Shown here piece after piece: positions 1-64,000 of a stretch of DNA of 64,000 bases. Numbering within the stretch: position 1 is the stretch's first letter; each line of letters opens with the position of its first letter. The stretch is from NCBI GenBank assembly GCA_964652615.1, contig CAZZAT010000001.1, forward strand, positions 153,886 to 217,885, read 5' to 3'. Position numbers and translations under genes: made by a program. The notes under the pieces were generated by a model. It was not told the origin of the DNA. It did not search any database and worked only from the letters and a program-made list of their open reading frames with translations. This DNA comes from an uncultured Candidatus Saccharibacteria bacterium. Lineage in GTDB: Bacteria; Patescibacteriota; Minisyncoccia; Phycocordibacterales; Phycocordibacteraceae.

Positions 1-483
1 ACAAGCAGCGGCGGCACTCTTAGCCTTGGCCTGGACCTAACCGGAGAGTTCTCAAAGGAGGAGAAAGAAAGCGCTCTTGCGGAAGGTATTCGCGCTTGTG
101 TAGAGCAGATGGAAGCTCAAGGATACATTCCCTACAATGCGACGCTCATGTCTTCTGGGGACTTAGCCCGAGAATATGGCAAGACGAGACAGTACTGGGA
201 AAAACTCCTGAACGAAGGAAAGATCCATTACAAGGAGACATCCGCAGGACGTATCACCACAAACTTGTGGGTACAGGGATACTTGAACGACCGGGAAAAG
301 GTAAACAAGTATGTGCGTGATGTAAGGGACGTGCTTGAAACAATCGACGCTACCAGCAGCACTGGTGGTCGAGTGACATGCTCCGTTTGCGGTAAAGAGA
401 ATTTTGAGTTTCATGTAAACGGGGACGCTAATATCAATGGCTTATGTCGAGCCTGTGGCTTCCATATCCACACGACCAAGTAA
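1..483 (+). CDS. hypothetical protein, 5'-partial (open from window edge), C-terminal CxxC...CxxC zinc-ribbon-like motif
   Basis: Frame 1 is open from nt 1 into the listed 109..483 ORF. C-terminus has CSVCGKEN...GLCRACG cysteine pairs. No recognised family. Confidence 0.45.
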   Translation, partial: TSSGGTLSLGLDLTGEFSKEEKESALAEGIRACVEQMEAQGYIPYNATLMSSGDLAREYGKTRQYWEKLLNEGKIHYKETSAGRITTNLWVQGYLNDREKVNKYVRDVRDVLETIDATSSTGGRVTCSVCGKENFEFHVNGDANINGLCRACGFHIHTTK

Positions 484-486
484 CCC

Positions 487-1329
487 ATGAAAAAGAAACT
501 CAAGAAGAAGGTTGCGAAGAAAAGAGTAACTGTGACGGCGCCACAGGCGCAGGCGATTCGTGCGCTAGCCGAGCAGCTCGGGAAACTCATCGCCCTTTCG
601 GGATTCCGAAGCTCTTTTTCTCTTACAACCATTGCGAAAGAGAGGGGTCTATCGAAGTTTCTTCCAACCAAGGCAGCAAACAAGAAGGAGTCTTTCTATG
701 AATTTCTTCGGAACCTGTATTGCCAAAAGCCTCGAACAATCAAGATTCTTGTGCGGGAAATCCTTCCTAAAGCTATAGAGAAGCGGCACGAGAAGGGCGA
801 CCCCGTCCTAGAAGCGGAAGCGCTTGAGTTGTCAGCGCGGCTGAAAGCTCTGAACATTGACCTTGAGACAGAGATTCTTGCTATGAATCTCCCGAAAGAG
901 CGTCCCAAAACCGTGCCACCGCCGATAGCTATCCAGAAGATCCTTGACGCATATACTCTCCATCCATCACTACTTCCAGACTGCAAGAAGATGTTTATTG
1001 AAGGTCATATAAACGAATCCGTAAGGAAGGCGCTTGAGCGTTTTGAAAAAACTATTCAAGACCTCACTAGTACTCACGACAAGCAAGGACCGGACTTGAT
1101 GGCCACAGTTTTCAATGAGCAGAACCCTAAGATAAAGTTTAATGCGCTATCGACACCACAAGAAGTAAACAAGCAACTCGGGTTCAAGCTTACTACCATG
1201 GGCATCATGCACTGGTGGAGAAATAACCTGAGTCATGGTGACGAGGAGCAGCTCCCCCATCATGACGCACTTGGTCGTCTCATCATGATTAGCAATCTCT
1301 TCCATGAGATAGACGGGAGGTTTATCTAG
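487..1329 (+). CDS. HEPN-like (Rx4H motif) domain protein with lysine-rich N-terminus, Abi/TIGR02391-like C-terminal region
   Basis: C-terminal MGIMHWWRNNLSHGDEE contains R-x4-H, typical of HEPN/Abi C-terminal domains. N-terminus MKKKLKKKVAKKR is strongly basic. Followed by a hairpin terminator. Confidence 0.5.
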   Translation: MKKKLKKKVAKKRVTVTAPQAQAIRALAEQLGKLIALSGFRSSFSLTTIAKERGLSKFLPTKAANKKESFYEFLRNLYCQKPRTIKILVREILPKAIEKRHEKGDPVLEAEALELSARLKALNIDLETEILAMNLPKERPKTVPPPIAIQKILDAYTLHPSLLPDCKKMFIEGHINESVRKALERFEKTIQDLTSTHDKQGPDLMATVFNEQNPKIKFNALSTPQEVNKQLGFKLTTMGIMHWWRNNLSHGDEEQLPHHDALGRLIMISNLFHEIDGRFI

Positions 1330-1345
1330 ATTCTGAACTGGACAT

Positions 1346-1377
1346 CAAAAAGGAGCGACTTAAGGTCGCTCCTTTTT
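1346..1377 (+). terminator. rho-independent terminator hairpin (aaaaaggagcgac-ttaa-ggtcgctccttttt)
   Basis: Perfect 13-bp stem followed by a T-run directly after the 487..1329 stop. Confidence 0.55.
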
Positions 1378-1414
1378 GATGCTTTCAGGACGCACGAAAC
1401 TAACTCCTAAGTTG

Positions 1415-1485
1415 CTGCCGGACTTGGACTCGAACCAAGATAACAACCTCCAGAGGGTTGCGTCCTACCATTAGACGATCCGGCA
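1415..1485 (-). tRNA. tRNA-Gln(CUG)
   Basis: Manual fold: acceptor TGCCGGA/TCCGGCA, D-arm with AATGGTA loop, anticodon stem CAACC/GGTTG with loop CTCTGGA (anticodon CUG), T-arm CTTGG-TTCGAGT-CCAAG, discriminator G. 71 nt. Confidence 0.85.
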
Positions 1486-1640
1486 ATGGACTGCACGATA
1501 CCCCAAAAACCAAGCGTATTCAAGGCAAAAGCGCGCTTTCCTCTCTAGGAGTATGATTTATGAAGAGGTTCTTCATGAAGCCTTCACCTAAAGGATGGCA
1601 CCCTTTGGAGCGGACGTTATCAGACTAACCTATACCCCAT

Positions 1641-2315
1641 ATGAGACTCCTTGTTGTAGAAGATGAGCCGAAGCTTGCGGCAGTAGTCGCGAAGGGGCTC
1701 GAAGCGAAAGGATACGCTGTTGATACTATTGGTGACGGCGCTGAAGCCTTAACGCGTATATTGGTGCACGGGAAAGACTATGACCTTGTCATTCTTGATC
1801 TCATGCTTCCTTCAAAATCGGGCTCTGATATATGTAAAGAAGCACGAGCTGAAGGCGCTACGGTACCTATCCTTATACTCACTGCACGCGCAGAAACGGA
1901 GCATAAAGTAGAGCTTTTGCTTGCGGGTGCAGACGATTACATGGTGAAGCCTTTCTCGTTCGAGGAGCTTTTGGCACGCATTCAAGCAATTTTGCGTCGC
2001 CCTACCGAGTCTCTTCCCTCTCTTTTAAGCGTTGGCGATATTACGCTTGATCCCGTCAAACACGTCGTAACGCAAGAAGGAAAAGAAGTACCGCTCACCC
2101 TTAAAGAGTTTCGTCTTCTCGAGTACTTCCTGCGCCATCCGGGGCAGGTTATAAACCGCGAAGACTTCCTTACGCATCTATGGGATTTCAATTACGAATC
2201 ATTTAGCAATGTCATCGATGTCCACATCAAAAACCTCAGACAAAAGCTCGATCCTAAAGAGGGCCCTAGCCTATTTGAAACCGTTCGTGGAATCGGCTAC
2301 CGGCTTCGCGCGTAG
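1641..2315 (+). CDS. two-component response regulator, OmpR/PhoB family (receiver + winged-helix)
   Basis: MRLLVVEDEPKL...DLVILDLMLP receiver signature. C-terminal winged-helix region ...VRGIGYRLRA. Confidence 0.9.
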   Translation: MRLLVVEDEPKLAAVVAKGLEAKGYAVDTIGDGAEALTRILVHGKDYDLVILDLMLPSKSGSDICKEARAEGATVPILILTARAETEHKVELLLAGADDYMVKPFSFEELLARIQAILRRPTESLPSLLSVGDITLDPVKHVVTQEGKEVPLTLKEFRLLEYFLRHPGQVINREDFLTHLWDFNYESFSNVIDVHIKNLRQKLDPKEGPSLFETVRGIGYRLRA

Positions 2316-3369
2316 ATACCGCCGCGATATCTTCTATCGCACCGGCTGGAACGTCTTGTTCTTGCAGATGGGCTTTGCGCTTGTGTTAGTCGCACTTATG
2401 CTCGTCTCCCTCTCGTATCTGTATAACGAAATTATTGAAGGCCTTATTCACGCCATAACGCAAAGCGTTGCTTCTGGCGTAGACCCTTCAAGTGACGGCG
2501 CCTTCATTGCTTCCAGTCTTGAGTACGAGAAGCAAAAGAATATGGTGCTCACCGCTGCAGGCATTTTAATCGCAGCTGCAGTCTTCTCATGGCTCATAAC
2601 TGCTATGGCGCTTCGACCAACTCGTCTTGCGCTTCAAAGCCAGAAACAGTTCGTTGGAAACATCGCACACGAACTGCGCACTCCTCTTGCCATCATTAAG
2701 ACGAATACGGAAGTAACGCTCTTTAACGAACATCTAGGAACTGATACTAAGCAATCGCTTGCCTCAAACCTTGAAGAGCTCGACCGTATTTCAGATATTA
2801 TTAACAACCTTCTCTCAATGAACACACTTCTCGATCCGGGGAAGATGGTGTTCACAAACGTTGATCTCGAACCAGTCATACAGGGCGTCATGCATTCGCT
2901 TGAAGATCTTGCTAAGCAAAAAAGAATAGCGCTTACCTCTGCTTCAGAGGGGTACCAAACCGTGCGCGGTAACACAGTGGCACTTGAGCAAATCATCATG
3001 AATATCGTGAAGAATGCCGTCAACTACACGCGCGATGGTGGATCAGTCGACATCCAAACACGTCCTGACTATCACGGACATGTAGAAATTGCGGTGCGTG
3101 ATACCGGTATTGGCATACCAGAAAAGGATCTCGAACACGTGTTTGAACCTTTCTACCGAGGCGACAAAGCAAGAAATCGTGCATCTGGAGGAGGATCAGG
3201 ACTTGGGCTTGCAATCGTTGGAGAGCTCGTGCGCTCGCATAAAGGCCATATACGCATCACCAGCATTGAAGGCGCGGGCACGACCGTATTCGTGACGCTT
3301 CCTTGCGGAAAGGAAGAGGTAAAGAAGAAAGGGTCTGCGCCGAAAGAATCATCGGTAGACTACGCTTAA
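2209..3369 (+). CDS. sensor histidine kinase (2 TM, HisKA AHELRTPL H-box, HATPase_c); true start probably downstream of 2209 (e.g. near 2368)
   Basis: H-box NIAHELRTPLAII, N-box/G-boxes (NAVNYTRDGG, DTGIGIP, GGSGLGLAIV). The ORF overlaps the regulator by about 107 nt, so the start is uncertain. Confidence 0.85.
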   Translation: MSSMSTSKTSDKSSILKRALAYLKPFVESATGFARRYRRDIFYRTGWNVLFLQMGFALVLVALMLVSLSYLYNEIIEGLIHAITQSVASGVDPSSDGAFIASSLEYEKQKNMVLTAAGILIAAAVFSWLITAMALRPTRLALQSQKQFVGNIAHELRTPLAIIKTNTEVTLFNEHLGTDTKQSLASNLEELDRISDIINNLLSMNTLLDPGKMVFTNVDLEPVIQGVMHSLEDLAKQKRIALTSASEGYQTVRGNTVALEQIIMNIVKNAVNYTRDGGSVDIQTRPDYHGHVEIAVRDTGIGIPEKDLEHVFEPFYRGDKARNRASGGGSGLGLAIVGELVRSHKGHIRITSIEGAGTTVFVTLPCGKEEVKKKGSAPKESSVDYA

Positions 3370-3478
3370 ACTTCATCTTCACTTCACGGGGCGTGCGCTA
3401 TTGTGCCCTTGTGTACGCGGGTTCTCTAGTTCTTTCGGTGCCCTTTGCGCGGGGTGGCCAGAGCAGAACGGCTGTTTC

Positions 3479-5134
3479 CTAGGAAGCAGTCGTTGTGCTT
3501 TGGTCCTTTGCTGCTTCGAGAAACGCCGTGAAAAGCGGATGCGGAGCAAGCGGCCGCGCAATGAGCTCGGGATGAAACTGGGCTCCCACGAAAAACGGGT
3601 GTGTGTCTTTTGGCAATTCTGCTATTTCCATGAGAATGCCATCGGGAGATTTTCCCGAAAACACCATGCCGGCTGCCTCAATACGATCAATGTATTCTGG
3701 GTTCACCTCATAGCGGTGGCGATGCCGCTCTTCTATCTCCTCTTTGCCATACGCAGCCTCTGCAATAGTTCCTTTCGTGAGAACTGCAGGATAGACGCCA
3801 AGACGCATCGTGCCTCCGTAGTTTCCTTTGGCGATAAGTTCCTTTTGTTCTGGCATCACGTCAATCACGGGATGCTCAGCTTGCGGGTTAATTTCTACCG
3901 TGTGAGCACCAGAAAGACCCGCCATGTGTCGTGCGCATTCTATGACCATAAGTTGCATACCGTAGCAAAGACCAAAATAAGGAATCTTGTTTTCTCGCAC
4001 ATATCGAATTGCATGTATTTTTCCTTCAATACCCGTCTCGCCGAATCCGCCCGGCACCAAGATGCCGTCATATTCTGAAAGCCGCTCAAGCCCCTTCCCT
4101 TCTTGAAAGTCTTTTGCATTTATCCAGTCAAGCGCCACTTTTGCTCCTGTATGTGCTGCAGAGAATTTCAAAGCTTCAATGACCGAAAGATATGCGTCAG
4201 AAAGAACGAAATCACCCGTATCAAAATACTTTCCCACAATGCCGATCTTCACTGACGTCGATGCCGTCTTTGTCTTCTCTACAAACGCTTCCCATTTGGA
4301 CATTTCAGCACTCTTTCCCTCTGGAAGTCCGAGAGCTTTGGTAAGTATGTCGCCAAAGCGATCTTTCTCAAGATTAAGCGGGACGTCATAAATGCTTTCA
4401 ACATCAGGAGCAGAAATGATGCGGTCGGCACGAACAGATACAGACACCGCAAGCTTTTCCTTACGCTTCTCATCAAGTGCGACGCTTGCACGCGCAATAA
4501 GGAAATCAGGCTGTATGCCATACGCATTGAGTTGGCGTACAGCATTTTGGGTCGGCTTTGTTTTCATTTCTCCGAGCGTGCCTGGTGTTGGAAGGTAGGA
4601 GACCATACCGAAAATGACATCATCTGGCTGTTCCATTTTCAATACACGTGCTGCTTCTATGAAAAGAGCATTTTGGAAATCCCCTACCGTACCCCCTATT
4701 TCAACAACCGTTATCTTGCTCCCGTTATACGAAGCCGCCGCCTTGAGGCGGCGGAGAATCTCATCGCGCACGTGCGGGATAGCTTCGACGCACTTGCCTC
4801 CGTAGCGAAGCGCTCGTTCGTTTTCAATCACCGTCTGATAGACCATGCCGCCAGTCATATAATCTTCAGGTCCAAGATCACGATTCAAGAATCGCTCGTA
4901 ATTCCCCATGTCCTGATCAGTTTCAAGGCCGCTTCGAAGCACAAAGACTTCCCCGTGTTCAGTAGGATTCATAGTGCCTGCGTCTACGTTCAAATAGGGA
5001 TCTATCTTCACAAGATTCACCTCGTACCCGCGACTCTTTAAAATAAGGCCCATGGAAGAGACTGCGATTCCCTTGCCGACGCCGCTCATTACCCCGCCTA
5101 TGACGAATATGTATTTATGTCCATTCGTATCCAT
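3479..5134 (-). CDS. pyrG: CTP synthase
   Basis: N-terminal KYIFVIGGVMSGVGKGI synthetase domain and C-terminal glutamine amidotransferase (GLCYGMQ, HPE). 551 aa. Confidence 0.95.
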   Translation of the reverse strand: MDTNGHKYIFVIGGVMSGVGKGIAVSSMGLILKSRGYEVNLVKIDPYLNVDAGTMNPTEHGEVFVLRSGLETDQDMGNYERFLNRDLGPEDYMTGGMVYQTVIENERALRYGGKCVEAIPHVRDEILRRLKAAASYNGSKITVVEIGGTVGDFQNALFIEAARVLKMEQPDDVIFGMVSYLPTPGTLGEMKTKPTQNAVRQLNAYGIQPDFLIARASVALDEKRKEKLAVSVSVRADRIISAPDVESIYDVPLNLEKDRFGDILTKALGLPEGKSAEMSKWEAFVEKTKTASTSVKIGIVGKYFDTGDFVLSDAYLSVIEALKFSAAHTGAKVALDWINAKDFQEGKGLERLSEYDGILVPGGFGETGIEGKIHAIRYVRENKIPYFGLCYGMQLMVIECARHMAGLSGAHTVEINPQAEHPVIDVMPEQKELIAKGNYGGTMRLGVYPAVLTKGTIAEAAYGKEEIEERHRHRYEVNPEYIDRIEAAGMVFSGKSPDGILMEIAELPKDTHPFFVGAQFHPELIARPLAPHPLFTAFLEAAKDQSTTTAS

Positions 5135-5136
5135 GA

Positions 5137-6060
5137 CTAAATGCGCAGGTACCTGCGGACAGCAACGTAGCTTGCAATTCCTCCAAGAAGAACGCCCGCG
5201 CCAACTAAGATGATAAAGAAGGAGGCAAATTCACTCACGTAATACGTGAAAAGGTTAAAGCCACCAAGCCACGCAGAAAGCGCACTCGCTGCATACCATG
5301 AGATAGGATAGAACAAGAGGAGGACAATAAGAGCCGCAAGAAGTCCAGAAATGATGCCTGCAACGACAAATGGCCAGCGAATAAAACCGTTTGAAGCACC
5401 CATGAGCCGCATCACGGCTATTTCATCGCGCGAGGTATAGATAGCGAGGCGAACCGTTGCAAAGGCAATGGTTGCAGAGGCGAACGCGAAGAGGAGCACA
5501 ATAAGAAGCCCTGCGCGTTCAGTTGCGTCTATAGCTGCAGTCAATCTGTCGATGACTACTTTATTCTGGAAATAGTTCACCCTATCAACGATAGAAACAC
5601 CTTCACTGTTGGTTGCTGGGGTATTGGTGAGGAAATTTGCAATGCTCTCATACTGCGAAGGATCTTTCGCCTTAATCGCAAGAGAGGCGCCAAGCGGGTT
5701 ATCACCAAGCTCTTCAAGCGCCTGAAGAACGAGCTCATCCCCTTCGTGGCGTAGCTGGAATGCCTGAAGCGCTTCTTCACGCGTGGTGTAAGTTACGCGC
5801 TCGACTTCAGGAATTTCTGCAAGACGACGCTGATACGCGACAATATCAGTTTCGGAAGCGGTCGTAACGAAATAGAGGTTTACGTCCACCTTGTCGCGTA
5901 TGGAAGCGAGCGTGTTTGAAAGAATTGCCGAAAGGAAGATAAGGAGCGCTACAACAGCAAGCGTAACGGTCATGATGAGCACAGTTGCAAATGAAACTGA
6001 CCCGCTTCTTGCAAAGCTCTTTGCACCATTTATAGAAATACGTTTGAAGGTGGTCAACAT
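5137..6060 (-). CDS. ftsX: cell division ABC transporter permease FtsX
   Basis: Four-TM FtsX-like topology with a large periplasmic loop, directly downstream of ftsE. Confidence 0.85.
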   Translation of the reverse strand: MLTTFKRISINGAKSFARSGSVSFATVLIMTVTLAVVALLIFLSAILSNTLASIRDKVDVNLYFVTTASETDIVAYQRRLAEIPEVERVTYTTREEALQAFQLRHEGDELVLQALEELGDNPLGASLAIKAKDPSQYESIANFLTNTPATNSEGVSIVDRVNYFQNKVVIDRLTAAIDATERAGLLIVLLFAFASATIAFATVRLAIYTSRDEIAVMRLMGASNGFIRWPFVVAGIISGLLAALIVLLLFYPISWYAASALSAWLGGFNLFTYYVSEFASFFIILVGAGVLLGGIASYVAVRRYLRI

Positions 6061-6063
6061 ACG

Positions 6064-6744
6064 TTAGAGAATATAGTGGCCGCGCGGATCATCGCGCACG
6101 ACTCTTCCTTTATCCATAGTGATAACACGCTTGCCCATAGCATCCACGACACCTTTGTTATGCGTTGTGATGATGACGGTAGTACCGAGTTCGTTGATTT
6201 TCTTTAGAATCTCAATGACGTCATAGGTGTTGACCGGATCGAGATTTCCTGTTGGTTCATCTGCAACAATCAAATCGGGCTGATTGATGATGGCACGGCC
6301 AATGGCAACGCGCTGCTGCTCACCGCCTGAAAGCTGCGAGGGGAAATGGCGGGCTTTATCGCCAAGATCCACAAGATCAAGAATGTAGGGTACGTCTGAA
6401 GCGATGTCCTCGTCGCTTTTGCCTATCGCTTCCATAGCAAACGCAATATTCTCGTATGCGGTGCGGTTTGGAATGAGACGGAAGTCCTGAAATACCGTCC
6501 CTATCTTGCGACGATAGTGGTGAAGCGCGTTTTTAGGGATGTCGTTCACATTCATTTCTTCAAAATACACAGCGCCTTCGGAAGGAGTATCTTCTGCAAG
6601 GAGCATTTTCAAAAGCGTCGTCTTCCCAGCTCCTGAATGACCAACAATGGAGACGAATTCTTTGGGACCAATAGAGAGCGAGACATCGTGGAGCGCAGGA
6701 GTCCCGTCTTTGTATTGCTTTGTTACTTTGTCGAAAAGAATCAT
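6064..6744 (-). CDS. ftsE: cell division ATP-binding protein FtsE
   Basis: Walker A GHSGAGKTT, ABC signature LSGGEQQR, Walker B LIVADEPT. 226 aa. Confidence 0.9.
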   Translation of the reverse strand: MILFDKVTKQYKDGTPALHDVSLSIGPKEFVSIVGHSGAGKTTLLKMLLAEDTPSEGAVYFEEMNVNDIPKNALHHYRRKIGTVFQDFRLIPNRTAYENIAFAMEAIGKSDEDIASDVPYILDLVDLGDKARHFPSQLSGGEQQRVAIGRAIINQPDLIVADEPTGNLDPVNTYDVIEILKKINELGTTVIITTHNKGVVDAMGKRVITMDKGRVVRDDPRGHYIL

Positions 6745-6753
6745 ATAACCTCG

Positions 6754-7629
6754 CTATTCTACCCCACCTTTGGTGGATGCATCAATAAACGAATCCAAAT
6801 CTCCGGATAACACCGCGTCTGGATTCCCTGATTCGTGGCCTGTTTCGTGATCTTTCACCATTTTATACGGGTGTAATACATAGGAGCGGCGCTGACTCCC
6901 CCACTCATTCTTCGTAGAGGATGAGAGGGAGCGCCCCTTCGCCTCTGCCTCACGCCGCTCTTCTTCTAGACGAAAGAGTTTGGCTTGTATGATATCGAGT
7001 GCTCGTTCGCGGTTAGCTTGCTGGCTACGCTCGCTTGAAACATGAGCTGAAACGCCGGTAGGGGTGTGTACGATGCGCACCGCCGTCTCTCGCTTGTTCA
7101 CGTTCTGTCCGCCCGCTCCTCCTGAACGTGCAAATTGTATTTCAAGGTCTTCCGGCTTTAGTTCTTGCTTTAGGTTGGGCGCAAGCTTTGGGAGTACTTC
7201 AATCATTGCAAAACTGGTCTGCCGCTTGTCCTTTGCATTAAAGGGTGAGATGCGCACGAGACGATGCACCCCTGCTTCGTGTTTGAGCTTTCCGTATGCT
7301 CCCTTCCCGCGAACCTCAAGCAATAGGTTACGGTATCCACCATGATCATTTTCATTGGCGTGCAGCTCACTTACGCCCCACCCTTTTAAGGATGCATACC
7401 CTTCATACATTCTACGAAGCATTGCAGCGAAATCTTCAGCGTCATCGCCTCCTGCTCCCGCAAGCACCGCAAGCGTTGCGTCTCCGTCATCTTCTGCATT
7501 TCCGCTTCCCCCTTCTTTCAGAGTCTGGTATTCGCGCACGAGGAGCTGTGCCTTATCTTTATCCTCCCAGAAGTCGGATGAGGCCATGAGGGCCTCAAGT
7601 TCAGCTATGCGCGGATGCTCTTCGCTCAT
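6754..7629 (-). CDS. prfB: peptide chain release factor 2 (SPF and GGQ motifs), single uninterrupted ORF, short N-domain
   Basis: [16 protein letters not shown] (SPF, RF2-specific) and [20 protein letters not shown] (GGQ). 291 aa with no programmed frameshift visible. Confidence 0.85.
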
Positions 7630-7643
7630 GGAGGGAGTATAGC

Positions 7644-7666
7644 AAAACCCGCATCATGCGGGTTTT
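7644..7666 (-). terminator. hairpin aaaacccgcat-c-atgcgggtttt; inferred original terminator of tRNA-Thr, now 7.3 kb from the tRNA
   Basis: Perfect 11-bp stem with T-run. Joining it to the tRNA-Thr(CGT) 3' end at the shared gattttggag core gives tRNA immediately followed by a terminator, i.e. an empty attB. Confidence 0.5.
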
Positions 7667-7860
7667 GATTTTGGAGACCCTATTAAACTCCGTTAGAACC
7701 CATTTTGCAAAGGAGCCATGATTGCTCGCGCCTCGCAGACTCGGCGCTCGCCCCGACCCTGGTGGCTCAAGCAGACTTGACCACACTTGAAGCACTACGT
7801 GTCTTCGGCGTCCGCACTAAAATCCTTTTCTTTTTTCGCGGGGGAAATCCAAAAATCCGG
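7667..7860. repeat. repeat A (194 bp), left arm of element; perfect inverted copy at 12334..12527
   Basis: Reverse complement of 12334..12527 is identical base for base. Similarity continues imperfectly to about 7876 / 12318. Confidence 0.9.
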
Positions 7861-7981
7861 GCTCGGAGCGGCAGGGCTCGGGGGTAGCCCAAAATACCAG
7901 GGTGGTCTCGTGTCTGTTTTTTATCCGCTTTGAATCGTCCCTGACTAAAGAGATTCACCCCTCGGCATCCGCCTCGGGGCT

Positions 7982-8267
7982 GTTTCCGCTATGGCTACGA
8001 AGGCCTAGATTCCTCTGTGCCGCCTTTTCCTTGCTCTCCGCCCTGCGGGGCGGGAGCTTCGGGGCGGCTCTTGTTTGGGGGAAGGACGCATCCTTCCCCC
8101 AGCTCGGGTTCATCCTCGTTCCTTCGGATTCCACCCTCGCACAACCCCCATCCTCGTTTGCATACGAGTGTTCGCTGTGTCGCTTCCGCTTTTAGATACG
8201 GTGGCTTCGGTGTTCGTCGGCCTTCGTCCTTTAGCCATGGACGCTCATAGCGGAAACAGCCCCGAGG
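7982..8267. repeat. GC-rich structured non-coding region: 21-bp perfect inverted repeat arms (7982-8002 / 8246-8267) about 243 nt apart, plus partial secondary IRs
   Basis: ctcggggctgtttccgctatg and its exact reverse complement. No credible ORF in the region. It lies just inside the left end of the element. Confidence 0.5.
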
Positions 8268-8333
8268 CAAATACATAACGCTTGCCCCACCCACCCGTGC
8301 GCGCATAACCCGCCGCGAAACGCGGCGGACTCC

Positions 8334-8702
8334 CTAAGAATGACGCAACTGCTTATACACAAACCAGCCTAAGGGTATGAAAAATAAAGAAGTCATGAGA
8401 CCTGGAGTATAAGTTTGATGAATCAGAGCGGAAAACAGGTGAGACAGTTCAATTATAGAGAAAACCAACAAAACGAACCAGAGTATCCTAGCTCTCGGGG
8501 TGTCTCGAAAAAAATACAAAACAAACAGAAATATAAAAACTACTACTTGCACCAATAGCCAAACAGCAATTTGCGGCAGAGAAACCGTTTCTGAAAACCA
8601 CTTGAGGATAGTGTCAGTACGGTGAAATCCAGATAGGTACTCTTCAACGGCATGAAGGAAGAAAAGGATAGCCGAAAAGATTATCACGCGACTTGAGGTC
8701 AT
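8334..8702 (-). CDS. HXXEE-domain membrane protein (start taken at MTSSRV, internal to the listed ORF)
   Basis: LHAVEEY motif with four predicted TM segments. 4-bp ATGA overlap with the upstream gene. Confidence 0.55.
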   Translation of the reverse strand: MTSSRVIIFSAILFFLHAVEEYLSGFHRTDTILKWFSETVSLPQIAVWLLVQVVVFIFLFVLYFFRDTPRARILWFVLLVFSIIELSHLFSALIHQTYTPGLMTSLFFIPLGWFVYKQLRHS

Positions 8703-9091
8703 TTTCTCGATTTTGCGTACATCACGAGAACTGTAGGTATGGTAAGTGCAATAGCATCTATAAGAAGATGCATCAGATCGTCGGGTCGTATGAGACCAAT
8801 AACGAGCATCCCGAGAATATGCGCGAAAGTTGCGACAATTGTGAAATTTGTAAAAAACAAATGCTGTTCCGGAACCCGAGACGCGACCCACAGATAGTAG
8901 CCCCATACGGCAAACATCAGCGTGAACATCAACTCAAAATCCCACGCATATTCCGCGCCTCGAAACTCCGGAATAAGCGCGGACGGTAGTTGGACTCCGA
9001 GCAACGGAGCGACTGATAGCACGAACACCACGATGTACCACCAGAAGAACAGCGCGAGGATTTTTAGGGCAAGTCCTAGATTCAACTTCAT
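8699..9091 (-). CDS. hypothetical polytopic membrane protein
   Basis: Four hydrophobic segments and no recognised motif. Sits in an operon with the neighbouring membrane and metal genes. Confidence 0.55.
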   Translation of the reverse strand: MKLNLGLALKILALFFWWYIVVFVLSVAPLLGVQLPSALIPEFRGAEYAWDFELMFTLMFAVWGYYLWVASRVPEQHLFFTNFTIVATFAHILGMLVIGLIRPDDLMHLLIDAIALTIPTVLVMYAKSRK

Positions 9092-9137
9092 GACAGTAAT
9101 CCTACCATCGCAAAAGGCCCCTTTCGGGGCCTTTGTG

Positions 9138-9764
9138 CTAGAGAAGGATCAGGAGTAATCCTGCTAACGCTGCCATGCCGAAGTCCTCGATGAGAGTAAT
9201 TTTCGTTAGCGGTACTTTCAGGAAAGTTCCGAGGCATGCACACATGAATTCTTCCTTCTTCGCTATCTTGATCGCAACTCCGATACCGCTGAAGAGCATC
9301 ACGGCGAGTTCCGTCCATAGGAGCCATGCGTCGTGAATCCCTGCGAGCATGAGGAGACCGAACGCAAGTTCTATGAACGGATAGATATACCCGTAGGCAG
9401 GCCAACGACTCGCGAGAAGATCGTAGGTTGAATATCCCTCCGCAAATCCCTTGAGATCTAGGAACTTGAATCCGGCGAAGACAAGAAAGAATCCCGCCAT
9501 GAAGTATCCAATGGTACTTGTGAGCGCGAGTTCTCCGCTTGCATAATCTCCCCACGAAGCCGCAAGCGTACCCGCAACGAGAAGCCCGAAGATGACCATG
9601 AGCGGGATATAACTCTTCCAAGTTATGGGCCCGAGGCCGCGGTCTTCAATATGCTGTTTCGGTTTTGCGTGTACTTCTGTTTCCAGCACGAGCGCCATGT
9701 GGCACTTCGGACATCGTCCCGGTCCTTCTTGCCGTACTTCAGGGTGCATTGGACAGGTATACAT
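9138..9764 (-). CDS. heavy-metal-binding domain (CPMHPE...CPKCHM) fused to DoxX/MauE-like membrane domain
   Basis: N-terminal YTCPMHPEVRQEGPGRCPKCHMAL resembles the TCPMHP heavy-metal-binding domain. Followed by a four-TM MauE/DoxX-like region. Confidence 0.6.
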   Translation of the reverse strand: MYTCPMHPEVRQEGPGRCPKCHMALVLETEVHAKPKQHIEDRGLGPITWKSYIPLMVIFGLLVAGTLAASWGDYASGELALTSTIGYFMAGFFLVFAGFKFLDLKGFAEGYSTYDLLASRWPAYGYIYPFIELAFGLLMLAGIHDAWLLWTELAVMLFSGIGVAIKIAKKEEFMCACLGTFLKVPLTKITLIEDFGMAALAGLLLILL

Positions 9765-9766
9765 GG

Positions 9767-10258
9767 CTATATCGCTTCATAACTAATAACGACCTTCTCC
9801 TTGTCTTTAAGCACCGTGTTCTCGTAGGTATCCACTTCAACTCCGTCTACAAGAACCTTGATCCGATGAGTCTCGTCTGTCTTGAACCCGAGGATTTCTT
9901 CGGTTGTGAACGGCTTTCCCCAGACCGCGAAGAAGTCCGCGAGCGTGAAGTCGCGTCGTTCCGGCGATTCCACATGAATCGTCCCTACCGCGTCATGGGT
10001 ATGGAGCGCGTTCATACAGTTAGGAAGCACGCCTATGTTCGGAGGTATTTCCTGTTTCTCGCCGTTCACGACTATTTCTAGCGTCGGGTGAATGTGGAAC
10101 TCGGTCGCCATATCCGTCGTGCAAGTAAGCGCCACTTCTCTAGTTGTCCGTTCCGTCTTCACGGATTCTTGTTCTCCACGCGTGAACAGAACAAAGAAGA
10201 GGATGAGTGCCGATATGCCGAAGACAATTGCAACAGCCGTCTTCATACTAATTTTCAC
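9767..10258 (-). CDS. hypothetical secreted/anchored protein with His-rich motifs (HIHPT, HTHD)
   Basis: N-terminal TM/signal segment. Conserved-looking His clusters that could bind metal. No family assigned. Confidence 0.5.
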   Translation of the reverse strand: MKISMKTAVAIVFGISALILFFVLFTRGEQESVKTERTTREVALTCTTDMATEFHIHPTLEIVVNGEKQEIPPNIGVLPNCMNALHTHDAVGTIHVESPERRDFTLADFFAVWGKPFTTEEILGFKTDETHRIKVLVDGVEVDTYENTVLKDKEKVVISYEAI

Positions 10259-10985
10259 GCAAGGCCTGTTCTACCGCCTGCTTTATCGATTCATACGGCT
10301 GCGCTCCCGAAAGCGGATACTTCTTTCCGTTTTTTGTGATGACGACGCTCCACGGAGTTCCATTTCCGCCAGTTGCGGTCGCGTTGTCGAGGTCAGCTTG
10401 GATGTGAGCATTATGACGGTCGCTCGCCGCGCATGCACTGAACGCCACAGTATCAAGTCCAACGAATGCGGCGATTTTTGGCAACTCGGCAGCGTCAAGG
10501 CCGTCGTTTGAGGGAGTAATCTCAAACAAGCGATCGGCATACTTCCAGAACGCATCGTTTCCGCCAAGTTCAGCGGCACACTCAAGCGCAACCGCTTCGC
10601 TTCGCGCTTTCTTGTGAAGCGAGTCCAGCGGGAAGTGCCGATATACCCACGCAACTTTGCCGCCTGCACCATACTCGTTCATCACTTGCCTCATGGTCTC
10701 GTGGAAGCGTTTACAGAACGGACACTCAGTATCCGAATACTCCACGATAATCACTTCCGCATCCGCACTTCCGCGAATGTGGTCGTTCACCGTTATGGGT
10801 GCGATAGAATCTAGCGCTTTCTTAAGTGCTACTTGATCCTGTCCTTGCCCCTGTGGCTGATTGTCTGCTGTGAGCGCGCCGCCGCCCGAATATATGGCTC
10901 CGGCGATAAGGAGCGCACCAAACACTACCGCGAGCGGTGTGAGATATTTTTCAAGAGTTGGGTTCATAGTCGGTTTCTTACTCAA
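10248..10985 (-). CDS. DsbA-family thiol:disulfide oxidoreductase (CPFC active site), membrane-anchored
   Basis: IIVEYSDTECPFCKRFH thioredoxin-fold CxxC motif and an N-terminal TM anchor. Confidence 0.8.
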   Translation of the reverse strand: MSKKPTMNPTLEKYLTPLAVVFGALLIAGAIYSGGGALTADNQPQGQGQDQVALKKALDSIAPITVNDHIRGSADAEVIIVEYSDTECPFCKRFHETMRQVMNEYGAGGKVAWVYRHFPLDSLHKKARSEAVALECAAELGGNDAFWKYADRLFEITPSNDGLDAAELPKIAAFVGLDTVAFSACAASDRHNAHIQADLDNATATGGNGTPWSVVITKNGKKYPLSGAQPYESIKQAVEQALREN

Positions 10986-11370
10986 TGCCGTACCACTCCT
11001 TCTGCCACTCTTTCATCTGCGCGATTTCTGCGGCCTGCGCAGCAATGATGGCATCTGCCATCATCTTGATTTCAGCGTGTTTGGCATTGACCTTTGCCGC
11101 TTCAGCCATCTGGACTGCTCCCTCATGATGCATGATCATCTCCGACAGAAACGTTTTATCAAACGCGTCTCCCGTCTTGCCGGAAAGCCCCATCATCATT
11201 GAGTCCATTTCGCCCTTCATTCCAGAGGACATGGAACCGGACATCATGTTCCCATCCGGCATCATGTGTCCGTTTTTTTGTTCGGGAGCAGTTTTACCCA
11301 CGAACGCGTAAGTGCCGAGACCTCCGATAAGTAGCGATACAAGCGCTACAAGAACAATATTTTTTTGCAT
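10978..11370 (-). CDS. DUF305-family protein, Met/His-rich (putative copper-binding), secreted
   Basis: MIMHHEGAVQMAE matches the DUF305 core. Met-rich stretch MMPDGNMMSGSMSSGMKGEMDSMMMG resembles methionine-rich copper-binding motifs. Confidence 0.7.
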   Translation of the reverse strand: MQKNIVLVALVSLLIGGLGTYAFVGKTAPEQKNGHMMPDGNMMSGSMSSGMKGEMDSMMMGLSGKTGDAFDKTFLSEMIMHHEGAVQMAEAAKVNAKHAEIKMMADAIIAAQAAEIAQMKEWQKEWYGIE

Positions 11371-11412
11371 AGGTTGTGAATCAAAGCGAATAAGCGCACC
11401 TAAATGCGGTAC

Positions 11413-11775
11413 TTAGTACGCTTTAGAATTCAGGAGTCCTTGCGCGAACAATTCTTGAAAGAGTGTCGGCCGAGTCGCATAGGCAGGAGGCGGGGGCGAC
11501 CATTCGTTCCGGCGAGGAAGAAGGTACGCAAAGCCGATAGCAGCAACGACGGTAATGTAGGGGAGCGAATCAACGAGGGTGGTCGTGAACGCGCTTTGCC
11601 AATGTTCTATATGGTCAAAAACGCTCATGGCGCAGATGGACATCTGCCCTTGCATGAACGGACAACCGATTTCGTGATTCTCGGACATAGAGAGAATCGA
11701 GAATGGTCCAAGTACGACCATTACGAAAATGGCGACGGTAAGCCCTATGGAAACAAATCCTTTCCCGAAAGCCAT
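11413..11775 (-). CDS. small hypothetical membrane protein with CPFMQGQMSIC motif
   Basis: Two to three TM segments and a Cys pair. No family assigned. Confidence 0.45.
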   Translation of the reverse strand: MAFGKGFVSIGLTVAIFVMVVLGPFSILSMSENHEIGCPFMQGQMSICAMSVFDHIEHWQSAFTTTLVDSLPYITVVAAIGFAYLLPRRNEWSPPPPAYATRPTLFQELFAQGLLNSKAY

Positions 11776-11862
11776 GTATCCATTATACCGCGCAAGTCAA
11801 GGGCGCGGAATTATACCCCTTACGCCTTCACCATCCTGCCCGACTAGGATTACAATTACAGC

Positions 11863-12309
11863 ATGAACCATAGCCCCTATCCGCGCCTCACCGCGATGAT
11901 CCTGCTCTCGTTCGCCGCGATGTATGTCCTCATGTATTCAATGGCGAATGTCCTTGCGAATGTGTATCCGAACCTAAACCAACTCTATATGGCCGGACTT
12001 ATGACTGCGCCAATGGTGCTGTTTGAGATGTTCCTTATGAGTGCAATGTACCAGAACAAGAAACTGAATTTTGCGATTATCGCGGTTGCGCTAATCGTAT
12101 TTGTCGGCTTCTTTCTCGCGATTCGCTACCAAGTAGGCATATCGGACGAGGAGTTTGTGAAGTCAATGATTCCGCACCACGCAGGCGCAGTGCTCATGTG
12201 CGAGAAAGCAGACCTTAGCGATCCGGAGATTCATGCGCTCTGCGCGGGCATAATCTCAGGGCAACAGCAGGAAATTGAACAAATGAAAAAAATTCTTGAA
12301 AGAATATAA
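11863..12309 (+). CDS. DUF305-family membrane protein
   Basis: MIPHHAGAVLMCE DUF305 core after three to four TM segments. Divergent from the minus-strand cargo operon. Confidence 0.7.
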   Translation: MNHSPYPRLTAMILLSFAAMYVLMYSMANVLANVYPNLNQLYMAGLMTAPMVLFEMFLMSAMYQNKKLNFAIIAVALIVFVGFFLAIRYQVGISDEEFVKSMIPHHAGAVLMCEKADLSDPEIHALCAGIISGQQQEIEQMKKILERI

Positions 12310-12333
12310 AACCCTCCCCCCTGCCGCTCCTTG

Positions 12334-12527
12334 CCGGATTTTTGGATTTCCCCCGCGAAAAAAGAAAAGGATTTTAGTGCGGACGCCGAAGACACGTAGT
12401 GCTTCAAGTGTGGTCAAGTCTGCTTGAGCCACCAGGGTCGGGGCGAGCGCCGAGTCTGCGAGGCGCGAGCAATCATGGCTCCTTTGCAAAATGGGTTCTA
12501 ACGGAGTTTAATAGGGTCTCCAAAATC
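12334..12527. repeat. repeat A' (inverted copy of 7667..7860)
   Basis: Exact reverse-complement identity over 194 bp. Confidence 0.9.
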
Positions 12528-12668
12528 GAAATCAGCCCAGTTTTTCCCGAATGCATTTTCGCAGAATGCAATTCCCGCCAAGGTAATACAGGGATTCCGC
12601 GCGCTTCGCGCGCGTGGGGGAGGTTCAGAAATACAGAATCCGAAAATTTTCTGGAGGGAGGATTTTTT
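12518..12668. repeat. repeat B (about 150 bp), inverted copy of 14891..15034 with two small indels; contains palindrome cgcgcgcgaagcgcgcg
   Basis: Its reverse complement matches the sequence immediately upstream of the tRNA-Thr 3' end. It abuts repeat A', so together they form an inverted attP-like composite. Confidence 0.85.
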
Positions 12669-12759
12669 ACTTCTTGTGTGCTTGCCCCACCCTTCCCGTG
12701 CGCGCACACGAGCCCTTTCGCTAAAAACTCTGTAATTAGCGAAACTCCCTATAAAAGCG

Positions 12760-12782
12760 GAAAAGCCCCTCGGGGCTTTTCC
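12760..12782. terminator. hairpin gaaaagcccctcggggcttttcc, likely bidirectional terminator downstream of DUF3800 gene
   Basis: Perfect 9-bp GC-rich stem flanked by A/T runs. Confidence 0.45.
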
Positions 12783-12881
12783 AGATTGCCTGTGCTTCGG
12801 CGACGGAATACGCCGCTTACGTGCAGTACGCTCCGCGCAGGACTTACATCACTATCCAATATAACGAAAATATGCGTGAAA

Positions 12882-13526
12882 TCAAGGTGAAGGGTTGGGT
12901 GTGGGGATAGTAGGATTTTGTCCAAATTTGCTCTGCGGAAATCGTATAGATTCGCTTATCGTCAGCATGTTGTAGAAATGGCTCTTGCCGTAGTTGTAAT
13001 GAGCCCATATTGCGTTCGCAATTACATCCGCCGCTTGTACAACCTTCGAGTGTTGAGAGTTCGTATATGAAATCTGTAAATCGTGCTGAAAACCAAACTG
13101 TGTGAATGCTTTTATTTTTATGTAATCGGCAAGTGAATTTATTGAACCTACTTTAGTAGAGTGATTATCGAGCAGGATGCAAAGATCTTCAGGTGAACTT
13201 CTGATCGTTTTCTTCACGAGGAAAGAAAATAGGTAGTTGTAGCAAAGGTTCTTATCCTCGAAGAGTTTTTTGTTATCTATGTTTTGCTTATCTGCAACAA
13301 TGTAAGAAACTGTATAGTCATTCGCACTACAAAGCCTGTTAAAAATCTCTTGTTTTTGCTTGAAAGATAGATTACTTGCTTTCACTTCAGGAAGATTATT
13401 TCTGGTGCAAAATTTCCTCATGAAATTTACGATGCGTTTACTCCTTTGGGGCGCAAGCAAAACGAGCACGAAATAGCGGTCTTTCGTCCCTAGATTCCCC
13501 GACTCATCGACGAATAACGTTTTCAT
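12882..13526 (-). CDS. DUF3800-family protein (N-terminal LFVDESG motif), AT-rich gene
   Basis: MKTLFVDESGNLG is the hallmark N-terminus of DUF3800. Local composition is clearly more AT-rich than neighbours. Divergent from the recombinase gene with an 18-bp gap. Confidence 0.6.
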   Translation of the reverse strand: MKTLFVDESGNLGTKDRYFVLVLLAPQRSKRIVNFMRKFCTRNNLPEVKASNLSFKQKQEIFNRLCSANDYTVSYIVADKQNIDNKKLFEDKNLCYNYLFSFLVKKTIRSSPEDLCILLDNHSTKVGSINSLADYIKIKAFTQFGFQHDLQISYTNSQHSKVVQAADVIANAIWAHYNYGKSHFYNMLTISESIRFPQSKFGQNPTIPTPNPSP

Positions 13527-13543
13527 GGGCGTATAATCGAATT

Positions 13544-15064
13544 ATGCGCTTCTTCCTGTACGCTCGCAAATCAACCGATACCGAGGACAAACAGGTTCTC
13601 TCTATTGAGGCGCAGTTGGCCGAATTGCGCGCTCTAGCCCGCCGTGAAGGGTTGGAAATCGTTGAAGAATTTGTAGAGAAGCGTTCCGCAAAGTCTCTTG
13701 GTCGCCCCGTGTTCGGCGAGATGATGTCGCGTATCCAAAACGGCGAAGCACAAGGAATTCTCTGCTGGAAGATAGATCGCCTCGCGCGTAATCCCGTGGA
13801 CGGTGGACAGATTCAATGGCTTCTCCAGCGAGGTGTGATTCGGCATATTCAAACACACGACCGTTCCCATTTCCCGAACGACAATGTTCTTATGATGTCT
13901 GTCGAACTTGGAATGGCGAACGAATATGTGCGCCAACTCGCCGCTAATACCTCGCGTGGACTCCGACAGAAAGCGCGAACAGGTGTATACCCTGGACTCG
14001 CCCCCATCGGCTACCTAAACGACCCGCGTACAAAAACTATTCGCACTCACAAAAAGAACTCTGTGCTCGTGCGCGAAATGTTTGAACGGTACGCGAACGG
14101 AAACACAACGCTAAATGACCTCGCTATCGTTCTTGAGAACTCCGGCGTAATTTCTAAAGGCAATAAACGGGTAAATATTTCTCGCGTTTCATTCATTTTG
14201 CAGAACCCTTTTTATTACGGCCACTTCCGCTACGCGGGCGAAGTGTACGAAGGCAAGCACGAGCCGATTATTACGAAAGCCCTATACGATAAGGCGAACA
14301 GTGTTCTACGAAGTCGTGGCCGTACTCCCGCCTCTAAAGCTATCCCTAGCCCTTATTGTGGGCTCCTACGCTGTGGCGAATGCGGTATGGGTATCACAGC
14401 CGAAGTGAAGGAAAAGCACCAAAAGAACGGCAATATCCACCATTACACTTACTACCGCTGTACTCGCAAATCTAAAACCCAAAAGTGTAAAGAAGCGCCG
14501 ATACGAAGCGAACTTTTAGATTCGCAACTAACGGCACTTCTGGGCGAGTACACGATGCCTGCCGAGTGGGTGTCGCCTCTCAACGAAATGCTCAACCACG
14601 AGGCGACTACAGCCTCACAGACGGCATCAGGAGTGATTTTTGAACTGCGAGCAAAAGCAGAAGATATTGCACGTCAACTCTCCCGCCTCACGGATTTATA
14701 TGTTGCTGAAGATTTGGAGCGTGAGGATTATCTTTCCCGTCGCCGTGCTCTTACGAGCGAGAAGCGAACGATAGAGGAGAAAATCGCCAAACTTGAACAA
14801 GCCCCATCTGCATGGGTTGAACCTGTTAGGGAGTGGATTTTGGACGCTTCGCGTCTAGGTGAAATAGCAAAGTCCGAAGACCTGCATTCCAAAAAATCCT
14901 CCCTCCAGAAAATTTTCGGATTGAACCTCTCCCTCCACGCGCGCGAAGCGCGCGGAATCCCTGTATTACCTTGGCGGGAATTGCATTCTGCGAAAATGCA
15001 TTCGGGAAAAACTGGGCTGATTTCGATTTTGGAGCCATCGGCCGGGATTGAACCGGCGACCTAA
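13544..15064 (+). CDS. large serine recombinase (resolvase catalytic domain + recombinase domain + zinc ribbon + coiled coil)
   Basis: YARKSTDTEDKQ...SIEAQ catalytic-serine region, IDRLARN, zinc ribbon CGLLRCGECG...YYRCTRKSKTQKC. The last roughly 50 codons are encoded by repeat B' and the antisense of tRNA-Thr. Confidence 0.9.
   Translation: MRFFLYARKSTDTEDKQVLSIEAQLAELRALARREGLEIVEEFVEKRSAKSLGRPVFGEMMSRIQNGEAQGILCWKIDRLARNPVDGGQIQWLLQRGVIRHIQTHDRSHFPNDNVLMMSVELGMANEYVRQLAANTSRGLRQKARTGVYPGLAPIGYLNDPRTKTIRTHKKNSVLVREMFERYANGNTTLNDLAIVLENSGVISKGNKRVNISRVSFILQNPFYYGHFRYAGEVYEGKHEPIITKALYDKANSVLRSRGRTPASKAIPSPYCGLLRCGECGMGITAEVKEKHQKNGNIHHYTYYRCTRKSKTQKCKEAPIRSELLDSQLTALLGEYTMPAEWVSPLNEMLNHEATTASQTASGVIFELRAKAEDIARQLSRLTDLYVAEDLEREDYLSRRRALTSEKRTIEEKIAKLEQAPSAWVEPVREWILDASRLGEIAKSEDLHSKKSSLQKIFGLNLSLHAREARGIPVLPWRELHSAKMHSGKTGLISILEPSAGIEPAT
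14891..15034. repeat. repeat B' (right arm of element, abuts tRNA-Thr 3' end)
   Basis: Matches the reverse complement of 12518..12668. Ends in the gatttcgattttggag core immediately before the tRNA CCA end. Confidence 0.85.
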
Positions 15065-15105
15065 GGTTTACGATACCTTCGCTCTACCAACTGAGCTACG
15101 ATGGC
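15030..15105 (-). tRNA. tRNA-Thr(CGU), CCA encoded
   Basis: Manual fold: GCCATCG acceptor, GCTC-AGTTGGTA-GAGC D-arm, anticodon stem AAGGT/ACCTT with loop ATCGTAA, T-arm GCCGG-TTCAATC-CCGGC, CCA. 76 nt. Confidence 0.85.
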
Positions 15106-15122
15106 AACGCTTCAGGTGAAGC

Positions 15123-15198
15123 TGGAGCCGATGGCCGGGATTGAACCGGCGACCCCCACCTTACCATGGTGGTGCTCTACCAACTGAGCTACATCGGC
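15123..15198 (-). tRNA. tRNA-Thr(GGU), CCA encoded
   Basis: Same scaffold as the adjacent tRNA-Thr, but anticodon stem CCACC/GGTGG with loop ATGGTAA. 76 nt. Confidence 0.85.
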
Positions 15199-15309
15199 AC
15201 GCGCACCAGCGCATCCTAGCCGATTTTTCCCTTCATTTCAATCGCTTCGTTTCGCGCTATCCACGCGTTTTGTGCGGAGATTCTCGTGTCCTCTGCTACT
15301 CTCGAATAA

Positions 15310-15510
15310 ATGGATAAAGCCGACCCGCGCTGCGCATGCTTCCACCATCACATCGCGCCTGCAGCGCTCATTCTTATCGGCCTTGCTTTCATCCTCAATG
15401 CGCTCGGCTTCCTTTCAGATACACTCCTCACTCTCTCGTGGCCCTCGCTCCTTATCCTTGCAGGGCTCGCAAAGCTCATGGGACCCTCCTGTAGGTGCTG
15501 TAAGCGTTAG
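15310..15510 (+). CDS. small Cys/His-rich membrane protein (hypothetical)
   Basis: 66 aa, two TM helices, CACFHHH and CRCCKR motifs. Coding status uncertain. Confidence 0.35.
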   Translation: MDKADPRCACFHHHIAPAALILIGLAFILNALGFLSDTLLTLSWPSLLILAGLAKLMGPSCRCCKR

Positions 15511-15558
15511 CCCACAGCCCTCTCCTTCTTTTAGGGCGCTTCCTGCTATGATGCGCAT

Positions 15559-15945
15559 ATGAATAATCTCTTTAGACGGTTCGCCCAACATATAAGTAAA
15601 ATTGCTGGTTCGCCAAAAGCATTCGCGCTTGCGCTCGCCATAATAATCGTGTGGGCGATTTCAGGGCCCATTTTCGGCTTCTCTGATACGTGGCAGCTCA
15701 TGATTAATACAGGCACGACCATACTTACCTTCCTTATGGTGTTCCTCATCCAGAACACCCAGAACCGAGATTCGCACGCAATTCATCTCAAGCTCGATGA
15801 GCTCATTAATGCAATTGATTCGGCACGCAATCAGCTCATAGACATAGAAGACAGCACGGACGAAGCCATGGAGCTCTTTGACAAAGAGTTCGACGACATT
15901 CGCGAAACGCACACCAAGATTCTCAAAAAGGAAGAGTCGGCATAG
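15559..15945 (+). CDS. low-affinity iron permease-like membrane protein (PF04120-like)
   Basis: FLIQNTQNRDSHAIHLKLDELI resembles the conserved core of the low-affinity Fe permease family. Confidence 0.55.
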   Translation: MNNLFRRFAQHISKIAGSPKAFALALAIIIVWAISGPIFGFSDTWQLMINTGTTILTFLMVFLIQNTQNRDSHAIHLKLDELINAIDSARNQLIDIEDSTDEAMELFDKEFDDIRETHTKILKKEESA

Positions 15946-15948
15946 CGC

Positions 15949-16794
15949 ATGCTGGGCCTCATTCTCGTCGCCGTCTCGCAGGTTTTTGCAGAATTTGCTG
16001 CCTCGTTTGGCAAGCGCGAGGTCGAACGCAAAGAAGAAACCGTCTATGAGATGGCGTTCTTGAGCACGGTATGGGGCGCCGTCCTTATAAGCCTTTGGGG
16101 TGTCTTCCACGGTTCCTTTGTCTTTAATCCTGAAAGTCTCCCTCTCTTTCTGGTACGTTCGGTGCTTGAGATTGCACTTCTCTTCATCAGCTTCCATGCG
16201 GTGATACGTGCAGATCGAAGCACGTTTGCATTTCTGCGCGTCCTTACTATTCCTGCGGTACTTGCCGCAGATATCGTACTTGGATACACGCTCTCGCTTA
16301 CGCAAATACTTGGCATGCTTCTTATCGTGACCTCGCTCGGTCTTCTTTTCTTTGGGAAAGGACTAAGCGCTACAGGAAAGCTGCTTACGATAACTGCTGC
16401 CCTTCTTGCAGCGGCAACCGTGAGTCTCTTTAAATACAACCTCACCTATTATGGAAACTCTGTAGAGGCAGAAGAATCGATAATGTACGCGATACTTCTC
16501 GTCGCCGTCATCGCGGCCGGATTCTTCCGCGGACACCAGAATGTCTTTGCGTCGTTTCTACGACCTGCCCACCTCGCCCAGTCTTTTGCGGCAGGTATCG
16601 GTTCAATACTTATGGCATTCGCCTATGTATTCGCTCCCGCTTCCGTCATCATGTCAGGCAAGCGCGCGCTCGATATTCTCTATGCCATTGTCTCGGGCCA
16701 GACCTACTTCCATGAGAATCGTCTGGCTTTGAAGCTGCTGGCTTTTTTGGTTGTTGCGACAGGAGTCGGATTGGTTGCGTTTGGTGCGTTATAA
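15949..16794 (+). CDS. EamA/DMT-superfamily transporter (10 TM)
   Basis: Ten hydrophobic segments in two halves, about 280 aa. Confidence 0.55.
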   Translation: MLGLILVAVSQVFAEFAASFGKREVERKEETVYEMAFLSTVWGAVLISLWGVFHGSFVFNPESLPLFLVRSVLEIALLFISFHAVIRADRSTFAFLRVLTIPAVLAADIVLGYTLSLTQILGMLLIVTSLGLLFFGKGLSATGKLLTITAALLAAATVSLFKYNLTYYGNSVEAEESIMYAILLVAVIAAGFFRGHQNVFASFLRPAHLAQSFAAGIGSILMAFAYVFAPASVIMSGKRALDILYAIVSGQTYFHENRLALKLLAFLVVATGVGLVAFGAL

Positions 16795-16959
16795 CGCACA
16801 CACGCCGCCTGTGAGACGACGTGTGATGTTCTTACATTATGCGCGACCTCGTGGACATAACTGGAACCAGGATACGAGAGGCGTTGACTGAGAGACGGCA
16901 CGTTTATATCCCATCATTAAAAGAATCGGCTCCCGTACATAGACGGGAGCCTTCTTGAG

Positions 16960-18069
16960 TTAGCGAACAGCGAGAGTATCAGCAGCATATTCAATGCCTT
17001 TCGGCCTGATAACTACCTTCTTGGTCTCACTTCGGGTGATATGTCCGGCATGCAAGACGCCGAACGGTTGCCCTGCAGCGATGTCGCACACCTTCTGGAT
17101 GTCGTCAGGACACACGTAGAGTGCGAACCCTGCATTCATGTTGAAGTTTCCATAGGCCTCAACGTCATCAACCGGTCCGTGCTCTTGCAAGAAAGGAAAG
17201 ATTGGATGACGCCCATACGGCAGACGCTCGACCGTGTAGGTAAAGGGCTCATTGGACCGCATCAGCTTCCGCCATCCATGACCAGTGATGTTCACGGCGT
17301 AGTGGATGTCGACGCCACGATTGAGACAATCTTCTACGAGCCCGACATAGATGTGCGTCGGGTCGAGAAGCGCTTCACCGTAGGTGCGGCCGTCCGAAAG
17401 TTTCGTGAGATACCCGTCTGGCAACTTGTCAGCGATGCTTCGGGCCATAGTGAGGCCGTTGGCGTGAATGCCGGAGCTACCGAGCAACATAATGGCATCG
17501 CCATCTTGGATGTTGCCCGTAATGAGGCGTTCCTTCGGCTTTACGAGTCCAATCGCGGAACCGGAAAGCACGACTGTCTCAGGATTGATGATTCCCTTCA
17601 GCGTCGGCGTTTCGCCGCCGCCCCAAGTACATCGTGCCACGTCGCACGCCTTCTTCCAGCCGTCGACAAGGTCGCGCGAGCGTACTTCGTCATCGAACCA
17701 GCTTGAAGCACCAACCGCGAGATGCATCGCAACCGACAACGGCAACGCGCCGAGCGTTATCATGTCGTTCACAATCATCGCGACCGTGTCTTGGGCGATT
17801 TGGTCGTAGTACGACTTGCCGGTAAGCCGGTACATCGCATCTGCAACCAAATTCTTGGTCCCAAGACCTTCTTCAACGTGTGCGAAGTAGCTTTTAGCCG
17901 CTTCGATGAGATAGACGCTTTCACCGCGACTCGCTTCGAACTCCTGGAACTCACCGTCGTTGAGTCGACGAATGTTTCCAGCAGTCTCGCGGGCCGCAAG
18001 TTGCGCCATTCGCTTGAATGGGTCCATAGCGCCGTAGTCGACGCCGGTTCCCTTATACGTCATGGACAT
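16960..18069 (-). CDS. AIR-synthase-related protein, PurM-like
   Basis: GVDYGAMDPF, GLGTKNLVA, WGGGETP and LLGSSGIHANGLTMARSI parallel the PurM motifs GVDIDAGN, GVGTKL, VGGETAEMP and LGSSGPHSNG. Confidence 0.6.
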   Translation of the reverse strand: MSMTYKGTGVDYGAMDPFKRMAQLAARETAGNIRRLNDGEFQEFEASRGESVYLIEAAKSYFAHVEEGLGTKNLVADAMYRLTGKSYYDQIAQDTVAMIVNDMITLGALPLSVAMHLAVGASSWFDDEVRSRDLVDGWKKACDVARCTWGGGETPTLKGIINPETVVLSGSAIGLVKPKERLITGNIQDGDAIMLLGSSGIHANGLTMARSIADKLPDGYLTKLSDGRTYGEALLDPTHIYVGLVEDCLNRGVDIHYAVNITGHGWRKLMRSNEPFTYTVERLPYGRHPIFPFLQEHGPVDDVEAYGNFNMNAGFALYVCPDDIQKVCDIAAGQPFGVLHAGHITRSETKKVVIRPKGIEYAADTLAVR

Positions 18070-18226
18070 CTGTTTATCCCCTTTCTCTAAAGGTCAGGTC
18101 CGGTAAGACCCTACCCTTATTTCAGGATGACAGCAAGAAACCGCCCTTCGGCGGCATCTTGCTTTTACAACTTATCTATTTGAATCTGCGCACTCTAGTC
18201 AACGAAGTTGGAACCAGGATTAGGGC

Positions 18227-18967
18227 TTATGAAGGCCGTATCTTCATTCCTGCCTTACGAGACTGAGAGCGACGAAGATATTCGCCTTGCCAATATTCGT
18301 AGAATGGACCGAATACGAGACCAGCCAAAAACCAGAAGGCCAGTTCCTCTACGGGTATACCGATGAGGTGAATACCGCTTAGATACTGGTAATTGTAGGT
18401 AGCCGCTATCCAGTCTGGTGAAACAAACATTATGGCGAAGTACGGAAGCAAGGAAAAAGCTACCATAAGTACGCCAGACAGGACTCCATTTGCCAATAAG
18501 TCGCGCCGATAATAAAACATAACCCCTGCGATAACTAAAAGAGCTAAGGTACTCGCCCAGAATGAAGTAATACCAACTCCCCAGAATAGCCAAGACGTAA
18601 GAAACGCCATTAAAAGCAGCAACGTGAACGCTCCTGGGCAGTGATGGTGCGATTTACGTTTGTAATAACGTTTCTTGAAAAGACCTTCGTACACTACTGC
18701 CATTACTCCACCACTCCCGAATCCCGCAATGAAATCCTCCACGCCTACTTTGGTGCCAGTAATCGTAAGAGGATGCCACCAATCGTGCGTCCACCAGTAG
18801 TACGAAGTACAGACACTAAGCACTCCAATACCGAGACTGAATATGAGCATTTCTTTCCGCGTCGATGGAAAAAGTGCATACAACACAACCCACACTATCA
18901 AAAAGATAGTGCTGCCAAATAAATATGCCCACTCAAGTGGAACCATGATGAAACTATACCAGTTCAA
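18227..18967 (-). CDS. hypothetical polytopic membrane protein (Trp/Tyr-rich)
   Basis: Seven to eight TM segments. No motif recognised. Confidence 0.5.
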   Translation of the reverse strand: MNWYSFIMVPLEWAYLFGSTIFLIVWVVLYALFPSTRKEMLIFSLGIGVLSVCTSYYWWTHDWWHPLTITGTKVGVEDFIAGFGSGGVMAVVYEGLFKKRYYKRKSHHHCPGAFTLLLLMAFLTSWLFWGVGITSFWASTLALLVIAGVMFYYRRDLLANGVLSGVLMVAFSLLPYFAIMFVSPDWIAATYNYQYLSGIHLIGIPVEELAFWFLAGLVFGPFYEYWQGEYLRRSQSRKAGMKIRPS

Positions 18968-19020
18968 ACGTCCCGTTTACCGAAACACAAAACCGCCTAG
19001 ATAGGCGGCTTGTGTGAGTG

Positions 19021-19094
19021 CGCGAGAGACGGGACTTGAACCCGCAACCTCCGCCGTGACAGGGCGGCGCTCTAACCAGTTGAGCTACTCCCGC
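19021..19094 (-). tRNA. tRNA-Asp(GUC)
   Basis: Manual fold: GCGGGAG acceptor, anticodon stem CCGCC/GGCGG with loop CTGTCAC, T-arm GCGGG-TTCAAGT-CCCGT, discriminator G. 74 nt. Confidence 0.85.
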
Positions 19095-19198
19095 AAATAG
19101 TGCGTTCGGAGGTTAACGGCTGTGAGAGGCGCGTGTCACCCGCGGATCGAACGTAGAGGGAATATAGCCTCTTTTATCGGAGGAAGCAAGGTTATGTG

Positions 19199-19270
19199 TG
19201 CCGGCGGGTGGAGTCGCGCCACCGTCTAGGGTTTATGAGTCCCTCGTTCTAACTCTTGAACTACGCCGGC
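19199..19270 (-). other. non-canonical tRNA-like element with CUCAUAA (CAU) anticodon loop; possible degenerate tRNA-Ile2/Met pseudogene
   Basis: Perfect 7-bp acceptor GCCGGCG/CGCCGGC and loop CTCATAA. But an A:A mismatch closes the anticodon stem, there is no G18G19 in the D-loop, and the T-loop CGCGACT lacks the U55C56 consensus. Confidence 0.3.
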
Positions 19271-19472
19271 AGGTTTCCTACGCGTGCCACTTGAGCTATA
19301 TCGGCCAAGATTCTATGGCGAAGATCTGCTCCTCTGGCTACCCGCAAGGTAAGGACACCATAATACAAATCGTGATTCTCGTAAACTTTCTTCCCCATTC
19401 TCCAGAAAGAAGGGTAGGTACGAATTATGCTGCTACCTCTTTTGCCGATTACAACATGCTAAAGTGTTATAA

Positions 19473-20165
19473 ATGCAGGAGGAAGCAACCACGCACGAGG
19501 ACCTTGTCCGAGAACTCATGGATCCCAAACTGCGCGCAGAATACGCTGCGCCCTACGACCGCTATCGCGCAGGATTCATCCCTTGTGCCCTTGCCGCAAC
19601 CCTCATCTTCCTCGGAGACCTCATGTATGGAAAGAAGCCTTCGTATGGAAAGTTCAAAGCCATAGAAGTAATCGCCCGCATTCCCTACCAGTCATGGGAA
19701 GCGGCCGCGTATACGCTCGTCTCTCTTTTCCATGGCGACGAAGCGCGTGCTGTGGAACTTTCAAAGACCGCGGCATTTAGCCGGTCCGCACAAGATAACG
19801 AGACCATGCACGTGGTCGTCATTTCGCATCTTGCAAAAAAAGCAAACAAAACTGCTTTTATGCGGCACCTACTCCTCCCTGCTCTTTTTGCATTCGTCTA
19901 TTTCTGGATACTCTATGCGCTGTATTTCGCATCGCGCCGCGCATCCTTTGAACTAAACTATCTCTTCGAGACCCATGCGTATCAGCAGTACAGCGCATTT
20001 CTTGAGCAGAACGAAGCGATGCTCCGCTCAAAGCCAGTCGTCTCCGATTTCCTCCAATTCTATGGCCGCGAAGTCCGGAGCGAATACGAATTCTTCGAGA
20101 GCGTGCGCAACGATGAGCTCATTCACCGTAACCGCTCCATCCACGAGATACGCGGAAGGCGATAA
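19473..20165 (+). CDS. alternative-oxidase-like di-iron carboxylate membrane protein (four E / ExxH motifs)
   Basis: WEAAAY, NETMH, FETHAY and NDELIHRNRSIHE mirror the AOX iron-ligand motifs LET, NERMHL, LEEEAxH and RADExxH. Confidence 0.5.
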   Translation: MQEEATTHEDLVRELMDPKLRAEYAAPYDRYRAGFIPCALAATLIFLGDLMYGKKPSYGKFKAIEVIARIPYQSWEAAAYTLVSLFHGDEARAVELSKTAAFSRSAQDNETMHVVVISHLAKKANKTAFMRHLLLPALFAFVYFWILYALYFASRRASFELNYLFETHAYQQYSAFLEQNEAMLRSKPVVSDFLQFYGREVRSEYEFFESVRNDELIHRNRSIHEIRGRR

Positions 20166-21086
20166 TTACTCTTCAAGAAGGATAAGTGCCTGTTCAGCTG
20201 CCTCATTCGCGCTGCGTGCTTCCTTTATAGCGGCTTCACGATTCCCTTCTAGACGGAAGGACTCGGCGTCTTCAGAAGAAGCACGTGACTCTTCAAGAAG
20301 CGCTTCTGCTTCTTCTGCAAACTCCGTCTCCGCTTCTGTAGTTTCCATGAGCTTAGACTCGGCCTTTTCGAGTACCTCCTTAGTATCAGCAGACAACTCA
20401 TCGAGTACGGGAGTCGTTGTTTCTTCCGTATCATCAACTATAGCTGCAGCTTGCTCTCCTATCTTCTCGGTCTCCGCTCCAAGGGAGGAAATTTGCTCGA
20501 GAAGGACTACTACTTCTGGAGACGCTGCTTCCTCTCCCCTGATTAGAATGCTTAGGACGCGTTCATATGCGCCAAGCGAATGTTGCAGTTCGGAACTTGC
20601 ATCAAGCACTTCCGAAAAGTTCCCTTTCTCGCCCGTTTCTACAAGATACGTCTGTATAGAGCGCGAATGGCGTTCGATTCCCTTTTGAAGGATTTGTATA
20701 TCTTTTGCGTCATATTCTGCGCGAGCGACAAGCTCCTTAGCGTCAGCCAAACGGCGCTTCACGAGTGCGTTATTGACACGTGCTTCAACACCGTCGAATC
20801 CGGATACGAGACTAAGCACAGCAGGCTCGAGCACATGCGTCTTTAGCGTGTAGAGAGGATCCCGAGGAGCAGAGTGCTCTGCAGCGAAGACAACTGGCCC
20901 ACCAACCAAAAGCACGAGTGCGAACGCATAGACTGCGCCAAAGCGATAGAAATACGGAGAAGCGACCGCGCGCGCAGAAGGAGTGCTGTCGAGGTACGCC
21001 AAAAACTCCTTCTTCAAAGAGGAGCGCTCGTCCTGTGAGAGTGACGGAGTGAGTGCTTTGCGTAGCGTTTCGAATTCTTTATTCAT
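20166..21086 (-). CDS. putative anti-sigma factor / membrane-anchored coiled-coil protein downstream of ECF sigma
   Basis: N-terminal cytoplasmic segment, single TM, then a long acidic coiled-coil region. 4-bp overlap with the sigma gene. Confidence 0.45.
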   Translation of the reverse strand: MNKEFETLRKALTPSLSQDERSSLKKEFLAYLDSTPSARAVASPYFYRFGAVYAFALVLLVGGPVVFAAEHSAPRDPLYTLKTHVLEPAVLSLVSGFDGVEARVNNALVKRRLADAKELVARAEYDAKDIQILQKGIERHSRSIQTYLVETGEKGNFSEVLDASSELQHSLGAYERVLSILIRGEEAASPEVVVLLEQISSLGAETEKIGEQAAAIVDDTEETTTPVLDELSADTKEVLEKAESKLMETTEAETEFAEEAEALLEESRASSEDAESFRLEGNREAAIKEARSANEAAEQALILLEE

Positions 21087-21601
21087 AGGGTTGGTTCGTA
21101 TAATGCTTTCAGTTTTTTCAGGGCTCGATGCAGCCGGACGCTTACGGCCGTTTCTGTCTTTCCAAGCGCCTCGGCTATCTCCTTTATCGCAAGCTGGTCG
21201 AGATAGCGCAGGCGCACGACTTCCTGAAGCGAAGCCGGGAGGGCGGCAACTCGCTCCATCAGGAGTTTCGCGTCCGCACGAACTTCGGGACTCGTCTCCT
21301 CCTGCGAGAAATCATGCCCCGCCTCAAGCATCTCATCAAGAGATGCGACGGGGCGCTTTGCCCGAAGTTCGTTCTTGAAGAGGTTCCCAGCGGTCGTATA
21401 GAGAAAGGACTTGAGAGACTGAATGGTTCCTCCTCTGCGCTCGTAGTCCCATGCCTTCATGAAAGCCTCTTGAGCCAGATCTTTTGCACGATCCCGGTCG
21501 CCGAGCCTATAGAAGAAATAGCGGAACAACGGCTCAAAAAGCTCGTCGTAGGCTTCCTCAAAGGCCTGCCTGCGGTCTCCTGTCTCCATCATATGAGACA
21601 C
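21083..21601 (-). CDS. RNA polymerase sigma-70 factor, ECF subfamily
   Basis: Region 2 (DLAQEAFMKAW) and region 4 (VVRLRYLDQLAIKEIAEALGKTETAVSVRLHRA) signatures. Confidence 0.85.
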   Translation of the reverse strand: MSHMMETGDRRQAFEEAYDELFEPLFRYFFYRLGDRDRAKDLAQEAFMKAWDYERRGGTIQSLKSFLYTTAGNLFKNELRAKRPVASLDEMLEAGHDFSQEETSPEVRADAKLLMERVAALPASLQEVVRLRYLDQLAIKEIAEALGKTETAVSVRLHRALKKLKALYEPTL

Positions 21602-21758
21602 CTTACCGCCTATTCTCTTACCTTCCTAGGGCGCTTTTTGATAAGTAAGGAAGCGCTCTATCCCGTGTCTCTATATACGAGCACTCGCGTAGCGGCCCGC
21701 TGGTGGCCGGCGCACGCTCATTATTTAGCAAACCATTACCATAACGGATACAATTATC

Positions 21759-23582
21759 ATGACTGCACACAAACACATGATTGCGAAGACCGCGGCGCTT
21801 GTCGCAGGCTTCGCACTCGTTGCTTCTTCGTTCGTCGCGTTCACGCCTTCTGCGCGCGCTGCGACGATCGATGAGCTTCAGGCGCAGATACAGGTACTTC
21901 TCGCACAGATCGCTTCCCTCAACGGAGGCGCATCTGCAGGAAGCTACACGTACACGCGCGATCTTACGCTCGGCGCCTCTGGTGCTGACGTTACCGCTCT
22001 CCAGAGCTGGCTTATTAGCAAGGGATACTCTATCCCAGCAGGTGCAACTGGCTACTTCGGTGCCCAGACGCAGTCTGCTCTTGCCGCCTACCAGGCAGCA
22101 AACGGTATCGCTCCAGCAGCAGGTTACTTTGGCCCGGTTACCCGCGCTAAGGTAAATGCTCAAGGCACCGTAACCATCCCAGACACCGGCGGTTCTACCT
22201 CGGGTCTTGGAAAGGGCGAAGCTTCTATCGAACGCCTTCGCGCTTCTAGCGGCGAAGAGGACGAAGTAGCTGAAGGCAGCGCTGCCGAAGTTGCTGAATT
22301 CGAGTTCCGCGTAAAGGATGGTGACATCCGCGTTGAGCGCCTCGATCTCACTTTCGAACCGGCTTCCGGAAACGATGAAGACGAGCCATGGAAGACCTTC
22401 GACACCATCACCATCCTTGATGCTAAGGGAAAGACTCTTGTTTCCAAGGACGTCTCTGATGAAGATGATTGGCTCGAAGACGATGAGCCATACGTATTCC
22501 GCTTCACCGGCCTTAACTATGTCGTGAAGAAGGGCGATACGGGAACGCTCGTTGTAGAGGCAGAGGTACAGAACTCGGTTGACGGCACGAACGACGGCGA
22601 GTCTTGGACGATCTACATCGACAGTAACGACCTCCGCGCTATCGACGGCGAAGGTATCGACCAGTACGCTGGCAACAGCAACCAGAGCGTTACGTTCGAT
22701 GTTGTTGCAGAGGGCGAGGGCGAGGAACTGAAGGTCCGCTCTTCAAGCGACAACCCAAGCTCCACGATTCTTAAAGTCGAGAACAACAAGCGTTCTTCTT
22801 GGTACACCATCTTCGCATTCGACATCGAAGCTGAAGATGCTGATATCGAAATCGAGACCGCAACCACCACAATTCAGGTTAGCTCGAACGACTTTGTTTC
22901 AGGCGTCGTGAACGACCTTGAGCTCGTCATCGATGGCAAGACTATCGACGACTGGTCATGGGTTTCCGGTGCTAACTCGGATACCGCAGTTATCGCGTTC
23001 GATGTTGACGGCGACGTCACTATCGACGAAGGTGACCGCGTTACTGCCGAGCTTCGTGCGCGCTTCAACGCCACGAGCACCAGCTCGACCATCAAGGCGA
23101 GCGTTGCATCAGGCGCAATTGAAGGCGAGGGCGCAGATGATGTGTTCAGCACAGGAGCAGCTTCCGGCAACACGCATACGCTTAGCCTCTCGACTGCTCG
23201 AATCTCGAACGTCAGCTGGACCAAGTCGGTTACTGGCGACAGCACCGATGGTACGCTCGACTTCTTCTTCACTGTTACGGCGGTAGATGAAGACTTCGAT
23301 CTCCTTGCTGCCGAGATTATCGACAGCAACACGATGTTCTTCGGAGCAACGACTACTCCGGTAACTCTCTCGCAAGATGGCTCCTTGAGCCGCGTATCAG
23401 GCGACAGCGTAACGGCGATTGGCACCACTGGCTTCACCATCTCTGAAGGTGATACCACCCGCTTCCGCGTCCGCTACGTACTCGCTGACGCTGGCACCTA
23501 CGAAGTCACTATCGAGTCGATTGCCGGCATCGAAATTGACGACGAAGATCAGCTCTCCCCAACAGTTATCCTTGCAAGCTAA
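21759..23582 (+). CDS. secreted acidic cell-surface protein with peptidoglycan-binding (PG_binding_1-like) domain and long repetitive beta-rich region
   Basis: Signal peptide. DLTLGASGADVTALQSWLISKGY...TQSALAAYQAANGI. D/E/T/S-rich remainder. Confidence 0.65.
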   Translation: MTAHKHMIAKTAALVAGFALVASSFVAFTPSARAATIDELQAQIQVLLAQIASLNGGASAGSYTYTRDLTLGASGADVTALQSWLISKGYSIPAGATGYFGAQTQSALAAYQAANGIAPAAGYFGPVTRAKVNAQGTVTIPDTGGSTSGLGKGEASIERLRASSGEEDEVAEGSAAEVAEFEFRVKDGDIRVERLDLTFEPASGNDEDEPWKTFDTITILDAKGKTLVSKDVSDEDDWLEDDEPYVFRFTGLNYVVKKGDTGTLVVEAEVQNSVDGTNDGESWTIYIDSNDLRAIDGEGIDQYAGNSNQSVTFDVVAEGEGEELKVRSSSDNPSSTILKVENNKRSSWYTIFAFDIEAEDADIEIETATTTIQVSSNDFVSGVVNDLELVIDGKTIDDWSWVSGANSDTAVIAFDVDGDVTIDEGDRVTAELRARFNATSTSSTIKASVASGAIEGEGADDVFSTGAASGNTHTLSLSTARISNVSWTKSVTGDSTDGTLDFFFTVTAVDEDFDLLAAEIIDSNTMFFGATTTPVTLSQDGSLSRVSGDSVTAIGTTGFTISEGDTTRFRVRYVLADAGTYEVTIESIAGIEIDDEDQLSPTVILAS

Positions 23583-23612
23583 CAGCTGAAAGGAATCCCA
23601 AAAGGAGAAAAG

Positions 23613-23645
23613 AAAAACCACCCCGTACGGGGTGGTTTTTCTTTT
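23613..23645 (+). terminator. rho-independent terminator (aaaaaccaccccgtacggggtggttttt)
   Basis: 10-bp stem plus T-run immediately after the 21759..23582 stop. Confidence 0.55.
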
Positions 23646-23647
23646 AC

Positions 23648-23673
23648 GTGTTGCGGGGGCCGGAATCGAACCG
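23648..23673. repeat. 26-bp direct repeat of the 3' end of the intron-containing tRNA(CAU) (identical to 25943..25968); attR-like island boundary
   Basis: gtgttgcgggggccggaatcgaaccg is identical at both sites. It covers trailer, discriminator, acceptor 3' strand and T-arm. Confidence 0.75.
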
Positions 23674-23700
23674 AATATTCTGCGGCCTATTCCCTATAGC

Positions 23701-24405
23701 CTAATATTGACGAAAGCTTCTCAAGTGCTGGTTCGCGAGAATTGCAAGCCTTGAGCCAGACGTATCATCAAGTTCGTGGCCAAGAGAAGGATATTCTATC
23801 CACGCACGTACGGCGGCGTTCTCCGCAGACGAGAAAATCTTCTGTTGAGACTCCAACGGAACGATGGTGTCACGACCGCCATGAAGAAACACGAACGAGC
23901 GCTTGAATGTCTTGATCGCGGACAAAAGAATATCCGTGTCGGGCAGGGTGTTTAGCAACGGCTTCGTCGTCTCAGGATTTCGCCCGCAACCGCTTCCTGC
24001 GAACACTACCGTATCCATGGCACAAAGCACGGACGGAAGACCGAGGAGGGTCGTCCCTCCGAACGAAAGCGCGATGCTGTGCAGACGCGTGCTTTCGGGA
24101 AGTAAACGCTTCCTTGCGTAATCGAAGGCTCGAGCGACATCTTCGCACTCCTGCTCGAATGTCTTTCCCTCGAACTGCTCTTTCTTATTTTCGGCATCCA
24201 AACGACCCGTGTGTATACAAATGACATGGTGATCGTGCCGCAGAAGTTCGACAAGTTCATTGTCCCAGGAGTCTCCTGACGGAATATGCCCCCCGTACAA
24301 CCCCTTCAAAACAAGCACCGCATCAGCTTCTTCTTGTGCAGCGGGATAGTGGTAGACGCTTGTTTTGGTTCCTTTGAAAGGAGACTCCAGGGTATGCTCG
24401 CTCAT
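23701..24405 (-). CDS. alpha/beta-hydrolase fold protein (dienelactone-hydrolase-like)
   Basis: ALSFGG nucleophile-elbow-like motif, HGGRD, C-terminal GHELDD. Confidence 0.65.
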   Translation of the reverse strand: MSEHTLESPFKGTKTSVYHYPAAQEEADAVLVLKGLYGGHIPSGDSWDNELVELLRHDHHVICIHTGRLDAENKKEQFEGKTFEQECEDVARAFDYARKRLLPESTRLHSIALSFGGTTLLGLPSVLCAMDTVVFAGSGCGRNPETTKPLLNTLPDTDILLSAIKTFKRSFVFLHGGRDTIVPLESQQKIFSSAENAAVRAWIEYPSLGHELDDTSGSRLAILANQHLRSFRQY

Positions 24406-24455
24406 AAAAGAATAGTACCCTCATCGCTTGCAGAAGCAATGAGGGTATCAGGCAA

Positions 24456-25364
24456 TCAGCGGAACTCCGGCGGAATCTCCGTATCGACGAAGCTAATGTC
24501 GTTCCCAACCTGATCTCGCGCCGCGACTGCGAAGCGATACGTCGTCGGAGGAAACTTCGCCACTGTCCACCCCGGCAGACCGTGGTGATACTCCCTGAAG
24601 GCGTTCGCCACTTTTGTGTATTCGAACGGGAAATAGAGACAGAAGCTCCTCGTCAGGCGAAGGAGCAGGTACCGCCCTATCATGCCATCGAAGACGTGGC
24701 TGTATTGGGATTCTACAGTGGTACCAGGCTCAGCGCCCGCAATGTGCTTCGAGAAAAGCGGAAGACTGAGTCCCTTCCTTATCTCTGAGTCGCTATAGGT
24801 TCCTTGAAAATCCCGGTGCACAACGCGTCGAATCTCAAGGTTTCCGTCAATTTCCGCGAGCGTATTCTGCCCATGAAGCTCGGGAAGCAGACCCCGCTTC
24901 GAAACGAGTGCGACCCAGGAATCCAAGAGCGGTCCTGCGACGCGTTCAACGAAATACTCCATCGGCAACCGCCCTCCGTGCATCCTGACGATTTGCACGG
25001 CCAACGGCTCGTCCTCGGACGCATGAGGGTCGTGCGCGTACAACGAATGGTACGGCATGAGTACATGGCCGCCCGCGTGATGCGGATAGGGAACGACTTC
25101 TCGATAGACGATTCCAGAACCTTCGTAGTCGCCGCCTTGAATGACGACTCCTAGCGATTCGGGAAGGAACGCATACCGGTCCGGATGCAGATTTGCATCG
25201 CAAAATGCCCGCAGATCGGAACAGATGGCGATGCTATGCTCGATCGAACTTCTTTGAAGCCTTCGAACGAAGCGGAAATGCTTCTTGTCGAGATCGGTCT
25301 TGATATAAACCCGGAACGCATCTTCTGTCAGAAGCGTCCGGGTCGAGCTCGTCGGCTGCGCCAA
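24456..25364 (-). CDS. IucA/IucC-family (siderophore synthetase C-terminal / FhuF-like) protein; TTG start; possibly the 3' part of a gene split by an in-frame stop
   Basis: ELHGQNTLAEIDGNLEIRRVVHRDFQG resembles the IucA/IucC C-terminal core. At 302 aa it is about half the size of a full NIS synthetase. Confidence 0.4.
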   Translation of the reverse strand: MAQPTSSTRTLLTEDAFRVYIKTDLDKKHFRFVRRLQRSSIEHSIAICSDLRAFCDANLHPDRYAFLPESLGVVIQGGDYEGSGIVYREVVPYPHHAGGHVLMPYHSLYAHDPHASEDEPLAVQIVRMHGGRLPMEYFVERVAGPLLDSWVALVSKRGLLPELHGQNTLAEIDGNLEIRRVVHRDFQGTYSDSEIRKGLSLPLFSKHIAGAEPGTTVESQYSHVFDGMIGRYLLLRLTRSFCLYFPFEYTKVANAFREYHHGLPGWTVAKFPPTTYRFAVAARDQVGNDISFVDTEIPPEFR

Positions 25365-25367
25365 GAC

Positions 25368-25694
25368 TTATCCATGGACGATAAGTCCTCGCCGGTCGAC
25401 GTCAGGATGCCAGAAGAACCGGCGCTTCCCTGCTTCTATCGACCAGTTCTCAAGAGCATCCGACGGTGCTGATCTATGGACCGTACACTCGCTATCGGAA
25501 AGTAACGTATACGGAAGCACCACATGGGCGATTTTCCCTTGCGGGTCGAAGACGGGATTCACTTCCGAATAGTCAGTAAAGCTGCCCTTCGTGTCGTTAA
25601 GATGCCGTTCGCCGTAGACGGTCGAAACCAACGGATCGTTCACCAACAATTGTGCAAGTTTCATTCCAACCTCCTCTGTTGGGGTCCGGTGCAA
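25368..25694 (-). CDS. hypothetical protein, in frame with and separated by a single TAA from the downstream IucA/IucC-like ORF
   Basis: Same reading frame as 24456..25364 with a one-codon gap after the TAA stop. Looks like a nonsense-split pseudogene. Confidence 0.35.
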   Translation of the reverse strand: MHRTPTEEVGMKLAQLLVNDPLVSTVYGERHLNDTKGSFTDYSEVNPVFDPQGKIAHVVLPYTLLSDSECTVHRSAPSDALENWSIEAGKRRFFWHPDVDRRGLIVHG

Positions 25695-25945
25695 TAATCA
25701 CACAAACTTTCTTTTATGTCTACTCCATTCCAGAGAGCAAATACCAACAGCAAGAAAACAACCAAGAGGGCAATCGGAAAAGAACCGCGATTTTCGATGA
25801 TTTGGTCGGTGAGCACCCCGGCCAGAATACATAGCTAGAAAGTCCAACTTGCGTTGGACTTTCTAGCTTTTTAGAGACGAACAGGTCTGGCGGACTGGAA
25901 CCAAAATTAGGCGCTTTAAGCCAGCCAGCTGGTCTCTGAACCGTG

Positions 25946-26261
25946 TTGCGGGGGCCGGAATCGAACCGGCGTCTGGAGGTTCTTTTACACCTTTTGTTTC
26001 CAAAAGGAATGGACTATCCCATGATCCCTGTAGGATCCTCCCATTATAGTCTCTGAACCTTACTCAATATGCATTGAGTCTTGGCTGCTGATTGCCGAAT
26101 CTTCCTGTTTTTTTGCATTCGCGCCCATCCTTTCAGATCACGCTGTAGCACAGAAAGCTCTAACGGTATTCCAGCAATTTAGAGAGTTTTTCCACTACCC
26201 GTTACCGGATAGGGTCACGTATTCACATGAGCCTCCCGAGGTACCTCTCCTCTACCCCGCT
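25946..26261 (-). tRNA. initiator-like tRNA-Met(CAU) interrupted by a group I intron after anticodon position 36 (exon1 26261..26227, exon2 25981..25946)
   Basis: Exon 1 is AGCGGGG-TA-GAGG-AGAGGTA-CCTC-G-GGAGG-CTCAT. Exon 2 is AA-CCTCC-AGAC-GCCGG-TTCGATT-CCGGC-CCCCGCA-A. Spliced, this is a canonical 71-nt tRNA with loop CUCAUAA, A11:U24, a 1:72 mismatch and GG in the D-loop. Confidence 0.7.
25982..26226 (-). ncRNA. group I intron (245 nt) in tRNA anticodon loop; P, Q, R, S elements present; no ORF
   Basis: Intron starts GUG (guide sequence complementary to the exon CAU) and ends in G. P-like AAATTGCTGGAA (26169-26180 rc), Q-like AATCAGCAGC (26084-26093 rc), R-like GTTCAGAGACTA (26047-26058 rc), S-like GGGATAGTCC (26011-26020 rc). 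Same insertion site as the Azoarcus tRNA-Ile intron. Confidence 0.75.
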
Positions 26262-26382
26262 ATAGTTTCGCTTCTCGTATGAAGCGTTTTCAGAGGATAC
26301 CACTGGGGAAGATACTTTTCAAGATTTAACCATTAGTATGGGATTCATATATCTGGATAAATTATGATGCTATAATTTAAGC

Positions 26383-26772
26383 ATGCCTCTGAAAGATCAA
26401 AACAAAAGAAAGCTATATCACGCGAAATACATGAAGGAAGTGTGGTATCCGAAAAATAAAAAGAAACATATCGGATATGTAAAGAGGAATAAGCTTCGAG
26501 TTGCAGAATTTATTGATGAATACAAACGAAAGCGAGCATGTATGGATTGTGGGTTCTCTGGAGAAAAATTCCCTTTTGTTTTGGATTTTGATCATATTAA
26601 AGGTAAACCCTCAAAGAGGTTCAGTATTGGAAGTTGGTCACGGTCAGTATTGAGCATTCAAGCAATTGAACAAGAAATCAGAAAGTGTGAGATAGTATGC
26701 GCAAACTGCCATCGCGTACGCACCTTTTCAAAATCCAAAAGGAGGACTACTAAATCTCCCCGAATTCCTTAA
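26383..26772 (+). CDS. HNH endonuclease (free-standing, AT-rich)
   Basis: CMDCG...LDFDHIKGK...VCANCHRVRT, a classic HNH/zinc-finger core. The gene is markedly AT-rich and divergent from the intron-containing tRNA 120 bp away. Confidence 0.8.
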   Translation: MPLKDQNKRKLYHAKYMKEVWYPKNKKKHIGYVKRNKLRVAEFIDEYKRKRACMDCGFSGEKFPFVLDFDHIKGKPSKRFSIGSWSRSVLSIQAIEQEIRKCEIVCANCHRVRTFSKSKRRTTKSPRIP

Positions 26773-27361
26773 AGACTCTTTCGTATTTCTGAATCGTACG
26801 GTACGCAATGTTGTCATCAAGTTTGAAATCAGAGCCGCGGTGCGCTATGTCATTTCGCACTTTGTGCGCTTCCCATGCTTCTTCTAAGGAAGCGAACTTT
26901 GCACCCTTCAATCGGTCCCCCACTGAAGCGCCTTCGTATCCTGCCTGTCGCAACACTTCTTCAAGCATAATGTCTGCTTCAATAATCGCTTGACGCCAAT
27001 CGCTTTCTTGGGCGCTTTCAATAAGCTGCCGTATATGAGCCCAGCGTGAATGATCTTTCGTCTTTTCAGCAACATCAGGAGCAAGCGTTGAGTACTTTTC
27101 CTTGTCCTCTGCTCCCTTAATTTGCCCTATGCGCATGGTTGCATAAGTGATGAGGCCGAGCGCAATGAGAACGAACAAGAAAGAAATAATGCCGAGGATA
27201 CCCCACGCATGAGAGAACCAGCCCATAAAAGCTTCAAAGAGAGACATCGCAGGCAAGGAAGGTGTCGTGCCTGTTGAAACGGAAAACTGCCCGCCGTAGA
27301 TGAGACGGAAGAAATATTCGAGATTCAAGTATCGTATTGGTCCACCGTCTGCGCCTTCCAT
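26750..27361 (-). CDS. hypothetical membrane protein
   Basis: One or two TM segments. The C-terminal half is predicted soluble. No motif recognised. Convergent 23-nt overlap with the HNH gene. Confidence 0.45.
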   Translation of the reverse strand: MEGADGGPIRYLNLEYFFRLIYGGQFSVSTGTTPSLPAMSLFEAFMGWFSHAWGILGIISFLFVLIALGLITYATMRIGQIKGAEDKEKYSTLAPDVAEKTKDHSRWAHIRQLIESAQESDWRQAIIEADIMLEEVLRQAGYEGASVGDRLKGAKFASLEEAWEAHKVRNDIAHRGSDFKLDDNIAYRTIQKYERVFKEFGEI

Positions 27362-27363
27362 TC

Positions 27364-28767
27364 CTATGAGTATACCGCCTCTCCTGCCTTAAAAAGACGT
27401 TCTTCAGCTCCATGGGGCGCCATGAACTGAATGCCTGAAGGCAGTTCTTTGCCTTCTTCTTGAACAGAACGCATAGGAACGGAGATGGCTGGCATGCCGG
27501 TAAGGTTTGCGGTCACCGTAAAGATATCTTCGAGATAGAGCGAGACCGTATCTGTTTTTGCGCCAATCTTGAATGCAGGGGTGGGCATAGTAGGAGTTGC
27601 AATCACGTCTACCGTTTCAAACGCTTTTGCATATTCCTCACGAAGAAGGGTGCGGACCGCATTTGCCTTACGGTAGTAGGCGTCAATATAGCCTGCAGAG
27701 AGCACATAGGTACCAAGCAGGATGCGTCTCTTGCTCTCGGGACCGAATCCTTCGGTTCGAGAGCGCACGTAATCTTCAAGAAGCGTATCTCCAGTCTTTG
27801 CCTCTCCGTAGCGCATGCCGTCATAGCGAGAAAGGTTCGTCGATACTTCAGCAAAGTTAATAATGTAGTATGCAGAAAGCGCAGGCTCTGCAGACGGAAT
27901 CTCTACGTCGACTATTTCGTATCCTTTTTCTTTGAGCTCATCGAGTGTCTCTTCAAAACGCTTCGCAACCGCACTTCCCTGCATGGCATCCATAACGGAA
28001 CGCAATACGCCTATACGCTTAACTTCAGATGAAGGCGCGTCATATGTATGCGTTGTACTATCAAGCGGATCTTCTCCTCGTATTGCTTCGTAGAGTATGC
28101 GCGCATCTTCAACCGTCTTTGCAATGGGACCCGCCTGATCAAACGAGGAAGCGGCGGCAATAAGCCCGCTGCGCGACACATGTCCGTAGGTTGGCTTCAA
28201 GCCTACGACGCCACAGTAGCTTGCAGGATTTCGCACGGAGCCACCGGTATCCGTTCCAAGCGCGCCAAGCGCCATATGGGCTGCAACGGCAGCAGCAGAT
28301 CCGCCTGACGTACCTCCTGCAACCCGCTCAAGGTCATGCGGATTTTTAGTGGGGCCATATGCTGAATTTTCGGTCGAACCTCCGAGCGCAAACTCATCCA
28401 TGTTCGTGCGCCCTATAAAAAGCGCTCCCGCGTCTTTAAGCTTCTTTGTTACGGTTGCATCATAGGTTGCAACATAGTTTCCAAGCATTTTGGAAGCGGC
28501 GCTCGCTATTCTTCCTTCAATAAGGATATTGTCTTTCATCGCAAGCGGAATCCCGCATAGAAGAGGCGCATCTCCTGCATCGATACGCTTCTGTGCTTCT
28601 TCTATTCCCCCGCCTGCATCAAACAATTCAAGGTAGGCATGCAGTTCTGGGTTTCTTTTTTTCGCTTCAGCAGTACAGGCATCCCACAGCTCTTGTACAG
28701 TGCATTCCTTTGCGCGAAGAGCGCGCGCCGCCTGTGCAATAGTAAGCTCGTGCAGAGGAGTATTCAT
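27364..28767 (-). CDS. gatA: Glu-tRNA(Gln)/Asp-tRNA(Asn) amidotransferase subunit A
   Basis: Amidase signature GGSSGGSAAAVAA and Ser-cisSer-Lys triad context. 467 aa. Confidence 0.95.
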   Translation of the reverse strand: MNTPLHELTIAQAARALRAKECTVQELWDACTAEAKKRNPELHAYLELFDAGGGIEEAQKRIDAGDAPLLCGIPLAMKDNILIEGRIASAASKMLGNYVATYDATVTKKLKDAGALFIGRTNMDEFALGGSTENSAYGPTKNPHDLERVAGGTSGGSAAAVAAHMALGALGTDTGGSVRNPASYCGVVGLKPTYGHVSRSGLIAAASSFDQAGPIAKTVEDARILYEAIRGEDPLDSTTHTYDAPSSEVKRIGVLRSVMDAMQGSAVAKRFEETLDELKEKGYEIVDVEIPSAEPALSAYYIINFAEVSTNLSRYDGMRYGEAKTGDTLLEDYVRSRTEGFGPESKRRILLGTYVLSAGYIDAYYRKANAVRTLLREEYAKAFETVDVIATPTMPTPAFKIGAKTDTVSLYLEDIFTVTANLTGMPAISVPMRSVQEEGKELPSGIQFMAPHGAEERLFKAGEAVYS

Positions 28768-28768
28768 A

Positions 28769-29059
28769 CTAGTCGTTACTGATGATCTGGCGCACTTTCA
28801 ACGCGCCCTTCTCCTCATCTCTAAACTGTTCTATAAGTTTTTCTGTATATATGCCTGTTTCGTGTGGGGTACCGTCTTCGCGAAGTACATTGCGAGACGT
28901 GGGGTGTGCATCAGGCGCGGCTGAAACCTGCAAAGACTCAAGCTGTCCCACATACCCGAGAATGCTCTCAAAATCAGCGGCAAAAGACGCCACTTCTTCC
29001 TCGGGAACCTGTATGCGTGCAAGCGCGGAGAGCCTGCGCACTTCTTCTTTCGAGTCCAT
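28769..29059 (-). CDS. gatC: Glu-tRNA(Gln) amidotransferase subunit C (start taken at MDSKEEV)
   Basis: About 97 aa, VRRLSALARIQVPEEEVASFAADFESILGYV, typical GatC. Immediately upstream of gatA. Confidence 0.8.
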   Translation of the reverse strand: MDSKEEVRRLSALARIQVPEEEVASFAADFESILGYVGQLESLQVSAAPDAHPTSRNVLREDGTPHETGIYTEKLIEQFRDEEKGALKVRQIISND

Positions 29060-29182
29060 GAGGGCACTGTAGCATAGAGAACGCCCGCCATCACGATGAT
29101 GGCGGGCGTCTATAGCACCGCCCACCGCAAGAATGAACACTTCTCTTGGCATCTCTACCTCCGTCCTTATCACGCCCCTCCT

Positions 29183-31222
<2,040 letters not shown>

Positions 31223-31675
31223 CTAGTACGTCACCTTGAGTCCGCGCTCGATACGACGTGTGTTTGTCGTATCGCAGGTATTGAAACCGCTCGCAAATAT
31301 CGTTGTCGAACCGGTGCTCCATTTATATACAACAACTGAACTTGCTGTCCCTGCTCCGCACGCAATCGAAAACGAACGCGTGCGCGGGCTTGCACCTCCA
31401 GGCGCACTAACGTTTATTGATGTTCCGCCGCAGCTAATGCTTGCTGCAGGTGTAAGATACGCAAAAGCATTGAACTGCTGATCATGATAGAGGGCACACT
31501 CCAGAGCGGTATCTGCGTTATAAAACGCAATTTGGGATTGGCGCGCAGAGGCCGCGAGAATCACTTGCTTGTATGCGATATCAAGAAGCGCGACGCCAAT
31601 AGCAAGCGCAACGGAAGAAAGTACGACCGCAATAAGCAAGGTGAAGCCTTTGTGAGAAGTGCGTATCATATCCAA
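31223..31675 (-). CDS. type IV pilin-like / pseudopilin (prepilin N-terminus KGFTLLIA)
   Basis: Class III signal-peptide-like N-terminus followed by a hydrophobic helix. Confidence 0.6.
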   Translation of the reverse strand: MDMIRTSHKGFTLLIAVVLSSVALAIGVALLDIAYKQVILAASARQSQIAFYNADTALECALYHDQQFNAFAYLTPAASISCGGTSINVSAPGGASPRTRSFSIACGAGTASSVVVYKWSTGSTTIFASGFNTCDTTNTRRIERGLKVTY

Positions 31676-32199
31676 TTGTGCATGTTATCAAACACATCTA
31701 TCGAGTACGTCTTGCCGGACGTTCTCCACTGCACGTTCACCCACACACGCACCTCGGTAGCACTCACGACATATATGCGAAGCAACCGCTTGAAACGCGT
31801 TTGGTTTCCGGAGCTTTGCTGGTTATACAGATTTGTTGAAGAGAGATAGAGAAAAGGTGCAGCGGATGTTGCGTTATGTGCCGCCATCGCCCCCGACTGC
31901 GTAATATGTCCGCGAGTCGGATCAACGGTGCAGTAGTTTCCGGGTGTTGCGCCATAGCATGAATATGAAGAAAGGTAGTGCATCCAAGTGTTCCCTGAAA
32001 GATAGTTGGTGTCGCGCACAGAACGTACATACTCCATTCCTTCTTGAGCGAGCTGCGAAGCAATGAGCTGGTCGCGTGCGACATAAGAACTTTGCACAGC
32101 ATTTTGTACGGCAACGAACGGTCCAATAAGCGCAACTGCAAGCAGCGTAATCGCCACCATCGTTTCTATGAGCGTAAAGCCTTTTCGAGGAGTCATCAT
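31666..32199 (-). CDS. pseudopilin (prepilin-type N-terminal cleavage/methylation domain, KGFTLIE)
   Basis: MMTPRKGFTLIETMVAITLLAV. Confidence 0.7.
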   Translation of the reverse strand: MMTPRKGFTLIETMVAITLLAVALIGPFVAVQNAVQSSYVARDQLIASQLAQEGMEYVRSVRDTNYLSGNTWMHYLSSYSCYGATPGNYCTVDPTRGHITQSGAMAAHNATSAAPFLYLSSTNLYNQQSSGNQTRFKRLLRIYVVSATEVRVWVNVQWRTSGKTYSIDVFDNMHNWI

Positions 32200-32786
32200 A
32201 GTTCAAGAAGCCGCTGGGTTGCACCACCCTGTATGGTAAAGGTCGTCGAAGCAGTTGGGCCGGTAGCCATTTCACCTCGAATAGTAAAGAGGACGTTGGG
32301 TTGTGCTCCATCTCCTGTCCCTACCCCGCGCAGATAAAAGGTAAGGCCATTAATGAAGATGCGCGGATCGGTAAGAGGCGTAGCGGCAGCTCCTCCAACA
32401 GAAGCCATAACTCGCCCATTTGAAAGCGAGTAAACGACAGGGCGTGCAGGCGTCTCGCTGTCATTAAACGAAAACTGCGTACAGGTGCCATTCCAATTGT
32501 TGCCATTTGCGCCCCCGGCAGGCGTGCACGTATACCCAGTACCCGTACGCATAGCGCGCGCCATACTGTCGACGGCAAAAGCAAGATTGTTCGCCACATC
32601 GTTTGTTGCGCGCGCATGTCTATCAAGGCGAATGAGTGAGAGGTACGCACCCGTTGCCGTAAGCATGACAATGGAGAAAATACCTACAGCAACAACCATC
32701 TCGAGCAATGTATAGCCTCTGTGCGTAGTGTTTCTCATGGGCATGTTCCAAACGCTACGGACACTTGGCCCACCTGCGAGACGCAA
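32196..32786 (-). CDS. pseudopilin (RGYTLLEMVVAV prepilin N-terminus)
   Basis: Prepilin peptidase motif G|YTLLE plus a hydrophobic helix. Confidence 0.7.
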   Translation of the reverse strand: MRLAGGPSVRSVWNMPMRNTTHRGYTLLEMVVAVGIFSIVMLTATGAYLSLIRLDRHARATNDVANNLAFAVDSMARAMRTGTGYTCTPAGGANGNNWNGTCTQFSFNDSETPARPVVYSLSNGRVMASVGGAAATPLTDPRIFINGLTFYLRGVGTGDGAQPNVLFTIRGEMATGPTASTTFTIQGGATQRLLEL

Positions 32787-33430
32787 ATGCCGCGGGTATC
32801 GCCTCCGTTATTCGATCGTATATATATCTCTGCTTTTGAAAGCGCGGTAGGACCAGCACTGCGCTGCCCAGTCATGATGGTATCGGTTGTATTCGAGCGA
32901 AGAAACACGACATCAATTGAGGAGAGTGAGTCGTTCGTTGAACAATATCGCGTGCCGTTTGAAGAAGCAGTACCGCATATATGGCTTAGCGAGAAGCGGT
33001 TGCTAAACGAGTAGCGTTGAACAAGACCGTCTGTGGCCACCTCGTAGCGACAGTTCCCCGGCTTCCAATCAGGCTGCCCCGAAGTTCCTTTCGGGCAGGC
33101 AGTAGGTGGAGAACTGCCGCCAATATCTGCAAACAAAATGTAGGATGAGGTATTGTTCGTAGCGAAATAGGCGCCATAGCCCGCATTCTGGACTGCACCG
33201 AACTTGCGGCTTGAAAGTCCGAGCGACTGCATCTCGCGAAGCGAAAGCGCTACCGTATACGCAGTGTCTGTAAGAAGCACCGAGCGATTGAACGTAGACT
33301 GCCCAAACAAAGAAATCATGGTGATGATAGCAATAATGGAGAGCACCACCAGCATTTCAACCAAGGTAAACCCGCGAGAAGCGAGCGTACTTTGCAAACG
33401 CTTTGGCTTTAGAGTCCGAGAAAGTTCCAT
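32735..33430 (-). CDS. pseudopilin (RGFTLVEMLVVL prepilin N-terminus)
   Basis: Prepilin motif G|FTLVE plus a hydrophobic helix. Confidence 0.7.
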   Translation of the reverse strand: MELSRTLKPKRLQSTLASRGFTLVEMLVVLSIIAIITMISLFGQSTFNRSVLLTDTAYTVALSLREMQSLGLSSRKFGAVQNAGYGAYFATNNTSSYILFADIGGSSPPTACPKGTSGQPDWKPGNCRYEVATDGLVQRYSFSNRFSLSHICGTASSNGTRYCSTNDSLSSIDVVFLRSNTTDTIMTGQRSAGPTALSKAEIYIRSNNGGDTRGICVSQVGQVSVAFGTCP

Positions 33431-34155
33431 TGTGTGAAGTAGGCGAGAAGAAAGCCGATAGCAAGAAACGGCACAAACGGCACCTCAATACCCATTCTAG
33501 GCCCCCCGCGCCGCACGAACAACACGACTATCCCCCAGAGCGCCCCTATCCAAAATGAGAACAAAACCCCGTAGAGCGCGTAGGGCGCCGCCACAAGAGC
33601 AAGCGAGAAAGAAACAGGAGCGTCCCCAAGACCCATTGCCCTTCCCTTTGAAAACACATGGAGCGCTAAAAATGAAAGCGCAATACCTCCTGCAATTAAA
33701 AGTGAGAGACCAAAAGAAGAGAGAGACGGAGCGGTAAGCCACGCAAAAAGAAGTGCAAGTGCCGCAAGAAGCGATGACGCTTGCGGCGGAACAAGCGTAT
33801 GTCGGATGTCGTAGATACCAATGAACAAAAGGACGGCAAGCAAGGCAAGGAGTGCAAAGAGCGCGAAAGATATGCCAAGAATAAGGTATGAGAGTACATA
33901 GAGCGCGGCAAGCAAAAGCTCAAAGACAACATACCCAAAAGGTACTTTCGCCCCACACATGCGACATCGACCACGATGTATAAGCCATGAAATAACCGGT
34001 ATGAGGTCGCGTGGCGTAAGCGCTAGGGCGCACGAGTTGCACCTCGAGCGGCTTTTTGCCCACGCCTGCCCCGTAAACAAACGCTCTGAAAGAACACCGA
34101 CGAAGCTTGCAACAATAGCGCCAAGAACAGCGAAGGAGAAACTGGTTATCATCAC
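33409..34155 (-). CDS. pilD: prepilin peptidase (A24 family)
   Basis: N-terminal CxxC...CxxC zinc-binding segment and polytopic peptidase A24 topology. Confidence 0.85.
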   Translation of the reverse strand: MMITSFSFAVLGAIVASFVGVLSERLFTGQAWAKSRSRCNSCALALTPRDLIPVISWLIHRGRCRMCGAKVPFGYVVFELLLAALYVLSYLILGISFALFALLALLAVLLFIGIYDIRHTLVPPQASSLLAALALLFAWLTAPSLSSFGLSLLIAGGIALSFLALHVFSKGRAMGLGDAPVSFSLALVAAPYALYGVLFSFWIGALWGIVVLFVRRGGPRMGIEVPFVPFLAIGFLLAYFTQWNFLGL

Positions 34156-34222
34156 TGTATTTTAACGCACCAAAAGAAAACAGCGCACCCTCATGGGTGC
34201 GCTGTTTTCAAGAAAACTCCTG

Positions 34223-34681
34223 CTAGTTACAGCTTGCCGTGGTGATGGCAGTCGAAGAGGTAGAGACCTTTCCGGTAGAGTCGATGCAGAACCCTTGAGC
34301 GTTCGAGGTCATCGGATGGAAGATAGCCCACGCCGTGGAGCTTGCCGCGCAGGTAGGATCGCTTGCCGAGGTTGCTGCCTTGAGATCAGTGATGATTTGA
34401 GCGATGTTTGGGCTCGTTGCTGCGAAGATACCGGAAGTACATGCAGTGGTGTCGTTCGCTGCGACAGTCACACCGTAGCTGTTTCCGTTATTGTCGTAAT
34501 AGATCTCTGCGTTCACCGCGATAGAGCGGATCTCGCTTTGAATCTTAGCGTCGGTTCCCTTTGAGCGTGCCGTGTTCAAGGATGCGAGAACAACAGACGA
34601 AAGGATACCGATAATTGCAATCACAACGAGAAGCTCGATGAGCGTAAAACCTCGCTTTGATGCCAAAGGTGCAATGTTCAT
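34223..34681 (-). CDS. pilA: type IV major pilin
   Basis: KRGFTLIELLVVIAIIGIL prepilin N-terminus. 152 aa with a C-terminal Cys pair. Confidence 0.8.
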   Translation of the reverse strand: MNIAPLASKRGFTLIELLVVIAIIGILSSVVLASLNTARSKGTDAKIQSEIRSIAVNAEIYYDNNGNSYGVTVAANDTTACTSGIFAATSPNIAQIITDLKAATSASDPTCAASSTAWAIFHPMTSNAQGFCIDSTGKVSTSSTAITTASCN

Positions 34682-34776
34682 AAGAATGTGTGAAGAATGT
34701 GCGCGGGTTGGTAAATAATTCCGCTTCCCTTCATTCTACGAGGAATACTGCGCGATACGCGTATGCGTGTGGATAA

Positions 34777-35985
34777 CTACGATATAGAACCGGCAAGATT
34801 GTAAATCGGAATAAGCACTGCAGAAAGGAGGATGCCCACGCCAAGACCAAGAAATACGATCATGAGCGGCTCGATAAGGTCGACGAGCGTGTCAACGGCT
34901 TGAGATACTTCGCGGCGATAGAACTTTGCAAGTGTATTCAAGATGTTTCCAAGTTCTCCCGTTTCCTCTCCCACCTTAATCATGGCTATCATGATGCCAG
35001 GAATTTCCTCATGCTTTGCAAGCGCATCTGAAATGGAAGAACCTCCTTTCACATCTTCCCCTACCTGTAGGAGTATGCGCTCATATACGGCGTTTCCTAC
35101 GACTGAACCAGTGATTTCAACCGCCTCCACTACCGGCACGCCGGAAGCAAGCATGGTTGAGAAGTTGTCTGAAATGCGCGAGAGGTAGAGTTTTTCATAG
35201 AGTTCGCCGATATACGGAACGCCAAGCTTCAAGCCATCGAAGAAAAGCTTCCCTTCTCCTGTCTGGAGCGCTCTCCATATAAAGAACCCGCCGATAACAA
35301 GCCCTACCATAATGAACGGACCGAAGTTCACAATGAAATCTGAAAGTGCTATGACGATCTTCGTATAAATCGGTATTTCCTGCCCCGAATCGATGAGTAT
35401 CTTCGAGACGTTTGGAATAACCAAAGTGAGCATGAGCGTCATCACGACGACGAAGACGACAACGACGAAAGCTGGGTAGATAAGAGCGTTCTGTGCCTTG
35501 CTCAACACTTCATAGGTGCGGTCGAGATAATCGGCAAGATAGCCGAATGTCTCAGAGAGTTTTCCGGCTTCTTCACCGCTCTTCACCATGTTTACGTAGA
35601 ACTTACTGAATGCTTTAGGGTGGCGTTCAAGCGCCTTTGAAATAGGGCTTCCTCCCTGCAAATCGTCTGCAACTTGCGTCAATATTTCAGAAAGATATTT
35701 ATTATCAACTTCAGCGGCAAGAAGACGGAAGACGCGCAGCGCAGAAACCTGCGCTTCAAAGAGTGTCGCGATCTGCCGTGAGAGAATAACTATTTCTTTG
35801 TTTGAGACCGATTTAAAGAGGCCGATGTCTGCAGATAGGAGCGACTTCTTTATAGAAGGCTCAATGGAAGAAACAATAAGACCGCGGCGCTGGAGCGTAG
35901 AAACAGCAACATCCATGGAAAGCGCTTCAACGCTTCCCTCTCGCTCATGCCCGTCTGTATCGAGGGCTTTATAGGTGAATAGCAT
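34777..35985 (-). CDS. pilC: type IV pilus assembly platform protein (GspF/PilC family)
   Basis: Two GspF repeats, 402 aa, three TM segments. Confidence 0.9.
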   Translation of the reverse strand: MLFTYKALDTDGHEREGSVEALSMDVAVSTLQRRGLIVSSIEPSIKKSLLSADIGLFKSVSNKEIVILSRQIATLFEAQVSALRVFRLLAAEVDNKYLSEILTQVADDLQGGSPISKALERHPKAFSKFYVNMVKSGEEAGKLSETFGYLADYLDRTYEVLSKAQNALIYPAFVVVVFVVVMTLMLTLVIPNVSKILIDSGQEIPIYTKIVIALSDFIVNFGPFIMVGLVIGGFFIWRALQTGEGKLFFDGLKLGVPYIGELYEKLYLSRISDNFSTMLASGVPVVEAVEITGSVVGNAVYERILLQVGEDVKGGSSISDALAKHEEIPGIMIAMIKVGEETGELGNILNTLAKFYRREVSQAVDTLVDLIEPLMIVFLGLGVGILLSAVLIPIYNLAGSIS

Positions 35986-36035
35986 GTGTATTTAGTATCG
36001 CATGGAGGCGGTAAAAATCTCCCCCACAAGGTGGA

Positions 36036-36458
36036 TTATCCGGTTTCTTTCCCCTCCCAAAATGCAGTACGTTGTGCATTAACAAACACTGACATTTCCT
36101 GACAGGCACGTATAAAAGCTGTTGGATTAGATGTTGTATTCGCCGTTTGTGCAAGCTCATCAAGAACTTTTACTTTTTCTGTATCCTGCATATCTGCTGG
36201 ATAGTCATGTAGTTCTTTGTCTTTAAGTGCGTACCGTTCTGAATATGTCTTAATCCCGATCCGTTGTACTTCCTGAAGCATTTGAGGAGTGAGTTGTGCA
36301 TAGTAGGAGTCAGTTGTTTCTCCTTTTTCATGAACTATGCCGTGTCTTTTTAGCGTACGACGCACAAGCGAGAATACCGCTGCAACTTCGTTGTGATAGT
36401 CACCCACAAAAGACTCTGGTCCTGTCTTTGATGCCAAAGCTTTTTCAAGCTCATCCAT
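36036..36458 (-). CDS. hypothetical protein embedded in pilus cluster
   Basis: 140 aa soluble protein, no motif recognised. Sits between pilC and pilT. Confidence 0.45.
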   Translation of the reverse strand: MDELEKALASKTGPESFVGDYHNEVAAVFSLVRRTLKRHGIVHEKGETTDSYYAQLTPQMLQEVQRIGIKTYSERYALKDKELHDYPADMQDTEKVKVLDELAQTANTTSNPTAFIRACQEMSVFVNAQRTAFWEGKETG

Positions 36459-36468
36459 ACATTAAGGG

Positions 36469-37533
36469 CTACAGATACCGCTCAAACGTCTTCTGATCCG
36501 TCGCACGCTCATACGCATCCTCAACCGTCACCTCCCCTCTTCGCACAAGTTCTGCCAATGAGCGGTCCATATCTATCATTCCGTCTTGCGATGAGGTCTG
36601 CACCACCGTCCCTATCTCGTGCGTTCTTCCTTCGCGTATCAGGTTTGCGATAGCGCTGTTGTTAATGAGAAGCTCGTAGGCTGGGATAAGGCCGCCGGCG
36701 ATGCGCGGCACAAGGCGCTGCGAGAAGATGCCTGCCAAAGAGCCTGCAAGCTGCACGCGCACTTGATCCTGCTGGCTTGAAGGGAACATGTCGATGATGC
36801 GGTCGATGGTTTGTGATGCGTTGTTTGTATGCAAGGTTGAGAGCACGAGGTGACCGGTTTCAGCTGCGGTAACTGCAGAAGAGATAGTCTCGTAGTTGCG
36901 CATTTCGCCCACCATGATGACGTTCACGTCCTCACGAAACGCAGCAGTCAAGGCGTTATGGAAGTCCGGCGTATCGATATGCACTTCGCGCTGGTGGATA
37001 AGAGACTTCTTTTGCTCAAAGAGATATTCGACCGGATCTTCAATCGTTACGATATGCTCTGCTCTCGTCTCATTAATGCGATCAAGCATTGCTGCAAGCG
37101 TTGTCGACTTTCCCTGCCCCACCGGACCCACCACAAGGAAGAAACCTTGCTGGCGCTGCGTAAAGACTTCGAGAATTGGAGGGAGATTCAGTGCAGTAAA
37201 CGTACGTATCTCTTTTGGGATAAGGCGAGCAGCAACAGAAATGGTGCCGGTTGTCTGATATCCGTTTATGCGAAAACGTGAACCATCGACGTGCGCATAG
37301 GAGAAGTCCACGGACTGTTCCTTTTCAAAGATTTCCCAACGGCCCTCCGGTAAAAGCACGCGAAGCATTGCTTCGGTATCAGCACTCGTAAGCTTATCTT
37401 GATGCACTAAAGGAACAAGCGCGCCTGATACGCGAATGATAGGGTGCGAACCTGCTGAAAGATGGAGATCGGACCCCCCTTCAGATATGACCGTATCAAG
37501 GAGTTTTAGCGTACGCTCTTTAGCATCGGTCAT
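36469..37533 (-). CDS. pilT: twitching motility / pilus retraction ATPase
   Basis: Walker A GPVGQGKST, Asp and His boxes. 354 aa, PilT-sized. Confidence 0.9.
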   Translation of the reverse strand: MTDAKERTLKLLDTVISEGGSDLHLSAGSHPIIRVSGALVPLVHQDKLTSADTEAMLRVLLPEGRWEIFEKEQSVDFSYAHVDGSRFRINGYQTTGTISVAARLIPKEIRTFTALNLPPILEVFTQRQQGFFLVVGPVGQGKSTTLAAMLDRINETRAEHIVTIEDPVEYLFEQKKSLIHQREVHIDTPDFHNALTAAFREDVNVIMVGEMRNYETISSAVTAAETGHLVLSTLHTNNASQTIDRIIDMFPSSQQDQVRVQLAGSLAGIFSQRLVPRIAGGLIPAYELLINNSAIANLIREGRTHEIGTVVQTSSQDGMIDMDRSLAELVRRGEVTVEDAYERATDQKTFERYL

Positions 37534-37910
37534 ACCTTCTTCTCGATTATCTCAACCGTCTTTGCGAACACTTCTGAAGGAATTGCAGATGCTTTGATGA
37601 TATAGCCTGCTGCAGAAAGCTCTTTTGCTTTTTCAAGATCAGAGTCTTGTCCTTGGTTTGAAAGCACGATGTACTTTGTGTCTGGTCCAAGCTTTTCTTT
37701 TCGTATAGCTTCAAGCATCTCAAATCCCGTCATGCCCGGCATGATGACATCGAGAAGCATAGCGTCTGGGGCAGGATCTTTTTTGAGCGCAGCAAGCGCT
37801 TCCTCTGGTGTTTGAAATGCAGTCACTTCATGCCCTGCGTTCTTAAACTTTATTGCGTACATGTCGAGAAGAAACCGGTCGTCGTCTACAAGATAGATGC
37901 GGTATGCCAT
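37530..37910 (-). CDS. single-domain response regulator receiver (CheY-like)
   Basis: YLVDDD...LLDVIMPGMTGFE...IVLSNQG, conserved Asp residues. 126 aa. Confidence 0.85.
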   Translation of the reverse strand: MAYRIYLVDDDRFLLDMYAIKFKNAGHEVTAFQTPEEALAALKKDPAPDAMLLDVIMPGMTGFEMLEAIRKEKLGPDTKYIVLSNQGQDSDLEKAKELSAAGYIIKASAIPSEVFAKTVEIIEKKV

Positions 37911-37918
37911 ATCCCCTA

Positions 37919-39676
37919 TTATGCCGTCTCTTCCTCCTCTTCGGCAAGCAAGGCTCCGCCCAGAGTGTTGACTTCCTCAAAGGGAATCTCCCCTGCAAGC
38001 GCCTTCACAATGGCGTCCTCGCGCATCGTGCGCATGCCGTTTTTGCGAGCTGCTGCATATACCGCCTCCTCTACAGGGTTGGTGAGTACTACGTGCTCAA
38101 GCTCTTTGTCCATTTTCAATATCTCAAAGACACCCGTTCGCCCCCTCGTGCCGTTTGGACAGTCAGGTGTAGGTTTTGCACGATATAAGGAGTCGAATGC
38201 GGGAAGGTTTTTGCGATGCTCGGGAGGCAAATCAGCAAATTCCTTTTCAAGAAGCACCTTGATGCTTTCTGACACGGGAAACTTCTCGCCTGCGTCAGGA
38301 CAGAGTTTGCGTACAAGGCGCTGGCCAATAGAAGCAATGAGGGTAGGTGCGATGAGATACGGGTCAACGCCCATATCAACAAGACGCGGCACAATACCTG
38401 CTGCGGTGTTCGTGTGAATAGTTGAGAACACAAGATGGCCGGTCAGAGCAGCTTGAATAGCAAGCTGCGCTGTCTCTTTATCGCGGATTTCTCCCACCAT
38501 GATGACGTCAGGGTCCTGGCGGAGTATCGAGCGAAGTCCTGAAGCGAAGGTATACCCGATTTCAGGGTGCACCTGCGACTGCGCTACTTCAGGAATCTGG
38601 TACTCGACCGGATCTTCTACCGACACGACGTTCCTCGTCTCCCTATCAAGCTCGGAGAGCATGGCAAAAAGCGTTGTCGACTTTCCAGAACCGGTAGGGC
38701 CTGACATAAGGATGATGCCGTAGGGAGCACGGATGATTTCGCGTATGGTTTCAAGGTCTTCTTTTGAAAAGCCGATGCTTTCAAGCGTTGCAACTGACTT
38801 TGCACGGTCCAAGATACGCATCACCACCTTTTCACCGTACTCCGTCGGGAAGGTTGAGACGCGGAAGTCGATACGGCGTCCTTCAACATTTGCCGAGAAG
38901 CGTCCGTCCTGCGGCTTTCGTTTCTCATCAAGACGCATCTGACAAAGGATCTTTATGCGCGCAACGACTGCAGAATGCACCTTGGGCGGCAGTTCAAGCG
39001 AGGTATGCAGATCGCCGTCCATACGAAAACGCACCTTCACTTTCTCGGGAGATGGCTCAACGTGAATGTCGGACGCACCTCCTTCTACCGCATAGCGTAG
39101 TATCGTCGCTACAATCTTTGTGACCGGCGCGTCTGCCTTGATGCGCTCTTCGGTCATCGTCTTGCCTTCTATCTCCTCTTCCTTGCGCTTCGTGAGTTCA
39201 TCATCAAGCGATACTTCAAGCTCGGAGAGTGCTTGCCCCACTTCCCCCGTAAGGTTCTCGTACTCTTTAATGACGCGTGCAAAATCCCCCTCCCCGATAA
39301 GGTAGAGCTTATAGGGCATGCCCGAGTCCGCAGTAATAAACTGCAGTGCATCAAGAGCCTGCAAGTTGTCAGGATCCATCACACCCACTTCAAGAGCGCC
39401 ATCAGCAAGCCCTATGGGAACGATGTTGTAGTGGCGCGCAGACTCTTCGGGAAGATACGCCAAGGCTGCATGATTTATGGTTGTGCCTTGCGGTATCACG
39501 CGATACGGAAGGTTATAGTGCTCGGAAGCGGCTTTGAGTGCTTGTTCGCGAGTGATGCCACGCTTCTCAAGGACTGCCTCGAGCGTTGTCTTGTCACTCT
39601 TTATTTCGCTTTCAATGCTCGCGACATCGCCAGCCTTAACGAGTCCTTTCTTGGTAAGTAATGAAAGAAGGTTCAT
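37919..39676 (-). CDS. pilB: type IV pilus assembly ATPase (GspE/PilB family)
   Basis: N-terminal GspII_E domain, Walker A GPTGSGKST, tetracysteine-like motif. 585 aa. Confidence 0.9.
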   Translation of the reverse strand: MNLLSLLTKKGLVKAGDVASIESEIKSDKTTLEAVLEKRGITREQALKAASEHYNLPYRVIPQGTTINHAALAYLPEESARHYNIVPIGLADGALEVGVMDPDNLQALDALQFITADSGMPYKLYLIGEGDFARVIKEYENLTGEVGQALSELEVSLDDELTKRKEEEIEGKTMTEERIKADAPVTKIVATILRYAVEGGASDIHVEPSPEKVKVRFRMDGDLHTSLELPPKVHSAVVARIKILCQMRLDEKRKPQDGRFSANVEGRRIDFRVSTFPTEYGEKVVMRILDRAKSVATLESIGFSKEDLETIREIIRAPYGIILMSGPTGSGKSTTLFAMLSELDRETRNVVSVEDPVEYQIPEVAQSQVHPEIGYTFASGLRSILRQDPDVIMVGEIRDKETAQLAIQAALTGHLVFSTIHTNTAAGIVPRLVDMGVDPYLIAPTLIASIGQRLVRKLCPDAGEKFPVSESIKVLLEKEFADLPPEHRKNLPAFDSLYRAKPTPDCPNGTRGRTGVFEILKMDKELEHVVLTNPVEEAVYAAARKNGMRTMREDAIVKALAGEIPFEEVNTLGGALLAEEEEETA

Positions 39677-39742
39677 GAAATATGCGCGCAGTACCTACGC
39701 ATCATAACGCATTGATGCGCAGTATGCGCGCATCTCTGGTGC

Positions 39743-40036
39743 TTAACGTCCAAGCGGAGCGAACGGATCTATTCTTCCTGACGTTTCCGGGATAATCGCT
39801 ACACGAATATCTTCAAGAGACATGAAGCGCGGATCCTGCAATACGTTCGTAGTAAGTCGAACTGGATCAATTCGTGAAGTGAGAAGGAGGAAGGTTTGTT
39901 CTGCGCTTGTTGCCGGAGGCGCATCTGCAGAAACACCAGCCTCTCCTCCATTAGTACCAAACAGTATGTAGCCCGCAGCCCCAAGCACGAGGAGTCCGAG
40001 AATGATGAGCACGCCGGTGGTTTTTGAAAGAGGCAT
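39743..40036 (-). CDS. small hypothetical signal-anchored protein (possible PilP-like)
   Basis: N-terminal TM helix, 97 aa. Position between pilO-like and pilB. Confidence 0.4.
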   Translation of the reverse strand: MPLSKTTGVLIILGLLVLGAAGYILFGTNGGEAGVSADAPPATSAEQTFLLLTSRIDPVRLTTNVLQDPRFMSLEDIRVAIIPETSGRIDPFAPLGR

Positions 40037-40042
40037 AGGGTA

Positions 40043-40591
40043 TTAGCGAAGCCAGTAAATACGGAACGTCATGGTGTAGGTGTACACACCTGTTTCGGAG
40101 TCCTCGATGCGCAGCTCAACAAGGTCGAGCGGGCGAAGACTCCGTTCGGTAGCCGCAAGAAATGTCTTAAATGATGCGTAATTCCCTATCGCTGTAACGC
40201 CAATATCGAGCGATTCGATAGGCGTATCTGCTTCAAGCGAGAGTGCGCCACTCTCATCTATGCGTTCGGTACTCTCAACATCAAACTGTGAGAGTGTAAC
40301 GCCAGAGCGGTCTGCAAGCGCATCGAGGTCAAGAATAAGCTGCACGTTATCAACGCCGTCAGGAAGAAAAGCTTCGAGGCGCGCAAGATCTTCTGCCGGA
40401 AGCGCATCACGCTCGGCCTGTATCTGCTCTTCTTTCTTTGCATATTCGCCCGCTGCCGCAAGAGCTGCGTCGTATCCGCGTATTTCAGCACGCAACATCT
40501 GCACATTCTCGGAGTACGCAGGGTTGGTGTACGCAAAGAATACGCCAATGGCAACGAGTATCAGTATAACGGGGGTAACGCGAGAAATCAT
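40043..40591 (-). CDS. PilO-like pilus assembly protein
   Basis: Single N-terminal TM, coiled-coil, then an alpha/beta domain. Position and size match PilO. Confidence 0.55.
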   Translation of the reverse strand: MISRVTPVILILVAIGVFFAYTNPAYSENVQMLRAEIRGYDAALAAAGEYAKKEEQIQAERDALPAEDLARLEAFLPDGVDNVQLILDLDALADRSGVTLSQFDVESTERIDESGALSLEADTPIESLDIGVTAIGNYASFKTFLAATERSLRPLDLVELRIEDSETGVYTYTMTFRIYWLR

Positions 40592-41295
40592 AGCGATGGC
40601 GGTGTTAGCTCTTCAGTAGGAAGGACTTCTTCTACCGGAGGCATTGGTGCTTCCTGTGGAAGCAAGAATCCTTCTTCCTCAACAGCAGGCATCGTTACAG
40701 GCATGCTTGCTTGGGGCGCAACAAAAGAAAGGAGTGAGGGGGCGAGGACTGCTGAAAGCGAGAAGGAGACGGTATCTGTGTCTTCATTTACATCGATTTC
40801 TGAAAATATGGCACGCTTCACTTCACGTTCTTCAGCCAGTGCAGAAGATTGTGCTGCAAGGCTGTTAAAGGTGGTTGCGACGCCATCCATTATGATGGAC
40901 GCAGAGCGGTCTTCAGCAAGCGAAAGCGAAAGACTATTAAAACGCACGGTTGCAAGGGTGACGCGCTCGAGAAGTTCGAAGAATCGCGATGAGGCAACAT
41001 GGCCGTCAAGGAGTCCTTGCGCTGCGTTAAAGCGATCTCGCGTGCGGATGAATTCTTCAACTGAAGCCGTATCGATGCTCTGCTCCGCATTCTCAACTGC
41101 CGAACGCTTTGCATCACGTACGCCTTTCAAATATTCGCTGTATCCAAATACTGCAGCTGCAGCAAAAAGAGAGATGAACAGGATACCAATGCTGGAAAGG
41201 AGAATGATGTTGCCGCCAGACTTCGAGAAGCGCCCGGAAGAGCGCACCGGCTGTTTCGGTACAAAGGATGTCGGAATGATTGGGGAAGGAGCCAC
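40588..41295 (-). CDS. PilN-like pilus assembly protein
   Basis: Single TM after a short cytoplasmic N-terminus, then a periplasmic domain. Immediately downstream of pilM. Confidence 0.55.
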   Translation of the reverse strand: MAPSPIIPTSFVPKQPVRSSGRFSKSGGNIILLSSIGILFISLFAAAAVFGYSEYLKGVRDAKRSAVENAEQSIDTASVEEFIRTRDRFNAAQGLLDGHVASSRFFELLERVTLATVRFNSLSLSLAEDRSASIIMDGVATTFNSLAAQSSALAEEREVKRAIFSEIDVNEDTDTVSFSLSAVLAPSLLSFVAPQASMPVTMPAVEEEGFLLPQEAPMPPVEEVLPTEELTPPSL

Positions 41296-41347
41296 GTTTG
41301 TATTATAGACGCTTCTTACCGAGGCCTACATCTGTTATGCACATGCG

Positions 41348-42433
41348 CTAGCCAAGCTCTTCAAGCTTACGCAGTGCAAGCCCTACCGCAACCGCAAATT
41401 CAGGACCTATTTCCTTTAGGACTGGACGCATGAATTCGGGTGCTGAAGTCTTTGAAAACGGATCGGCGATTTCAATATCAATAGCAAAGAAGTCTTTTGC
41501 ATACGCACCGAGTTCTTTCGTAACGCCACCGCCGCCTGTTAAGACAAGGCGAGAGACGGGACGCTGGTGTACCGTCTCATACTTCGTCAACACGCGTCGT
41601 GCTTCATCGAAAATACGTGAGAAGACAAGCTCGATAGTCGCGCGGTCATAGGGCGCTCCCCCATTCCCAAAGCCGTGCTCCTTCTTTACGGTTTCTGCAT
41701 GCGCAACATCGAGATTGTGTGCGCTTGCAATGGTGCGCGTCACATCCTGCCCTCCTTGCCGAATGTTATGCGAGAGCGCTACCACACCGCGCTCAACCAC
41801 ATATGCTTTGGTTGCCGATGCGCCAATATCAAGCACCATGACCGGCTTTACCGGTTCATCCACGACCGAGCGTATAGTGCTGAAAATCTCTATTTCATAG
41901 AAGCTCGCTTCGAGACCCGCTCCCTCAACGGTCTTTTGTAGAAGTGAAAGCTGGTCGTTATGCACGGCAACAATAAGCACCTTCACCTTATCGGAAGTCT
42001 GTCCTTTTTCTGGAAGCGCTTCTGGAATGATGAACCAGTCGAGCTGCACTTCTTGGACAGGGATAGGGATATATTTGCGCGCTTCAAGAGAAATGACGGT
42101 CTTTTGTTCCTCGGGGTCCGCACGGCGCGGAAGTTCGACAAGCGTTAGCAAAGAGCGAGAAAACGGTATTGAGATGCCTGCGTTCTTGGTGGTGACATTC
42201 GCTTCTCGAAGCAAGTCCTTTAGGGTCTCTGCGATCTTTTGCGCGGGAAGGTTCGTGGCCTGCCCCACTTCTGCTCCTGCATAGGGGCCAAGCGCTATCT
42301 CCCCGTAGGTTTCAAGCACAGCGGTGCCGCCTTCACGACGAAGCTGCACTACCTTCAACGACGAAGAACCGATATCGATGCCGATAACGCTTCCTCCTTT
42401 CTTTGCACCGAACAGGTCAGACAAAAAGCTCAT
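41348..42433 (-). CDS. pilM: type IV pilus assembly protein PilM (actin-like ATPase)
   Basis: GIDIGSSSLKVV actin-fold phosphate-1 motif. 361 aa. Confidence 0.85.
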   Translation of the reverse strand: MSFLSDLFGAKKGGSVIGIDIGSSSLKVVQLRREGGTAVLETYGEIALGPYAGAEVGQATNLPAQKIAETLKDLLREANVTTKNAGISIPFSRSLLTLVELPRRADPEEQKTVISLEARKYIPIPVQEVQLDWFIIPEALPEKGQTSDKVKVLIVAVHNDQLSLLQKTVEGAGLEASFYEIEIFSTIRSVVDEPVKPVMVLDIGASATKAYVVERGVVALSHNIRQGGQDVTRTIASAHNLDVAHAETVKKEHGFGNGGAPYDRATIELVFSRIFDEARRVLTKYETVHQRPVSRLVLTGGGGVTKELGAYAKDFFAIDIEIADPFSKTSAPEFMRPVLKEIGPEFAVAVGLALRKLEELG

Positions 42434-42448
42434 TGGTATGATTCTAAC

Positions 42449-43072
42449 ATGCAGTGGTTTGCCCTACTTGAAGCAAGTCTTTTTCCACCTCGGGAAACCG
42501 AACGGCTTGTGCGCGAAACAACAAAAGAAACCGTTCTTTCGCTCCTCTCCCCTACCGCATTCCCGCAGGGTGTTTCGTTGTCTTCATACGAAGATTCGCG
42601 TATTGCAGCACTCATCGTCGAGGCGAAATATCATCGAAATAAGAAAGCGTTCGAGCTGCTTGGTGCCCTCCTTGCAAGCTATCTTGAAGAATACGTACTC
42701 GATGCAGATGCGTATGAGAATCGCCCCTTCATTCTTGTGCCGATTCCGCTTGCAAAGGAGCGTAAGCGTGAGCGCGGGTATAACCAAGTTGAAGAGATAG
42801 TGAAAGCTGCACTCGTGCATCTTACTCTTCCCCCGTCCTCGTTTTCTCCTTTACTGCAAAGAACAAGAAACACTCCAACACAGACAAAACTCACGCGTGC
42901 AAACCGGTTCAGTAATATGGAAGGAGCGTTTATTGCAACCAAAGAACTTACACAAAGCTCGTATATTCTCATCGATGATGTCATGACTACCGGTGCAACA
43001 CTTCAAGACGGAGCTCGCGCGCTTCGTGCGGGTGGTGCGCAAGAGGTGGTATGTATTGCACTCGCGCATTAG
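42449..43072 (+). CDS. comF: ComF-family competence protein (phosphoribosyltransferase domain); start taken at MQWF internal ATG
   Basis: ILVPIPLAKERKRERGYNQ and ILIDDVMTTGATL PRTase motif. Divergent from the pilus cluster. Confidence 0.8.
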   Translation: MQWFALLEASLFPPRETERLVRETTKETVLSLLSPTAFPQGVSLSSYEDSRIAALIVEAKYHRNKKAFELLGALLASYLEEYVLDADAYENRPFILVPIPLAKERKRERGYNQVEEIVKAALVHLTLPPSSFSPLLQRTRNTPTQTKLTRANRFSNMEGAFIATKELTQSSYILIDDVMTTGATLQDGARALRAGGAQEVVCIALAH

Positions 43073-43101
43073 TGCCGAAAGTGATAGTTTGTCCTTTATA
43101 C

Positions 43102-43189
43102 GGAGAGGTGGGTGAGCTGGTCGAAACCACCACACTGCTAACGTGGCAGGGAGTAAAATCCCTCGAGGGTTCGAATCCCTCCCTCTCCG
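43102..43189 (+). tRNA. tRNA-Ser(GCU), long variable arm
   Basis: GGAGAGG acceptor, 3-bp D-stem, anticodon loop CTGCTAA, variable arm CAGGGAGTAAAATCCCTCG, T-arm GAGGG-TTCGAAT-CCCTC, discriminator G. 88 nt. Confidence 0.85.
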
Positions 43190-43252
43190 CAACTTTTCCG
43201 GAATCTATATTTCTGGCATACAATACCTCTCGGGGCTTGCGGAGAAATAGCA

Positions 43253-43528
43253 ATGCCAAAGCATCCCATGTCCGTTCCTGGGTTTACAGGAACAAACGAA
43301 GAGCTCGGCAAGCAGATGGCGAATTTGCACTATGACGCCATCGTTGAAATCCTTTCAGCCTTCTCAAGCGAAACACGAGACGCTGCAATTAAGGATGGCG
43401 ACGCAGGGCGCATGCACCTTGCAACCGCTCTCAAAAGCAGCGTCGTTGCTCTTGAGCGCGCAAAGGACTGCTTTGCGCAAGCAGCCGAAATCTCAAAACC
43501 CTTTATGCAAGAACGGGTCCCGTCGTGA
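43253..43528 (+). CDS. hypothetical small protein
   Basis: 91 aa, no motif recognised. Confidence 0.4.
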   Translation: MPKHPMSVPGFTGTNEELGKQMANLHYDAIVEILSAFSSETRDAAIKDGDAGRMHLATALKSSVVALERAKDCFAQAAEISKPFMQERVPS

Positions 43529-43540
43529 GACGGGACTTTT

Positions 43541-44674
43541 CTATGCCTTTACCGCTTCCGCAACAGCTTCTATTACTCGCGGGTCAAGCACCTCCGGAAT
43601 AATGCGGTCTGCTGTGGGAGTCTCAATAAGAGAAGCGAGCGAGCGAGCTGCGCGAAGCTTTATGTCGTCTGTAATACGGGTAATGCCTCCATCAAGCGCT
43701 CCGCGAAATACTCCAGGAAACACGAGTGCGTTGTTAATTTGATTAGGAAAATCAGAGCGTCCCGTCGCAACCACTGCAGCACCTGCAGCCTTTGCTTCTT
43801 CCGGCATGATTTCCGGTACCGGATTTGAAAGTGCGAACACAATTGCCTTGTCTGCCATCAGCGCAACTGCTTCTTTTGTCAGGAGAGACGGGCCCGAAAC
43901 GCCAATGAACGCATCGGCATCACGAAGCGCATTTTCAAGCGTTCCTGAAATGCTGCGTGGATTCGTGCGTGTTGCAAGCTCAAGTTTCATCCCCGAAAGG
44001 TCAGTACGAGACGATACAACCGCGCCAGCACGATCAAGCACTACAATGTCTCGTACGCCAAAGGACGTAAGGAGAAGCGCAGTAGCGGCTCCTGCGGCTC
44101 CTGCACCAAGAATGGCAACACGTAGTGTCTCTATGTCCTTCCCTACTACCTTCGCTGCGTTTATAAGCCCCGCAAGCACCACAATAGCGGTGCCATGCTG
44201 ATCATCATGCATCACCGGAATATCAAGCGCTTCAACGAGTCTTCGCTCGATATCAAAACACTCTGGAGCTTTTATGTCTTCGAGATTGATGCCGCCAAAT
44301 GACGGCGCTATCGCAAGCACCGTGCGCACAATCTCGTCTGGATCTTGCGTTGAAAGAACGATAGGCCACGCATCGACATTCGCACGCTCTTTGAAAATGA
44401 GCGCCTTCCCTTCCATGACCGGAAGCGCCCCATACGGGCCGATGTTTCCAAGACCAAGAACGGCAGAGCCGTCTGAAATGACTGCAACGCTATTTCCTTT
44501 CACGGAAAGAGCGCGCGCATCTTCCGGGTGCGCTGCCAGATGCGAAGACACCTTCCCTACCTGCGGGGTATAGAAAAGAGCAAGGTCTTCTTTCGAGGCA
44601 AGGGATACTTTGCTTTTTGTTTCAATGCGCGCTCCTACTTCCCGATAGCGCTTCAGTACTTCTTCCGCATCCAT
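43541..44674 (-). CDS. NAD(P)-dependent malic enzyme (small type)
   Basis: Malic enzyme N-terminal and NAD-binding motifs (GLGNIGPYGALPVMEGKALIF, ILGAGAAGAA). Confidence 0.85.
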   Translation of the reverse strand: MDAEEVLKRYREVGARIETKSKVSLASKEDLALFYTPQVGKVSSHLAAHPEDARALSVKGNSVAVISDGSAVLGLGNIGPYGALPVMEGKALIFKERANVDAWPIVLSTQDPDEIVRTVLAIAPSFGGINLEDIKAPECFDIERRLVEALDIPVMHDDQHGTAIVVLAGLINAAKVVGKDIETLRVAILGAGAAGAATALLLTSFGVRDIVVLDRAGAVVSSRTDLSGMKLELATRTNPRSISGTLENALRDADAFIGVSGPSLLTKEAVALMADKAIVFALSNPVPEIMPEEAKAAGAAVVATGRSDFPNQINNALVFPGVFRGALDGGITRITDDIKLRAARSLASLIETPTADRIIPEVLDPRVIEAVAEAVKA

Positions 44675-44729
44675 AAGGGCCCATCATAGCAGAACACCCT
44701 AGGCTTTCGCCGAGGGTGTTCTTTCTTTT

Positions 44730-45548
44730 CTACAGCTCGTCGAGTATCTGCTGTGTAATATCGAAGGTCTCGTAGTGAAGGACATCACCGCCCTTTGTAA
44801 CGTACACATGGTAGGTACCTTTCTCGATAGGTATTTCAAACTCGTAGAACCAACGACCATCGACTACCTTCACCTCTTCGCTTCGTGAGCCGTATATCTT
44901 TGCACCTTTCTTCATATATATCGCGAACTTTGTAAGGCCTTGCGCCTTTCCGCCCATCTTAAGCGCTCTATCTTCGTACTTTATTTCATCCATACCCACT
45001 TCCACCTTTATAGGAGGAAGCGTCTTCGTGGTCGTTGCAGGCGAAGAAGTGGCTGTTGTTGTCATAGGGGTATTTTCAAGCTCGCTTCGCACAGGACGAG
45101 CAGGCGTGCCAGCGCACCCTCGTGCCATAGCATCTCTCGTGCGAGGGCCAACTACACCGTAGCCGGTCGTCTCCGGCGTGCCTTCTGCAACAACGCCGTT
45201 TTGCGCCTGCCACTGCTGCACGCGCGTCTGTGTAGCAGCATCAAACGTGCCGGTAGCGCTCATGCCAAGAAAAGTCTGCAGGCGAGACACTTCTCCATAG
45301 GTACTAGCGTCTGTTGAACCAAGTGCGAGGCGCTGTGACAGTACGACGCATGACGTATCTGCAGACTGCTCTGCCTGCAGCGCAGCGAGTTGCTGTGTAA
45401 GCTGCTGTATTCGCGCCTCAAGCTCTTCTATCGTTGCAGCAGAAGAAGTAGACGGCACGAGCAGCAAGAAGAGTGCAAGTGCAGCTGAAGTAAGGAAGGT
45501 GCGTAGAGGCATAGAGAAAGGTAAAGGGCTACGCACATACGCTAGCAC
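44730..45548 (-). CDS. secreted protein with peptidoglycan-binding domain; paralogous N-terminal motif to 21759..23582
   Basis: Signal peptide, ATIEELEARIQQL, then LALGSTDASTYGEVSRLQTFLG...QQWQAQNGV PG_binding_1-like. Confidence 0.6.
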   Translation of the reverse strand: MLAYVRSPLPFSMPLRTFLTSAALALFLLLVPSTSSAATIEELEARIQQLTQQLAALQAEQSADTSCVVLSQRLALGSTDASTYGEVSRLQTFLGMSATGTFDAATQTRVQQWQAQNGVVAEGTPETTGYGVVGPRTRDAMARGCAGTPARPVRSELENTPMTTTATSSPATTTKTLPPIKVEVGMDEIKYEDRALKMGGKAQGLTKFAIYMKKGAKIYGSRSEEVKVVDGRWFYEFEIPIEKGTYHVYVTKGGDVLHYETFDITQQILDEL

Positions 45549-45583
45549 ACAAAAGAGATGCGATACGTTCCCCTATGTGAATT

Positions 45584-46723
45584 CTAGAAGTCTGCTGCCT
45601 GGAGCGCAGCTTTTGTCATAGGGCCAATTGCGCCCGTAGGCGTCCACCCTTTTGAAGCTTGAAACGCATTCAGAGCACTCGTCGTACATGCATCCATCAC
45701 GCCTGAAAGCGGACATCCAATGATAAGTTCTCCCTGCGGTGGGAAGAAACCAAGCTTTTTGAGCGCTACTTGAAGCGCATACGCCTGTGCACTCGACTTC
45801 CCTTCCTCAAGCGCGCCCTCTACCCATACATACGGAAGAATGCGCGTATTACTTCCTGAAACAGCCGCTCCAAGATACCGGTCTATGCCGCGTACTGTCT
45901 GATGCGCCATATCGGAGAGAACCGCGTCGCGCGCTTCTATGTTCTTAATTTTTGATTCGTAGAGATACGCATACTCAATAAGGACCGAAGGAAGCTCCGC
46001 AGTGTTGTATGCGCCAAGCGCAATGAGGCTCTGATCTTCGACGATGCCGTAGTTTTCAATAGGAAGCGTGGATGTCGCGCTGAACTGATTCAATTCATAG
46101 GCAATAGATTCACCAAGCGAGAGCGATGCCGCAGCATTTTGGTACTGCGCATCAGGTACATATACGGCAAAGCCCTGATGGTTCTGCGCTCCCGTATCGT
46201 TTAAATGCAGGTGCACCATAAGATCGTACCCTTCTTCGTTCGCCCATTTCGTGATGCCATAAAGGCGGAGCGCCACATCAGTTGCAGCGGTATTGTGCGC
46301 AGGTTCAAAGTCGCGTGTCTCTATTTCTCCTTTACGAATAGCCCGCTGCATTATCTTCTTCTTATCCGAGACGAACTTCTCAATATCTTTCCACTCGTCT
46401 TCAAAGTATTCCTGGAGTTCAACGCTCCACGAAAGCTGGTCACGCGCAACCGTCACTTCAAGATATGGATTCTTCCGGAGTTCAATGGCCATTTTATTTG
46501 CAACATCCACCATAAGGTCACGCTCTTTTAGGTCAGGAAGTTCTGCGCCGCCATAGCTTGGTTCGTGTCCTGGCATAAGGAGGATTTTCACTTTCTCGCC
46601 TCCTTGAGTTGCGTGCATATATTTCGCGCGCACATCTTCGGTTGTGACAACCGCAGGAAACGCCGCATACGACGCAAGAGGCATCAGAAGAAACGAAGCA
46701 AGTAGTATAAGAGCTGTTTTCAT
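45584..46723 (-). CDS. N-acetylmuramoyl-L-alanine amidase (Amidase_3) with C-terminal PG-binding domain
   Basis: ILLMPGHE...H...E zinc-ligand arrangement of Amidase_3. C-terminal AYALQVALKKLGFF PG-binding repeat. Confidence 0.85.
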   Translation of the reverse strand: MKTALILLASFLLMPLASYAAFPAVVTTEDVRAKYMHATQGGEKVKILLMPGHEPSYGGAELPDLKERDLMVDVANKMAIELRKNPYLEVTVARDQLSWSVELQEYFEDEWKDIEKFVSDKKKIMQRAIRKGEIETRDFEPAHNTAATDVALRLYGITKWANEEGYDLMVHLHLNDTGAQNHQGFAVYVPDAQYQNAAASLSLGESIAYELNQFSATSTLPIENYGIVEDQSLIALGAYNTAELPSVLIEYAYLYESKIKNIEARDAVLSDMAHQTVRGIDRYLGAAVSGSNTRILPYVWVEGALEEGKSSAQAYALQVALKKLGFFPPQGELIIGCPLSGVMDACTTSALNAFQASKGWTPTGAIGPMTKAALQAADF

Positions 46724-46787
46724 ACCTTCTTTTATACCCTATCAGACACTTAACGCGAATGGATATGACCTAGACTATACTGCCTAG

Positions 46788-48932
46788 GTGAATCCAAACG
46801 ATCCTCTTTCCCTCCACTTCAAGCACCTAAAGCCCGAACAGAAGTCGGCCCTTACCCGCCTTGGTATTCGCACCATACGCGATCTCTTGTATCACTTCCC
46901 GTTCCGCTACGACTCTTCGGAGAGCATACGCACTGTAGGGGCACTTGTTCCAGGCGAGACCGTAACACTCTACGGACAACTCAAAGGAGCAAAAGCAAAG
47001 CGAACGTGGAAGAGCCACACGCCTTCAGCTGAAGCATATCTTGAAGATGGCTCCGGACGCGTGAAGATTATGTGGTTTCGGCAGCCGTACATGGCAAAGA
47101 TGACCGAAGGCATGGGACTCGTGAAAGTAACGGGCAAGGTAGCGGGAACGGAAGGTAAGCTTTATATAACAAACCCCGCTATTGAAAAAGCGTCCACACT
47201 TCCTCCCACTTCCCCAGACTCGTTATTCGGTGGAGAGGCAACACTATTTGCCGTGTATCCAGAAACAAAAGGCGTCTCCTCGCTTTGGATACGGCACGCA
47301 ATTGAACGCGCAATTAAGGCTGGCGCACATGAAAAAATAGACGACATTATTCCCGAAGATCTGCGCACTGCGTACCACCTTCCTAAAGTATCCTCTGCAC
47401 TGGTATGGATGCATACGCCAAAGAAAGATGCGGATGCACACTCTGCGAAAAAGCGCTTTGCATTTGAAGAGGTATTTGCCATACAGCTGTCTGTACAGAA
47501 AGCAAAAGCAGAAGCGAAAGAGAAAGACGCACCTTCACTTACCGTTGACGCTGCAGTTGTTGACGCGTTTGTGCAGGATTTCCCCTTTACTCCAACTGAC
47601 GGTCAAAAAGACGCTATACAAGCGATACTTGCCGACTTTGAGAAACCGCATCCCATGCGCCGCCTCCTTGAAGGAGATGTGGGAAGCGGCAAGACTGCCG
47701 TTGCAGCAGCGACAGCGTATGCGGTTGCACATGCGCGAGACCGTGTGGGTTCTCGCCACCTGCAGGTTGCGTATATGTGCCCTACTGAAATACTTGCAAA
47801 ACAGCACTTCGCCTCTTTCATAGAGTTCTTCCGCAAGCACTCCCTCTCTATCGGCCTTATCACCGGCAAAGAGTGCTACAAGTTTCCTTCAAAGGTACGC
47901 GGAGAGGATGCGACACGCATTTCACGCGCACAGCTTTGCAAATGGGTCGCAAACGGCGAGATACCGCTGGTCATTGGTACGCATGCGCTCATACAAAAGG
48001 GGGTGGTGTTTCGCGAGCTTGCGTTCGCCATTATCGACGAGCAGCATCGCTTCGGAAAGATGCAGCGCCATACGCTTGCGAGAAAGGACGGAAAAGAACC
48101 GCATCTCCTTTCTATGACGGCAACTCCCATCCCGCGCACCCTTGCGCTCACGGTATATGGAGACCTTGATCTGACGGTGCTCGATCAGATGCCTTTAGGC
48201 CGTAAGCCGGTGATTACTGAAATCGTGTCGGACACAACAAGGAACAAGGCATATGCAAAAATGCACGAAGAACTGCAGGCAGGCCGCCAATGCTATGTCA
48301 TCTGTCCGCGCATTGATGAACCGGACCCGCAAAAAGAATTCGCGCTTCAAGCAAAGTCAGCCAAAAGCGAACAGGAGCGACTCCAGAAAGGAGAATTTAA
48401 GGAATACGCCGTGGGGCTTCTTCACAGCAAGATGACTCCTATCGAAAAAGAAGAAGCGATGCGTGCCTTCAAAGCAAACGAAACCCAGATACTCGTTGCA
48501 ACATCAGTGGTTGAAGTGGGCGTGAACGTCCCAAATGCAACCGTTATCTTGATTGAAGGTGCTGAACGCTTCGGCCTTGCCCAGCTCCACCAGCTTCGCG
48601 GGCGCGTCATACGCTCAAGTGAGCAGGCATACTGTTTTGTGCAAACAGAGAGCAAGGCGGCGAGTGTTGGACGCCTCAAAGCACTCGTTACCGCAAAGAA
48701 CGGCTTTGAGCTTGCCGAACGAGATCTTGCGCTTCGCGGTTCTGGAGAGCTGTATGGCCCGCGCCAATGGGGCGTTTCAGATATTGCCATGGAAGCACTC
48801 ACCAACTTGAAGATGGTGGAAGCGGCACGAAATGCAGCGAAGGCTATTGTTACAAAAGATCCTTCCCTTCTAAATCATCCTCTGCTTCTTGCGCGCGTAG
48901 AGCTTGTGGCGAAGAAGTTGTACGGTGAATAA
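46788..48932 (+). CDS. recG: ATP-dependent DNA helicase RecG
   Basis: Wedge domain, helicase motifs GDVGSGKT, DEQHRFG. 714 aa. Confidence 0.95.
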   Translation: MNPNDPLSLHFKHLKPEQKSALTRLGIRTIRDLLYHFPFRYDSSESIRTVGALVPGETVTLYGQLKGAKAKRTWKSHTPSAEAYLEDGSGRVKIMWFRQPYMAKMTEGMGLVKVTGKVAGTEGKLYITNPAIEKASTLPPTSPDSLFGGEATLFAVYPETKGVSSLWIRHAIERAIKAGAHEKIDDIIPEDLRTAYHLPKVSSALVWMHTPKKDADAHSAKKRFAFEEVFAIQLSVQKAKAEAKEKDAPSLTVDAAVVDAFVQDFPFTPTDGQKDAIQAILADFEKPHPMRRLLEGDVGSGKTAVAAATAYAVAHARDRVGSRHLQVAYMCPTEILAKQHFASFIEFFRKHSLSIGLITGKECYKFPSKVRGEDATRISRAQLCKWVANGEIPLVIGTHALIQKGVVFRELAFAIIDEQHRFGKMQRHTLARKDGKEPHLLSMTATPIPRTLALTVYGDLDLTVLDQMPLGRKPVITEIVSDTTRNKAYAKMHEELQAGRQCYVICPRIDEPDPQKEFALQAKSAKSEQERLQKGEFKEYAVGLLHSKMTPIEKEEAMRAFKANETQILVATSVVEVGVNVPNATVILIEGAERFGLAQLHQLRGRVIRSSEQAYCFVQTESKAASVGRLKALVTAKNGFELAERDLALRGSGELYGPRQWGVSDIAMEALTNLKMVEAARNAAKAIVTKDPSLLNHPLLLARVELVAKKLYGE

Positions 48933-49243
48933 ATAGGGTGAAGGCCCAGCACACGCTGAGCCTTCTTGCAGGTTATTTTCTATGGCCGGCTGCTTTCCGC
49001 CATTTCCGGATGAACCAGATCAAAAGGATGGCAACCCCAGAAACCATGCCGCCGATGATGGCGTATGGAAGCCACTCACAACCACACATACGGACATTCT
49101 TACCAGCAGCAGACGGATGCCTGCATGATGTTCTGGTAAGCCTTTCCTGCCTTTGACTATACTATATCTAGCGTATAAAGTCAATATTTTCCTTTGATCC
49201 AAAGTTGCGTCCCTCCCGCTCTCTGTGAGACACTCAAAAGAAC

Positions 49244-50059
49244 ATGTTCAAAAAGCTCTTTACCATCGTCGTCTATATCTTCGCCGCCATTGGCTTTATC
49301 TTGGTCGCAGGATACGCGGCAGTTCGTCTTGGACTCACCAATGAACCAGGAATTATCGATATGCAACGCGAAGGATTTCTCGGCGCTGCGGTAGGGCAAA
49401 GCTCGTATGAAGGTCCGTGGCAAGAAAGCGAAGAATGGGCAGTGCTTGAAGAGGCGCTTCGGCGCGATGAAGCAGTGTTAGAGCGTGCAGCACAAGATGC
49501 TGGCGTCCCTGCTCGCCTTATCGCGGCAAACCTCGTCGCTGAACAGCTCCGTCTCTTCTTTACGGAGCGTGAGGCGTATAAACAATTCTTCTACCCGCTT
49601 AAAATTCTCGGGCCGCAAACACAGTTCTCATGGGGTGTGATGGGTATGAAAGAAGAAACAGCAATTCCTGTTGAGCTACACCTTACCGACCGCTCTTCAG
49701 TGTTTTACCTTGGCCCCTCCTATGAAAGACTGCTCGATTTTCCAAAAGATACGCAGGACATAAAAACGGCACGCTTTACGCGCATGACCGACCAGCACGA
49801 CCATTACTGGAGCTACCTCTACGCAGGACTCTATCTAAAGCAGATAGAAGCACAGTGGCGAAGTGGAGGCTTCCCTATCGACAACCGTGTCGACATTCTC
49901 TCAACGCTCTACAACATCGGATTCGAACGCTCCGTGCCAAAAGCAAACCCCCAGACAGGAGGAGCGGCTATTCAAATAGCAGGCAAGGTATACAGCTTTG
50001 GCGGGCTCGCTTCAGAGTTCTACTACTCCGACCTCCTTATCGATGTGTTTCCTCGCTAG
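49244..50059 (+). CDS. hypothetical membrane-anchored protein
   Basis: N-terminal TM helix, 271 aa, no motif recognised. Confidence 0.5.
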   Translation: MFKKLFTIVVYIFAAIGFILVAGYAAVRLGLTNEPGIIDMQREGFLGAAVGQSSYEGPWQESEEWAVLEEALRRDEAVLERAAQDAGVPARLIAANLVAEQLRLFFTEREAYKQFFYPLKILGPQTQFSWGVMGMKEETAIPVELHLTDRSSVFYLGPSYERLLDFPKDTQDIKTARFTRMTDQHDHYWSYLYAGLYLKQIEAQWRSGGFPIDNRVDILSTLYNIGFERSVPKANPQTGGAAIQIAGKVYSFGGLASEFYYSDLLIDVFPR

Positions 50060-50073
50060 AAAAGAATCTGTTG

Positions 50074-50146
50074 TGCACCCGGCAGGCCTCGATCCTGCGA
50101 CCGCCTAGGTATAAGCTAGGTGCTCTACCAACTGAGCTACGGGTGC
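50074..50146 (-). tRNA. tRNA-Ile(UAU)
   Basis: GCACCCG acceptor, GCTC-AGTTGGTA-GAGC D-arm, anticodon stem CCTAG/CTAGG with loop CTTATAC (UAU), T-arm GCAGG-ATCGAGG-CCTGC. 73 nt. Confidence 0.8.
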
Positions 50147-50283
50147 CAAACCATACTACCTTTTCATCTTTCGTACGCCAACAATGCATACCGGAAGTCC
50201 TGCTACCAACATGCCGCGGCTTTTCCTTTTCCCTTCTTTTGCGCTACAGTGCCGGCAGTTGCACCTTACAGAAAGGGTTTTCG

Positions 50284-51201
50284 ATGATTAAGCATATCTT
50301 GAAAGCAACCAGCCTCTCGCCAGACGAACTGAAGCGCATCTGCGTGCGAGCAGCCAGCATGAACTGCGATGGGTACGAGAACATGCTTCCTAAAAAGCGT
50401 GTCGCCCTCCTCTTCTACCAAGCATCAACGCGCACACGCCTCTCGTTTGAAGCGTCTGTGGATGCTCTTGGTGGCAGAAAGCTCACCATGAGCGACATGG
50501 AACAGTTCTCTTCGGAGGTGAAGGGCGAATCGTTTGAAGACACCATCCGCGTCGTCTCTGGGTACTGCCACGCTATTGTCTTGCGCCATCCGCATGCGGG
50601 TGCCGCAGCAAAAGCCGCAGCAGTCTCAAGAGTCCCCATCATCAACGCAGGTGACGGAAACAACGAACATCCAACTCAAGCGTATCTTGACCTGTTCACC
50701 ATTTGGCAGGCCTTGAACGAGGATAGGCTCCCTGATAAGCCGCTCAACATCCTCTTCTTCGGGGATAATAAAAACAGTCGGACGGTGCGTTCCCTTGCAA
50801 CGCTCTTGGTGTCGCATGGACCTGCGCTTGGTATTCAGGTAGGGCGCATGCACTTTGGTGGTCCTGTCGGATACGGAACACCACCAAACGATGTCATAGA
50901 GGCGATTCGTACCTCGTGCGATTTCTCGCTCTCGAGCGCACCGCAATCGCTCTCCGATACGGACATTGTGTATGTAACGCGTCCGCAGAAGGAGTATCAT
51001 GGCGACACGAAAATCGAAGTGATCCCATTCACTCCGGAACTTGCCGCCCTTCTTCCTGCGCAAGCAATCATCATGCACCCGCTCCCGCGCACCACCGAGC
51101 TCCCTGTTGAGCTCGACAATGATCCGCGCGCCGTGTACTTTCGGCAATCGGATAACGGTATGCTCATTCGAATGGCGCTTTTGTGGCACTTGCTGCAATA
51201 G
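50284..51201 (+). CDS. pyrB: aspartate carbamoyltransferase catalytic subunit
   Basis: STRTR, HPTQ and HPLP motifs. 305 aa. The listed 448-aa ORF's N-terminal extension overlaps the tRNA and is rejected. Confidence 0.85.
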   Translation: MIKHILKATSLSPDELKRICVRAASMNCDGYENMLPKKRVALLFYQASTRTRLSFEASVDALGGRKLTMSDMEQFSSEVKGESFEDTIRVVSGYCHAIVLRHPHAGAAAKAAAVSRVPIINAGDGNNEHPTQAYLDLFTIWQALNEDRLPDKPLNILFFGDNKNSRTVRSLATLLVSHGPALGIQVGRMHFGGPVGYGTPPNDVIEAIRTSCDFSLSSAPQSLSDTDIVYVTRPQKEYHGDTKIEVIPFTPELAALLPAQAIIMHPLPRTTELPVELDNDPRAVYFRQSDNGMLIRMALLWHLLQ

Positions 51202-51426
51202 TGAGTTTGGCCGCGGCACACATGTGTCGCGGCTTTTCTTTTACCTATCCTCGCGCTACGCTTAGAAAAGAAGGAGGAAGCGATGCGTTGGTTCTTGCAA
51301 CTTCTCAAACAATGGACGCGTTCTGACGAGGAACTCTCGAAAGAGACGCTCGTGCCGTACCACACGCTCCTGTACGCAGGAATTGCGGCATGAAAAATGC
51401 GCTGGCCTTTGCCAGCGCATTTCTTC

Positions 51427-53376
51427 TTATTTCCCTTCTGCCTCCTTTTCTTTCGGCGTTATGCCGTTTGCAATGAGAAGCTTTTCAAATTCATCACGCT
51501 CCATCGTCTCTATTTCAACAAGCTTCTCGCTCATGGCATCAAGCGCGCTACGATGATCATCGAGGACTTGGCGCGCCTTCTGCTTTGCACCTTCGATGAT
51601 GCGTGCGACTTCCGTGTCTATCTTCGCCGCTACTTCTTCCGAGTATTCATTCTCTCCGCTGGTGCGGTCGTTTTCAAAAGCAATAGGGCCAAGCTCACTC
51701 ATGCCGTAGCGAACCACCATGTCGCGCGCAAGAGCAGATGCAACCGAGAGATCGTTATGGGGGCCAGTCGTAATATCGCCAAAGACAAGGTCTTCAGCAA
51801 CATATCCGCCAAGCGTTGAAGCAATATCATCCAAGAATTGCTTTCTCGACTGCATCTTCTTATCTTCAAACGGAAGCTTGAGCGTGTATCCTGCAGCGCG
51901 GCCACGACTAATGATAGATACCTTATGCACCGGATCAGCGTAGGGCAGCACAGAAGAAACGAGTGCATGGCCCATTTCATGGTATGCGGTAACGCGCTTT
52001 TCTTTTACGGAAAGCAAGTGGCTCTTGCGTTCAGGGCCAAGCATCACCTTTTCAATGGAGCGTATAAGGTCGTACTGGGTTATTTCCTTGCGGTCTTCAC
52101 GCGCAGCAAGAATAGCGCCCTCGTTCATAAGCGAGTAGAGCTCTGCTCCGGAGAAGCCAGGAGTGCGTTCAGCAATAACTTCAAGCTTCACATCAGCGCC
52201 AAGCGGCTTCTTGCGCGCATGCACCTTGAGGATTTCCTCGCGATCCTTGCGGTCGGGGAGATCTATCGTAACGCGGCGGTCAAAGCGGCCTGGACGAAGC
52301 AGTGCCGGATCAAGAACATCAGGGCGGTTTGTTGCGGCCATCACGATAACCTTCTCGGTTGGATCAAACCCGTCCATCTCGACGAGTATCTGGTTCAACG
52401 TTTGTTCGCGCTCGTCGTTGCCTCCCCCTACCCCGGTACCGCGCACGCGCCCCACCGCATCAATTTCATCTACGAAAATAATGGCAGGGGCTGTGCGCTT
52501 TGCCATTTGGAACAAATCGCGTACGCGCGATGCGCCAACGCCAACAAACATCTCAACGAACTCGGATCCTGAAATGGAGAAGAACGGCACGCCCGCTTCT
52601 CCTGCAACGGCGCGCGCAAGCAACGTCTTTCCCGTACCTGGTGCACCCATCAAGATGATGCCTTTGGGGATGCGTGCACCGATATCCAAGAACTTCTTCG
52701 GATTTTTTAAGAAGTCGACAATTTCCGCGAGTTCTTCTTTTGCTTCTTTTGCGCCAGCAACATCAGCGAAGACAACGCGCTGGGACGTATCTTTTGGATC
52801 AATGACACGCGCCTTCGACTGCCCGAAGGTAAACGCCTGCATGCCTGCACCTTTAACCTGCCGCATCAAGAACCAGAAGAGAACGATAAGGAACAAGAGC
52901 GGAATGAGAATAGGTGCAAGGGTGCTAAACCAGAACATAAAGCCTGACGGGCTTTGTATCGTAATGCTTGCCTTTGCAAGCTCTTCAGGAAGAACGCCAT
53001 AGGTAGCGAGCGTCTCGGGAAGCGCAGCATCTGGGTCTTTCATCGAGGTACGCTCAACGCCGTCAGCATAGGTCAAGGTGAGATCGTTTCCTTCAACAAC
53101 AATAGAGGTAACGAGCCCTGCCTTCACATCTCCTGCCACCTGCGAGAGCGCTATCTCTTCCTTCTTTCCTGACTGGTCAGTAATAAGGGTGTAGAGCGAG
53201 GAGAGGATAAGGAAGATGAGTATCGCGTAGAGGAGATTGCCTAGAAAACCGCCGCGTGGTGGTGGAGTGAGCAAAGGCGGAAGCTTTGGGTTCTTCCCTT
53301 TTCCTTTCTTCTGCACGCCCTTTGTTGCAGGCTTTTTTACTGGCGGCAGTTTCGTTGGAGGCATAATGCGACTCAC
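51427..53376 (-). CDS. ftsH: ATP-dependent zinc metalloprotease FtsH
   Basis: AAA Walker [18 protein letters not shown] zinc motif, two N-terminal TM segments. Confidence 0.95.
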
Positions 53377-53382
53377 TATACC

Positions 53383-53853
53383 GTGCCCATTAATGATACG
53401 CTAGCAGGAATGAGCATATTGCTTGAGAACAAGAAGGCGCGTTTGCGGTTTCAAGTGCTTGAAACGTATTCCGCCGGCATCGAGCTCTCGGGAGCCGAAA
53501 CAAAATCCTTGCGCAGTAAGCACGGTTCTCTTGAGGGTGCCAGGGTCATCGTGCGCGGAGGTGAAGCGTATCTTGTGGGCGCAACCATTCCTCCCTACCA
53601 AGCAAAGAACACGCCAGAGAGCTATGATCCCGAGCGCTCGAGAAGACTTCTTCTGAAAAAGAGCGAGATAGCAGAGCTTGCTGAAGGCGAATCAAAGAAA
53701 GGCTTGACAATTGTGCCTTTAGAGGTATATAATAATAGGTATATCAAGGTGCGTGTTGCGCTCGTGAAAGGTAAAGGCAAGGCAGATAAGCGCGAAGACC
53801 TTAAAAAGCGCGATGCTAAGCGAGAAGCCGAGCGAGTATTAAAGCGCCGCTAA
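53383..53853 (+). CDS. smpB: SsrA-binding protein
   Basis: Conserved SmpB core (LLENKKARLRFQVLETYSAGIELSGAE...KSEIAEL...). 156 aa with a basic C-terminal tail. Confidence 0.95.
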   Translation: MPINDTLAGMSILLENKKARLRFQVLETYSAGIELSGAETKSLRSKHGSLEGARVIVRGGEAYLVGATIPPYQAKNTPESYDPERSRRLLLKKSEIAELAEGESKKGLTIVPLEVYNNRYIKVRVALVKGKGKADKREDLKKRDAKREAERVLKRR

Positions 53854-53899
53854 AAGCGGGCTCGCAGTAAGCAGAGGAACGAGGTATCGTCTTCTTACT

Positions 53900-54306
53900 G
53901 GGGGTGACCGGCTTTGACGGTCTGTTCTTTGAGAGACGTGCGACGCGGCGGAAGTTTGCTGTCCGCCTACAAACGCAAACAAACATACTTGCAAAGAACA
54001 CTCTTGCAAGCGTGAAGTCTCCATACTTCGGTATGTCTGATTTCGCGTTCGCTTACGCGCGCGCCTAACGGCCCTTCGCCTAAGCGACATCCAGCCAGCT
54101 GAGATCTCATAGTCTCTGGTTTCTGGGTGTAATTACCTATGAGATGGACACTCTGTTTTCCCGTGCAGAGGTCGAGATAAGGGATACGATAGGAGCGGTT
54201 TCGTGCCGGTTCCTCGCGCCCTATCGGAATGCCTAGCCGGCACTACGCGTCGTAGACTCGCTCTCAAAGACGGATTCGGACTGGAGTTCGATTCTCCACA
54301 CCTCCA
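53900..54306 (+). ncRNA. ssrA: tmRNA (ssrA)
   Basis: 5' GGGGGTGACCGGCTTTGACGG (acceptor strand plus the GGNUUYGACGG box). 3' GGAG-TTCGATT-CTCCA T-arm followed by CACCTCC pairing the 5' GGGGGTG, then A-CA. About 407 nt, directly downstream of smpB. Tag ORF not confidently identified. Confidence 0.7.
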
Positions 54307-54367
54307 CAGCTATACTCATTTTGACTATACTCAAAATGACTGGAAATACCGCCTCTCAGGCGGTTTT

Positions 54368-54829
54368 CTAGTTGAGCATCATGACTGCGTAGTTCAAGTA
54401 TGCAGCAAAGAATACCCAAACGGTGTATGGCAGAAGAAGTAGTGACGCCTTCTGTGAACGCGGATAAATAAGCGCCATAAGCGCAAGAACCGATACACCG
54501 AGAAGGAGCGCGCACCACACGGCTCCACCAAGCAGGTGCAATTGGAAAAAGATAATGCTCCATGCAAGGTTGATGAGTGTACTGAGCGCGTACCCGCCCA
54601 TAATCCAGATGAATCGTTTGTCGTGAGGAGTTTTATTCCAGACGGTAAGAAGAGACCATGCCGCAAGGACATAAATTACTGCCCAGATAAGTGCAATGAT
54701 TCCTGCTGGCGGATTCCACACTGGAAGCGTAAGTGTGTGATACCACACAACGCCTCCGCTATTCAAAATGCCGCCGAATATGAACGCCAGTATCGCTAGG
54801 TATGGAATTGCGAGGTGATTCAACTTCAT
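54368..54829 (-). CDS. TspO/MBR-family (tryptophan-rich sensory protein) membrane protein
   Basis: Five TM segments and a Trp-rich pattern, about 150 aa, as in TspO. Confidence 0.65.
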   Translation of the reverse strand: MKLNHLAIPYLAILAFIFGGILNSGGVVWYHTLTLPVWNPPAGIIALIWAVIYVLAAWSLLTVWNKTPHDKRFIWIMGGYALSTLINLAWSIIFFQLHLLGGAVWCALLLGVSVLALMALIYPRSQKASLLLLPYTVWVFFAAYLNYAVMMLN

Positions 54830-55233
54830 GGCGTAAGGTCATCAGTGGTTTCCCCTTCAAAGTGCTCGTCATTTTTAAGCGCGTCTGCTTTCGTCTTGTG
54901 TACGATTGCGTCCTTGTGGTGTGGTGGCGAATAGAGCGTATAGAGTTTCAACGCATCACTTTGCGAAGTGTTCTTGATGTTATGTCGCACTCCTGCGGGA
55001 ATAACGACCACAGAACCATCAGTAAGTTCACGCTCAACTCCATCTAATATACTTTGCCCTTCCCCCTCCTCAACGCGTATGAACTGGTCGACATCGTGGA
55101 CCTCCTCGCCAATATCTTCTCCCACAGGAATAGACATAACCACAAGCTGGGAGCGCTCAGCCGTGTAGAGGACACGGCGGAAATCCTCGTTTTCTAGGGT
55201 GACTTGTTCTATGTTGGTGACGAATCCTTTCAT
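54826..55233 (-). CDS. cupin-domain protein (start at MKGFV)
   Basis: Cupin motifs G(x)5HxH-like (PVGEDIGEEVHDVDQ) and IPAGVRHN. Confidence 0.65.
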   Translation of the reverse strand: MKGFVTNIEQVTLENEDFRRVLYTAERSQLVVMSIPVGEDIGEEVHDVDQFIRVEEGEGQSILDGVERELTDGSVVVIPAGVRHNIKNTSQSDALKLYTLYSPPHHKDAIVHKTKADALKNDEHFEGETTDDLTP

Positions 55234-55267
55234 GCATTTATGGTAGCACTTTCTGGGGTGTACACTA

Positions 55268-55732
55268 TTGGCCATGACTGAAACTGGAAAAGCAGGTGCT
55301 AAGTCCTTCCTGCAAAAGCATTCCGTTGGTGTGCTGGCCAGCCTTTCCCCAGACGGCACTCCCCGCGCCCGTACCGTCTACTACGCTACTGACGACTCGT
55401 TTAGCGTCTATTTCTGTACGCTTACGAGCACCAGAAAAATAGAAGATATCGCTAAAGACGCACACGGAGCTTTCGTAGTATCTGACGAGAATGCTCCCCA
55501 GACCATCCAAATAGAAGGAACAATCTCCAACCTCACTGAAACAGCGACAATTAACGATGTCATCCACAGACTTTCAGAGAAGTTTATGGAGCGTGGTGCT
55601 CAGTTTGCCCCGCTTACCCACTTGGACTCAGGGAAAATAGCATTCTACAAACTCACACCGACATGGGTACGCTTTGGAGATTTCACCGATGGCTTTGGTT
55701 CTGATAAAACCTTTACTGAGATACTGCTCTAA
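55268..55732 (+). CDS. pyridoxamine 5'-phosphate oxidase-family FMN-binding protein
   Basis: Split-barrel PNPOx-like pattern (VGVLASLSPDGTPRARTVYY). 154 aa. Confidence 0.65.
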   Translation: MAMTETGKAGAKSFLQKHSVGVLASLSPDGTPRARTVYYATDDSFSVYFCTLTSTRKIEDIAKDAHGAFVVSDENAPQTIQIEGTISNLTETATINDVIHRLSEKFMERGAQFAPLTHLDSGKIAFYKLTPTWVRFGDFTDGFGSDKTFTEILL

Positions 55733-56241
55733 CGCTTCTTGCGGGCAGATTGTGCTTTCTTGATATTTGCTTTCTGTGCCCGCTTCATTGCAGGAGTTGG
55801 CTTTGCTCGTTCAGGAACATTCTTTACAGGGTGCGCGGTAAACACATCTCCTTTCACATGGGTAATCTTTCCTCGTAATGCCTTTGCGAGTGCCGTTCGC
55901 TCTTTCTTGTCATCAATAACCAGCACGCCTTTAGTATTTACATGCGCATTCTTTTTAGAGACAAGCCATGTAGCTGTTGCCCAGCTTCCGCTTGAACGGC
56001 GACCAGCGATGCGTTCCAGTCCACCTTTCCCTCCAACATCCTGCGTACGGAACGAAGTGAAACTGCCTTTTGGTCGCACCTCAATGCGGTAGAATTTACC
56101 AGCACCAGTAGTGCCTGGCTTCTTTCTTCCGCGTCCCTGTGGTTGTGCAAGCGAATGCTGCCGCTTAGACATGCTCTTCCATTTGTTCTGTGCCTTTCGG
56201 ATGTTCTTCTTTGCAGCAGTAGCCTGTTTTCGAGTAGCCAT
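55729..56241 (-). CDS. hypothetical highly basic protein (K/R-rich termini)
   Basis: 170 aa with about 25% Lys plus Arg. Possible nucleic-acid-binding protein. Confidence 0.45.
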   Translation of the reverse strand: MATRKQATAAKKNIRKAQNKWKSMSKRQHSLAQPQGRGRKKPGTTGAGKFYRIEVRPKGSFTSFRTQDVGGKGGLERIAGRRSSGSWATATWLVSKKNAHVNTKGVLVIDDKKERTALAKALRGKITHVKGDVFTAHPVKNVPERAKPTPAMKRAQKANIKKAQSARKKR

Positions 56242-56330
56242 AGCAGAGTAAATATTGGTAAGTGTCCTCTATATTCTACTACCGCACGAAGGAATGTGGT
56301 GGACTGTCAACGGTGGCTTAAAATGACTTT

Positions 56331-57200
56331 ATGAGACTGGCAGTCGTCCACACCATTCCCGCCATAGTCGTTCTTGGCGCGCTAACTGCATGGACGCTCA
56401 GCATATCCCCTGCCGATTCAATTCCTGAACAGGAACCAGAGGTGCCTGTTCCTACCACTGCTTCCACTACCCCAACACAAGCAGTAATCAACTACATAGA
56501 GGTCATCGATAGTTGTGGACCCCATTTTGAAGGCGAGTGTGTCAACATTCGTTCTGGACCGTCAAGCACATTCCCTGCTGTTGCAAAACTCCGGAACGGA
56601 ATTGTACTTGCTGTTGCGACCACAACTACAACTGATGATGGTGGCACGGACTGGTACAAAGTTGTGTTTAGTGAGTGGATTCGTTATCCAGAGCGCGTAG
56701 GTAAAGAGTGGTATGTCGCAACTACCTACACGAAAGGTTTTGTTGATGTTGGCCCTCAAGAATATGAGGCGCCTCTTCCTGCTCTGCTTCAACAAGCAGG
56801 AGAAAAGCTAGGACTTGTATCTCCAGAAAAACGAATTCTCGTTGACCGCTCTGAACAGAAACTCTACGCTTATGAAGGAGACGATCTCTTTCTAGAGTCA
56901 GCAATATCAACGGGGCTTGACCTTACCCCAACGCCACGCGGCACCTTCAGTGTCTATAAGAAGACTCCGAGCCGATATATGCAGGGACCTCTGCCTGGCA
57001 TCAGCGACCAGTACTACGACCTCCCTGGAGTGCCTTGGAACATGTACTTCACCAAAGAAGGTGGGGCTATTCATGGAGCGTATTGGCACACGGAGTTTGG
57101 GAAACAGTGGTCGCACGGATGCGTGAATCTTCCTCTCGATGTAGCGCGTACTCTTTATGACTGGACTCCGCTTGGTACGACAGTAGTTGTGCAAGACTAG
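56331..57200 (+). CDS. L,D-transpeptidase (YkuD domain) with N-terminal TM and SH3b-like region
   Basis: Catalytic HGAYWHTEFGKQWSHGCVNLP (His...Ser-His-Gly-Cys) motif. Confidence 0.85.
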   Translation: MRLAVVHTIPAIVVLGALTAWTLSISPADSIPEQEPEVPVPTTASTTPTQAVINYIEVIDSCGPHFEGECVNIRSGPSSTFPAVAKLRNGIVLAVATTTTTDDGGTDWYKVVFSEWIRYPERVGKEWYVATTYTKGFVDVGPQEYEAPLPALLQQAGEKLGLVSPEKRILVDRSEQKLYAYEGDDLFLESAISTGLDLTPTPRGTFSVYKKTPSRYMQGPLPGISDQYYDLPGVPWNMYFTKEGGAIHGAYWHTEFGKQWSHGCVNLPLDVARTLYDWTPLGTTVVVQD

Positions 57201-57432
57201 TGGTTCTAATCTCTGTAGGCCTACCTATTCATTTTGATTACACCGATTGGCTTTCCTACTCTCTACTCCCCTACCATTCGTCTACGACAGATAGGAAGTT
57301 TGTTGCTCTGCTTAACAGAAGTGAGGTTCTAACGTCTGTAAGCCACCTCCACAAAACTACAACGTCCCGCCTACCAGCGGGACGTTGTCTTGTAGTGCTA
57401 TACTCCCCTTCGGACCAACCACGAGGACTCCT

Positions 57433-57804
57433 ATGACCTACGAAACTAACCTCCCCAAGCGCATGCCTCAAATGGGCTTCTACTACCATTACAAGCATGA
57501 CGAAGCGAAGGGCATGCGCGACTACGCATATTTCATCTATGGCGTAGGACACCATACGGAAGACAACCCACCCAAGGGAGATGAGCTCTTTTTGAACTAT
57601 CAACCGCTCTATGAAGCGTTTGTCTATGTGAACGGCAAGATGTATGACAATCGTCCGCTCGACATGTTCTATGAACCGGCCGAATGGCAAGGAAAAACAG
57701 TAGGGCGCTTCACGCGCATTACTGACGCCGATACCATCCGCGAATTGCAAAAGGTGCACCGACAGATGTATCCCGAACTCTACGAAGCGCTCGGTGTCCT
57801 GTAA
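57433..57804 (+). CDS. hypothetical protein (start at MTYETN)
   Basis: 124 aa, aromatic-rich, no motif recognised. Confidence 0.45.
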   Translation: MTYETNLPKRMPQMGFYYHYKHDEAKGMRDYAYFIYGVGHHTEDNPPKGDELFLNYQPLYEAFVYVNGKMYDNRPLDMFYEPAEWQGKTVGRFTRITDADTIRELQKVHRQMYPELYEALGVL

Positions 57805-57897
57805 TGAACCAGAAGCCCCTCTCTAGGAGGGGCTTCATTTTGTCTTCATGAGGAAACCGCTAGTGTACCCACACGGTTATTCATAATCGACTTTCGC

Positions 57898-58203
57898 ATG
57901 GAACAAAAATCTACTATGAGCTGGATAATCGCTGGCATCCTTGCAATCGCAGTCATCGCGCTTGCAAGCATTGTGTGGCACCAGCATCAAGAAAAGCAGA
58001 AGGACATAGACCACGTCCTCTCTGAAGGATATGAAAATATTGCTTTGGTGCGCGCACAAATGCAGATAAAGTGCGAAGGACCTGCAAGAAACGATGCGGA
58101 GTGCGAAGAAGCGCTCGAAGACCTTGCGGAAATTCTGCGCGACTTCGGCCAAGACCTCTCTCAAGCATCCACAACTGAAACCGAGCCTGCGCCAGCTCCG
58201 TAG
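57898..58203 (+). CDS. small membrane-anchored hypothetical protein
   Basis: N-terminal TM helix, Cys pair, acidic C-terminus. 101 aa. Confidence 0.4.
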   Translation: MEQKSTMSWIIAGILAIAVIALASIVWHQHQEKQKDIDHVLSEGYENIALVRAQMQIKCEGPARNDAECEEALEDLAEILRDFGQDLSQASTTETEPAPAP

Positions 58204-58260
58204 CGGAGTCCACAGATACGGAGGGACGCGAAAGCGTCCCTCCTTTCTGCATCCTCTTCC

Positions 58261-58836
58261 TTGTGTTATAGTCCTTTTCATCCAACCGCTTTGAGTACTA
58301 CTGAAAAGACACGCATTAACCGCGAGATCCGTGCTAGGGAGCTCCGCGTCATAGGCAAGGAAGGCGAGAACCTCGGGGTGCTCTCCTTGGAGGACGCCCT
58401 AAAGGCAGCAGAAGCTGCTGGCGTCGACCTTATCGAGATCTCGCCAAACGCCCTCCCTCCCGTTGCGAAAGTCATGGATTATGGTAAATTTCAGTACGAG
58501 TCGAAGAAGAAGGAGAGTGCTGCCCGTGCCAAGGCCAAAGTGTCTGAAACCAAGGAGGTCCAGATAAAGGTCGGAACGGGCGAAAACGACATGCGCTTGA
58601 AGGCCAAGAAAGCGGCCGAGTGGCTTGCTGAAGGGCATCGGGTGCGTGCCGAGCTTTTCCTCAAGGGACGCTACAAGGGTATGGACGAGGCATTCCTGAA
58701 GACAAGGCTCGAGAAGTTCCTGCTCCTCATTCCGTACGCATATCGCATCGCCGAACCCATTGCGAAATCCCCCAAAGGATTTGCTGGCATCGTTGAACGT
58801 GATATGAAAGCGGAGCGCGAGAAGAAGGGCGAATAA
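58261..58836 (+). CDS. infC: translation initiation factor IF-3 (non-ATG start; true start likely downstream, e.g. TTG near 58280)
   Basis: RINREIRARELRVIGKEGENLGVLSLEDALKAAEAAGVDLIEISPNALPPVAKVMDYGKFQYE, then the C-terminal domain. In an operon with rpmI-rplT. Confidence 0.85.
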   Translation: MCYSPFHPTALSTTEKTRINREIRARELRVIGKEGENLGVLSLEDALKAAEAAGVDLIEISPNALPPVAKVMDYGKFQYESKKKESAARAKAKVSETKEVQIKVGTGENDMRLKAKKAAEWLAEGHRVRAELFLKGRYKGMDEAFLKTRLEKFLLLIPYAYRIAEPIAKSPKGFAGIVERDMKAEREKKGE

Positions 58837-58841
58837 TCACC

Positions 58842-59024
58842 ATGAAAACCAACAAGTCTTACAAAAAGCGCATCAAGGTAACGAAAAACGGCAAGCTCAT
58901 CGCGAGAAAGCCGGGTCAGAACCATTTCAATGCAAAGGAGCGCGGCCGCACCAAAGGCGTGAAGCGCCGCAGCGTATCGCTCACCCTTAACAAGCGCATT
59001 ACCCGCCGCTTCCTCGGTAAGTAA
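58842..59024 (+). CDS. rpmI: 50S ribosomal protein L35
   Basis: MKTNKSYKKRIKVTKNGKL. 60 aa. Confidence 0.9.
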   Translation: MKTNKSYKKRIKVTKNGKLIARKPGQNHFNAKERGRTKGVKRRSVSLTLNKRITRRFLGK

Positions 59025-59049
59025 TTAATCTCCCTCTAATCCCTTTCAT

Positions 59050-59397
59050 ATGCCACGAGTAAAAGGAGGAATGCAGTCATTGAAGCGCCGCAGAAACGTC
59101 TTGAAGCGCGCCAAGGGCTACCGCCACGAGAGAAGCAAGAAGGAGCGTCGTGCAAACGAGTCTTTGGTGCACGCTGGCCGCAACGCTTTTGCTGGACGCC
59201 GCGACAAGAAGAACGATTTCCGCCAGCTTTGGATTGTCCGCTTGAATGCAGCACTTCGTGAGAACGAAAGCGGCTCATACAGCACCTTCATCGCAAAGAT
59301 GAAGAAAGGCGGCATAGCGCTCGACCGTAAGGTACTTGCAACGCTTGCGCAAAAGCACCCTGAAGCTTTCAAGCGAATGCTTGCAAAGGTGAAGTAA
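59050..59397 (+). CDS. rplT: 50S ribosomal protein L20
   Basis: MPRVKGGMQSLKRRRNVLKRAKGYRHERSK. 115 aa. Confidence 0.95.
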   Translation: MPRVKGGMQSLKRRRNVLKRAKGYRHERSKKERRANESLVHAGRNAFAGRRDKKNDFRQLWIVRLNAALRENESGSYSTFIAKMKKGGIALDRKVLATLAQKHPEAFKRMLAKVK

Positions 59398-59399
59398 AG

Positions 59400-59432
59400 A
59401 AAAGCCCCGCGACAGCGGGGTTCTTTCTTACT
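59400..59432. terminator. rho-independent terminator (aaagccccgcgacagcggggttctttctt), bidirectional position between rplT and RNase J
   Basis: 8-bp GC stem plus T-run immediately after the rplT stop. Confidence 0.55.
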
Positions 59433-59612
59433 CTGAAAGTGGCTCCTCGAAGGGTTTTGTCTCCGTCGCTCTCTCCTCGTTACGATTTTTATCGAGAAAC
59501 CGTCCCATGTTTTGGTTATTGTCGCGGCCTTTGTGTACAATTGCACGTCCCGCACTTCGCTGCTGCTTATATGCATCTTTTGCGTTTAACGGTTCAGGAA
59601 AAGAATTTAAAC

Positions 59613-61019
59613 TCATGCAGACAGTATACTCTCAAACCGCGCTCCTTCTTTTGAAATAAGGAATGATTGTCCATTCATAGGGACAATGGCTTTTGTACCA
59701 AGATACCCGTGTATACGCTGCGCGAGAAAGCGCGCTGATGAAGGCTCCCCTATTCCTACAATAAAAGTCTTGGTTCTCGGAAGGCACGCTTCAGCGTATG
59801 AAAGTAGTCCATCACGGTCAGCATGTCCCGACCACCCATGGAGGGTTTCAACGGTTGCGCGCACGCTAACCTCCCTGTTGTCGATACGTACGCGCCTTGC
59901 TCCGTCTTGGAGGCGGCGGCCTGGAGAACCTGGCGCCTGATACCCAACCATAATAAGGGTGGTGTGCGGGTCAGGAAGATAGAGGTGTTCCCATTTGCCA
60001 ATGCGCCCACCATGACTCATGCCTGCTCCAGCAATAATAATTTTAGGGTTCTTCGCTCCTCGTATAGTCTCGGATTCTTCGCGTGAGAGTGTTGTGGTAA
60101 GGAACGGAAAACGAAAGAGGTCATGCTCTTTTGCCTCGTCTCTCGCTTCGCTATTGAAATACGTCCCTCCCCATTTTCGATAGATGTCGGTTACGCGTAT
60201 AGCAAGCGGCGAGTCGAGGAATACCGGAATCTTCTGTAGGCGCCCTTCATCCATAAGCTTTCCGATTTCATAAAGCATGAGCTGGCTGCGCTCAATTGAA
60301 AACGCCGGCAAGAGTATCGCTCCCCCCTTTGCAATGGCTTTTTTAAGCGTTGCTTCGAGCTTTTGAAGTCGATGCTCCTTTTCGTCATTTGCTCGGTCAC
60401 CATATACGCTTTCAATAAGAACAGCATCTGCATCAGTAATGGGTTCTACGTCAGGCAAAAGAAGTGCGGGTGAGTTCCCGATATCGCTTGTTACCGCAAG
60501 CGCCGTACCGTCAGGACTTTTGACCCGCACACTTGCAGAACCCAGAATGTGGCCCGTGTCCCGAAGCAAAATGGAAAGCCCTTCTCCCACTTCTTTTTCT
60601 GTGCGATACGATAGTGGCTCAATAAGAGAGAGGAAGGTTTCAACATCAGCATCGCCGTACAGGGGCGGCATATCGTGCTGCTTTGCGTTTCGTCCGAGAA
60701 TATCAACGCTGTCGCGCAATATCGCTTCTGAAAGATCACGCGTAGGAGGTGTCATATATACTTTCCCGCGAAAACCCTCTCTCACCAGACGCGGAGCTCT
60801 CCCCACATGATCAAGATGCGCATGGGTAATGACGAGCGCATCAAGCGTCTTTGGATCATACGGAAACGGCGCATAGGCACGCGCTTCTGAATAATCTCTC
60901 CCCTGCTCTGTCCCACAGTCAATGACAAGCGTTGCGCCTGTCTCTACATTTTCAACAAGAAAGTTCGAGCCGGTAACGCTTTCTGCGCCCCCGTACGTTG
61001 TGAGCCTTAGTTGCGCCAT
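59613..61019 (-). CDS. rnj: ribonuclease J (metallo-beta-lactamase / beta-CASP)
   Basis: HAHLDH metallo-beta-lactamase motif, beta-CASP region. 468 aa. Confidence 0.9.
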   Translation of the reverse strand: MAQLRLTTYGGAESVTGSNFLVENVETGATLVIDCGTEQGRDYSEARAYAPFPYDPKTLDALVITHAHLDHVGRAPRLVREGFRGKVYMTPPTRDLSEAILRDSVDILGRNAKQHDMPPLYGDADVETFLSLIEPLSYRTEKEVGEGLSILLRDTGHILGSASVRVKSPDGTALAVTSDIGNSPALLLPDVEPITDADAVLIESVYGDRANDEKEHRLQKLEATLKKAIAKGGAILLPAFSIERSQLMLYEIGKLMDEGRLQKIPVFLDSPLAIRVTDIYRKWGGTYFNSEARDEAKEHDLFRFPFLTTTLSREESETIRGAKNPKIIIAGAGMSHGGRIGKWEHLYLPDPHTTLIMVGYQAPGSPGRRLQDGARRVRIDNREVSVRATVETLHGWSGHADRDGLLSYAEACLPRTKTFIVGIGEPSSARFLAQRIHGYLGTKAIVPMNGQSFLISKEGARFESILSA

Positions 61020-61363
61020 AGCGTGAAGCGCGCAAGTACGTATGCGGCAAGTGCACCAAGAAAGCCGGTCAATAAATCAAGCGTGGTATCGAAGATATAG
61101 TTCGTATCGCGCGGAACGCCGAAGTAGTACTCAAATACCTCCCACGCAACAGCAACTGCAAAGAATCCTGTAAGAAAGAGAAACGGGCGAAAACGTATAA
61201 GAAACCCTGCAAGAAAGATACCGATGGTAAAGCCTCCCACAAAATGCACAGGCACATCAAGCCATACGTTGCGCCAGTACAAATACTCTTGAAGCGCATG
61301 GACATGAAACGCCGCGAGAAGCGCGCTTAGGACAAGCGCTCCGAGAAGCCAGAGAGAACGCAT
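61007..61363 (-). CDS. small hypothetical membrane protein (4 TM)
   Basis: 118 aa, four hydrophobic helices. Confidence 0.45.
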   Translation of the reverse strand: MRSLWLLGALVLSALLAAFHVHALQEYLYWRNVWLDVPVHFVGGFTIGIFLAGFLIRFRPFLFLTGFFAVAVAWEVFEYYFGVPRDTNYIFDTTLDLLTGFLGALAAYVLARFTLWRN

Positions 61364-61602
61364 AGTAGAGTCATCCTAGCATGGCAAAAGAAAACGTCCC
61401 CGATTATAGCGGAGACGCTTTCGTGGGGCCACCCCGTCGCGGCAACTGTGTGTGCCACGTGGGTTTCCGCATGCCGCCCGTCGGCCTTACGGCACCAGAG
61501 TCGGCAGATATAAGAATCCCTGAAGGTAGGTAGTTGCGTTAGTAGGAATGGCTCCCATAGGTAGTATACCTCTGCCCAAAAGTAAGGGTGTGGATACTCC
61601 TT

Positions 61603-62211
61603 TTACTCCATAATCCCGTCCAAGTTCACGTCGTAGAGTATTTGCTCTTGTACGATGCGGTAGTTCAAGAGATCCTCTGGCTTAAGCCAAAGCGTAATCT
61701 CACGCTCTGCTTCTTCTGGAGAGTCCGAGCAGTGCACAAGGTTTCGTATGCCGCGGTCATCGAGTGCCGACACGCTATAGGAATCGAGCGTGTAGTCGCC
61801 GCGTATCGTTCCCACATCTGACGTTGCAGGTTCTGTGCCTCCCACAAGCTTTTTCACAACCGCAACTGCCTGATTGCCCTGAAGTACCATCACTACAACC
61901 GGACCAGAAATCATGTACTTCTCAACCACGCGGATAATGTCCTTGCCGTACTCAAGCGCATCTTTTTCAACGGGAAGCCCGTGCGCAGTGCGGTCATCGA
62001 TAATGCCCTGCCCTTTGCGCAGATACCATTCGTCTTGTTTTCCGTAGTGCGTATTCACGCGCTCTTGATCAAGCATCGTAAACGAAAGGTGGGTAATTTT
62101 AAGACCTACGCGCTCGAAGCGCTTTATGATTTCGCCCACAAGAGAACGCTGCACAGCGTCTGGCTTCAATATGACGAACGTGCGCTCTTTGGAAGGATGC
62201 GGATGTGCCAT
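61603..62211 (-). CDS. ndk: nucleoside diphosphate kinase (extended form)
   Basis: ERTFVILKPDAVQR and NLVHCSDS (active-site His). About 60 aa longer than canonical NDK. Confidence 0.85.
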   Translation of the reverse strand: MAHPHPSKERTFVILKPDAVQRSLVGEIIKRFERVGLKITHLSFTMLDQERVNTHYGKQDEWYLRKGQGIIDDRTAHGLPVEKDALEYGKDIIRVVEKYMISGPVVVMVLQGNQAVAVVKKLVGGTEPATSDVGTIRGDYTLDSYSVSALDDRGIRNLVHCSDSPEEAEREITLWLKPEDLLNYRIVQEQILYDVNLDGIME

Positions 62212-62274
62212 GGTGTGGTAATTAAAAAATGGCCCGAGGGCTTCTATGCAGGCACCATAGCACGCCGTTTCAGT

Positions 62275-63054
62275 TTACGAAACCTCAGAGGGGCGCCGCG
62301 TAAGCACGCGTGTACCCGCCTTTTCGATGAGAATGGTGTGTTCGTGATGCGAGGCACGAGAGCCATCCTTGGTACGATACGTCCATCCGTCAGGAGCAAG
62401 TACGACCGTTCCTTTGCCTGACGTTGCAATAGGTTCAAGCGCAAGCACCATCCCCTCTACAAGTTCGGGGCCTGTACCCTTGCTTCCCGTATTCCCTATC
62501 CAAGGCTCTTCATGCACGCTCTCTCCAACGCCATGGCCCCCGAGTACTTTCACAACCGTAAACCCCGTTCCCTTGAAAGCCTTTTCTGTTGCATATGAGA
62601 TATCACCGACTCTTCCCCCTACCTTTGCCGCAGCAATAGCAGCTTCAAGAGAGCGTTTGGTTGCTTCCATAAGCGCGCGGTATTTCTCCTCAACCGCACC
62701 AACAGGAACGGTAACAGCCGAGTCAGAGACGAATCCGTTATGAATAAGTCCAAGATCAAGCGATACAATATCGCCCTCCTCCAAAATGCGCGGCTCTTCG
62801 TTTGGAATACCGTGCACTACCTCATCATTTACTGACACACATAGTGTTGCTGGATACGGGCGTGCCCCATCAGTTGCATAGCCTAAGAAAGCAGGCACAT
62901 CGCCGCCGTCGCGAATAAGCTCTTCTGCGCGCGCATCAAGCGCTTCGGTTGAAACACCAGGTGCAACCATGCGGGTAAGCTCTTCAAGCACGAGTCCTAG
63001 GCGTCGCCCTGACTCAAGTATGCCGTCTCGCTGTTCTTTCGTTCTGACAATCAT
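62275..63054 (-). CDS. map: type I methionine aminopeptidase
   Basis: Pita-bread fold metal ligands (D...D...H...E...E pattern: VSVNDEVVHGIP, GHGVGESVHE). Confidence 0.95.
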   Translation of the reverse strand: MIVRTKEQRDGILESGRRLGLVLEELTRMVAPGVSTEALDARAEELIRDGGDVPAFLGYATDGARPYPATLCVSVNDEVVHGIPNEEPRILEEGDIVSLDLGLIHNGFVSDSAVTVPVGAVEEKYRALMEATKRSLEAAIAAAKVGGRVGDISYATEKAFKGTGFTVVKVLGGHGVGESVHEEPWIGNTGSKGTGPELVEGMVLALEPIATSGKGTVVLAPDGWTYRTKDGSRASHHEHTILIEKAGTRVLTRRPSEVS

Positions 63055-63626
63055 GAAAGCTGTAGTACTTTTGCGATATCTTCTGCTATCTTCTCGGGCG
63101 CCTGTTCCCCATCTATATCGATAAGAACGCCGTTCTTCTCAAAGAGTGCGATGGCTTTCGAGGTGTACTGCTCGTATTCTTCGAGTCTCGTTTCAACCGA
63201 ATGGTCATCTGCCCTATCCTGCACCTCTTTGCGCAAATCAAGGCGGCGGCGCACTTCCTCATCAGACACGCGTATGTGAAGCACGGTGAAAGGGCGTTCA
63301 AGCCAGTTCAATGAGGAGATAATAAGCTCCGCTTCCTGCTCCTTGCGGTTGAAGCCATCAAAGATAATGTTCGCATCCGCAGGCAAAGAAAAGAGGCCTT
63401 TCAGATAGAGGTACATCGCAAACCAGTGCGGCATCAAAAGACCCTGATCGATATCGTATTTGGTTTTTCGTCCTGCGGGCGATTCCTCTTTTGCTATTTC
63501 TCGAAACGCAGCTCCTGCGGCGATAACATCCCAGCCCGTCTTTGCGGACAAGAGCTTTGTCTGCGTACCCTTTCCGCAGCCTGGCTTTCCGATGAAAAAG
63601 ATTGTTCGTGGTTCCATGCCTATCAC
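63051..63626 (-). CDS. adk: adenylate kinase
   Basis: P-loop GKPGCGKGTQ, LID-less short form. 191 aa. 4-bp overlap with map. Confidence 0.95.
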   Translation of the reverse strand: MIGMEPRTIFFIGKPGCGKGTQTKLLSAKTGWDVIAAGAAFREIAKEESPAGRKTKYDIDQGLLMPHWFAMYLYLKGLFSLPADANIIFDGFNRKEQEAELIISSLNWLERPFTVLHIRVSDEEVRRRLDLRKEVQDRADDHSVETRLEEYEQYTSKAIALFEKNGVLIDIDGEQAPEKIAEDIAKVLQLS

Positions 63627-63671
63627 TCTAGCATTAACGAACGCGGGCCCTGATGCGGCCCGCGGTTCCTT

Positions 63672-64000
63672 CTAGTATTCGCGAAGCGACGTCTGCGCGT
63701 CCACTTTGCGTATAAGGTCGAGGAGTACCGTAACGACGATAAGAAGCGCTGTACCACCAATAAGGATAGCTGAAATGCCTGTAATGCCTTGAATGATGAA
63801 GGGCACGACAGCAATAGCACCAAGGAAGAAGGATCCTGGAAGCGTAATGCGGTTTACGACGTTGCCAATGTACGTCTCGGTCTCGCGGCCAGGACGCACT
63901 CCAGGAACAAACGCTCCTGACTTCTGAAGATTCTCCGCCACTTTATGCGGTTCAAACGTAATCGAGGTGTAGAAGTAGGTAAACATAACAACGAGAACGA
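63672..64000 (-). CDS. secY: preprotein translocase subunit SecY, C-terminal fragment (gene continues beyond window end)
   Basis: C-terminal TM9-10 region with FVPGVRPG and the ...LDLIRKVDAQ...REY tail. Canonical secY-adk-map order. Confidence 0.9.
   Translation of the reverse strand, partial: VLVVMFTYFYTSITFEPHKVAENLQKSGAFVPGVRPGRETETYIGNVVNRITLPGSFFLGAIAVVPFIIQGITGISAILIGGTALLIVVTVLLDLIRKVDAQTSLREY

Follow-up and report, generated by a model that had tools for sequence, protein, structure and literature searches.

The 64-kb window, the whole stretch of DNA that was analysed and that belongs to a CPR (Patescibacteria) bacterium, contains a tRNA-Thr(CGT) gene on the minus strand at 15030-15105, as called by both ARAGORN and Rfam, and beside it a tRNA-Thr(GGT) gene (15123-15198, minus strand) that is unoccupied in the window. 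On the left side, a hairpin with an 11-bp stem, a 1-nt loop and a subsequent T-run (aaaacccgcat-c-atgcgggtttt, 7644-7666, minus strand) was found only once in the window, with its end 15 nt upstream of the prfB start codon (7629). On the minus strand, the hairpin is thus located after the tRNA operon and before prfB, and a homologous hairpin plus ttttgctatactc was found ahead of prfB in the related locus L084. This hairpin is the native terminator of the tRNA operon and, together with the prfB upstream region, constitutes the host "B" flank. The segment between tRNA-Thr(CGT), which is left intact, and this hairpin (7677-15034, 7.36 kb) is in all likelihood an integrative element placed at the extreme 3' end of the tRNA gene by its own large serine recombinase (LSR).

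The LSR (506 aa; 13544-15064, plus strand) showed the three domains Resolvase (PF00239, 3e-23), Recombinase (PF07508) and Zn_ribbon_recom (PF13408), carries YARKST at residues 6-11, and matched the phrog_95 integrase at 2e-83. As the first-pass annotation had stated, it occupies the tRNA-proximal end; indeed, it reads across the right junction, and its final 10 codons lie past the core within the tRNA gene. Divergent from it across a 17-nt gap, an accessory gene for a DUF3800 protein (12882-13526, minus strand) was identified by domain and PHROG searches, with a weak match to PDC-M04A and PHROG matches only of unknown function, and is followed by a terminator-like hairpin (12758-12783, minus strand).

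The remainder of the segment encodes, on the minus strand, an HXXEE protein (8334-8906), a weak DUF6632 match (8699-9091), an HMBD+MauE protein (9138-9764), a 163-aa unknown protein (9767-10258), a DsbA-like thioredoxin (10248-10985) and a DUF305 protein (10978-11370), followed by overlapping ORFs without assignment (11404-11847) and, on the plus strand, a DUF305 protein with transmembrane segments (11863-12309). None of these cargo genes (8334-12309) had a PHROG match. At the far end, a conserved structured element of ~350 nt (7940-8300, plus strand), a candidate ncRNA belonging to the element backbone, is closed by a stem in which 7971-7993 pairs with 8246-8268. In its alignment 98.1% of the cells were paired, and 37 double-change cells were counted against 10.8 in shuffles (0/500), while Rfam gave no match. 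The element carries metal-resistance genes, and this part of it combines a structured RNA with metal/disulfide cargo.

Boundaries and attachment sites

The first-pass annotation had reported the repeat gatttYgattttggag at both ends of an insert, and this was borne out as the 10-mer GATTTTGGAG at 7667-7676 and 15025-15034. The 16-nt form fits the right copy (15019-15034) and matches the left one, ggttttgattttggag, at only 14 of 16 positions; a repeat search of 7658-7676 against 15016-15034 gave 16/19 identical nucleotides. The hairpin terminator left of the first copy and the tRNA-Thr(CGT) right of the second are both present as described, and in-silico deletion of 7677-15034 (7358 bp) brought the tRNA CCA to 5 nt from the hairpin, reproducing the proposed tRNA-to-terminator arrangement. 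The insertion reading itself was supported by the unoccupied tRNA-Thr(CGT) next to prfB in relatives. The idea of a simple insert was not, as an inverted attP at 12319-12668 and, within it, a third GATTTTGGAG copy (12518-12527, minus strand) had been overlooked. The three copies in the window compare with 0.21 expected, and 0/100 shuffles had as many as three; the repeat and hairpin, when checked as a dispersed-repeat alternative, proved not to be a dispersed family.

A 10-bp direct repeat alone is weak evidence; the junctions are certain because of the internal chimeric site, to which identity switches exactly at the core, from the P' arm to the P arm. The attL core (7667-7676, plus strand) is a 10-bp identity block adjoined by the P' arm (7677-7876, plus strand), whose hairpins are distal to its conserved part; 7663-7876 is the reverse complement of 12319-12531 with 98-99% identity. 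At the other end, the P arm (14891-15024, plus strand) has two roles, closing the LSR coding sequence at its 3' end and making up the left half of attR, and is followed by the attR core (15025-15034, plus strand); 14891-15034 is the reverse complement of 12518-12668, with 103 nt at 99% and 32 nt at 100%, or 152 nt at 92.8% in one alignment that includes an indel. As delineated by repeat comparison and the 10-mer count, the internal site on the minus strand is composed of an inverted P' arm copy as its left half (12319-12517), the core ctccaaaatc (12518-12527), and an inverted, non-coding copy of the P arm (12528-12668) corresponding to the last ~45 LSR codons. In sequence, 12319-12668 exactly reproduces, in inverted orientation, the circular junction (attP) that is predicted for the element. 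At this level, a three-site layout was shown: attL (7667-7676 plus P'), a complete inverted attP (12319-12668) and attR (P plus 15025-15034). The internal attP divides the insert into two arcs, each with inverted repeats at its ends.

The shared core had been put at about 16 nt. Across the family, however, the only bases common to all three sites, and hence the only obligatory core, are GAG (7674-7676 in attL; 15032-15034 in attR, i.e. tRNA C72, U73 and C74), which places the crossover at tRNA positions 72-74. The LSR would cut with a 2-nt stagger within GAG. The dyad symmetry of attP was highest with AG as the centre (236 vs 145-185), the inner motifs (AAACTC, positions 10-15) being dyad-symmetric, and the most likely crossover dinucleotide is AG, i.e. 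tRNA C72/N73.

A T-arm-like motif was present in 32 of 32 elements at two exact distances from GAG, 15 nt on the tRNA side and 19 nt on the element side, the P' motif reading T-N-G-A-A-C. In the window, GAAC begins 15 nt after GAG in tRNA-Thr(CGT), while in the P' arm GTTAGAACC begins 16 nt and its GAAC 19 nt after GAG; the first ~45 nt of this arm are conserved in a 21-element alignment. These offsets match the known shift of the zinc-ribbon motif between attB and attP, as in the model for A118-type integrases, in which the ZD motif is shifted (PMC3783163). The acceptor/T-arm of the tRNA would accordingly serve the LSR as an attB-type half-site, and the T-arm mimic in P' as an attP-type half-site. 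The earlier statement that the T-loop is not the target holds for the crossover but not for recognition, since the T-arm almost certainly supplies the B' half-site and is part of the recognised site. The same B'-type motif is present in the unoccupied tRNA-Thr(GGT). The trailer side (B) showed no conservation across the family; a non-conserved B half-site is unusual for a dimer-binding LSR.

Related elements and alternative readings

The locus L004 is syntenic with the window (PrfB 80% identical), and its tRNA-Thr(CGT), 24 nt from the prfB ATG, is unoccupied; an element copy with the cargo order of the window instead occupies the adjacent intron-containing tRNA-Thr(GGT), the homologue of the unoccupied gene described above. 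Between the two, nucleotide identity was 86.8% for the LSR gene and 96-97% for P', against 74.8% for the ftsE-prfB flank. Mobility is supported at the level of sequence: each locus has filled the site that is empty in the other, and the two elements resemble each other more closely than their flanks do. The tRNA-Thr(CGT) next to prfB is also unoccupied in L005, L019, L021 and L080, and carries no LSR in L084 and L087 (PrfB 82-83% identical); in L012 and L024 the junction is occupied by different elements. An empty site had been anticipated and was found in these relatives, whereas searches for the exact strain of the window yielded neither an empty site nor a circular junction nor a second orientation; in SRR15237817, which contains the same strain, Logan unitigs break exactly at the repeat boundaries. 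No recombination directionality factor (RDF) was identified in the element.

Our search yielded 79 related loci, nearly all from Patescibacteria, and with few exceptions the 3' end of the LSR gene adjoins that of a tRNA. The targets comprise 28 direct tRNA-Thr calls plus the intron-bearing Thr(GGT), as well as Pro, Val, Gly, Phe and more, with unrelated left flanks. The three-site layout occurs in about 46 of the 79 (mostly Patescibacteria, few Bacteroidota), 46 loci having an inverted pair made up of the LSR 3' end and the site upstream of the LSR, whose arms share 83-100% identity. The second inverted P' pair, bracketing the cargo, was seen wherever contigs extend far enough (L004, L005, L012, L014, L021, L024, L038 and L042; partially in L033, L034 and L041). 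The architecture is thus a trait of a large, mostly patescibacterial family carrying cargo and defence genes. The internal site is not obligatory, as it is absent from at least eight relatives with enough flank (L011, L029, L056, L059, L062, L064, L071 and the second element of L058).

L069 carries the recombinase arc in the opposite orientation to L072, L073 and L077, with breakpoints at the cores; L013 and L050 have tRNA-type ends on both sides of this arc, and in L033 the cargo arc is inverted. As read from these arrangements, the internal site is active over evolutionary time. About 44 loci showed the standard arc orientation vs 1-3 flipped, implying that inversion is rare or counter-selected. 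All relatives are metagenome assemblies, in which P' arms were assembled as identical repeats, so that their 100% identity and some orientations (e.g. L033) may be assembler choices.

It is unlikely that the segment represents two adjoining elements sharing one core, namely an IS-like recombinase unit (12518-15034) with ~150-nt terminal inverted repeats and a non-autonomous cargo unit (7667-12527) with ~200-nt ones. In favour of this reading, both arcs have inverted repeats of their own at their ends, a lone recombinase unit without P' lies between tRNA-type ends in L013 and L050, and in L022 the internal P arm is of another lineage than the LSR-side arm, suggesting modular exchange. However, conservative serine recombination of inverted sites only inverts and so allows no solo excision, and both arcs were moved jointly to different tRNAs in the window and L004, with bounds at attL and attR. 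Moreover, the middle site is exactly P-core-P', as a circle junction predicts, and the structured RNA of the cargo end is also found in the simple one-piece element L058-E2.

A resident, vertically inherited invertible-segment (phase-variation) system at prfB/tRNA-Thr, with the recombinase acting as invertase and not integrase, is quite improbable given the unoccupied sites listed above (L084 and L087 included), the same element at a different tRNA in L004, the use of several tRNAs with unrelated left flanks, conservation of the element above its flanks, and cargo that varies among elements. Such a system would nevertheless account for the inverted repeats at both arcs, the orientation polymorphism in L069 and L033, the many relatives with LSR elements between prfB and tRNA-Thr, and the failure to find a same-species empty site.

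That metagenome graph paths mixed integrated and excised forms, so that the inverted junction inside the element would be an artefact of assembly, is highly improbable. MAG contigs are the source of both the window and all its relatives, complete cases invariably have P' arms with 100% identity over 120 nt, like a collapsed repeat node, and contig breaks inside P' are frequent; but the layout recurs in 46 independent assemblies from different assemblers, including contigs of 0.5-1.1 Mb, the usually non-identical P arms (83-99%) indicate that each copy was individually resolved, and a mixture of integrated and circular forms predicts a direct, not an inverted, junction. A prophage or phage satellite with a serine integrase, as the phrog_95 "integrase" match and the tRNA site typical of prophages might suggest, is scarcely credible for an element of only 7.4 kb in which no protein other than the LSR matches a phage family of known function, whose nearest IMG/VR relative is no closer than 26% identity, and whose backbone RNA motif is absent from IMG/VR.

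For the single integrative element that we favour, an attL x attR reaction would excise a circle with two inverted attP sites separating the arc of structured RNA and metal/disulfide cargo from that of DUF3800 and LSR. The role that we infer for the internal attP is that either arc would be invertible and that this site would stay reactive after integration. Tentatively, we prefer to see its function in a flip of the recombinase arc, brought about by recombination of the internal attP with attR. In the usual orientation, the LSR gene and the tRNA gene are convergent, and the element would be silent and stable; in the rarely adopted opposite one, the LSR gene would be downstream of the tRNA, both reading the same way. 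Canonically, LSRs recombine attP with attB only; as this rule forbids attP with attR, LSR-driven inversion is an assumption. Alternatively, inversion could be effected by RecA on the 150-340-nt repeats.

Comparison with known systems

The LSR shares its three domains with those of the A118/LI Int, SPbeta SprA, phiC31 and Bxb1 elements, although its similarity to solved LSRs is distant (E ~1e-12). As in those elements, the core is short and the inner attP motifs are dyad-symmetric. The distal motif, too, is closer to the centre of attB than to that of attP (PMC3783163). The shift is 4 nt here and 5 there, the motif here is confined to right half-sites with the attB left half not conserved, and the tRNA 3'-end target and internal inverted second attP, with no RDF evident, set this family apart.

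Tn4451/Tn4453 (TnpX) and Tn5397 (TndX) are likewise small cargo elements with one LSR, a circular form and a 2-bp crossover. Their crossover dinucleotide is GA, which the GA/AG-containing core here resembles. Unlike the present family, which is strictly specific for tRNA 3' ends, they show low target specificity, usually within genes, and have neither long inverted repeats nor an internal attP. TnpX/TndX transposons operate in both directions without an RDF (PMC5704250). SCC elements (Ccr) are also cargo islands moved by an LSR, located at a conserved housekeeping gene's 3' end, but this gene is rlmH and not one for a tRNA. Among NCBIfam models, the LSR here was most similar to CcrB, at 116 bits vs a cut-off of 900, so it is not a Ccr. 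In composite SCCs, internal att sites are direct, not inverted.

The yeast 2-micron plasmid (FLP/FRT) has two long inverted repeats with recombination sites and two flippable unique arcs. The predicted excised circle, not observed as such, would share this layout; FLP, however, is a tyrosine recombinase of a eukaryotic replicon with its own origin, and no replication gene was seen in the element. Tyrosine-integrase tRNA islands (P4-like, NBU1, tycheposons) resemble it in inserting at a tRNA 3' end and restoring the tRNA, in the integrase gene next to the tRNA-proximal end, and in adaptive/defence cargo (tycheposons: 10.1101/2020.12.28.424599). They differ in recombinase family and chemistry, and in an identity block of tens of nt vs 3-10 nt here. 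Only 14/297 predicted S-Int elements were at t(m)RNA genes, none validated (PMC7192596).

Finally, in Hin, Gin, Cin and Pin/PinQ, as here, a serine recombinase gene is tied to a segment between inverted crossover sites that occurs in both orientations in nature (PinQ: PMC12529663). These invertases are small, have a C-terminal HTH and use short sites together with a Fis enhancer, in contrast to the LSR here, and their inverted segment is not the integration module, whereas the inverted sites of the present element are attP and attR.

Insertion of a large serine recombinase element at tRNA-Thr(CGT)

On the minus strand, the genes were found in the order tRNA-Thr(GGT) (15123-15198), which is without an intron and unoccupied in the window, tRNA-Thr(CGT) (15030-15105), the insert, a hairpin (7644-7666), and prfB-ftsE-ftsX, the start codon of prfB (6754-7629) lying 15 nt from the hairpin. 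The core sequence GATTTTGGAG occurs at 7667-7676 and 15025-15034 and, as a third copy on the minus strand, at 12518-12527, giving three occurrences in the 64-kb window versus 0.21 expected. The first-pass annotation had described a 7.3-kb serine recombinase insertion flanked by a 16-nt repeat; the right copy fits this repeat, whereas the left copy matches it at only 14 of 16 positions (16 of 19 in the repeat alignment). The hairpin noted to the left of the repeat was confirmed and proved unique within the window, and a dispersed repeat family as the source of the core was rejected. Likewise, in silico removal of 7677-15034 (7358 bp) reunited the tRNA with the hairpin as anticipated, leaving the CCA end 5 nt from it. 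The locus thereby combines insertion at a tRNA 3' end, an intact tRNA, a flanking direct repeat, and an adjacent integrase, as tRNA islands do; the only recombinase in the element, however, is a large serine recombinase (LSR) of 506 aa and not the tyrosine integrase of classical islands.

As had also been noticed, the LSR gene is situated at the tRNA-proximal end, and its reading frame (13544-15064, plus strand), encoding Resolvase, Recombinase, and Zn_ribbon_recom domains, crosses the right junction into the tRNA. The catalytic resolvase-type domain spans residues 4-148 (PF00239, E=3e-23) with a YARKST motif at residues 6-11, and is followed on the C-terminal side by PF07508 (E=4e-15) and PF13408 (E=8e-9). 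The protein matched phrog_95 and could be aligned to its distant relatives SprA and A118 Int. Besides the LSR, PHROG matches were obtained only for the DUF3800 protein, to families of unknown function, and the element was accordingly not classified as a prophage. No candidate for a recombination directionality factor (RDF) was recognised in the element. The divergent start codons of the DUF3800 and LSR genes are only 17 nt apart (13527-13543), and therefore each promoter must sit inside the coding region of the other gene.

In the related locus L004 (PrfB 80% identical, ftsE-prfB synteny kept), tRNA-Thr(CGT) (2625-2700) carries no insert, being separated from the prfB ATG by 24 nt, and the element occupies the neighbouring tRNA-Thr(GGT), the very gene that is unoccupied in the window. 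The two elements are 86.8% identical in the LSR, 83-87% in the cargo (order and orientation kept), and 96-97% in the left-end arm P', versus 74.8% in the flank, the element being more conserved than its surroundings. This reciprocal pattern of occupancy is the closest that the data come to an empty site in the same strain. The tRNA-Thr(CGT) beside prfB was also unoccupied in four further relatives (L005, L019, L021, and L080), and the loci L084 and L087 (PrfB 82-83%) had no LSR at this gene. The proposed insertion at tRNA-Thr(CGT) is judged to be real. Different family members were found at the same prfB/tRNA-Thr(CGT) junction in L012 and L024, and this junction is therefore a recurrent hot spot.

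Searches for the exact strain were less productive: the joined-flank 28-mer expected of an empty site gave no matches in JGI metagenomes, and a P' 36-mer, used in search of a circular form, matched only the locus L091, apparently the element of L005 again, judged by sample name and matching site spacing. Neither were close LSR relatives found in IMG/VR, no record of the exact LSR protein was found, and the Logan contigs of this strain stop at the repeats and are uninformative on orientation. Genes identical to those of the window do occur in the read sets SRR15237817 and SRR15237804. In the LSR-free L084, a solitary inverted P'-core remnant (4545-4696) lies between two tRNA-Thr genes, and in the LSR-free L087 the trailer of tRNA-Thr(GGT) (5386-5420), aaaatcgaaatcag, equals the start of the P arm, that is, the arm on the side of the LSR 3' end; both remnants are relics of the family. 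Elsewhere in the window, a tmRNA gene (53900-54307, tag peptide AKNTLASVKSPYFGMSDFAFAYARA) is unoccupied, and perfect or near-perfect palindromes of 36-40 nt lie outside the element at 1343-1381, 25833-25868, and 23608-23645, the last being 100% self-complementary.

Target tRNA genes and attachment sites of the family

Among genomes scanned at one per species, 79 loci encode relatives of the LSR (32-93% identity), nearly all in Patescibacteria MAGs and a few in Bacteroidota, and the LSR gene ends at a tRNA 3' end in almost every locus. ARAGORN called Thr(GGT) as the target in 12 loci, Thr(CGT) in 11, and Thr(TGT) in 5, and Pro, Val, Gly, and Phe in distant members. Four intron-bearing target tRNAs were mis-called Arg; the one checked, in L004, is a tRNA-Thr(GGT) whose anticodon is followed by an intron of about 178 nt. 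Genes interrupted in this way (by about 180 nt, just after the anticodon) were located in L087 (5125-5385) and L004 (11487-11740, minus strand) and likely occur in L005, L010, L013, and L026; the intron ends are conserved ('...gatacagtctagcc...gtgtaagcg'), and with introns allowed ARAGORN calls such genes Arg(GCG). The target of L028 (about 9594-9670) was called 'tRNA-Stop(tta)', where a Lys(TTT) anticodon loop is also readable by eye, and the element of L013 adjoins a tmRNA/tRNA-like 3' end terminating in GGCTCCACCA.

To delimit the crossover, attL, attR, and the reverse-complemented internal site described below were aligned for eight complete elements. The block common to the three sites is 10 nt in the window, TTGGAG in L004, GGAG in L038, TGAG in L014, and GAG in L012 and L042. 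GAG, and not the 16-nt core first suggested, is thus the sole block shared by all three sites across the family, and the crossover dinucleotide is therefore predicted to be GA or AG. In the tRNA, the trinucleotide covers positions 72-74, with 72 the end of the acceptor, 73 the discriminator, and 74 the C that opens CCA. When attP was compared over 32 elements, its dyad symmetry was maximal with an AG centre (236 matches versus 145-185), which places AAACTC at positions 10-15 on each side, so that symmetry favours AG over GA as the putative crossover dinucleotide. A palindromic AT crossover in gATtttggag, whose loss of polarity could explain the inverted site, was ruled out, as the L012 and L042 sites share only GAG.

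The first 45 nt or so of P' are strongly conserved, and in 32 of 32 elements P' has a T-N-G-A-A-C motif that begins 19 nt after GAG. On the tRNA side this motif, there the antisense of the tRNA T-arm, begins at a distance of 15 nt from GAG, again in all 32. A short shared core together with a distal motif that lies nearer the centre in attB is what is expected of LSR attachment sites: in the LI/A118 model, too, attB has its zinc-ribbon-domain motif nearer the centre than attP does, with a shift of 5 bp (PMC3783163). The shift here is 4 nt, and the motif occurs only in the right half-sites. No conservation was detected on the tRNA trailer side (B) among the elements compared, and attB seems to be recognised through its tRNA half, which would explain how one clade uses all three Thr isoacceptors with unrelated downstream DNA. 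Taken from these sequence comparisons, integration of the LSR element by attP x attB recombination at the tRNA 3' end is highly probable.

The apparent recognition logic is clean: the T-arm motif is shifted by 4 nt, the core is GAG, and the left half of attB is seemingly free of sequence constraint. Serine integrases are major genome-engineering tools, and dozens of natural attP/attB pairs located at tRNA 3' ends are available from the family. It has been stated in reviews that tyrosine recombinase elements use tRNA 3' ends and that serine recombinase elements insert within genes (PMC5704250), and a genome-wide survey recorded t(m)RNA use by serine integrases for only 14 of 297 predicted elements, calling it previously unreported and in need of proof (PMC7192596). 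A literature search on LSR-tRNA elements of CPR bacteria or on internal inverted attP sites found nothing specific and no description of the family.

The internal inverted attP and its possible use

Self-comparison revealed two inverted pairs, 7663-7876/12319-12531 (214 nt, 98%) and 12518-12668/14891-15034 (103 nt at 99% and 32 nt at 100%, with an indel between), which overlap exactly at the core. Hence 12319-12668 is the reverse complement of the right end of the insert, the core, and the left end, namely the predicted circular-junction attP (P-core-P') inverted inside the element, a feature missed in the first-pass annotation. This site splits the insert into a cargo arc (7677-12517) encoding HXXEE, HMBD-MauE, a DsbA-like thioredoxin, and two DUF305 proteins, and a recombinase arc (12528-15024) encoding DUF3800 and the LSR. 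The distal P' arm (7700-7876; alignment columns 46-330) contains two or three successive hairpins whose sequence varies between clades while their position is kept, and these could be insulating terminators or protein-binding sites. A promoter/terminator scan gave nothing above shuffles, and a sigma-70-like TTGCAA-17-TTTAAT seen by eye in P' toward the core is not claimed, its -10 box being poor.

In 46 loci, the LSR 3' end and a site upstream of the LSR form an inverted repeat of 110-190 nt (83-100% identical), bounding a unit of 1.8-10.6 kb. P'-type sequence lies to the left of the upstream site with few exceptions (L019, L049, L066, and some of the rearranged loci described below). In contigs long enough to show it, a second inverted P' copy borders the host DNA and delimits a cargo arc of 1.8-8.4 kb (L004, L005, L012, L014, L021, L024, L038, and L042); many contigs end 50-140 nt into P', the pattern that an unresolved repeat would give. 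Different assemblers recovered the three-site layout, which is also present in contigs of 0.5-1.1 Mb, and since the P arms usually differ in sequence, each copy is individually resolved; this makes an assembly artefact very unlikely. The internal site is absent from at least eight relatives with enough flank, including the simple forms of L029, L056, L059, and L062 and the second of two family members at adjacent tRNA-Thr genes in L058 (2160-8406). This second element (attL at 4942, LSR 6846-8363) is a 3.4-kb one-piece form with P', the conserved RNA described below, and the LSR. In L074, the left boundary of the recombinase arc (9183-9404) is not P' but a head-to-head junction of P and inverted P, its arms diverged to about 73%.

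Several loci bear on the use of the internal site. In L069, from Bacteroidota, the recombinase arc is collinear with those of L072, L073, and L077 (84-89%) with the outer flanks swapped: tRNA-Pro borders the arm that precedes the LSR, and the LSR reading frame runs into P'. With arms that are 91% identical, the contig path is unambiguous, and the comparison identifies a precise inversion between the cores. In L013 and L050, both arms adjoin tRNA-type ends, which in L050 consist of an authentic tRNA-Thr(TGT) and of a sequence in which GAACC has attB-type spacing; this layout would be the expected product of recombination between the internal attP and a second attB on the same chromosome. In L033, the conserved RNA lies beside the internal arm and not the attL arm, and the cargo arc is therefore inverted, although the arms are identical and this orientation could be the assembler's choice. 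The internal P arm of L022 comes from another lineage than its LSR-side arm. L080 is a decayed array with P and P' fragments at 6514-6845, 8328-8690, and 10027-10397, in which only the C-terminal 100 or so LSR codons are left; it includes a direct P-core-P' following an LSR 3' fragment, the remains of a tandem array or circle junction. Overall, the orientation with the LSR converging on the tRNA dominates (about 44 loci versus 1-3).

A tentative reading of the internal attP, favoured here with considerable doubt, is as follows. The excised circle would contain two attP sites in inverted orientation; once the element is integrated, the attP left over could recombine with attR, which retains an attB-type tRNA half-site and whose left half need not be specific, and would thereby invert the recombinase arc; and the LSR convergent with a strongly transcribed tRNA may represent a quiet, stable state. 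Alternatively, RecA might flip the arcs, with gene conversion of the long repeats, or the conserved arms might serve homologous exchange of cassettes. As to the origin of the three-site layout, no route from simple elements via legitimate serine recombinase reactions (tandem insertion, or inversion with other att sites) was found.

A conserved backbone RNA, cargo, and relation to known systems

Just inside the attL-side P' arm, a segment at about 7940-8300 (plus strand) is conserved even between elements with no more than 60-75% LSR identity, and this element of about 350 nt is a candidate new ncRNA. Its predicted fold is multi-helical with a closing stem of 19-23 bp. Covariation is strong: over 14 sequences, 98.1% of cells are paired, and 10 pairs and 37 cells are changed on both sides, versus 10.8 such cells in shuffles (0 of 500 shuffles reaching the observed value) and 0-2 in slid controls. 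The strand reading inward from attL is the one favoured by G-U pairs. Further copies were located in L004 (3588-3952), L006 (3845-4215), L019 (2240-2577), L012 (12700-13107), L021 (2530-2917), L042 (2310-2693), L038 (1040-1427), L058 (5260-5637), L014 (1700-2114), L036 (135-476), L049 (1664-1980), L033 (3449-3802, minus strand), and L034 (330-731). Its presence in the simple second element of L058 indicates that it belongs to the backbone and not to the cargo. The segment had no match in Rfam, even at E<=10, and was absent from IMG/VR. RNA-guided targeting was discarded, since the longest matches to att sites were no longer than in shuffles.

Extra genes in the recombinase arc are frequent and almost always divergent from the LSR (L004 8060-9953, L015 2288-4130, L019 and L020 upstream of the LSR, L028 378-7814, and L030 306-8926). 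By eye they resemble AbiEii/AbiEi, ImmA/IrrE with PIN, an AAA/OLD-like ATPase, and type I and type III restriction-modification genes; if this reading is right, the family would be a carrier of defence systems. The mobile elements of Patescibacteria are poorly known, and the family is seemingly a main vehicle of defence and metal-resistance cargo in these bacteria.

Three features are worth following: the predicted recognition of the tRNA T-arm by the LSR, the conserved internal inverted attP, and the backbone RNA. The latter two are not explained by current models of LSR directionality, and their roles are directly testable, as is the logic of tRNA recognition. One combined picture, speculative and on balance unlikely, is that the family reads the tRNA T-arm/acceptor as an attB half-site and carries a built-in second inverted attP; that the excised form is a two-arc circle of 2-micron-like layout; that the live integrated attP flips the LSR gene relative to the tRNA promoter, as an RDF-free on/off or locking switch, and may join other tRNA genes; and that the RNA is a third component of the integration module.

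Compared with known systems, the element differs from SCC in that its LSR is not a Ccr (116 bits with the CcrB NCBIfam model versus a cut-off of 900) and in its target, a tRNA gene in place of rlmH. Elements of the Tn4451/Tn5397 type (TnpX/TndX) insert with low specificity at GA in many sites, whereas every member of the present family that was examined lies at a tRNA-type 3' end. With the segments moved by serine invertases it shares inverted crossover sites and the finding of both orientations (L069 versus L072, L073, and L077, that is, between loci and not within the strain of the window); those invertases, however, are small enzymes with a C-terminal HTH, whereas the enzyme here is the 506-aa LSR.

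Follow-up and report, generated by a model that had tools for sequence, protein, structure and literature searches.

The window analysed here, a 64,000-nt stretch of a Patescibacteria (CPR) genome, contains at positions 7677-15024 a 7.4-kb integrative mobile element that lies in the 3' end of a tRNA-Thr(cgt) gene. The features of the element and its flanks are as follows.

6754..7629, minus strand: release-factor-2-like gene of the chromosomal flank (from the ORF list; RF-2 called by eye from its GGQ motif)
7644-7666: terminator-like hairpin, after the release-factor-2-like gene and before the left junction
7667..7676, plus strand: core copy at the left junction, attL (D/L), with the minimal TGGAG at 7672-7676
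7677..7860, plus strand: left arm (L, P'-type), whose first ~45 nt, conserved among family members, would specify the native tail, TLLNSVRTHFAKEP and a stop, of the large serine recombinase (LSR)
7861..12333, no strand: Segment A, the cargo cassette, between the inverted left arms (Pfam)
7940..8310, plus strand: conserved non-coding module adjoining the left arm, a candidate structured RNA with a closing helix of 7971-7993 with 8246-8268
12334..12517, minus strand: L', the inverted left-arm copy (repeat search, pairwise alignment)
12518..12527, minus strand: internal core, the reverse complement of gattttggag, at the centre of the inverted attP-like composite
12528..12668, minus strand: R', the inverted right-arm copy, with a T-rich 10-nt insertion, two small deletions and a copy of the GC-rich palindrome
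12669..12881, no strand: conserved spacer outside R', with the motif GCTTGCCCCACCCTTCCCGTGCGCGCA at about 12681-12706
12758-12783, minus strand: terminator-like hairpin for the DUF3800 gene, within the conserved spacer
12882..13526, minus strand: DUF3800 gene (PF12686, E = 1e-12), an accessory gene of the recombinase module that varies between relatives
13544..15064, plus strand: LSR gene, 506 aa, with Resolvase, Recombinase and Zn-ribbon domains
14891..15024, plus strand: right arm (R), encoding the last ~45 LSR residues, with the palindrome at 14938-14954
15025..15034, plus strand: core copy at the right junction, attR (R/T) (pairwise alignment)
15030..15105, minus strand: tRNA-Thr(cgt), the integration target (ARAGORN, Rfam), whose 3' end CTCCA is the core

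The recombinase begins with MRFFLYARKST, has the full LSR domain set (PF00239, 3e-23; PF07508, 4e-15; PF13408, 8e-9) with the nucleophilic serine in Y-x-R-x-S, and gives distant and significant matches to the SPbeta and A118 integrases in the PDB. The DUF3800 gene is missing or replaced in relatives; as the accessory genes of the recombinase module vary or are missing across relatives, no conserved excision or directionality factor was found among them. A scan for sigma-70-type promoters gave no more hits than shuffled sequence, and an Rfam search of 7000-15600 at E <= 1 returned two tRNAs and nothing else, including no DUF3800-associated RNA motif.

A sequence-only reading had proposed that the reverse complement of the internal site reads right arm, core, left arm, that is, an intact attP-like site lying inverted within the element. 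Repeat search and pairwise alignment bore this out, and also confirmed that the cargo is bracketed by left-arm inverted repeats and the DUF3800 and recombinase module by right-arm inverted repeats. The reverse complement of 12336..12531 is identical to 7663..7858 at 195 of 196 positions, the lone mismatch lying left of the core in the chromosomal flank. The left arm had been described as 194 bp exact, which holds for the ungapped repeat finder, where the match runs to 7860 (184 nt, or 194 nt with the core), whereas in the gapped alignment a 1-nt indel falls at 7859 and 15 of the next 17 positions match. The repeat thus comprises the 10-nt core and no fewer than 182 nt of exactly matching arm. 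In the right arm, the reverse complement of 12518..12617 equals 14935..15034 (100/100) and that of 12638..12668 equals 14891..14921 (31/31). Between these blocks the internal copy has gained 10 nt (12628-12637) and lost 2 nt and 1 nt, making three indels rather than the two originally counted. No further copies of the arm repeats occur in the window, and chance is excluded because the other repeats in the surrounding 10 kb are at most 32 nt long. Instead of a single attP per element, two inverted attP-type sites are therefore present here, as they are in about 50 relatives.

Both right-arm copies contain the palindrome cgcgcgcgaagcgcgcg (14938-14954 and 12598-12614), which had been suggested as a possible recombinase binding site. 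It is unlikely to be the site bound at the core, since some 80-95 nt separate it from the crossover and, among family members, its hairpin is kept by compensatory changes while its sequence is not fixed. The insertion in R' (10-11 nt) is conserved across the family. Two other functions were considered for the internal site. A small stand-alone protein corresponding to an LSR C-terminal peptide would have to be read through R' and L'; this was rejected, because the frame is closed ~35 codons upstream in several loci and the start codon is not conserved. That the T-rich insertion makes a terminator for the accessory gene found no support: a consensus scan called none in R' and DUF3800 has a strong terminator-like hairpin of its own at 12758-12783.

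The integration site was delimited by comparison with relatives. The decamer gattttggag is common to all three window sites (both ends, and inverted at 12518-12527) and had been taken as the core; comparison with L001, L080 and L081 narrowed the obligatory core to TGGAG, which is the reverse complement of the final five bases of the tRNA (C72-U73-CCA). Together, the release-factor-2-like gene and its hairpin represent the original attB on its left (D) side. In L001 the same element (87% nt identity) lies in tRNA-Thr(ggt) and ends at identical bases, and tRNA-Thr(cgt) is uninterrupted there, 13 nt from the orthologous release-factor gene, providing an empty site. Hybrid junctions with a short core, a second target copy and an empty site thus identify an LSR integrative element. 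Across the family the targets are tRNA gene 3' ends, mostly of tRNA-Thr. The left arms carry GAAC at +20 relative to the core, as seen at 33 internal junctions, and the tRNAs carry it at +16; this agrees with the outward displacement of the zinc-ribbon-domain motif in attP compared with attB half-sites in A118 integrase-DNA structures. A comparison by eye of the right arm with the left-arm or tRNA half-sites revealed no symmetry, and the sole feature shared by the chromosomal (D) half-sites is a T preceding GGAG. The exact window LSR was absent from the contig index, and the exact 33-nt pattern of the internal site matched no metagenome contig; variants, the empty site and a circle from the window's own population were accordingly not recovered. 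A viral contig collection gave a single, unrelated match at 26% identity.

LSR homologues number in the thousands, about 6000 in all, and about 50 related loci were found to contain the internal composite site. In these loci, from independent Patescibacteria assemblies, inverted left arms enclose the cargo and inverted right arms the recombinase module. Where sufficient upstream sequence is available, nearly every LSR locus contains an inverted copy of the final 135-190 nt of its LSR gene that stops at the core, and for about 50 LSR 3' ends the internal junction runs on into the conserved left-arm motif (TCTCTATTGTACTCCGCTAGAACCTAYTTT). In 13 loci, including L001, L002, L009, L011, L021, L035 and L039, a partner left arm farther upstream brackets the cargo. 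An inverted copy of the LSR gene's 3' end is also present in L066, L069 and L071, whose LSRs stand at 34-35% identity and come from MAGs labelled Bacteroidota; it was not detectable for the P0119 LSR and the L053/L056 subfamily. The arms are 150-260 nt long and pairs within a locus are often 98-100% identical; in L001 the two left-arm copies both lack the same ~45 nt that the window has. These alignments show that the arm copies inside one element evolve in concert.

This distribution bears on whether the layout is peculiar to one contig, either as an assembly artefact or as a one-off rearrangement such as the product of head-to-head dimer resolution, both of which had been raised earlier. Perfect inverted repeats of 100-194 nt are indeed hard for short-read assemblers, and many related contigs end exactly at the arm repeats. 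However, the same architecture recurs in about 50 independently assembled loci produced by SPAdes, MEGAHIT and other pipelines in many studies, the right-arm copies differ by a conserved indel (the insertion in R') that an artefact would not create, and Segments A and B are each unique, single-copy sequence. We therefore regard this explanation, in either form, as scarcely credible. The dual inverted attP layout is real and divides the element into two flippable segments, a design that is apparently undescribed: in the searchable literature, outside of which most subscription journals fall, neither a natural element with dual inverted attP sites nor any Patescibacteria LSR element was found to be described.

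The open frame of the LSR extends along the right arm, over the core and onto the tRNA's antisense strand; integration therefore swaps the C-terminal tail of the protein. The native tail reads ILE followed by TLLNSVRTHFAKEP and a stop, whereas in the integrated form ILE is followed by PSAGIEPAT and a stop, read from antisense-tRNA codons; with its native tail this LSR would end in ILETLLNSVRTHFAKEP, and with the tRNA tail it ends in ILEPSAGIEPAT. Among 120 homologues, 91 end in the antisense-tRNA peptide and 6 have the native tail RT[YH]F. All six native-tailed LSRs have tRNA-tailed nearest relatives (73-92% identity), so that the two states are polyphyletic.

A further possibility is that the internal composite serves in regulation as a decoy, providing one more site for LSR binding that autoregulates expression or titrates the LSR and is not itself recombined. 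In favour of this, minimal elements have R' just 130-350 nt ahead of the start codon of the LSR, and the conserved insertion of R' suggests a role distinct from that of R. In the window and many relatives, however, 0.9-9 kb with other genes separates R' from the LSR; 200 nt of left arm and a far-end partner beyond the cargo would be unneeded; and R' is found recombined with tRNAs. We thus consider a decoy very improbable.

Segment A encodes HXXEE, DUF6632-like, HMBD-MauE and DsbA-like thioredoxin proteins and two DUF305 proteins (Pfam), and relatives such as L002 carry other cargo between the same arms. Cargoes across the family include metal/redox genes, restriction-modification systems and ATPase/helicase genes, the last of which may be defence-related. 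The orientation of Segment A is given as assembled; the segment is flanked by 194-nt perfect repeats, so its orientation is not verifiable from the contig. The candidate RNA module at 7940..8310 had no Rfam match. The Pfam annotation of the element includes no replication gene and no circular contig was recovered, so the element does not qualify as a circle of the 2-micron type.

Another possibility is that two independent units lie next to each other, a non-autonomous cargo element with the left arms as terminal inverted repeats (TIRs) and an autonomous recombinase unit with the right arms as TIRs, each moving by itself. The modules do reshuffle independently, contigs often consist of a module plus its bounding repeats alone (L040, L042), and in L089 and L010 the recombinase module lies between two tRNAs without adjacent cargo. 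Against this, every R' adjoins either a left arm or a tRNA, and at no locus does it adjoin ordinary chromosomal DNA. In addition, TGGAG is non-palindromic, which prevents a unit with inverted cores at its ends from circularising with a single site, and the 7.4-kb unit as a whole has identical ends in the window and L001, at different tRNAs. Two self-moving units are, in our judgement, quite improbable.

Natural variants indicate how the segments behave. First, a tRNA abuts R' in L047, L066 and L081, which shows that either right-arm copy can be the tRNA-joined one. Second, the recombinase module is inverted between L085 and L089 (99.3% identity; MEGAHIT k141 contigs), whose chromosomal flanks are 99.8% identical. 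L089 and L091 have mosaic arms with the crossover 63-105 nt inside the arm, and because the crossover lies there, the L085/L089 flip is attributed to homologous recombination and not to the LSR. Third, the cargo is flipped between L080 and L082: positions 3523-6096 of L080 equal L082 reversed (100% over 2574 nt) within the same flanks. This is the sole contig pair showing a cargo flip, and its 77-nt identical inner arms make a misassembly by traversal error possible; the crossover maps between the core and +72, where there are no informative sites. Both orientations of a segment between inverted sites were thus found in relatives (L085/L089, and L080/L082 with the misassembly caveat), not in the window's own population. 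The earlier suggestion of a recombinase-driven inversion system was right that inversion occurs, at least in relatives; the recombinase is no more than a possible driver, the only informative flip having crossed over inside the arm. Fourth, in L089 and L010 the recombinase module lies between two tRNA-type junctions, showing that the two attP copies can be used simultaneously, which leaves the recombinase module between two tRNA genes. Finally, L080 contains a tandem chain of elements in which the site orientation alternates, implying that a hybrid site served as a recombination partner.

The mosaic arms, the arm length of 150-260 nt, which far exceeds that of an LSR site and is kept near-identical, and the identical inner arm found with distinct recombinase modules at one tRNA would also be expected if the inverted arms were substrates for host homologous recombination only, allowing flip-flop and cassette swapping as in the chloroplast inverted repeat, while the LSR used the terminal sites and never the internal attP. 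However, R' is joined directly to a tRNA at the 5-nt core in L047, L066, L081, L089, L091 and L010, where the homology is insufficient unless a flip came first. Moreover, in L089 an arm must have been joined site-specifically to a second tRNA, and the internal junction invariably stops exactly at the core, with the conserved P'-type motif retained. We consider an exclusively homologous role for the arms unlikely.

The explanation that we favour, and consider fairly probable as a whole, is a family of elements moved by an LSR into tRNA 3' ends, with two inverted attP sites, a free circle, a tail switch and arm-mediated flipping. One attP (right arm, TGGAG, left arm) overlaps the 3' end of the LSR gene, and a second, inverted attP lies upstream of the recombinase module. 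The free form would be a circle in which the two attP copies separate an arc with the cargo from an arc with the recombinase. Integration through one attP into a tRNA 3' end would yield attL, cargo, intact inverted attP, recombinase module and attR in the very order found in the window, with the native LSR tail replaced by antisense-tRNA codons. A flip of the module, or integration through the other attP, would toggle the LSR between two states, one tRNA-tailed with transcription convergent with the tRNA and one native-tailed and co-directional with it. This toggle may serve elements without a conserved excision factor as a compact on/off or directionality switch, and the long, near-identical arms would let homologous recombination flip or swap both cassettes. 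Canonical LSRs recombine attP with attB only; an inversion between attP and attR, or an accretion between attP and attL, would therefore be non-canonical. Weighing against the explanation, tRNA-tailed integrated elements outnumber native-tailed ones by ~15 to 1, and any account of this excess is speculative. A bolder reading, which we hold to be rather doubtful when all of its parts are taken jointly, is that the architecture itself controls the integrase without a directionality factor, together with inverted-attP flipping, two-tRNA capture that inverts the chromosome and a dedicated structured RNA. On that reading, the native-tailed, co-directional LSR would be active and the tRNA-tailed, convergent LSR locked; two-tRNA capture would split the element and invert the chromosome segment between the tRNA genes; and the whole would act as a natural cassette-exchange and genome-rearrangement machine in Patescibacteria.

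The element shares its domain set, short shared core and hybrid junctions with phage-type large serine integrases (SPbeta SprA, A118/LI, Bxb1, phiC31, TP901-1). It differs from them in having two inverted attP copies, in placing attP inside the recombinase's own reading frame, in targeting the tRNA 3' CCA end, as is typical of tyrosine integrases, and in having no adjacent conserved directionality factor, while the L080 chain implies use of hybrid sites. Like the yeast 2-micron plasmid, in which Flp acts on FRT sites in 599-bp inverted repeats, the predicted circle would have two unique arcs, one containing the recombinase, and two isomers; however, Flp is a tyrosine recombinase and the plasmid replicates, with inversion amplifying its copy number and without integration, whereas no replication genes were seen here. 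As in the serine invertases (Hin/hix, Gin/gix), inverted sites flank a segment able to hold the recombinase gene (as for Hin); as in invertases and shufflons (R64 Rci, Min), a repeat lies inside coding sequence and a flip alters a protein C-terminus; and the L080 segment chain with alternating site orientation resembles multi-segment shufflons. Those systems, in contrast, are non-integrative and rely on small serine or tyrosine recombinases, with sites of 26-31 bp, an enhancer and Fis, whereas here the tail-changed protein is the recombinase itself and at least one flip arose by homologous recombination. An attP inside the element's own gene, with integration rewriting the gene 3' end, is also a feature of integration-dependent immunity in mycobacteriophages and of the SSV1-type split integrase, where the protein made from the free element likewise differs from that made after integration. 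These are tyrosine integrases, the rewritten gene in the mycobacteriophages being the repressor, and we know of no second, inverted attP in such elements. Finally, as in phiC31 RMCE, a cassette lies between two inverted serine-integrase sites and a double reaction on two targets puts the arcs at two loci, as in L089; RMCE is engineered, whereas the arrangement here is natural and its targets are two tRNA genes, so that use of both sites would invert a stretch of the chromosome.

Large serine integrases are among the leading tools for inserting large DNA, and control of their direction is an active question. A family in which the LSR gene overlaps its own site, with a second inverted site and without a conserved directionality factor, offers a new way to consider and test direction control, self-limiting integration and natural cassette exchange. 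The orientation of segments in short-read assemblies of such elements is unreliable, and many contigs of the family break at 2-3 kb because of the inverted arms. For the Patescibacteria, these elements represent a major and apparently uncharacterised class of mobile element, one that visibly rearranges tRNA-Thr loci within natural populations.

The integrated element (7677-15024), its genes and its target are laid out as follows; hereafter, L-numbers denote loci or contigs of relatives and P-numbers denote recombinase homologues.

7861-12333, cargo with metal/redox-type proteins (HXXEE, HMBD-MauE, DsbA-like and two DUF305)
12882-13526, minus strand, DUF3800 gene
13544-15064, large serine recombinase (LSR) of 506 aa with Resolvase, Recombinase and zinc-ribbon domains
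15030-15105, minus strand, tRNA-Thr(cgt), called by ARAGORN

The LSR is a distant relative of the SPbeta and A118 integrases, and the final five bases of tRNA-Thr(cgt), CTCCA, are the reverse complement of the core TGGAG. On its left, the element is flanked by a terminator-like hairpin, then by a release-factor-2-like gene. The relative L001 has the ortholog of this gene next to a tRNA-Thr(cgt) that is not interrupted, at a distance of 13 nt, and carries the same element (LSR 93% identical in amino acids; nucleotide identity ~87%) in the neighbouring tRNA-Thr(ggt). The arm boundaries of the two elements fall at identical bases and the flank shares TTGGAG only; 7677-15024 is thus a site-specifically integrated element whose crossover lies within T(T)GGAG. 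An exact look-up of the LSR in the contig index and an exact search of metagenome contigs with the internal-site pattern found neither the empty site nor a circle of the window element. A second tRNA-Thr (ggt, 15123-15198) with a nearly identical 3' end lies 17 nt from the targeted tRNA; this is the site occupied by the L001 element and could serve as a second attB. tRNA-Thr(ggt) appears interrupted in several relatives, where an insertion of ~170 nt, possibly an intron, separates its 3' and 5' halves (L001 11486-11741, and likewise in the tails of the LSRs P0006, P0013, P0022 and others, ...SFAYT...); ARAGORN makes no call for these genes. The window also contains a tmRNA (53900-54307) with the unusual tag AKNTLASVKSPYFGMSDFAFAYARA.

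The sequence-only reading had described an internal site composed of an inverted right arm, core and left arm, and this was borne out by a repeat search of 6500-16500 and gapped alignment. The left-arm repeat (7663-7858 against the reverse complement of 12336-12531) matched at 195 of 196 positions, and the right-arm repeat (14935-15034 against the reverse complement of 12518-12617) at 100 of 100; the two matches share the 10-nt core gattttggag (12518-12527, minus strand). An outer right-arm block, 14891-14921 against the reverse complement of 12638-12668, is identical at 31/31 positions. Between these blocks, the internal right-arm copy (R') differs from the terminal one (R) by a gain of 10 nt (12628-12637) and losses of 2 nt and 1 nt, which makes three indels where the sequence-only reading had counted two small ones. 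There was no further arm copy in the 64-kb window, and all remaining repeats of the neighbourhood were ≤32 nt. The orientation of the cargo segment is as assembled, between 194-nt perfect repeats that preclude its verification in this contig.

Comparison with homologous elements in other assemblies revealed that the internal composite recurs. In the 79 genome loci, an inverted copy R' of the final 135-190 nt of the LSR gene accompanies almost all LSRs for which sufficient sequence is available upstream; it terminates exactly at the core, 0.2-9 kb upstream of the LSR start. In the per-locus table, the LSR-side junction reads ...TTTGATTnnGGAG joined to CC...GGATTGAACC, which is tRNA, and at the R' junction the same arm is followed by TCTCTATTGTACTCCGCTAGAACCTAYTTTAGCAAAAAT, which is left arm, its first ~45 nt being conserved family-wide. 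A second inverted left arm farther upstream, enclosing cargo, was present in 13 loci, with pairs that are 100% identical over 263 nt in L009 (8.3 kb apart), 249 nt in L021 and 213 nt in L035. The inverted copy was found even in L066, L069 and L071, from MAGs labelled Bacteroidota, whose LSRs show 34-35% identity. A degenerate metagenome search with the core and left-arm motif added 36 sites, sorted by eye into about 20 junctions of chromosome and left arm, 8 internal composites with the LSR pointing away, and at least one site (L127) with the LSR reading directly into the left arm. No inverted copy was detected for a minority of relatives, namely the P0119 LSR and the L053/L056 subfamily. Because this layout occurs in many studies and with several assemblers, and because the two right-arm copies are consistently different, an assembly artefact and a head-to-head dimer resolution product, both raised earlier, are excluded, as is a strain-specific accident. 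In addition, arm copies inside one element are much more alike (commonly 98-100% for the pair of one locus) than orthologous copies of different elements (70-85% between loci), and both L001 left arms lack the same ~45 nt that both window left arms contain, a pattern of concerted evolution.

The LSR frame crosses the entire right arm and core and continues on the tRNA antisense strand, ending ...ILE/PSAGIEPAT (stop); if it were read over the internal composite, its end would be ...ILE/TLLNSVRTHFAKEP (stop). At least 6024 homologues with E <= 1e-20 were found among 8000 candidates scored, nearly all in Patescibacteria/CPR metagenome-assembled genomes. The tail of 91 of the 120 best homologues is ...LILE/PxxGIEPxTSSLPWxCSTN-like, the 3' half of the tRNA read backwards, and that of 6 is ...LILE/SLLNSARTYF..., a native tail encoded by the left arm. 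All 6 native-tailed LSRs have tRNA-tailed nearest relatives (73-92% identity), and both conditions are therefore scattered over the tree. Integration rewrites the LSR C-terminus.

Natural rearrangements involve both sites. In L047, L066 and L081, the tRNA adjoins R' and the LSR points away from the tRNA into a left arm; either right-arm copy can be the tRNA-joined one. Four contigs (L080, L081, L082 and L083) carry an identical LSR (P0043). At TGGAG, R' is joined to tRNA-Thr(cgt) in L081 and the same R' to the left arm in L080; this exchange was site-specific because no homology extends past the 5-nt core. The cargo may also flip in nature: L080 3523-6096, a 665-aa gene between 210-nt left arms (93% identical), is reversed in L082, with 100% identity over 2574 nt and the same flanks. 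The breakpoints map to the interval from the core to the point, >72 nt in, where the arms first differ, which fits either the LSR or homologous recombination, and because the informative span is so short, one of the two assemblies could conceivably contain a graph-traversal error. The order in L080 is an inverted composite, a helicase with LSR1, a direct R1-L1 site, cargo, an inverted R2'-L1' site, a second LSR-like sequence and R2 joined to tRNA-Thr(ggt); such a chain is the expected product of two-element accretion and implies that a hybrid site was once used as target.

Ten contigs with the identical LSR P0119 have chromosomal flanks that are 98-99.9% identical and differ upstream, at the neighbouring tRNA-Thr(cgt); their joins are reliable because the contigs were assembled by MEGAHIT at k141 and the arms are identical over about 100 nt. 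In L085, a second LSR module is oriented as in the window and has a canonical internal composite. L089 carries this module (99.3% identical) in inverted orientation between tRNA-Thr(tgt) and tRNA-Thr(cgt), each with its 3' end towards the module, and L091 has a different module at the same site in flipped orientation. L088 lacks tRNA-Thr(cgt) and the second module, and upstream of its P0119 element lies other chromosomal DNA, with tRNA-His and histidyl-tRNA synthetase; the small element sits there between tRNA-His and tRNA-Thr(ggt), both 3' ends facing it. The P0119 element carries a MerR/HTH_17 (excisionase-like) gene (L085-L094 contigs). L010 provides a second example of a module between two tRNA-type junctions. 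From this arrangement we infer that two attB sites were used, one by each attP copy; such double capture would therefore place the cargo half at the other breakpoint and invert the chromosome between the sites. Arm alignment of L089 and L091 revealed that the outer part, including the R' insertion, moved with the module, and the inner 63-100 nt by tRNA-Thr(cgt) stayed. The crossover of this flip or module replacement thus lay inside the arm, which indicates homologous recombination. The inversion system envisaged in the sequence-only reading is thus upheld as to the recombinase module, which occurs in both orientations (L085 vs. L089), but not as to a recombinase-driven mechanism in L089 and L091.

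The arms and their surroundings contain further conserved features.

7940-8310, plus strand, non-coding module of ~370 nt just inside the cargo
12628-12637, T-rich insertion of R'
14938-14954 (copy 12598-12614), first palindrome
alignment A1 columns 105-125, second hairpin, in relatives

Most loci have a T-rich insertion of 10-11 nt (TTYTGNATTTY) in R' relative to R, fixed ~105 nt from the core, and also a 2-3-nt deletion, with a net frameshift. No conserved small ORF is created by the insertion, and a role as terminator found no support: the consensus scan calls none in R', and a separate terminator-like hairpin serves DUF3800. R and R' are equal in length and 99-100% identical in eight loci, presumably through gene conversion. 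The database LSRs P0086 and P0087 have an R'-type insertion in their own 3' ends. The right arm contains two GC-rich palindromes, CGCGCGCGAAGCGCGCG and GCGGAGCTTCGCTCCGC in most relatives, with loops GAA and TTC(G). In a 39-arm alignment, 11 of 17 hairpin pairs had changed on both sides, with 83 double-change cells against 28.7 in shuffles (0/500 shuffles reaching the observed value), and the signal collapsed in slid registers. These compensatory substitutions alter amino acids encoded by the LSR 3' end. The compensatory changes and the register dependence show that conservation applies to a hairpin and not to a fixed sequence, and does so inside coding sequence, 45-100 nt from the core; this argues against the earlier proposal of a recombinase binding site. 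An RNA hairpin, a bidirectional terminator between LSR and tRNA, and a DNA structure are candidates for its role. The GAAC motif begins 20 nt past the core at 33 left-arm junctions and 16 nt past it in 29 tRNAs (plus 4 at position 15), a spacing that we take to resemble that of A118 integrase, with the distal motif farther out in attP than in attB half-sites. Conservation in chromosomal half-sites is limited to the T preceding GGAG.

The non-coding module begins 250-350 nt past the left-arm core, recurs there in at least 17 related elements, and has no Rfam match. RNAalifold on 11 copies predicted a long-range closing helix (7971-7993 with 8246-8268) plus inner hairpins, with compensatory changes in 17 of 42 pairs, and G-U pairs favour the plus strand, the LSR direction in the attP configuration. 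We consider it a candidate new element-associated structured RNA. A motif of ~27-35 nt, GCTTGCCCCACCCnnCCCGTGCGCGCA, occurs at its 3' end (8277-8303) and just outside R' (12681-12706), the latter copy being present in many relatives (L028, L030, L036, L037, L091, L009).

The structural description, an LSR element that targets tRNA genes and has a pair of inverted attP-type sites, is secure. Although its recombinase is a bona fide LSR, the element carries two such sites instead of the single attP expected of LSR elements. Its topology is like that of the 2-micron plasmid; like Hin-type switches and shufflons, it has invertible segments that alter the C-terminus of a protein; like integration-dependent-immunity phages and SSV1, it harbours attP within one of its own genes; and like engineered RMCE, it uses two inverted sites. 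It belongs to none of these families. In the full-text literature searched, neither a natural element with dual inverted attP nor any LSR element of Patescibacteria is described.

In the contigs compared, both attP-type sites are used, and homologous recombination in the arms contributes. The free form would be a circle with two inverted attP sites. Integration via the attP copy in the LSR gene would give the common state, in which the LSR has a tRNA tail and runs convergently to the tRNA; integration via the other attP, or a module flip, would give the rare state, in which the LSR has a native tail, lies downstream of the tRNA and runs in the same direction. Accessory genes of the recombinase module vary (none, DUF3800, UvrD-like helicase, DUF4238, HTH with AAA_15, or MerR/HTH_17), and none was conserved alongside the LSR among the modules compared. 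It is for this reason that we favour, tentatively and as a possibility more doubtful than probable, a functional reading in which the architecture itself would be the regulation: a flip-flop setting the tail and transcriptional context of the recombinase, in which a locked resting state would account for the ~15:1 surplus of the tRNA-tailed form.

Follow-up and report, generated by a model that had tools for sequence, protein, structure and literature searches.

The window (the whole stretch of 64 kb analysed here), part of a Paceibacteria genome of the candidate phyla radiation, carries a tRNA(CAU) gene on the minus strand at 25946-26261, which is composed of exon 1 (26227-26261), an intron (25982-26226) and exon 2 (25946-25981). 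The intron interrupts the tRNA between nt 36 and 37 and was matched by Rfam RF00028 at 25990-26237 with 64.7 bits, the gathering score being 50. ARAGORN missed tRNA(CAU) on the unspliced locus and accepted the 71-nt tRNA formed by joining exon 1 (26261-26227) to exon 2 (25981-25946). As indicated by both the RF00028 match and the canonical spliced tRNA, the insert is a group I intron located in the anticodon loop of the tRNA. The spliced tRNA was identical at 71 of 71 nt to the intron-less tRNA-Met(cat) of the relative L004, and the presence of A11:U24 and of an A1/A72 mismatch suggests that it is of the initiator type. The adjoining gene encodes a conserved 203-aa membrane protein (hyp203) with a weak HEPN-like match and is not a recombinase. 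More than 90 loci share the conserved block tRNA-hyp203-gatA-gatC-ligA. On its 3' side the tRNA has a highly variable flank, with 431 ORFs falling into 299 clusters.

The 3' end of this tRNA occurs twice. Repeat finding delimited an exact direct repeat of 27 nt at 23647-23673 and 25942-25968, with 2295 nt from start to start, which is one base longer than the 26 bp given in the initial annotation. The 26-mer had two exact copies in the 64 kb, both on the plus strand (23648-23673 and 25943-25968), and was matched in 0 of 100 dinucleotide shuffles. No further copy was found in the window when up to 3 mismatches were allowed, so the 26-mer is not a dispersed repeat of many copies there. Of the 5' T-stem strand the repeat includes 3 of 5 nt; it then runs through the T-loop, the 3' T-stem strand and the acceptor 3' strand to the discriminator and 4 nt of trailer. 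Read on the minus strand, the proximal copy (25942-25968) is the functional tRNA 3' end (25946-25968) plus the 4-nt trailer, and the distal, att-like copy (23647-23673) is a displaced partial 3' end of 23 nt of tRNA plus the same 4 nt. The partial copy lies in direct orientation on the 3' side of the minus-strand tRNA, 2.3 kb downstream. The earlier description of two copies in the same orientation, the right one belonging to an intron-containing tRNA and the partial one on its 3' side, was confirmed. An independent assembly, Logan contig L001 (SRR15237804), was 100% identical to window positions 23616-25981 and covers both repeat copies, both junctions and the in-frame TAA codon described below.

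A perfect 38-nt palindromic terminator hairpin (23608-23645) directly follows the displaced tRNA fragment. It is common to the convergent PG-binding gene (21759-23582, plus strand) and to the operon between the repeats (minus strand). Exact-protein look-ups found neither the PG-binding nor the HNH gene product on record. The distal copy is followed by CACGTAAAAG and then by the terminator, as at genuine tRNAs in L004, L006, L114 and L046, where the layout is tRNA-CACGTAA-terminator, and BLAST identity to L006 and L004 extended 10-14 nt past the repeat into the distal trailer. On the inner side of the distal copy, a 16-nt stretch (23674-23689, minus strand) resembles the conserved 'X1 arm' that flanks partial tRNA copies in other Paceibacteria. 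Positions 23674-23690 were identical to GACTTTCTACGGCCTAG at 12 of 17 nt, and an nhmmer profile of X1 scored 22.6 bits over 39 nt at the left copy and 9.7 bits over 24 nt at the right copy. At the proximal end, a terminator-like hairpin (25833-25868, minus strand) lies inside the islet about 75 nt downstream of the tRNA, and the spacer between them (25869-25941, minus strand) is unique to the source genome. About 25 relatives have another spacer downstream of the tRNA, termed type B, for which no Rfam family and no conserved RNA structure were found. The spacer at 25869-25941 was considered as a diverged type B on the basis of a MAFFT alignment and rejected, as a type B profile found nothing in the window at E=10. 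With the window spacer unrelated to type B, membership of a shared element family would rest on the 16 nt and the shared core.

The sequence between the copies contains two cargo genes, one IucA/IucC-like and one alpha/beta-hydrolase-like, and a doubtful 51-aa ORF. The hydrolase-like gene (23701-24405, minus strand) encodes 234 aa and in relatives (L002, L003, L123-L130) invariably occurs together with the IucA-like gene. Its family assignment in the initial annotation found weak support: the protein matched Hydrolase_4 at E=0.005, below the cut-off, and PDB alpha/beta hydrolases at E of about 0.002. A hairpin lies between the cargo genes (24416-24447, minus strand). The IucA/IucC-like gene (24456-25664, minus strand; 402 codons in relatives) is divided by one in-frame TAA (25368-25370, minus strand) into an N-terminal piece (25371-25664) and a C-terminal piece (24456-25364), with a TTG at 25364. 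The TAA and the TTG are as first described, and L001 has the same TAA codon. At this position Ser or Thr is found in intact homologues of 402 aa (TCG in L002). A single-base nonsense change accounts for the stop. A 302-aa product (P0002) is on record from 2 contigs. The HMM search agreed with the IucA/IucC assignment, with 30 bits for IucA_IucC (PF04183), above the cut-off of 25; the score for FhuF was 18.8 bits, below its cut-off. Homologues carry precomputed PF04183 assignments with or without PF06276. We counted the family among the NIS synthetases on PF04183 above the gathering score and an FhuF-type C-terminus, the latter sub-threshold. Full-length IucA/IucC proteins have ~580-620 aa; the present family, with 402 aa, does not have this full-length architecture. 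PDB and NCBIfam searches with the cargo proteins returned nothing except the weak alpha/beta-hydrolase matches, and the 402-aa family matched neither collection. The possible 51-aa membrane ORF (25661-25816, minus strand), the stop of which overlaps the IucA-like start (ATGA), had neither homologues nor a family match. A promoter-like site upstream of the IucA-like gene (25694-25722, minus strand) was recognised by consensus match. Since the ligase gene carries a nonsense mutation, the islet cargo is probably decaying.

The same two-gene cargo was found in relatives at other chromosomal sites, without repeats. Around the cargo in L002, L003 and L123-L130, the search for repeats and tRNA fragments found nothing except a complete upstream tRNA-Asn in L128 and L130. 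RNase J and rplT flank the module in L003, which is syntenic with window positions 58.5-62.7 kb; in the window, nothing lies at this point. Cargo identity to L003 was 76% and 62%, and that of housekeeping genes was 60-81%. The ligase and hydrolase-like genes are thus a widespread Paceibacteria module, and, as the gene order shows, this cargo is movable relative to the backbone. Relatives that carry the same genes without the repeat had been named beforehand as an observation that would speak against an islet, and such relatives do exist; as these copies occupy other positions, they mark the cargo as a common module and do not make the repeat meaningless. Composition was uninformative as a check: GC was 0.53 in the island and 0.51 in the window, and neither GC nor GC3 gave a signal of foreign origin.

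No recombinase was found in the islet, in agreement with the initial annotation. Phage_integrase (PF00589) matched none of the 67 ORFs of 110 aa or more in the window, and a known integrase fragment included as positive control in the same search was matched. As shown by tblastn with the L080 integrase, neither the islet nor the window contains an integrase remnant. A motif scan combined with tblastn over the window and 120 loci detected an integrase in L080 only; this tyrosine integrase (PF00589, E=2.7e-27) is encoded some 80 nt downstream of tRNA(CAU). L145, from another sample, has a complete tyrosine integrase of 238 aa at the same site. In the L080 genome, L030 bears a displaced copy with a native-type trailer, next to methylase and ATPase cargo. 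Homologues of the L080 integrase (P0110 and P0115, 58-60% identity) were located at other loci with no tRNA(CAU).

Displaced copies of the same tRNA end were present in at least 5 other Paceibacteria genomes, with boundaries within 3 nt of those in the window. These copies were sought with a fixed 23-mer as seed, in contigs seen as 8-kb pieces, so that integrases may lie at array ends. On three contigs both copies are seen, and they bracket different cargo that lacks an integrase. A second copy of the 23-nt tRNA end, in direct orientation, lay downstream of the tRNA at a distance of 1082 nt in L004, 1572 nt in L089 and 3307 nt in L037+L032; in L030/L080 the duplication is split over two contigs. 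In every case identity stopped 0-3 nt after ...CGAACCG. The cargo differed from case to case (HIT and a glycosyltransferase fragment; an unknown 292-aa protein; DUF6962, GDPD and FAD oxidase), and no integrase was found in the cargo between the duplicated ends. Degenerate copies with conserved flanking arms were detected in L118 (three copies), L043, L054, L075, L108, L111 and L022; for these and the L004 copy, 12 of 12 profile matches were direct and downstream of the tRNA. The 23-mer core matched only complete, unrelated tRNA genes in IMG/VR, with no attP-like site.

We consider it fairly probable that the 2295-bp unit, made up of one repeat copy and 23674-25941, is an integrase-less islet inserted site-specifically into the T-arm and 3' end of tRNA(CAU). 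Circular DNA bearing the last ~23-27 nt of the tRNA would have recombined with the chromosomal tRNA gene. The incoming copy would now complete the tRNA (25942-25968), and the original 3' end, with its own trailer and terminator attached, would have been displaced 2.3 kb downstream (23647-23673). The recombinase may have acted in trans or may since have been lost, and is likely to have been a tyrosine integrase of the type that related genomes carry at this site. We infer the insertion event, its direction and the enzyme from comparison of sequences; the native-type distal trailer, the recurrent duplication around unrelated cargo and the integrase at this position elsewhere all support insertion. 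A crossover in the T-stem belongs to a standard class of tRNA att sites, to which 1836 of 3919 Islander islands were assigned (PMC4383910). Against insertion stand the lack of a recombinase and of an integrase remnant in the 64 kb, the composition, which does not deviate, the spacer unrelated to type B, the arrangement in L060 described below and the homologues of the L080 integrase at other loci. Of the initial description as a decayed genomic islet, insertion is supported by the comparison with relatives; decay is not, as no integrase remnant was found, and the islet may never have encoded an integrase.

If the insertion occurred as proposed, the empty attB is predicted to read ...GGTGGTTTTTCTTTTACGTG-TTGCGGGGGCCGGAATCGAACCG-GCGTCTGGAGG... 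and the circular attP ...GGTCTCTGAACCGTG-TTGCGGGGGCCGGAATCGAACCG-AATATTCTGCGGCC... The comparative search for an empty site suggested in the initial annotation yielded no match to the junction pattern in genome or metagenome contigs, and neither a circular junction nor a strain free of the islet turned up; an occupancy-neutral control was also unmatched and the species is missing from the metagenome collection, so this negative result is uninformative. L060 was considered as an empty-site analogue and rejected, as a different gene, of 191 aa, separates the tRNA there from the orthologous terminator. In L060 the terminator follows the orthologous PG-binding gene, and the other gene and the tRNA come next with no partial copy, which indicates that gene turnover here does not always leave a repeat.

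The arrays in relatives raise the alternative, which we regard as unlikely, that the islet is a worn, outermost member of an undescribed Paceibacteria cassette system. A trans-acting recombinase encoded elsewhere would insert small integrase-less cassettes successively at the T-arm of this initiator-type tRNA, so that they stack head to tail. Each would end in a recombination module of ~200 nt derived from the tRNA 3' end, analogous to an integron cassette and not a decay product of self-sufficient islands. L118 has three such modules in succession about 2 kb apart. Each combines a pair of inverted T-arm-like motifs with a pseudo tRNA 3' end, a spacer containing GTACCG repeats and a terminator, and each separates 1-4 cargo genes, which are all co-oriented with the tRNA. 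Conservation of the module arms extends over 9 genomes or more, the spacer sequence is conserved without RNA structure, as expected of protein-binding DNA, cassettes of L089 and L118 share a homologous cargo gene (42% identity) and none of these cassettes has an integrase. However, the modules are linked to no recombinase, integrases at array ends are possible beyond the 8-kb pieces, and co-orientation may reflect the strong strand bias of these genomes. The window islet itself has the 16 nt of arm similarity only and no type B spacer. Repeated integration and decay would also yield arrays of partial tRNAs with orphaned cargo, as in tycheposon islands. We give a similarly small chance to the duplication being a by-product of non-site-specific recombination. 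Foreign Paceibacterium DNA with cargo downstream of its tRNA might have been taken up and joined by homologous recombination in the tRNA-gatCA-ligA block at one end and illegitimately in the resident T-stem at the other, or an intrachromosomal rearrangement might have had its breakpoint in the T-stem. The conserved block would provide a long homologous anchor, and the variable 3' flank, the cargo directly downstream of another tRNA (Asn) in L128, the backbone-like divergence of the cargo and the missing recombinase all agree with such a route. Random breakpoints would not, however, cluster within 3 nt in five independent genomes and leave a direct 3' fragment each time; moreover, integrases occupy the site and the boundary fits the standard integrase crossover class.

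It is very improbable that the partial copy arose by local duplication and is kept as RNA, as a tRNA-like 3' element that would act with the terminator in 3'-end processing or stabilisation of the cargo mRNA. Its position 27 nt after the hydrolase stop codon, directly before the terminator and on the transcribed strand, would suit this role, and in relatives the T-stem of degenerate copies is still partly compensated (TCCAG/ATGGA). Yet the matching 5' acceptor strand and a complete minihelix are both missing, ARAGORN and Rfam detected no tRNA-like gene at the copy, and its exactness, including the 4-nt trailer, points to recent origin and not to structural selection; the integrase-bearing case would also be left unexplained. 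An artefact of assembly or binning that joined two populations at a shared tRNA segment is hardly credible, even though the source is metagenomic and many co-occurring Paceibacteria share an identical 23-nt tRNA end. A chimeric join predicts one complete tRNA, not a complete and a truncated copy. The Logan assembly that reproduces window positions 23616-25981 exactly was built at k=31, a k-mer longer than the 27-nt repeat, and the same architecture occurs in unrelated assemblies.

The proposed site-specific insertion at tRNA(CAU) invites comparison of the islet with known systems. In the Islander tRNA-integrated genomic islands (Hudson, Lau & Williams 2015, PMC4383910), as in the islet, the ends are marked by a regenerated tDNA and a displaced direct 3' tDNA fragment, and the T-stem crossover is one of two common sublocations. 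The islet has its intact tDNA and fragment in the same replicon, a fragment of the 3' end and a recognised sublocation, but it contains no tyrosine integrase and would be rejected by the filters of Islander; it is 2.3 kb in length, with two-gene cargo only and no integration or mobility genes. Like a CIME (cis-mobilizable element; 2017 review, PMC5704250), it has retained attL and attR, att-like repeats at the tRNA 3' end, in the absence of integration and transfer genes. CIMEs arise from an ICE or IME by decay and can be mobilised through accretion with a functional element; relatives of the window genome show tandem accretion, and an integrase-bearing element uses this site in L080/L145. The islet differs in that it has no oriT and no remnant of conjugation, integrase or transfer genes. 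Patescibacteria are not known as ICE carriers. The feature is an ordinary one in kind, a CIME-like degenerate tRNA island, in an unusual lineage. The tycheposon-seeded genomic islands of Prochlorococcus (Hackl et al., bioRxiv 10.1101/2020.12.28.424599) also occur in a streamlined genome at particular tRNA genes including tRNA-Met(CAT), with successive integrations parted by partial tRNA copies, older partial tRNAs and orphaned metabolic cargo. Tycheposons differ in phylum and carry a tyrosine recombinase and a replication module, neither of which the islet has, and the conserved arms of Paceibacteria have no described counterpart. The likeness to integron cassettes is confined to the relatives, in which short, co-oriented, recombinase-less cassettes are stacked at a fixed anchor and each ends in a conserved module with inverted repeats. 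In contrast to integrons, the anchor is a tRNA gene with no IntI-type integrase and the module derives from the tRNA 3' end; the islet lacks most of the module, its distal end having no inverted-repeat module.

Patescibacteria have tiny genomes with few recognised mobile elements, and their exchange of accessory genes is poorly understood. Together with its counterparts in other genomes, the locus points to the tRNA(CAU) 3' end as a place where small metabolic and defence cargo has repeatedly entered genomes of this lineage, and it supplies a precise core of 23-27 nt and candidate integrases of the L080/L145 type. The tandem arrays with conserved arms in relatives are a more interesting lead than the islet of the window. 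For annotation, the locus flags an intron-bearing tRNA that is overlooked by standard tRNA finders and a pseudogenised ligase gene.

The 64-kb window contains exactly two copies of the 26-bp direct repeat described in the initial annotation (23648-23673 and 25943-25968); both are on the plus strand. The possibility that the 26-mer was a dispersed repeat was checked, and no further copies were found in the window even with up to three mismatches, nor any match in 100 dinucleotide-preserving shuffles (0/100). Exact identity extends to 27 nt (23647-23673 and 25942-25968, 2295 nt apart), comprising 23 nt of tRNA and 4 nt of trailer. The tRNA part consists of three bases of the 5' T-stem strand, the T-loop, the 3' T-stem strand, the acceptor 3' strand and the discriminator. 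ARAGORN called no tRNA at the right copy in the genomic sequence. Rfam located a group I intron on the minus strand at 25990-26237 (64.7 bits; gathering score 50), and reading of the sequence placed exon 1 at 26261-26227, ending in the anticodon CAU, the intron at 26226-25982 and exon 2 at 25981-25946, all on the minus strand. The joined exons formed a 71-nt cloverleaf that was accepted by ARAGORN as tRNA-Met(cat) and matched its counterpart in a related genome (L004), where the gene has no intron, at 71/71 positions. As had been proposed, the truncated copy is in direct orientation, on the downstream side of this minus-strand tRNA. An independently assembled Logan contig (L001; run SRR15237804, k=31) was identical to the window from 23616 to 25981 and thus reproduced both repeat copies, both junctions and the interior. 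A 27-nt repeat is too short to mislead a k=31 assembler.

Going away from the tRNA on the minus strand, the islet begins with a 73-nt spacer, followed by a terminator-like hairpin (25868-25833), a doubtful 51-aa ORF, the IucA/IucC-like gene (25664-24456), an intergenic hairpin, the 234-aa alpha/beta-hydrolase-like gene (24405-23701) and a 27-nt gap before the truncated tRNA copy. Beyond the copy, the islet shares a terminator with the convergent peptidoglycan-binding gene, a perfect palindrome of 38 nt (23645-23608). In HMM searches the C-terminal 302-aa fragment of the ligase-like gene matched PF04183 above threshold; the FhuF domain suggested with it matched weakly, and the hydrolase label of the 234-aa gene drew sub-threshold matches only. 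When both ligase-like fragments were joined as a database query, more than 100 proteins were recovered; nearly all are 401-406 aa long and align along the entire query. Their sources are Lloyd-, Wolfe- and Jorgensenbacteria, Minisyncoccota and other Paceibacteria. These homologues carry Ser or Thr at the position of the in-frame TAA (25370-25368), and the closest has TCG. The claimed split by one stop codon was borne out, and a single-base nonsense change explains it. The nonsense codon suggests that selection no longer maintains the cargo in this population. As first reported, no recombinase was present: a Pfam scan of the 67 window ORFs of at least 110 aa gave no Phage_integrase match, and only the integrase fragment included as positive control was matched.

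Displaced tRNA ends were also found in relatives. In the window the distal copy is followed by CACGTAAAAG and then the terminator. CACGTAA with an immediate terminator also lies behind the genuine tRNA(CAU) in four related loci (L004, L006, L114 and L046), and BLAST identity between these and the distal copy continues 10-14 nt past the repeat into the trailer. Because its trailer and terminator match genuine tRNA(CAU) loci, the distal copy looks like the original tRNA end, parted from its gene. The 23-nt tRNA end is duplicated in direct orientation on one contig in three other genomes. The copies are 1082 nt apart in L004, with a HIT protein and a glycosyltransferase fragment between them, 1572 nt apart in L089, with an unknown 292-aa protein, and 3307 nt apart in L037+L032 (a single contig), with DUF6962, a GDPD phosphodiesterase and an FAD oxidase. 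A fourth genome has its two copies on separate contigs (L030 and L080). In all four genomes, as in the window, identity breaks off 0-3 nt past ...CGAACCG, and no integrase genes were found inside the intervals between the duplicated ends. Degenerate copies with conserved flanking arms were found in L118 (three, about 2 kb apart), L043, L054, L075, L108, L111 and L022. The profile matches, including the L004 copy, were all direct and downstream of the tRNA (12/12). The 16 nt beside the distal copy of the window resemble one of these conserved arms (arm profile score 22.6 bits, versus 9.7 bits for the proximal copy).

Integrases do act at this tRNA. The L080 contig breaks off within a tyrosine recombinase gene (PF00589, E=2.7e-27) whose end lies about 80 nt downstream of the tRNA, and the displaced fragment of this genome, with a native-type trailer, lies on L030 beside genes for a DNA methylase and a large ATPase. 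In L145, a contig from a different sample, the integrase is complete (238 aa) and is placed in the same way next to the same intron-containing tRNA. Together L080 and L145 show that a self-sufficient, integrase-bearing form of the element exists. The most economical account is that a circle of about 2.3 kb carrying the 27-nt core integrated into the tRNA; the crossover would have been made within the T-arm by a tyrosine recombinase that was provided in trans or lost later. The T-arm region is one of two common sublocations for tRNA-targeting integrases (Islander, PMC4383910).

Several further checks bear on this account. GC content of the interior gave no composition signal for foreign origin (0.53, versus 0.51 for the window). 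The initial annotation had also asked whether relatives carry the same genes without the repeat, and they do, at other loci. L003 shares synteny with window 58.5-62.7 kb (60-81% amino-acid identity for NDK, RNase J, L20, L35 and IF3). Between its RNase J and rplT genes it has a NUDIX gene and the ligase-hydrolase pair; in the window only a short spacer separates these two genes. The pair shares 76% and 62% identity with the window copy. Other positions of the pair are between ychF and a flavodoxin-like gene (L002), inside a purine operon (guaA, purH, pair, purE, purM, purC, purB; L123-L125), after an HNH gene (L126) and directly after tRNA-Asn (L128). No repeats or tRNA(CAU) fragments flank it at any of these loci. 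The cargo is not tied to the tRNA(CAU) locus, which counts towards an insertion here. The empty-site and circular junctions had no match in genome or metagenome collections, and the control pattern for either state was also absent from the metagenomes, so that these negatives say nothing for or against an insertion. An att-flanked, integrase-less islet is nevertheless the best supported reading: the repeat, its orientation and the missing recombinase stand as observed, and we regard integration itself as moderately probable.

As a kind of object, such an islet is already known. It has the tDNA-plus-fragment signature of the Islander definition and lacks the integrase that this definition includes (PMC4383910). 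Its nearest parallel in biology is seen in Prochlorococcus, in islands beside tRNA genes where partial tRNAs stand between successive tycheposon integrations and more partial tRNAs and cargo remain from older events (bioRxiv 10.1101/2020.12.28.424599); tycheposon hallmark genes are absent from the islet. A limited literature search found no description of such islets in Patescibacteria, which does not prove their absence.

What merits further work is the recurrent version in related genomes, which forms arrays and has conserved arms. A conserved sequence of about 60-75 nt (CACGGTTGTGACGCCAGGAACCAGTACCG...GTACAGTACCG) with a terminator directly follows tRNA(CAU) and its partial copies in about 25 Paceibacteria loci (for example L102 644-704, L049 4862-4922 and L118 2293-2353). 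It had no Rfam family, and no conserved RNA fold was found in the spacer of the relatives' units. In L118-type units the spacer is conserved in sequence (CACGGTTGTGA, with repeated GTACCG), and conservation of this kind without an RNA fold would suit protein-binding DNA. A MAFFT alignment had given the impression that the window spacer was a relative of this type B spacer; this was rejected, as the type B profile found nothing in the window. The tRNA-proximal 277 nt of the islet showed no similarity to any other locus. L118 (1-8000; MAG BP5.bin107) has three degenerate tRNA(CAU) 3' ends behind the tRNA, at 2217, 3891 and 5995. Each is preceded by two inverted T-arm-like motifs and followed by the conserved spacer and terminator. 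They divide co-oriented cargo into groups: ASCH-like, peptidase-like and pyrophosphatase-like genes; a gene for an unknown 298-aa protein; an ABC-F ATPase; and a gene for an unknown 373-aa protein. Small units that lack an integrase and have the conserved arms thus also occur in chains, as in L118.

The cargo homologues, together with more than 90 loci sharing the gene order of the window, place it in Paceibacteria (Patescibacteria); the closest genome retrieved had about 65-75% protein identity. The order tRNA, 203-aa membrane protein, gatA, gatC, ligA was the same in these more than 90 loci. There is deep conservation of gene order 5' of the tRNA and almost none 3' of it: the 5 kb on that side yielded 431 ORFs from about 90 loci, and these fell into 299 clusters. 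L060 has the orthologous peptidoglycan-binding gene and terminator, then an unrelated 191-aa gene, then the tRNA, with no partial tRNA copy at the locus; it was rejected as an empty site, the 191-aa gene being another occupant of the same slot. The 203-aa membrane protein (26750-27361), the invariant 5' neighbour of the tRNA in the Paceibacteria loci, has a C-terminal Rx4H (HEPN-like) motif; its one Pfam match, to RiboL-PSP-HEPN (E=0.0047), is sub-threshold, and it has no NCBIfam assignment. The window also encodes a tmRNA (53900-54309) with an unusually long predicted tag peptide (AKNTLASVKSPYFGMSDFAFAYARA).

The purine-operon context in L123-L125 hints that the short (402-aa) IucA/IucC branch has a role unrelated to siderophores. 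The L128 and L129 assemblies agree at 100% identity along 7.4 kb, IucA-like gene included, and diverge exactly at the tRNA-Asn 3' end (L128 5763-5835, same position in L129), beyond which one continues into housekeeping genes and the other into a type I restriction-modification system. This tRNA end is another that acts as a strain-level breakpoint.

Among 73 loci with identical exon 2, 42 had no intron, 19 had the group I intron of the window (after nt 36), and in 12 a second group I intron stood before nt 34 (L097: 48.3 bits). Contig L001 runs up to 25981 (exon 2, first base) and L131, another Logan contig of SRR15237804, up to 26227 (exon 1, last base). Since both stop exactly at the exon/intron boundaries, the assembly graph has a branch point at each junction, as would be expected in this sample from coexisting intron-containing and intron-less alleles or from spliced RNA reads. 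Upstream of the tRNA and its intron (25982-26226), the window has an HNH-like 129-aa ORF (26383-26772) of low GC (0.38), which occurs only alongside the first intron (9/19). In L097 (second intron; locus 3081-4122) and L145 (first intron), this spot encodes a 233-aa HTH protein that has a LAGLIDADG-like motif. Both proteins look like free-standing homing endonucleases travelling with the introns.
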